Source: a virus | Virus record (IMG/VR): IMGVR_UViG_3300020026_000012 | Coordinates: 1-6,307 of that record | Direction: 5' to 3' (one strand) | DNA length: 6,307 nt | Part shown: positions 1 through 6,307 of the stretch, in pieces | Position numbering within the stretch: position 1 is the stretch's first letter | How the letters are laid out: the number at the start of each line of letters is the position of its first letter | The notes under the pieces: model-generated | The model's database searches: none | What the model saw: the letters and a program-made list of their open reading frames with translations, nothing else | Told to the model about the DNA's origin: nothing | Translations under genes and position numbers: made by a program

Positions 1-112
1 GAGGAAAGAGATTTGATTCTGTAAATCCAATGGAATGGAAGGATTTAGGTCGCACCACTTTTGGCATTTGAGTATAAAAGTCGGGTAAAGCGACAAAACT
101 ATTAACATACGA
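1..112. repeat. Terminal redundancy, left copy (identical to 6196..6307). It marks a circular genome of 6195 bp.
   Basis: Base-by-base comparison of 1..112 with 6196..6307 found no mismatch. Confidence 0.97.
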
Positions 113-850
113 CGCAACATATGGAGCTGCGAATCCTCTCGACAATGATGCATCACAACGTCCGTAAGACCAAGCCTTAGATACATTTTCACAAACAGTT
201 TTCGAGAATCGTTCGGAATTGGAAAACAATAGCAAATGCCAATGCGGGCGGAAACTGGTAGGACCGTATTCTGATACAGCGTAGTAACGTAATTTTTCAT
301 CTGAATAATAACTTCTTAAACGTTTTAAAAATAAATCAAGGTCACGATTACAAACATAAGGAATTCTATTAGGAACGTTATGCTTAATTTTCCCAAGAAT
401 AGACAATAAATCCTTAGGTTTCATAGGATAAGAAAAGCTTACCTTAGGGTCTTTGAATGTACGCTCAACAGTAGAGTTCTTTAACTTAACAGAGGCACTA
501 CGAGGAGCGCTATGAAAACTAAACAAATAAGTATTAGGGTCACCAGCGTCCAACTCATTAATGTTCGGAACACAAGGCACATCAGCAACATCATCCGTAC
601 AAGTTTCAACAATCGAAACCTCCAAAGTAGGAAGAAAGCGAGGAGCATAAGTAAGAGTAACAAAATATACATAACGGAATTGAGAAGAATAAGTAGTGAG
701 TAAATTTGTTTGAATAGCAGAACGACGAAGGACACAAGAAGGACAACAACCACAGGGAACAACAACGGACTCATGCGTATACTTATTGACAACCGTACGA
801 GGGTGCTGACAACGTGTCACTAACTTATTTTGTAATTCCTTAGTAATCAT
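1..850 (-). CDS. VP4: Replication initiation protein (Rep, VP4/A-like HUH endonuclease), N-terminal 283 codons. The ORF runs off the left window edge and continues on the circle into 6195..5351. Full gene = complement(join(5351..6195,1..850)), 564 aa.
   Basis: Hand translation from the ATG at 850..848 gives MITKELQNKLVTRCQHPRTVVNKYTHESVVVPCGCCPSCVLRR..., the Cys cluster typical of microvirus VP4 N-termini. It contains RCR motif I FVTLTY, the HUH motif RPHWHLLLF (H-W-H codons at 244..236) and a two-tyrosine motif YVASY (121..107) with the same spacing as phiX174 A protein YVAKY. There is no stop down to base 1. The frame is continuous with the 303-aa ORF of the right-hand copy (M262 = ATG at 67..65 = 6262..6260). 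The start overlaps the upstream stop as ATGA. It is absent from the ORF track only because it has no stop inside the window. Confidence 0.9.
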   Translation of the reverse strand, partial: MITKELQNKLVTRCQHPRTVVNKYTHESVVVPCGCCPSCVLRRSAIQTNLLTTYSSQFRYVYFVTLTYAPRFLPTLEVSIVETCTDDVADVPCVPNINELDAGDPNTYLFSFHSAPRSASVKLKNSTVERTFKDPKVSFSYPMKPKDLLSILGKIKHNVPNRIPYVCNRDLDLFLKRLRSYYSDEKLRYYAVSEYGPTSFRPHWHLLLFSNSERFSKTVCENVSKAWSYGRCDASLSRGFAAPYVASYVNSFVALPDFYTQMPKVVRPKSFHSIGFTESNLFP

Positions 851-1155
851 TTTCTATTAATAAAATTAAGTTCCATTTGACGAGGCTTGCGACCACGAGC
901 AAAGGAAATGTGAACAAAAGTGCGATACTTTATAAGTTGGTCAAACTTGAAAGGAGATTCTTTAATCACATAGATTAAAGAATCAACCGAAAAATCCAAA
1001 GGCTTTAAATCAATAGCATCTCCAGTCAAATGTTGAGAATTCTCAGAACCATTACATGCCTCATTTTGTTCCTTAGTACGAAAAGCTGAAGTGACAGTAA
1101 AATGAAGGTTTCGACAGAGGAGCCACTCAACAAATTTCATTAATTCAGGGTTCAT
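847..1155 (-). CDS. Peptidase M15-family (M15_3/M15A-like, zinc D-Ala-D-Ala carboxypeptidase/endolysin fold) cell-wall hydrolase, 102 aa
   Basis: The segment TVTSAFRTKEQNEACNGSENSQHLTGDAIDL matches the family signature SGYR-x4-N-x3-GG-x2-NSQH-x2-G-x-A-x-D (H42-x6-D49). A distal FVHIS (H82) sits where the family has FVHVD. The protein has no signal peptide. Its TGA stop overlaps the Rep ATG (ATGA at 850..847). Confidence 0.75.
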   Translation of the reverse strand: MNPELMKFVEWLLCRNLHFTVTSAFRTKEQNEACNGSENSQHLTGDAIDLKPLDFSVDSLIYVIKESPFKFDQLIKYRTFVHISFARGRKPRQMELNFINRK

Positions 1156-1158
1156 AGC

Positions 1159-1182
1159 TTACGATTACGATTACAATTACGA
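1159..1182. repeat. Four tandem hexamers, TTACGA TTACGA TTACAA TTACGA on the + strand (TCGTAA/TTGTAA on the gene strand)
   Basis: Read directly from the sequence. On the minus strand it reads TCG TAA TTG TAA TCG TAA TCG TAA GCT ATG. That is four TAA stops in the frame of the 29-aa ORF, immediately before the peptidase ATG, which is in the same frame. Confidence 0.95.
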
Positions 1183-1266
1183 AAATATCTGAGCAATAGA
1201 CGTAAGAAGACTAACAGCAGCTGCAATAATTGCAGACCAAATTTTAGATTTAGTATCACTTTTCAT
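1177..1266 (-). CDS. Small single-pass membrane peptide, 29 aa (MKSDTKSKIWSAIIAAAVSLLTSIAQIFS). Candidate holin-like or lysis accessory protein.
   Basis: Hand translation from the ATG at 1266..1264 to the TAA at 1179..1177. A charged N-terminus (K2,D4,K6,K8) is followed by about 20 hydrophobic residues. It sits directly upstream of the M15 peptidase and overlaps the upstream ORF stop by 11 nt (ATGAAAAGTGA). It is too short for the ORF track. T-rich strands readily give hydrophobic short ORFs, so coding status is uncertain. Confidence 0.3.
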   Translation of the reverse strand: MKSDTKSKIWSAIIAAAVSLLTSIAQIFS

Positions 1267-1429
1267 GAGAAAATGATTTAAAAGTTGAACATTGAGAAAT
1301 AATAAGAACACAATCAGGGCAGAGATGAGAAGAAACAAAATCAGAAATAGACTCGACGGGGACGAGAATAGTCTCGTTCTGATTAGGATTTACCTTAGAC
1401 TGTACAGAGCACAAATAGCAATTTTCCAT
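1256..1429 (-). CDS. Small cysteine-pair protein, 57 aa, putative zinc-ribbon (MENCYLCSVQSKVNPNQNETILVPVESISDFVSSHLCPDCVLIISQCSTFKSFSHEK). Function unknown.
   Basis: Hand translation from the ATG at 1429..1427 to the TGA at 1258..1256. The pattern is C4-x2-C7-x29-C37-x2-C40. It is the first ORF downstream of the promoter-like motif. It falls below the ORF-track length cutoff. Confidence 0.4.
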   Translation of the reverse strand: MENCYLCSVQSKVNPNQNETILVPVESISDFVSSHLCPDCVLIISQCSTFKSFSHEK

Positions 1430-1471
1430 AACACTTAAAATTTTAATTATACATTGATTTTAAACACAGAA

Positions 1472-1504
1472 CAAAGATATAAATAAAAATTTGAAGAAAG
1501 CAAA
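1472..1504 (-). promoter_or_regulatory. Bacteroidetes-type promoter candidate: -33 TTTG (1504..1501), a 21-nt spacer, then -7 TATCTTTG (1479..1472)
   Basis: The gene-strand sequence reads tgtgtaTTTGctttcttcaaatttttatttaTATCTTTGttctg. TATCTTTG is a perfect match to the Bacteroides -7 consensus TAnnTTTG, and the upstream TTTG lies at the far end of the reported spacing range. It sits in a ~17% GC spacer, about 45 nt upstream of the first ATG (1429). The AT-rich context makes chance matches plausible. Confidence 0.35.
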
Positions 1505-1545
1505 TACACACATATATTATTAACATAAATAAACAAAAGCTATAT

Positions 1546-1832
1546 GGGTGGACGGCTGGTCTGTGAGTTTGCGTTATTCAGACAAGAGGAGACTGAAAGC
1601 GATGAGGTAAATCGCTTTCCCTTCGGGCAAACTCATGTAGACTTCGTCAAATAATATTTTAGGGTTATAGCAGCGACGGCAGAGAGGAGCTCTCCGGGAA
1701 ATTGCTTACGCGTTGCGAACGTTAAGCTTAAAGGATAGCAGTACTATAGCCTTCGGCTCTGATTTCAGTCCTAACGTCCCGAAATTCAGAAGGTGTATAA
1801 CCACGCTACGCGCGGTTGCCAAAAGTTACTCC
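1546..1832. other. Hairpin-dense, GC-enriched non-coding module. It could be a structured ncRNA or an ssDNA structural element such as a complementary-strand origin or priming signal. Strand is undetermined.
   Basis: There is no credible ORF; the longest ATG ORF on the gene strand is 20 aa (1636..1574). Domain 1 is closed by a 9-bp helix, 1564-1572/1627-1635. It encloses 1577-1581/1593-1597, the perfect 9-bp hairpin 1595-1603/1611-1619 (loop GAGGTAA) and C(TTCG)G at 1621-1626. Domain 2 is closed by a 7-bp helix, 1663-1669/1796-1802. It encloses hairpins 1682-1686/1690-1694, 1704-1710/1720-1727, 1735-1738/1744-1747, 1748-1751/1755-1758 and 1758-1766/1781-1790. My hand count gives about 45-47% G+C here, against about 17% in 1441..1545. 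Confidence 0.5.
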
Positions 1833-1867
1833 AAAAAAAAACCCGGCGCGTATCACTACGAACCGGG
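1833..1867 (-). terminator. Rho-independent terminator of the structural gene block
   Basis: The gene strand reads CCCGG-tt-CGTA-GTGA-TACG-cg-CCGGG followed by T9 (1841..1833). That is a 5-bp plus 4-bp stem with a GNRA-type GUGA loop, starting 35 nt after the VP2 stop. On the + strand the hairpin is followed by AGGGAAAAAA, so it works in one direction only. Confidence 0.65.
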
Positions 1868-1902
1868 AGGGAAAAAACGAAAAGAAGCACAGAAAATTAA
1901 TA

Positions 1903-2973
1903 CTAACGATGAGGTATGAAATTACCTATAGTATTACCAATACTAACACCATAACCTATCCTTTTATCAGTATCAAAATACATATGTTTTTTCTTTTCAT
2001 TTCGAGAGCGATACCAATCCTCAATATTCTTACTACGAGCATTATCCTGAGGAAGACCTAATCTAAGCTCTTCATTATGATAAGCAGCAGAAGATTGATT
2101 GGCAGCAATATTAGCAGCAATTTGAGACTCAGCAATAGCAAAACCAACCTCATTAGAAATATTCTGACCACGTGTACGAGCAGCGGCCAAAGCTTCCTCA
2201 GCTATAGCCTTTTTAGCTTCAGCATAAGAAAGATATCCAGAAGACATACGTTGGTAATAGTCCGCGGCCTTAACATTCAAATCGAGCTGCTGTTGTTGGT
2301 CAAGATACTTATTCATAATACCTTTAGCCTCATTATCAAGAAGCATACCAGAACGCTGAGCACGCATAATAAGACCTGTCATTGCCATATTATCAACTTC
2401 TTGTTGTTCCTTGGCATAACCAAGCTGAGCACGAGCCAATCCAGTAGACCTCAAATAATTACGGGTTTCATCAGTAAGTTTTCCCCAATCAATATTGGAA
2501 AGAGTTTCCATTGCCTTAGCATCAGCAAGTTGTCTAGCACCTTGCAATTGAGATTTTTCAGATTGCATCAACTCGTATTGGAAAATGTTACCAATGGAAG
2601 AACTAATACCGGAATAATCAGCCTGAAAAGGTTGCATGACAGCAGAACCAGAAGAAGAAGCAGAAGCACCGGTACCAGCTGATTGAGCAATACCAGATGA
2701 ACCTCCGTTCATCATCAAATAAGGATTCAAACCAGCTTCCTCGAGACGTTGGCGTTGAGCAGAAGCAGTGTTATAAGCATTCTCCTTATTCCACATATTC
2801 TCCTGCCAATTACGCTGCTGTATCGCCATACGTTCGTTAAACTGGTTATTCATCTGATTAATCTTATAATTCATCTGATTGGTCTCCCGGACATTCTGCC
2901 TATTCTGTGAATTCTGAATAGAAGAAGAACCAACACCAAGAAGACCACCAGCGATTGAACTCAAAAGACCCAT
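1903..2973 (-). CDS. VP2: Minor capsid / DNA pilot protein VP2, 356 aa
   Basis: The protein has a Gly/Ser-rich N-terminus, a Q/N-rich coiled region and the conserved block ...NTASAQRQRLEEAGLNPYLMM..., the AGLNP motif typical of gokusho/alpavirus VP2. It sits downstream of the capsid and scaffold genes. Its start overlaps the upstream stop (TAATG at 2975..2971). Confidence 0.85.
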   Translation of the reverse strand: MGLLSSIAGGLLGVGSSSIQNSQNRQNVRETNQMNYKINQMNNQFNERMAIQQRNWQENMWNKENAYNTASAQRQRLEEAGLNPYLMMNGGSSGIAQSAGTGASASSSGSAVMQPFQADYSGISSSIGNIFQYELMQSEKSQLQGARQLADAKAMETLSNIDWGKLTDETRNYLRSTGLARAQLGYAKEQQEVDNMAMTGLIMRAQRSGMLLDNEAKGIMNKYLDQQQQLDLNVKAADYYQRMSSGYLSYAEAKKAIAEEALAAARTRGQNISNEVGFAIAESQIAANIAANQSSAAYHNEELRLGLPQDNARSKNIEDWYRSRNEKKKHMYFDTDKRIGYGVSIGNTIGNFIPHR

Positions 2974-3455
2974 TACTCAGAGGATGCAGGTTCAGCGGAA
3001 GCAGCAACCGCCTTTTCTGTCTCTTGTTTAGCATTTTCAGCATCAATCAATGCTTGAGCTTGAGACTCAAGATGCTCAGCATAAGCAGACAACTCCTTAG
3101 ACCAAGCAATAATTTCAGAAGGAGCCTGAATATGCCGAGAACGTACCGTTGCCAAAAGATCATCATCAGACATCGTATCCATTATTTGTTGAATTTGAGA
3201 AGAAGACTGGTTGCTTTGTCCAAAATTAGAAGCAACAGCAAGACCAGCACGGGAAGCCAAATCCTTAGTATGAAGGATTAACCGAATATCAGAAGTATAA
3301 CGCACCGGGCAAAATTCTTCAGTATCATAAATTTCTACACGAAGTTGCTCGGTAGAATCAAACTGAGGAGCAACAGCGAAAGCGTCAGGCTCAACATTAG
3401 GAATAAGACCGGAACCTTGTTCCAGACATTCCAAAGAATTAAATTTTCCTATCAT
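2973..3455 (-). CDS. Acidic 160-aa protein in the position of the internal scaffolding protein (VP3-like). The function is assigned by position and composition only.
   Basis: It is a clean ORF between VP1 and VP2 and is translationally coupled to VP2. It has an acidic, Ala/Glu/Gln-rich predicted helical C-terminus (ELSAYAEHLESQAQALIDAENAKQETEKAVAASAE). I do not see the gokushovirus VP3 signature, so the name is tentative. Confidence 0.55.
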   Translation of the reverse strand: MIGKFNSLECLEQGSGLIPNVEPDAFAVAPQFDSTEQLRVEIYDTEEFCPVRYTSDIRLILHTKDLASRAGLAVASNFGQSNQSSSQIQQIMDTMSDDDLLATVRSRHIQAPSEIIAWSKELSAYAEHLESQAQALIDAENAKQETEKAVAASAEPASSE

Positions 3456-3469
3456 AATCGAAACAAAAA

Positions 3470-5317
3470 CTAATAAGGCACACCATCACGAGACAAATTA
3501 CGGGCAACGTGGCAACCGATATAAGAATTAATAAGAAGTTGGTCAGTATCCCAAGTAGAATCCGCAGCAACTCCAAATATAGGATCAAGAACGGAAGGAT
3601 TAACCTTAAAGAACTTGTAATTCAAAACAACCTTATTCTGTTTGTTAACATCGCCTTCATTATAACCAAATCCAAACCATCCAGAAAGGAGAGATTCGGT
3701 AACAGGAGAAACCCAAGATTTAAGAGTGGTAGTAAAGGCACCGTTAATAACGTCAAGCTTTGTCTTCCAATTGAAATAACGAGGATTATAACCTGCATTG
3801 AACAGATTAACAATAGAAGCTCTTGGAGAATTAAAAATCTGTGTCATAGGAAGGACTTCCATGCCAATATTATCAAACTCCGGAATAGGGAGGGATTCAG
3901 CATCAGTTACAAGGAGCTGGCCATCCTGACCAGTAATTGTGTAATCAAGCAAAGGAACAGCATGATAAATACACATAATGACACAATGCTCGTTAGTAGT
4001 GTAAGTGAAAGAACCGTTACCAGCACCAACACCTTTACCAGCAATAACAGCAGTATCACTCTCAGCGGCAAGATTATTATTTACAACCTCACTGATATCA
4101 AGATTACGAGAAATTCCACCAATATAAGTACACAGATTGGAAAGAGCTTGAGGCAAGCTTACACCAAAATGTTTACGTATCTGTTCACGGTAATCGCTAT
4201 CTCCAGATTGGCTAATCTCTTTCCAACGTTGAAGAGCTTCAACTTGACGAAGAGCAAGAACTGTAAACTGAGACTTCAAAGAAGACAAATCAACACGAAG
4301 AGTAGAAGAAACAGGTATTGAATTAGTCGAAGAAGCATTTAAAGCAAAGAGAGGAACAGGAGAAGCATTAGAAGTAACAGCAGAAGCTATACCTAACTTA
4401 CTATTAGAGTTCCCAAGTCCTAAAACAACATCAGGCTTACCGGAATTGTCAATATCAAGAACAGCAACATCACCAAATTGAGAGTTCGGAAGAACACCCA
4501 TCAACATGTCTTTGTTCCAGTTACAATATTTGAGGTCAAACATTGTGTCAGACTTCCAATAAGCAGAATCAACAGAAGGCATAGAAGAAACCAAGTAAGG
4601 ATCAACACCTGAAAAATAGTCCACATTATAGGAAGAAGGATTTGCATTTTCCCATTGAGACCAACGGAAAAAATCTTGATAAATCTTCTGATAAGCAAGA
4701 AGAGGGAAAACATTCACAACATTATTCTGAATATAGGCCTGAGTATAAGGAGAAGAAGCTTCATACTTTAAAGTTGTAGACCACCAACGATTGCCAGAAG
4801 AAGGAGTATTAAGTATAACATTTCCATAACCAAGATAACTTAAAAGCTTATAGCCTAAATCACCACGATTAAAACCAAACATATTATTTAAAGAAGAAGA
4901 ATTGCCAGGATTGACACTATTTCCATTAAGCCTACTCAAAGCTTGATAAAAAAAGTTGAGAGGTAAAGAAGGTAAATAAGCACCAAGAGACAAATTCTGA
5001 GTAAAAGACAAAGCCTGAATCTGATTGATATCCTGCATTTGAGTTAACACAGTAGGAGCAGACTTCCAGAGAAGACGCAAGGGTACAGCATAAAAATCAA
5101 AGTACTCACGCAACCGGGTATAAGCAGAAGTTTCAACAGGCTGAGTACGGGTAAAATACTCAACGTCAAACTTATACTTATCTCCGGGCATAGAAATATC
5201 CCAGTACACAGGGAGAAGCTCTCCAGCTTTCGCAGTGAAAGCATTTTTACGACCAATATCAAAACCAGAACGGTGAGGCCTATTTTGAAGATTGGACATT
5301 CCAGTATAAGAAGCCAT
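3470..5317 (-). CDS. VP1: Major capsid protein VP1 (Microviridae F-protein family), 615 aa
   Basis: The N-terminal block HRSGFDIGRKNAFTAKAGELLPVYWDISMPGDKYKFDVEYFTRTQPVETSAYTRLREYFDFYAVPLRLLW and the later LRQVEALQRWKE...IRKHFGV...YIGG are hallmark conserved segments of microvirus major capsid proteins. It is the longest ORF in the window. Confidence 0.95.
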   Translation of the reverse strand: MASYTGMSNLQNRPHRSGFDIGRKNAFTAKAGELLPVYWDISMPGDKYKFDVEYFTRTQPVETSAYTRLREYFDFYAVPLRLLWKSAPTVLTQMQDINQIQALSFTQNLSLGAYLPSLPLNFFYQALSRLNGNSVNPGNSSSLNNMFGFNRGDLGYKLLSYLGYGNVILNTPSSGNRWWSTTLKYEASSPYTQAYIQNNVVNVFPLLAYQKIYQDFFRWSQWENANPSSYNVDYFSGVDPYLVSSMPSVDSAYWKSDTMFDLKYCNWNKDMLMGVLPNSQFGDVAVLDIDNSGKPDVVLGLGNSNSKLGIASAVTSNASPVPLFALNASSTNSIPVSSTLRVDLSSLKSQFTVLALRQVEALQRWKEISQSGDSDYREQIRKHFGVSLPQALSNLCTYIGGISRNLDISEVVNNNLAAESDTAVIAGKGVGAGNGSFTYTTNEHCVIMCIYHAVPLLDYTITGQDGQLLVTDAESLPIPEFDNIGMEVLPMTQIFNSPRASIVNLFNAGYNPRYFNWKTKLDVINGAFTTTLKSWVSPVTESLLSGWFGFGYNEGDVNKQNKVVLNYKFFKVNPSVLDPIFGVAADSTWDTDQLLINSYIGCHVARNLSRDGVPY

Positions 5318-5350
5318 AAAAACAAAATTTAAAAATTAAACATATACATA

Positions 5351-6307
5351 TTATTCTTGTGAAAGAATACCTAACGAATCATTAACCTCTTTGTGTTTAA
5401 CCTTATCCCGACATTTCTTCAATGCCGCAGCGATCAAACGACGAACAAGAGGTAATTCATTATAAGGAACTTCTTCATCAAGAACAGATTTATCATAACG
5501 GAAAGAATAGTTACGAAGTTCAAAATCAACCAAGTCTTTATCATTGGCATCCTCCAAAGTCTGATAAAAATCAACAAGACGATTATACTCGTAACGATTC
5601 CAAAAATCAACTATTTTAACGGAAAGAATATGCAAAAAGTCTATTTGTCCAGGGAATGTTCCTCCGAAAAAGCAGCAGGGAAAGAAGTATCTCGGGTCTC
5701 CGTCTGATGAATAGACTCGAATAAATTTCTTAATTCCAAGGAAAAAGCGGTAGACACGGGAGATACGATGAACAGGTTCCAAATCAACACCATCGTACAA
5801 ACGACATTCAGACAAAATAAGAATATCACTATGCGGTAGAGCCGCTTTAGGTGAAAGAATATTTCTTTCATCATTTCTTTTTTCATAATTATCGACATAA
5901 TCTAAATATTGTCTACAAAAAGATAAAAGGGATTGTTTAGAATCAGCACTAAAAGGACTACAATCTAAATCAGCGCATCCGCCACGAACGACTCTCCCGG
6001 GCGCTGTGAACGCAGCAGATAATAACTGGTAAACACGCGATGGAAATTTACGAATAGGCTCTGAAAATCTCGGGAATAATCGAAGGAGATACGGCCAAGA
6101 AGGTTTAATTGTGAAAAAATATCCATTGCGCTCAACGCGGACTCCATTAAGGCACTCATCGGCAACCTTATCAACTTCGGCAATTTGTACCTTTCGAGGA
6201 AAGAGATTTGATTCTGTAAATCCAATGGAATGGAAGGATTTAGGTCGCACCACTTTTGGCATTTGAGTATAAAAGTCGGGTAAAGCGACAAAACTATTAA
6301 CATACGA
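5351..6307 (-). CDS. VP4: Rep/VP4, C-terminal 318 codons plus stop. The ORF is open to the right window edge, and 6196..6307 duplicates 1..112.
   Basis: The reading frame is open from 6307 down to the TAA at 5353..5351. The 303-aa ORF in the track (ATG at 6262) is only the stretch from an internal Met (M262) of the 564-aa Rep. I recognise no motifs in this half. Confidence 0.85.
   Translation of the reverse strand, partial: SYVNSFVALPDFYTQMPKVVRPKSFHSIGFTESNLFPRKVQIAEVDKVADECLNGVRVERNGYFFTIKPSWPYLLRLFPRFSEPIRKFPSRVYQLLSAAFTAPGRVVRGGCADLDCSPFSADSKQSLLSFCRQYLDYVDNYEKRNDERNILSPKAALPHSDILILSECRLYDGVDLEPVHRISRVYRFFLGIKKFIRVYSSDGDPRYFFPCCFFGGTFPGQIDFLHILSVKIVDFWNRYEYNRLVDFYQTLEDANDKDLVDFELRNYSFRYDKSVLDEEVPYNELPLVRRLIAAALKKCRDKVKHKEVNDSLGILSQE
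6196..6307. repeat. Terminal redundancy, right copy (identical to 1..112)
   Basis: Same comparison as for the left copy. The repeat lies inside the Rep coding sequence, so it comes from linearising a circle and is not a biological repeat. Confidence 0.97.

Follow-up and report, generated by a model that had tools for sequence, protein, structure and literature searches.

A strongly conserved 29-residue membrane micro-protein gene directly upstream of the M15_3 peptidase of an Alpavirinae-type microvirus: a possible two-component lysis cassette

A 29-residue open reading frame that lies directly upstream of the peptidase gene in the virus record IMGVR_UViG_3300020026_000012 is a real protein-coding gene under strong purifying selection. 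It is this gene that is new, the enzyme beside it being already known. On sequence grounds the pair may well form a minimal lysis cassette with two components, a putative holin-like protein and a putative endolysin, in a microvirus that probably infects Bacteroidales.

The window (the whole stretch of 6,307 nt that was analysed) consists of a complete circular Alpavirinae-type microvirus genome of 6195 nt and 112 nt of assembly overlap; the genes lie on the minus strand. The microvirus assignment made in the earlier note is borne out, in that the capsid protein matches Pfam Phage_F and phrog_514, and a pilot protein and Rep were also found. In whole-genome blastn the nearest genomes, at about 80% identity, are Dulem virus 236/257 and bajarodmic virus 1134/410. 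Finding IMG/VR relatives through Rep needed an alignment query, a single-sequence query having matched none. The cellular homologues nearest to the peptidase are almost all from Bacteroidota, and the host is likely to belong to the Bacteroidales. A search of 185,579 representative genomes found no prophage copy of the clade, the best peptidase match there being 43%. The features of the locus are as follows.

1..850, minus strand: start of the Rep gene, labelled Rep in GenBank relatives.
1155..847, minus strand: leaderless M15_3 (LAS-fold) zinc peptidase, putative endolysin, 102 aa, MNPELMKFVEWLLCRNLHFTVTSAFRTKEQNEACNGSENSQHLTGDAIDLKPLDFSVDSLIYVIKESPFKFDQLIKYRTFVHISFARGRKPRQMELNFINRK (PF08291, phrog_894, AF2).
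1156..1176, minus strand: junction from the stop of the small ORF (1177-1179) to the peptidase ATG, a (TAATYG)3 expansion.
1266..1177, minus strand: gene for a predicted 29-aa single-helix membrane micro-protein, MKSDTKSKIWSAIIAAAVSLLTSIAQIFS (ORF, conservation, dN/dS, profile match).
1256..1429, minus strand: conserved 57-aa ORF (dN/dS 0.19).

The Rep ATG (850..848) shares the sequence ATGA with the peptidase stop, and the Rep ORF crosses the circular junction to 5351, giving a total of 564 aa. On the other side lies the 57-aa ORF, which stands ahead of the small ORF in every case and whose final codons run 11 nt into the small-ORF start. It has homologues in clade 2, mar62/63, L092 and L098, and matched no family in Pfam or PHROG. 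A CxxC...CxxC ‘zinc finger’ in this ORF was dropped as a candidate, being not conserved in relatives. Around the locus, no signal above background came from scans for Rfam families, terminators and repeats, or from a sigma-70 promoter scan, whose models do not extend to Bacteroides-type promoters.

The two ORFs lie where the earlier note had placed them, the 29-residue one directly upstream of the peptidase on the minus strand. The small ORF is intact in 67 of the 68 clade-1 genomes, the sole exception (L034) having a nonsense codon and a 7-nt duplication, and one identical peptide is common to 36 of these genomes. The earlier note had proposed looking for conservation with a synonymous bias, and this was found: dN/dS, calculated as pooled pairwise Nei-Gojobori values (clade 1, n=68; clade 2, n=45), is 0.09 in clade 1, as against 1.76 and 1.97 in the alternative frames, and 0.084 for the 27-aa homologue in clade 2. 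Variable sites at codon positions 1, 2 and 3 number 11, 4 and 21 of 25, and the small ORFs of L098 and L099 differ by seven synonymous and two non-synonymous codon changes. The ATG and the reading frame are kept in about 115 genomes, which span 50-94% peptidase identity. The ORF is very short, is annotated in none of the GenBank records examined, and is covered by only 25 clusters in a database of 5.8 billion proteins, compared to 1618 for the peptidase, all of which would suit an unexpressed chance open frame in AT-rich DNA. Such a frame is not expected to show so low a dN/dS in two clades, with abundant synonymous change and values above 1 in the alternative frames, nor a conserved start and frame, and because of this substitution pattern the explanation is effectively refuted already. 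Two other candidate frames were rejected. A GTG-initiated hydrophobic frame (1259..1152) has a dN/dS of 1.76, and in a 53-aa TTG-initiated form of the small ORF the upstream part is an unconserved alternative frame of the 57-aa ORF.

The 102-aa protein has the M15 motif described in the earlier note (S23-A-F-R26, N31, G36, N39-S-Q-H42, D49, F80-V-H82-I-S84) and, as also described there, no signal peptide. The suggested profile search gave a clear match to PF08291 (E 1.4e-11; 44.9 bits against a gathering cut-off of 23.2), covering profile positions 42-108 only, and the PHROG match is to the endolysin family phrog_894 (4.9e-17). The AF2 model, which was the other suggested check, is of LAS fold, with pLDDT 96.9 and pTM 0.88. 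Foldseek indicates a Hedgehog/DD-peptidase fold, the best match being 1lbu (E 2.8e-4, TM 0.64), followed by LdcB, Hedgehog-N, LysB4, VanY and Ply500, with viral M15A peptidases as well. In alignments, H42 and D49 correspond to H154/D161 of 1lbu and to H66/D73 of 2mxz, and S23, R26, N31, S40, H42, D49 and H82 are all invariant in 101 diverse homologues. The earlier note had cautioned that the distal motif reads H-I-S and that activity might be altered. This concern falls away, as H-x-S is normal across the subfamily, including 130-150-aa bacterial and dsDNA-phage members, and the histidine is H82 itself, one of the invariant positions. It is concluded that the protein keeps the predicted metal-binding triad H42, D49 and H82, and looks like a competent enzyme.

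The protein was compared with characterised LAS enzymes, namely the T5 L-alanyl-D-glutamate peptidase (2mxz), Ply500 (2vo9), LysB4 (6akv), LysECD7 (8q2g) and the Streptomyces albus DD-peptidase (1lbu). It has in common with them the fold and the S-x-H-x(6)-D...H metal site, but identity is only 15-29% and it is the shortest form, lacking about 35-50 of the N-terminal residues of typical M15_3 members. The position that is D/E-x-x-H in the characterised lysins is Thr here, and for this reason a catalytic base cannot be placed in the sequence. Homologues in dsDNA phages, one of them a Bacteroides phage, carry an endolysin annotation.

The earlier note suspected that the enzyme itself was not new, and rightly so. 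M15_3 peptidase genes were reported in Alpavirinae and Gokushovirinae by Roux et al. (2012, PLoS One; PMC3394797), and the gene is called ‘peptidase’ in GenBank relatives; Kirchberger et al. (2022; PMC9239249) refer to ‘lysis-associated accessory genes’. Like those genes, the present one matches PF08291 and occupies the slot between the pilot gene and Rep, and both papers make the same proposal, that an endolysin was acquired horizontally from Bacteroidetes. In Roux et al., 5 of the 11 peptidase genes adjoin an ‘unknown’ ORF. Neither paper describes a membrane partner.

The small ORF is directly upstream of the peptidase in 113 of the 116 peptidase-positive genomes at the scoring threshold used, with a divergent copy in a 114th (L111). 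The linkage is not absolute. Four genomes (L092, L098, L099 and L110) have the small ORF and no peptidase, and mar63 has the peptidase and no small ORF. It follows that the two are not obligate partners, since each occurs without the other, and the idea of the small ORF as a dedicated partner that arrived with the enzyme is not upheld. The Rep tree shows a wider distribution for the small ORF than for the peptidase. There has been secondary loss of the peptidase within clade 2, after which the small ORF is degenerate in L121 and intact in L110. Where the peptidase is lacking, the Rep gene adjoins the small ORF. In L144-L149, which belong to other microvirus lineages and carry full-length M15 enzymes, no mini-ORF encoding a transmembrane segment is consistently present next to the enzyme gene.

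The earlier note also drew attention to an unusual junction between the two genes. This is present in the window, where the sequence is TAA TTG TAA TCG TAA TCG TAA GCT ATG; read from the stop of the small ORF (1179..1156) there are four in-frame TAA codons, three of them within 1156-1176. It is not conserved, being confined to the window and a handful of closely related genomes. The extra stops arise from an 18-nt hexamer expansion, giving a spacer of 21 nt, and the junction is an expansion of the slippage type. In 57 of the 68 clade-1 genomes the spacer is only 3 nt (TAA/TAG-NNN-ATG), while variable duplications are seen in L011, L012, L013, L032, L033 and L059, and in clade 2 and mar62 the two genes overlap at ATGA.

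These junctions bear on whether the small ORF might be a detached signal peptide or anchor, fused to the peptidase by readthrough or frameshifting to make an exported or SAR-type endolysin. The peptide does have the n/h/c layout of a signal peptide, and in the clade-1 genomes with the 3-nt spacer it is in frame with the peptidase, with one stop and one sense codon between them. However, ordinary translational coupling would also give a 3-nt spacer. The window has its run of stops, spacers of 13, 16, 32 or 56 nt put the two ORFs out of frame in several relatives, the ATGA overlap sets the enzyme in another frame and offers no slippery site, and the small ORF survives without any peptidase. A detached signal is thus very improbable. 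Readthrough or frameshift fusion was ruled out on the diversity of the junctions and the four in-frame stops, and the assignment as a SAR endolysin was rejected because the ORFs are split by one to four stop codons or, in relatives, lie in different frames.

The small peptide itself is as the earlier note described it, with a charged N-terminus (net +2 over the first nine residues) and one hydrophobic helix. The segment I9-F28, predicted from hydrophobicity to be transmembrane, has a Kyte-Doolittle value of 2.11 over 17 residues and is rich in Ala, Ser and Gly (about 45% G/A/S/T); on a translocon-type scale it is only marginally hydrophobic. The label ‘holin-like’ stands in part. The peptide has a predicted helix and is next to an endolysin gene, being directly upstream in about 114 of the 116 peptidase-bearing genomes. 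A charged C-terminal tail is usual in holins, and here the charge is N-terminal and the chain ends one residue past the helix (...AQIFS), so that there is no hydrophilic, highly charged C-terminal domain. The small peptides (27-32 aa) are, to our knowledge, shorter than any holin. Nor is there significant similarity to described holin families in Pfam or PHROG: a Pfam search with the 29-aa peptide gave no match, its best PHROG holin match is weak (phrog_443, E 0.08), and peptides of relatives match Phage_r1t_holin (E 0.014) and LydA holin (E 0.033) weakly. The similarity is instead to smalltalk/DUF6486, so that ‘holin’ is a name inferred from anatomy.

Profile comparison indicates that the small-peptide family is related to the smalltalk (NF033879)/DUF6486 (PF20096) family of the Bacteroidales. 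An hhalign comparison of the viral peptides, with L092, L098 and L099 left out of the alignment, against the smalltalk domain gave a probability of 95.3, P 2e-8 and a score of 32.7 over 24 columns. Controls scored 12.8 (reversed template), a mean of 8.5 (sd 2.1) and maximum of 14.2 (permuted columns), and at most 22.0 (permuted core). Clade 2 alone scored 29.7 (93%) and clade 1 alone 22.1 (76%), the latter being no better than the best core-permuted control. The 29-aa peptide is below the thresholds of both family models; neither it nor the clade-2 consensus matched NF033879 or PF20096 at E up to 10. The L092 peptide reaches 25.0 against the NCBIfam smalltalk cut-off of 24.7, and 21.7 against the Pfam cut-off of 22.7. 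When about 185 six-frame segments are ranked by an HMM built from host sequences only, the small ORF comes first in 106 of 120 genomes. The features in common are a length of about 29-31 residues, the sequence K-x-(I/V)-W-K-x-I-I, a small-residue helix and then L-G, whereas the long host forms are extended at the N-terminus by 40 aa rich in Lys and have a Cys at the C-terminus.

In the Bacteroidales the neighbours of smalltalk include leaderless M15_3 and Amidase_2-like genes. The gene order M15_3, Fn3_assoc protein, smalltalk, amidase-like was found at five independent loci, and every host locus with a long-form smalltalk has a peptidoglycan-hydrolase-like gene directly downstream. None of the host hydrolases examined beside smalltalk has an obvious signal sequence. 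The short host forms adjoin DUF4248 and HU-like DNA-binding genes. A literature search on smalltalk/DUF6486 found nothing functional, and the parallel with the host is only suggestive.

The reading of the pair as a lysis cassette is probable because the 29-aa gene is strongly conserved, related to smalltalk and next to a wall-cutting enzyme. The layout that the earlier note likened to a membrane-protein plus muralytic-enzyme cassette is indeed present, as a gene under selection for a single-helix micro-protein directly upstream of a leaderless peptidase. The systems compared were the tailed-phage cassettes (lambda S/R, pinholin S21-68 with a SAR endolysin, and class III holins with a single transmembrane domain, such as T4 T). 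As in these, a small membrane-protein gene lies directly upstream of, and is translationally coupled to, an enzyme without a secretion signal, and the small-residue-rich helix resembles those of oligomerising holins. Unlike tailed-phage holins, the peptide has a single helix in its 27-32 aa, and a charged C-terminal domain is absent. The phage differs too, with an ssDNA genome of 6.2 kb, and the peptide also occurs without the enzyme. No spanin or equivalent outer-membrane disruption component for a diderm host was found.

In such a cassette the small peptide would insert N-in/C-out in the cytoplasmic membrane, with its small-residue face as the contact for oligomerisation. Permeabilisation or depolarisation of the membrane by the peptide would follow late in infection, in the manner of a holin or pinholin; the cytoplasmic peptidase would then gain access to the murein and cut the peptide stems, and the cell would burst. 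In relatives without the peptidase, the small peptide may act alone, or release leaderless hydrolases of the host.

The main rival to the cassette is single-gene lysis, in which the small peptide would act autonomously as a ‘protein antibiotic’ and block a membrane step in the synthesis or export of murein precursors, with the peptidase as an accessory that speeds or completes wall breakdown after the envelope has failed. This would account for the intact small ORFs in the four genomes that have neither peptidase nor any other recognisable lysin, and for the wider spread of the small ORF on the Rep tree. There are precedents: for phiX174 E the N-terminal transmembrane segment is enough to cause lysis, and the ssRNA-phage lysis peptides LysM and AP205 have 37 and 35 aa. 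Like these, the small peptide is a tiny, predicted single-helix membrane peptide from a tiny genome, and is possibly self-sufficient. Against this, its helix is marginally hydrophobic and rich in small residues, unlike the strongly hydrophobic, Pro-containing helix of E; it has no sequence similarity to E or to listed lysis families in Pfam or PHROG; and, where the E gene is overprinted in the scaffold gene, it is not overprinted beyond the 11-nt overlap. Identity as an E-type protein was rejected on the lack of such a match, the separate ORF and the absence of proline from the helix. The peptide also differs from E and the ssRNA-phage peptides in being usually paired with a wall hydrolase and in having host homologues. 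A gate-plus-enzyme system would be expected to show such tight coupling to a leaderless hydrolase, and if the peptide blocked an essential enzyme, its homologues on host chromosomes would be difficult to explain unless tightly controlled. We consider autonomous lysis rather doubtful.

It is less likely still that the ORFs are not a lysis pair, with the micro-protein having another membrane role (in superinfection exclusion, as an anchor for replication or assembly, or in host signalling as a smalltalk mimic, for example) and the peptidase serving entry or wall remodelling. Short-form smalltalk in hosts sits beside the DUF4248 and HU-like genes and not in any obvious prophage lysis module, M15A domains also occur in virion-associated cell-puncturing proteins of tailed phages, and the small ORF abuts Rep where there is no peptidase. 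Nevertheless, we know of no microvirus virion protein with muralytic activity, and the peptidase has no feature suggesting association with the capsid. The hydrolase-like gene that directly follows smalltalk in all the long-form host loci also argues against such roles, and the phage has no other lysis candidate.

For lysis in microviruses outside the phiX174 group, surveys list only ‘peptidase’ accessory genes; in a 2025 census, protein E is the sole dedicated lysis protein assigned in the class. Since a leaderless peptidase is unable to reach the wall alone, the conserved, co-transcribed membrane micro-protein upstream is the obvious missing piece. We suggest tentatively that the smalltalk/DUF6486 proteins, with a core of 27-33 aa, could be minimal holin-like gates serving leaderless peptidoglycan hydrolases, a family so far unrecognised as such and common to Bacteroidales and their microviruses, the viral copy being the missing lysis effector of the Alpavirinae type. 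If so, the viral copy would work with the phage M15 peptidase or unleash the smalltalk-linked hydrolases of the host, and lysis in these phages would follow holin-endolysin logic and not the protein-antibiotic logic of phiX174. For the as yet uncharacterised micro-protein family of Bacteroides, Prevotella and related genomes, this is a first proposal as to function, and two small synthetic genes make the question of microvirus lysis testable. Standard annotation misses this strongly selected gene in abundant gut phages.

The window, read on its minus strand, is the full circular genome of a microvirus. Bases 1-112 are repeated exactly as 6196-6307, an assembly overlap that leaves a true genome of 6195 nt, and the Rep ORF is uninterrupted only once this redundancy is trimmed.

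Gene order (window coordinates)
Minus strand, first: major capsid protein of 615 aa, with matches to Pfam Phage_F and phrog_514
Minus strand, second, after capsid: scaffold protein, 160 aa
Minus strand, third, after scaffold: pilot protein, 356 aa
1430-1902: non-coding, about 470 nt, no conserved ORF; separates the pilot gene from the 57-aa ORF
1256-1429, minus strand: 57-aa ORF, directly before the small ORF
1177-1266, minus strand: small ORF, 29 aa, between the 57-aa ORF and the peptidase
847-1155, minus strand: peptidase, 102 aa, between the small ORF and Rep
Minus strand, after the peptidase: Rep, 564 aa, its ATG overlapping the peptidase stop

By whole-genome blastn, eight microviruses in GenBank, recovered from faeces of lemurs and rodents and including Dulem virus 236/257 and bajarodmic virus 1134/410, are about 80% identical and share this gene order. 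The long capsid, long Rep and layout are those of an Alpavirinae-type, Bacteroidales-associated microvirus. Scans of 1430-1902 gave no Rfam match, repeat, or sigma-70 or terminator signal above background; the stretch presumably holds the origin and a Bacteroides-type promoter. The 57-aa ORF is conserved (dN/dS 0.19) and lies ahead of the small ORF in every relative, whether or not a peptidase is present. No Pfam or PHROG family matches it, and a CxxC...CxxC pattern in the window copy is not kept in relatives.

The small ORF lies upstream of the peptidase exactly where the earlier note had placed it, and is conserved with synonymous-biased substitution. A set of 143 related loci was collected from GenBank phage records and IMG/VR, and includes a clade 1 (68 genomes, peptidase 68-94% identical to that of the window) and a more distant clade 2 (about 52-57%). 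The ORF is intact in 67 of the 68 clade-1 genomes, 36 of which encode the identical peptide MKSETKSKIWSAIIAAAVSLLTSIAQIFS. Its frame gives a dN/dS of 0.09 (pooled pairwise Nei-Gojobori), against 1.76 and 1.97 in the two other frames, and variable sites at codon positions 1/2/3 number 11/4/21 of 25. Constraint on the neighbours is weaker (peptidase 0.20, 57-aa ORF 0.19). The clade-2 homologue has 27 aa (MKSNNIWKIVIGAVSAALGYILNAIGL), with a dN/dS of 0.084 at a dS of 0.64. On these sequence comparisons the 29-aa ORF is a real gene; that it arose by chance is scarcely credible and essentially excluded. The one broken clade-1 copy (L034, ~3200-3330) has GAA changed to TAA at codon 4 and a 7-nt duplication; either the genome is defective or the sequence contains an error. 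The dS of the small ORF is 0.29, two to three times lower than in the flanking genes (0.65-0.78), which hints at extra RNA/DNA constraint or recent exchange of the segment.

No GenBank record examined annotates the small ORF. Only 25 of the 5.8 billion protein clusters in one database cover it, all unnamed and most with spurious N-terminal extensions, compared with 1618 for the peptidase. In Dulem virus 238 (PP511332, L009 3985-4359) the start of the "peptidase" CDS appears to be 21 codons too far upstream, and this over-long CDS spans an unannotated 28-aa small ORF in another frame.

The junction from small ORF stop to peptidase ATG reads TAA TTG TAA TCG TAA TCG TAA GCT ATG. This is the sequence described earlier as unusual, but it is not a conserved feature: compared with the 68 close relatives it is an 18-nt hexamer expansion. 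The form TAA/TAG-NNN-ATG occurs in 57 of the 68, and a few near relatives have other small duplications, with spacers of 9, 12, 13, 15, 16, 32 or 56 nt. The junction is therefore a slippage-prone spot and no conserved device. In clade 2 the small ORF stop overlaps the peptidase ATG as ATGA. Fusion of the two products by readthrough is very improbable and essentially excluded.

The peptide has the predicted charged N-terminus and single hydrophobic helix, in the form of a basic N-terminus followed by about 20 helical residues (Kyte-Doolittle 2.1; about 45% Gly/Ala/Ser/Thr). On a translocon-type scale the helix is probably no more than marginally hydrophobic, and no tail follows it at the C-terminus. 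Given the basic N-terminus, the positive-inside rule implies that the peptide should be N-in/C-out. Small residues are found at i, i+4 (clade 1: S11-A15-S19-S23; clade 2: G12-A16, S15-G19), a spacing typical of self-associating helices, and the peptide may self-associate.

The 102-aa ORF is an M15-family protein with the motifs and position previously proposed: it scores 44.9 bits against Pfam Peptidase_M15_3 (PF08291; gathering threshold 23.2) and 4.9e-17 against a PHROG endolysin family. HMMER, run exhaustively against 1.84 billion representatives, found 692 relatives. These typically have 130-150 aa, and the match begins near their residue 50; the microviral peptidase is therefore a minimal form, truncated at the N-terminus. 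Seven residues (S23, R26, N31, S40, H42, D49 and H82) do not vary across an alignment of 101 diverse members. All of these have H-x-S/G as the distal motif, and therefore the concern that H-I-S in place of H-V-D could alter activity does not apply to this subfamily. The AlphaFold2 model, with this alignment as input, was confident (pLDDT 96.9, pTM 0.88). Its top Foldseek matches in the PDB are all LAS-fold proteins (Streptomyces zinc DD-peptidase 1lbu, LdcB, Hedgehog N-domains, LysB4, VanY, LysECD7 and Ply500), and among viral models it matches M15A peptidases, including those of other microviruses. In the S-x-H-x(6)-D motif, H42/D49 align to H154/D161 of 1lbu and H66/D73 of T5 endolysin, which we take to be metal ligands. 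The suggested lack of a signal peptide holds, the N-terminus being modelled as an amphipathic helix that is part of the fold.

Tailed-phage homologues are annotated as endolysins, one of them from a Bacteroides phage, and nearly all of the closest cellular homologues, none above 43% identity, come from Bacteroidota. The enzyme is, as suspected, not new: M15_3 peptidases were reported in six Alpavirinae and five Gokushovirinae, with a proposed endolysin role and horizontal transfer from Bacteroidetes (Roux et al., 2012, PMC3394797), and microvirus M15 peptidases appear in later surveys as "lysis-associated accessory genes" (Kirchberger et al., 2022, PMC9239249). The annotated M15 peptidase of bajarodmic virus 388 (L147, 3597-4133) has a 33-aa N-terminal extension with a hydrophobic stretch, VGIIIITNLLILDF. 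Either the start was mis-called, or this is a fused signal anchor, which would make the protein a microvirus endolysin of SAR-like type.

The best-supported mechanism, to which we give an even chance from sequence evidence, is that the two genes form a minimal two-component lysis cassette. The holin- or pinholin-like micro-protein would breach or depolarise the cytoplasmic membrane, and the leaderless peptidase would then gain access to murein. No outer-membrane component was found for the microvirus.

Among 144 genomes scored, 113 have both genes and 24 neither. Three have the peptidase with no small ORF scored: mar63 truly lacks it, in L034 it is disrupted, and L111 has a divergent copy. Four have only the small ORF (L092, L098, L099, L110). 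In a neighbour-joining tree of Rep, L110 and L121 are nested within clade 2, and therefore lost the peptidase secondarily; the small ORF is intact in L110, and the L121 copy has no start codon and carries Gly-to-Asp changes. L098 and L099 belong to an outgroup in which all other members lack both genes, and their small ORFs differ at 7 synonymous and 2 non-synonymous codons. No consistent TM mini-ORF was found in other microvirus lineages with full-length M15 enzymes. Within the group, this distribution makes the small ORF either older than the peptidase or more mobile, and its function must be one that does not strictly need the viral peptidase. The main rival explanation, possible if doubtful, is that the peptide is itself a lysis factor of the protein-antibiotic type, with the peptidase as accessory. 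A role outside lysis is less likely still, but possible.

Two further observations concern individual relatives. L099 (IMGVR_UViG_3300022758_000021, 9627 nt) contains about 1.5 tandem genome copies with two diverged capsid/scaffold/pilot sets; the contig is a concatemer, or else two strains were assembled into a chimera. Relatives L091 (1865-2062, minus strand) and L138 (ORF ending at 611), which have neither gene, encode a 65-69-aa ORF with an N-terminus like that of the small ORF (K..QW..I). Next come a TM helix and a Cys within lipobox-like surroundings, and the tail is rich in Ser/Thr/Asn. The product may be a lysis or membrane protein of an alternative, lipoprotein type.

At profile level the small ORF is related to the Bacteroidales micro-protein family smalltalk (NF033879)/DUF6486. 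In the peptidase-less Dipodfec virus OQ686870 (L092), the position of the small ORF is taken by a 30-aa ORF that passes the smalltalk model (25.0 bits, cut-off 24.7, E 1.2e-5) and falls just short for DUF6486 (21.7, cut-off 22.7); the window peptide matches neither model. To test this relation we compared profiles with hhalign, using 44 distinct microviral peptides (L092, L098 and L099 being left out to avoid circularity) and 75 distinct sequences of the smalltalk domain, drawn from 120 Bacteroidales proteins plus two locus ORFs. The probability was 95.3% (P 2e-8, score 32.7, 24 columns). The reversed template scored 12.8, 100 column permutations averaged 8.5 (sd 2.1, maximum 14.2), and 100 hydrophobic-core-only permutations reached at most 22.0. 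Clade 2 alone scored 29.7; clade 1 alone scored 22.1, unconvincing by itself. The clade-1 peptide is visibly close to that of L098/L099 (KNKIWSAVISAIVSLLTSLG vs KSKIWSAIIAAAVSLLTSIA), which is the top microviral match of a host-only smalltalk HMM. With a domain-only version of this HMM, 106 of 120 genomes had the small ORF as the top-ranked of about 185 six-frame segments, but these genomes stand for only about six independent lineages.

In five independent Bacteroidales loci a long-form DUF6486 gene (68-79 aa) is directly followed by an Amidase_2-like gene, and most have M15_3 peptidase and Fn3_assoc/CHB_HEX genes 1-2 kb upstream. The hydrolases inspected have no obvious signal sequence. This conserved chromosomal cassette (L170 6839-9187; L171 6830-9447; L214-L216) occasionally has a PDDEXK_3 insert before DUF6486, and in some cases its Amidase_2-like product is truncated, with 99 aa. 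The short form of smalltalk (33 aa) lies after DUF4248 and an HU-like gene. Our literature search found no paper giving a function for the family. In the host, then, smalltalk has leaderless hydrolase genes as neighbours, which fits the gate-plus-hydrolase logic of the proposed lysis cassette and suggests how peptidase-less relatives might lyse, by freeing host enzymes.

Neither the enzyme nor the role proposed for it is new. We did not find described in the literature searched the conserved, selected and unannotated micro-protein gene, its relation to smalltalk/DUF6486, or the parallel host gene neighbourhood. With two small genes, the question of lysis by microviruses other than phiX174 becomes directly testable.

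Follow-up and report, generated by a model that had tools for sequence, protein, structure and literature searches.

The genome described here raises the question of what purpose is served by a conserved cluster of hairpins in its only large non-coding gap. The window, that is the whole stretch of 6,307 nt that was analysed, holds a complete circular microvirus genome made up of a 6195-nt unit and a 112-nt terminal overlap. All of its genes lie on the minus strand (the gene strand), and the gene calls agree with the original prediction that positions 1430–1902 form the sole large non-coding stretch. The favoured reading, to which a probability of about 0.7 is attached from sequence comparison, is that the hairpin module in this gap is a single-strand origin for complementary-strand synthesis, one of whose domains, domain B, possibly also holds the Rep nick site. 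The genes, the module and its flanking elements are arranged as follows:

3470–5317, minus strand: major capsid protein (Phage_F)
2973–3455, minus strand: scaffold protein
1903–2973, minus strand: pilot protein
1833–1867, minus strand: terminator-like upstream flank, an 11-pair hairpin CCCGGTTCGTA-GTGA-TACGCGCCGGG followed by T9
1546–1836, minus strand (gene strand, T-rich): whole hairpin module, domains A and B, conserved, without ORF or Rfam/tRNA match
1472–1479, minus strand: downstream flank, TATCTTTG, a match to TAnnTTTG ahead of the next gene block (ATG at 1429)
1256–1429, minus strand: 57-aa ORF
847–1155, minus strand: M15 peptidase
wrapping across the window ends, minus strand: Rep, 564 aa

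The gap is sharply divided in composition, with a G+C content of 48.1% at 1546–1832 against 17.2% in the spacer at 1430–1545, a contrast that had already been remarked upon. At least three stop codons fall in each of the six reading frames of the module, in agreement with the lack of a credible ORF that had been predicted for 1546–1832. The gap also resembles no known RNA family, as had been supposed; a scan of 1430–1902 against Rfam 15 gave no covariance-model match at E ≤ 10, and ARAGORN reported neither a tRNA nor a tmRNA in the same interval.

The hairpin and T9 run that abut the module on its upstream side look like an intrinsic terminator of the structural-gene transcript. The hairpin is kept in relatives with compensatory changes (for example in contigs L039 and L093), and in bajarodmic virus 410 it lies approximately 190 nt further upstream, apart from the module. 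Downstream, the TAnnTTTG match, which we take to be a Bacteroidota-type -7 promoter motif, recurs no more than 260 nt beyond domain B in 113 of 118 loci. The module thus appears to be placed between a likely terminator and the promoter-like motif of the next gene block, as originally described. No conserved promoter of its own was seen among the homologues, in most of which the sequence TAACTTYY does not conform to TAnnTTTG. A scan for sigma-70 promoters and terminators was uninformative because the host is probably a member of the Bacteroidota, and it missed the mismatched hairpin at 1833–1867.

Within the module two domains, A and B, can be distinguished, while an optional domain C of approximately 130 nt lies between them in some relatives. 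The parts referred to below are:

1661–1832 (about), minus strand: domain A, comprising H0–H5 and conserved single-stranded boxes (nhmmer profile match at 1832–1662)
1799–1817, minus strand: H1, 8-bp hairpin AACCGCGC-GTA-GCGTGGTT with a GCGNAGC mini-hairpin core and a near-invariant G.T wobble
1759–1789, minus strand: H2, 11-pair bipartite hairpin with the tip c(GTTA)g / c(GTA)g or GAC-YCY-GTC
1748–1758, minus strand: H3, mini-hairpin AGCC-GAA-GGCT
1708–1722, minus strand: H4, hairpin ACGT-TCGCAAC-GCGT, preceded by near-invariant CTT(G/A)AYG and containing invariant GCAACGCGTA
1681–1695, minus strand: H5, variable hairpin GGAGAG-CTC-CTCTCT
1640–1648, minus strand: H6, mini-hairpin GAC-GAA-GTC between domains A and B
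about 1549–1652, minus strand: domain B
1564–1635, minus strand: core of domain B, a three-way junction
1564–1572/1627–1635, minus strand: P1, 9-bp closing helix of domain B
1619–1627, minus strand: P2, CCC-GAA-GGG
1595–1619, minus strand: P3
1573–1594, minus strand: J3/1, single-stranded AGTCTCCTCTTGTCTGAATAAC
1546–1563, minus strand: 3′ tail CAGACCAGCCGTCCACCC, whose first bases are part of invariant GCAAACTCACAGAC

Intrastrand pairing in this module is kept in evolution. Relatives were collected by blastn against GenBank phages and then by pattern scans of IMG/VR and metagenome contigs, and the structure made up of the named local hairpins was scored on 101 distinct domain A sequences (alignment A4) and 98 distinct domain B sequences (alignment A5). 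In domain A 94.6% of cells are paired, compared with 33–48% in controls with slid partners, in which one to six pairs change on both sides as against 15 with the true partners; none of 500 shuffles reaches any of the five observed measures. In domain B the corresponding paired fraction is 98.5% (27–41% when slid), five pairs change on both sides, and none of 500 shuffles reaches the observed paired-cell percentage or covariation score. The covariation that the original prediction called for is present as 20 pairs (15 in A and five in B), and compensatory changes occur in seven of the eight local hairpins.

The individual hairpins differ in how they vary. H1 is the most widely conserved piece, and in Dulem virus 262 no other part can still be aligned; 99 of 101 sequences have a c(GNA)g loop here (GTA in 68, GAA in 27 and GCA in four), and the stem shows a compensatory CG-to-UA change. 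In H2 the compensatory changes put CG in place of UA in 35 sequences and GC in place of CG in 45, and H3, which takes the form GCCGTTAGGC in most relatives, shows compensatory changes at three pairs. H4 is paired in 96.5% of cells and its sole variation, C-G to T.G, is one-sided. H6 occurs as GGC/GCC, GAC/GTC, GGT/ACC or GAT/ATC, with the GAA loop kept in all. H5, with both-side changes at four pairs, is paired in 73.9% of cells; it is replaced by an unpaired pyrimidine tract in approximately a quarter of the homologues, and in contig L078 the H5 unit has been amplified in tandem. In domain B, P2 and P3 covary, while P1 is invariant throughout A5, as are the columns at the start of the 3′ tail (GCAAACTCACAGAC). 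Besides GCAAACTCACAGAC, the strongly conserved unpaired boxes are GCAACGCGTA and CTTGTCT.

Much of the structure originally drawn on paper can be recognised in these alignments. The perfect stem at 1595–1603/1611–1619 is present and the homologues fit the eight local hairpins, although the claim that these are kept holds less well for H5, paired in only about 74% of cells. Of the two long-range closing helices, that at 1564–1572/1627–1635 (P1) exists but, being invariant, is neither supported nor contradicted by covariation. The other, at 1663–1669/1796–1802, is peculiar to this genome, since its middle pair is kept in one of 101 homologues and it shows no covariation. Further long-range candidates were also rejected; GGCA/TGCC and 5′–3′ closing pairings failed on inspection of the alignment, and GGC/GCC closing pairs showed no covariation.

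The strand on which the structure had been drawn also requires revision. When folded as RNA and compared with dinucleotide shuffles, the minus strand gives z = -3.33, with no shuffle as good, whereas the plus strand gives z = -0.42, so that the expected advantage over shuffled sequence exists on the minus strand and not on the plus strand. With DNA parameters the difference is smaller, the minus strand having a moderate z of -2.47 and the plus strand being not far behind at -1.86. C-G and T.G replace each other at many pairs, and two pairs are G.T in nearly every sequence. Since G.T on one strand reads as an A.C mismatch on its complement, the structure is that of the minus strand, a conclusion with which the loop types agree. 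The purine-rich plus-strand loops of the original prediction accordingly correspond, on the gene strand, to GNA loops and to single-stranded stretches rich in pyrimidines. Similarly, CTTCGG is indeed found at 1621–1626, but the C(UUCG)G loop read from it corresponds to a c(GAA)g triloop on the complementary strand; the gene-strand sequence, GACGAAGTC, makes the UUCG reading impossible.

Does this fold act as RNA or as DNA? Five of the hairpins carry C-G-closed GNA triloops or GNNA tetraloops, the latter mostly GTTA, GTCA or GCCA. The loops of H3 across homologues are GTTA in 43 sequences, GTCA in 16, GCCA in seven, GTA in 14 and GAA in 13, with GNRA in only six, so that 66 of its 72 tetraloops are GTTA, GTCA or GCCA and not the RNA-type GNRA. 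Triloops and tetraloops interchange freely within the GNA/GNNA class, and the loop type of domain C, TCC-G(A/T/G)A-GGA, matches that of the module. When a strict motif is defined as a stem of at least 3 bp with C-G closure and a GNA or GNNA loop, the gene strand of the 6195-nt genome contains exactly four (CGCGTAGCG, GCCGAAGGC, GACGAAGTC and CCCGAAGGG), and all four lie inside the 291-nt module. Shuffles of the element contain 0.11 such motifs on average, and none of 5000 reaches four.

A recent review by their discoverers (Hirao, 2026) describes GCGNAGC and GCGNNAGC as extraordinarily stable DNA mini-hairpins, the RNA versions of which are far less stable, and to which single-strand-binding protein (SSB) binds poorly (PMC13037366). 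Since GNYA tetraloops are not the GNRA loops typical of RNA, the loop class is regarded as the strongest intrinsic indication that selection acts on this fold as DNA. Loops of the GNA/GNNA type closed by C-G are suggested as a simple sequence test for distinguishing DNA-level from RNA-level structure.

The distribution of the module bears on who might recognise it. It is kept in more than 120 microvirus contigs at 80–94% identity. Among phage records, blastn matches were confined to gut microviruses of the window's own lineage (Dulem, bajarodmic and marmot viruses), no homology to G4, St-1 or alpha3 being detected. In close relatives the module always follows the pilot-protein gene, in gene sense. 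It is present once per phage genome at one syntenic site, and when the 185,579 GTDB genomes of bacterial and archaeal species were scanned with two patterns, no host or prophage copy was found. Three multi-copy contigs (L076, L091 and L111) represent tandem or inverted duplications, or chimeras, of genome segments. Matches to a 21-nt domain B pattern and a domain C pattern in eight further contigs (L055, L057, L059, L063, L065, L137, L138 and L140) were treated as chance; the five domain B-pattern loci lack a profile match, the three domain C-pattern loci have no domain A or B match, and in L137 and L140 the domain C-pattern match lies inside an ORF.

Domain B is confined to genomes with the 564-aa clade I Rep. 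Domain A is not so restricted, occurring alone in a second microvirus clade, clade II (mar45 (L006), L030/L095, L109/L122 and L117), with the gene order capsid, scaffold, pilot, Rep, gap, small ORF, M15 peptidase. There it is antisense to all genes, yet the clade I profile matches domain A of L109 with a score of 173 bits. With tblastn, no match was obtained between the capsid and pilot proteins of clade II and those of the window, and the Reps of clade II and the window share 21–29% identity over short stretches only (about 50–200 aa). Domain A is common to three clades in all, the Reps of which can be aligned only over approximately 50–200 aa at 21–34% identity, and a variant consisting of A(1–103) and C is common to clade I (L022, L038 and L120) and clade II (L030). 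Because the same domain is found with different Reps, domain A is considered Rep-independent, which does not hold for domain B; its apparent portability between clades fits recognition by the host. A candidate attP or prophage junction beside domain A in L122 was dismissed, as L122 departs from L109 approximately 850 nt away, in the Rep 5′ region.

The inverted arrangement in clade II allows the orientation of the module to be compared with base composition. At four-fold degenerate sites of the gene strand, T makes up 71% in the window, 59% in Dulem virus 262 and 52% in mar62, in all of which the module is in gene sense. In clade II (L006, L030, L095 and L109), where domain A is antisense, A makes up 54–61% of these sites and T 6–12%, and the minor bases are mirrored too. 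Altogether, the strand of the element is the T-rich strand in 124 of 124 informative loci; the remaining two of the 126 loci are a short chimeric contig (L105) and a contig without ORFs. T-rich synonymous sites (NNT codons) are the C-to-T signature of ssDNA phage genomes (PMC3278643), from which it is inferred that the T-rich strand is presumably the packaged one. Single-strand origins are by definition orientation-specific (PMC4595007). The observations are read most simply if the packaged strand carries the module in every case, as is required of an origin acting at the DNA level, and if clade II packages the strand antisense to its genes. The orientation test is supportive, not proof, as it amounts effectively to one inversion event (clade II) and one concordant clade (Dulem virus 262). 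Polarised substitution counts, tried as a measure of mutational direction independent of composition, were saturated and mirrored composition only.

These observations carry a prediction for the A-rich lineage (mar45, L030/L095 and L109, with related Sigmofec, tortoise and human microviruses). With a likelihood put a little short of even, its members would package the strand complementary to their mRNAs, the polarity of clade II having been flipped through an inversion of the origin region relative to the genes. The microvirus family is described as positive-sense; if the prediction is true, it would include negative-sense ssDNA phages. Nothing relevant on negative-sense or A-rich microviruses was found in the literature searched. 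In four relatives of the clade II capsid gene (L132, L133, L134 and L135) the proportion of A at synonymous sites is 0.72, 0.62, 0.76 and 0.39, respectively. Mini-hairpin clusters track the T-rich strand in L132 and L135, and there are none there in L133 and L134, so an association of such clusters with the T-rich strand across other microviruses is not yet secure in this small sample.

How might such a module work? In microviruses, ssDNA is converted to dsDNA by host enzymes at a hairpin signal (PMC9865509, PMC5714925), and the enzymes of this complementary-strand step come from the host alone and act at a signal of the ssi or sso type (PMC5714925). Intergenic hairpins of this kind were sought in a recent microvirus study, which obtained candidates only (PMC9865509). 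The module is proposed to act as DNA, not RNA, during rolling-circle replication of the phage. When the packaged circular single strand is injected, or is displaced in replication, 1546–1836 would fold into very stable hairpins to which single-strand-binding protein probably does not bind. These hairpins would then be recognised by a priming enzyme of the host (primase, primosome or RNA polymerase), which would lay down the RNA primer from which the complementary strand is synthesised. Domains A and, where present, C would be priming modules that depend on the host and are exchanged by recombination among unrelated microviruses. Since it is restricted to one Rep type and has very conserved single-stranded sequence, domain B may in addition be the place at which Rep binds and nicks the viral-strand origin. 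Of the two hypotheses first put forward, a complementary-strand origin or an independent ncRNA, the former is favoured by loop class, orientation and position.

Several features count against this reading. The near-invariant G.T pairs and the frequent alternation of C-G with T.G are at least as typical of RNA. Hairpin stability alone does not explain the conservation of the unpaired GCAACGCGTA, CTTGTCT and GCAAACTCACAGAC. With DNA parameters the folding advantage is moderate and the opposite strand comes close. Finally, in the window's family the packaged strand is mRNA-sense, so an RNA on a read-through transcript would fold alike.

The closest competitor assigns the viral-strand (double-strand) origin to domain B or to the module as a whole; there Rep would bind and would nick the packaged strand, for example within CTCTTG/TCTTATATAC. 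The hairpins would then serve Rep recognition or extrusion and not host priming, though such a role could coexist with priming by domain A. As an account of the locus this is possible but doubtful, and the narrower suggestion that domain B also carries the Rep nick site is equally tentative: a lead, not a finding. The restriction of domain B to the 564-aa clade I Rep, whereas domains A and C move between clades, is what would be expected of it, as are the long invariant unpaired stretches in B. A nick site would also lie on the packaged strand, so that the evidence from orientation fits equally well. The 3′ half of domain B aligns locally with the 30-nt phiX174 origin at a weak score of 9, equalled in 52 of 2000 shuffles; a CTTGT(N)CTTAT-like motif occurs on the T-rich strand in the gaps of Dulem viruses 262 and 222, and CACCTTGATAT occurs in that of a Sigmofec virus (three of 2000 shuffles as good). 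These resemblances are, however, short, chosen post hoc and set in T-rich sequence. In phiX174 no hairpin cluster is needed at the origin, which is located within gene A. The G of the CTTG in domain A is replaced by A in the window, L022, L038 and L120.

The remaining alternatives place the function of the module in RNA or in its own propagation. A structured ncRNA of a new class, acting on host or phage gene expression for instance through CU-rich single strands, could arise by transcription of the gene strand past the upstream hairpin or, in clade II, from a promoter of its own. Its helices covary and conserve G.U pairs, the gene-strand RNA fold beats shuffles, the pyrimidine-rich unpaired TCTCCTCTTGTCT and the loop TTTACCTCA could pair with purine-rich targets, and the opposite orientation of domain A in clade II would be possible for a free-standing gene. 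Such a gene is nevertheless improbable, as even the permissive Rfam threshold gave no match, TAACTTYY mostly fails to provide a conserved promoter before the module, and the terminator-like hairpin and T9 abut its 5′ end, with no terminator following it. Most tetraloops are, moreover, GNYA, triloops and tetraloops interchange as in DNA mini-hairpins (PMC13037366), and there is no reason for an RNA gene to be oriented with the T-rich strand. A 3′-UTR or transcription-boundary element (an extended terminator, an insulator or an exonuclease block stabilising the structural-gene mRNA) would suit clade I, in which the module comes directly after the last structural gene and the terminator-like hairpin. 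It is very unlikely, given that the clade II domain is antisense to the flanking genes and thus not part of their mRNA, that approximately 290 nt with invariant unpaired boxes far exceeds what a terminator needs, and that hairpin and module are well separated in bajarodmic virus 410. A selfish miniature mobile element, for example a hairpin-ended one of the IS200/IS605 type that colonises microviruses by ssDNA transposition, might explain why the module is common to unrelated clades in both gene orientations, with modular insertions (domain C) and local tandem amplification. Its single copy per genome at a constant intergenic position, the lack of multi-copy families and of any match to the two patterns in the bacterial and archaeal genomes, the origin of multi-copy contigs by duplication or chimerism of whole genome segments, and a non-random orientation that follows the T-rich strand make this scarcely credible.

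If the module is a complementary-strand origin, its significance lies in the group of phages concerned. Such origins are known experimentally only for E. coli microviruses, for example phiX174 and G4, and for the microviruses of the gut and the environment, the dominant ones in metagenomes, this signal is essentially uncharacterised. The module provides a defined, widely conserved candidate origin, supported by covariation and with clear modules. Together with the skew at synonymous sites, it would serve as an internal marker of the packaged strand, predicting antisense packaging in one large lineage; were this true, the orientation and annotation of genomes and the reading of strand-specific virome libraries would have to change.

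Among known systems, the phiX174 viral-strand origin, CAACTTGATATTAATAACACTATAGACCAC, is only loosely paralleled, by the unpaired CTTG, AT-rich run and AGACCA of domain B; the 3′ tail at 1546–1563 weakly resembles the AGACCA end of that origin. The 30-nt gene A protein site, the 30-mer of which was verified in gene A of both phiX174 and G4, lies inside the Rep gene, has no hairpin module and shows the marginal similarity to domain B given above. Hairpin signals on ssDNA from which complementary-strand priming starts include the phiX174 primosome assembly site (the n′/PriA hairpin) and plasmid ssi signals such as RSF1010 ssiA. The ssiA signal contains the mini-hairpin CCGAAGG (PMC13037366), which is found twice in the window, in GCCGAAGGC and CCCGAAGGG. 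Both are single hairpins of 40–55 nt that use PriA or a plasmid primase, whereas the module has at least eight hairpins and conserved unpaired boxes.

In plasmids, sso cassettes are exchanged between replicons with unrelated Reps, and pMV158 carries ssoA together with ssoU. Like the module, the ssoA, ssoT, ssoU and ssoW origins and the sso of ICEBs1 are non-coding, 150–300 nt long, strongly folded and orientation-specific, in their case relative to the displaced strand; they use host enzymes only, as is proposed for the module (PMC4595007, PMC5714925). Two different modules may adjoin in both. They differ in belonging to Firmicutes and in engaging RNA polymerase through RSB and CS-6 motifs, while the module is a phage element in which no such motifs are established.

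The oric of G4, St-1, alpha3 and phiK is likewise an intergenic hairpin cluster on the packaged strand of a microvirus, the strand of the module being presumed as above. The complementary-strand origins of G4 (GCGAAAGC) and of St-1 and alpha3 (GCGTTAGC) contain C-G-closed GNNA/GNA mini-hairpins (PMC13037366), as the module does in H3 (GCCGTTAGGC) and H1 (GCGTAGC). One criterion of a G4-type oric is a primer start at a CTG 3′ of hairpin I; the CTG 3′ of H1 in the module belongs to the H2 stem and covaries. No sequence homology to these origins or to the plasmid sso cassettes was detected, and the module is approximately twice as long, is built of two or three exchangeable domains and belongs to phages that, unlike those with a G4-type oric, probably infect Bacteroidota. 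From these comparisons the module appears to differ from known origins in its size, its two- or three-domain build, its probable host group and its sequence, and to be closest in function and anatomy to the primase-dependent origins of G4, St-1 and alpha3 and to the sso cassettes of plasmids.

Within the module (window 1546-1836, minus strand), the local hairpin H4 of domain A (window 1708-1722, minus strand) has an invariant stretch, GCAACGCGTA, which contains two short palindromes, TTGCAA and ACGCGT (window 1708-1729, minus strand). These are conserved beyond the requirement of a 4-bp stem and may be a site of protein binding or of a loop-loop contact. The neighbouring hairpin, H5 (window 1681-1695, minus strand), has been multiplied in one homologous locus (L078:1640-1780), where four to five tandem copies of its unit (GGAGAGCTGCTCTTTTCCGCC) lie between domains A and B. 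Some genomes also have an optional third hairpin domain, domain C, of ~130 nt. Its sequence includes GTCGCTTGCGAC... and ACGATTC-AAGTCCGNAGGAAGAA-GAATCGT, and its stems covary; shortened forms are present in L020, L110, L104 and L130.

Occurrences of domain C
L003, L018, L061, L101, L103: between domains A and B
L030:3950-4100: domain C

Upstream of the block encoding the small ORF, the peptidase and Rep, the spacer has a conserved motif resembling the Bacteroidota-type -7 promoter element, pointing to a Bacteroidota host.

Conserved spacer motif
Window 1472-1479, minus strand: TAnnTTTG, also in homologous spacers of relatives

Two GenBank annotations overlap the module. The ‘hypothetical protein’ CDS placed over it in Dulem virus 257 (L002:3151-3354) is probably spurious. 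In mar45 (L006:1271-1358) the annotated 3' end of Rep extends into antisense domain A, probably as either a true overlap or an over-extended ORF. Several contigs are rearranged: a 2.84-kb genome segment is tandemly duplicated in L076 (2052-7739), the module is present as an inverted duplication in L111 (901-1831), and the peptidase gene is inverted in L105. These are probably artefacts of assembly or amplification, and all three contigs were left out of the orientation statistics. Contig L122 (2000-5916) is 99.9% identical to L109 across 2.8 kb. Its Rep is shortened (282 aa), and the genes upstream of this Rep, in place of the pilot gene, encode a Fic/DOC protein and two HTH proteins. The contig could span a prophage junction, derive from a recombinant that acquired cargo, or be chimeric.

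In the microvirus lineage of L006 (mar45), L030/L095, L109/L122, L117 and L132-L135, the gene strand is strongly A-rich at its four-fold degenerate sites (A 0.54-0.76, T ~0.06-0.12), the skew being weaker in Dulem virus 222 (A 0.39). This is the mirror image of the T-richness in the window's clade and suggests that the packaged strand in this lineage is the one antisense to the genes. No description of such packaging or of the A-rich synonymous sites was found in the literature searched. Clusters of c(GNA)g mini-hairpins, the loop class of the module, sit on the T-rich strand, presumably the packaged one, in two intergenic gaps.

Mini-hairpin clusters
L132:4740-4840 and 5355-5390, opposite to genes: Sigmofec virus UA08Rod_4510
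L135:3751-3910, antisense to genes: Dulem virus 222

On the T-rich strand of the L132 gap, antisense to the genes, AAGGAGG is followed by an ATG, which may mark an antisense gene. The same gap contains CACCTTGATAT, which matches the start of the phiX174 origin at 10 of 11 positions.
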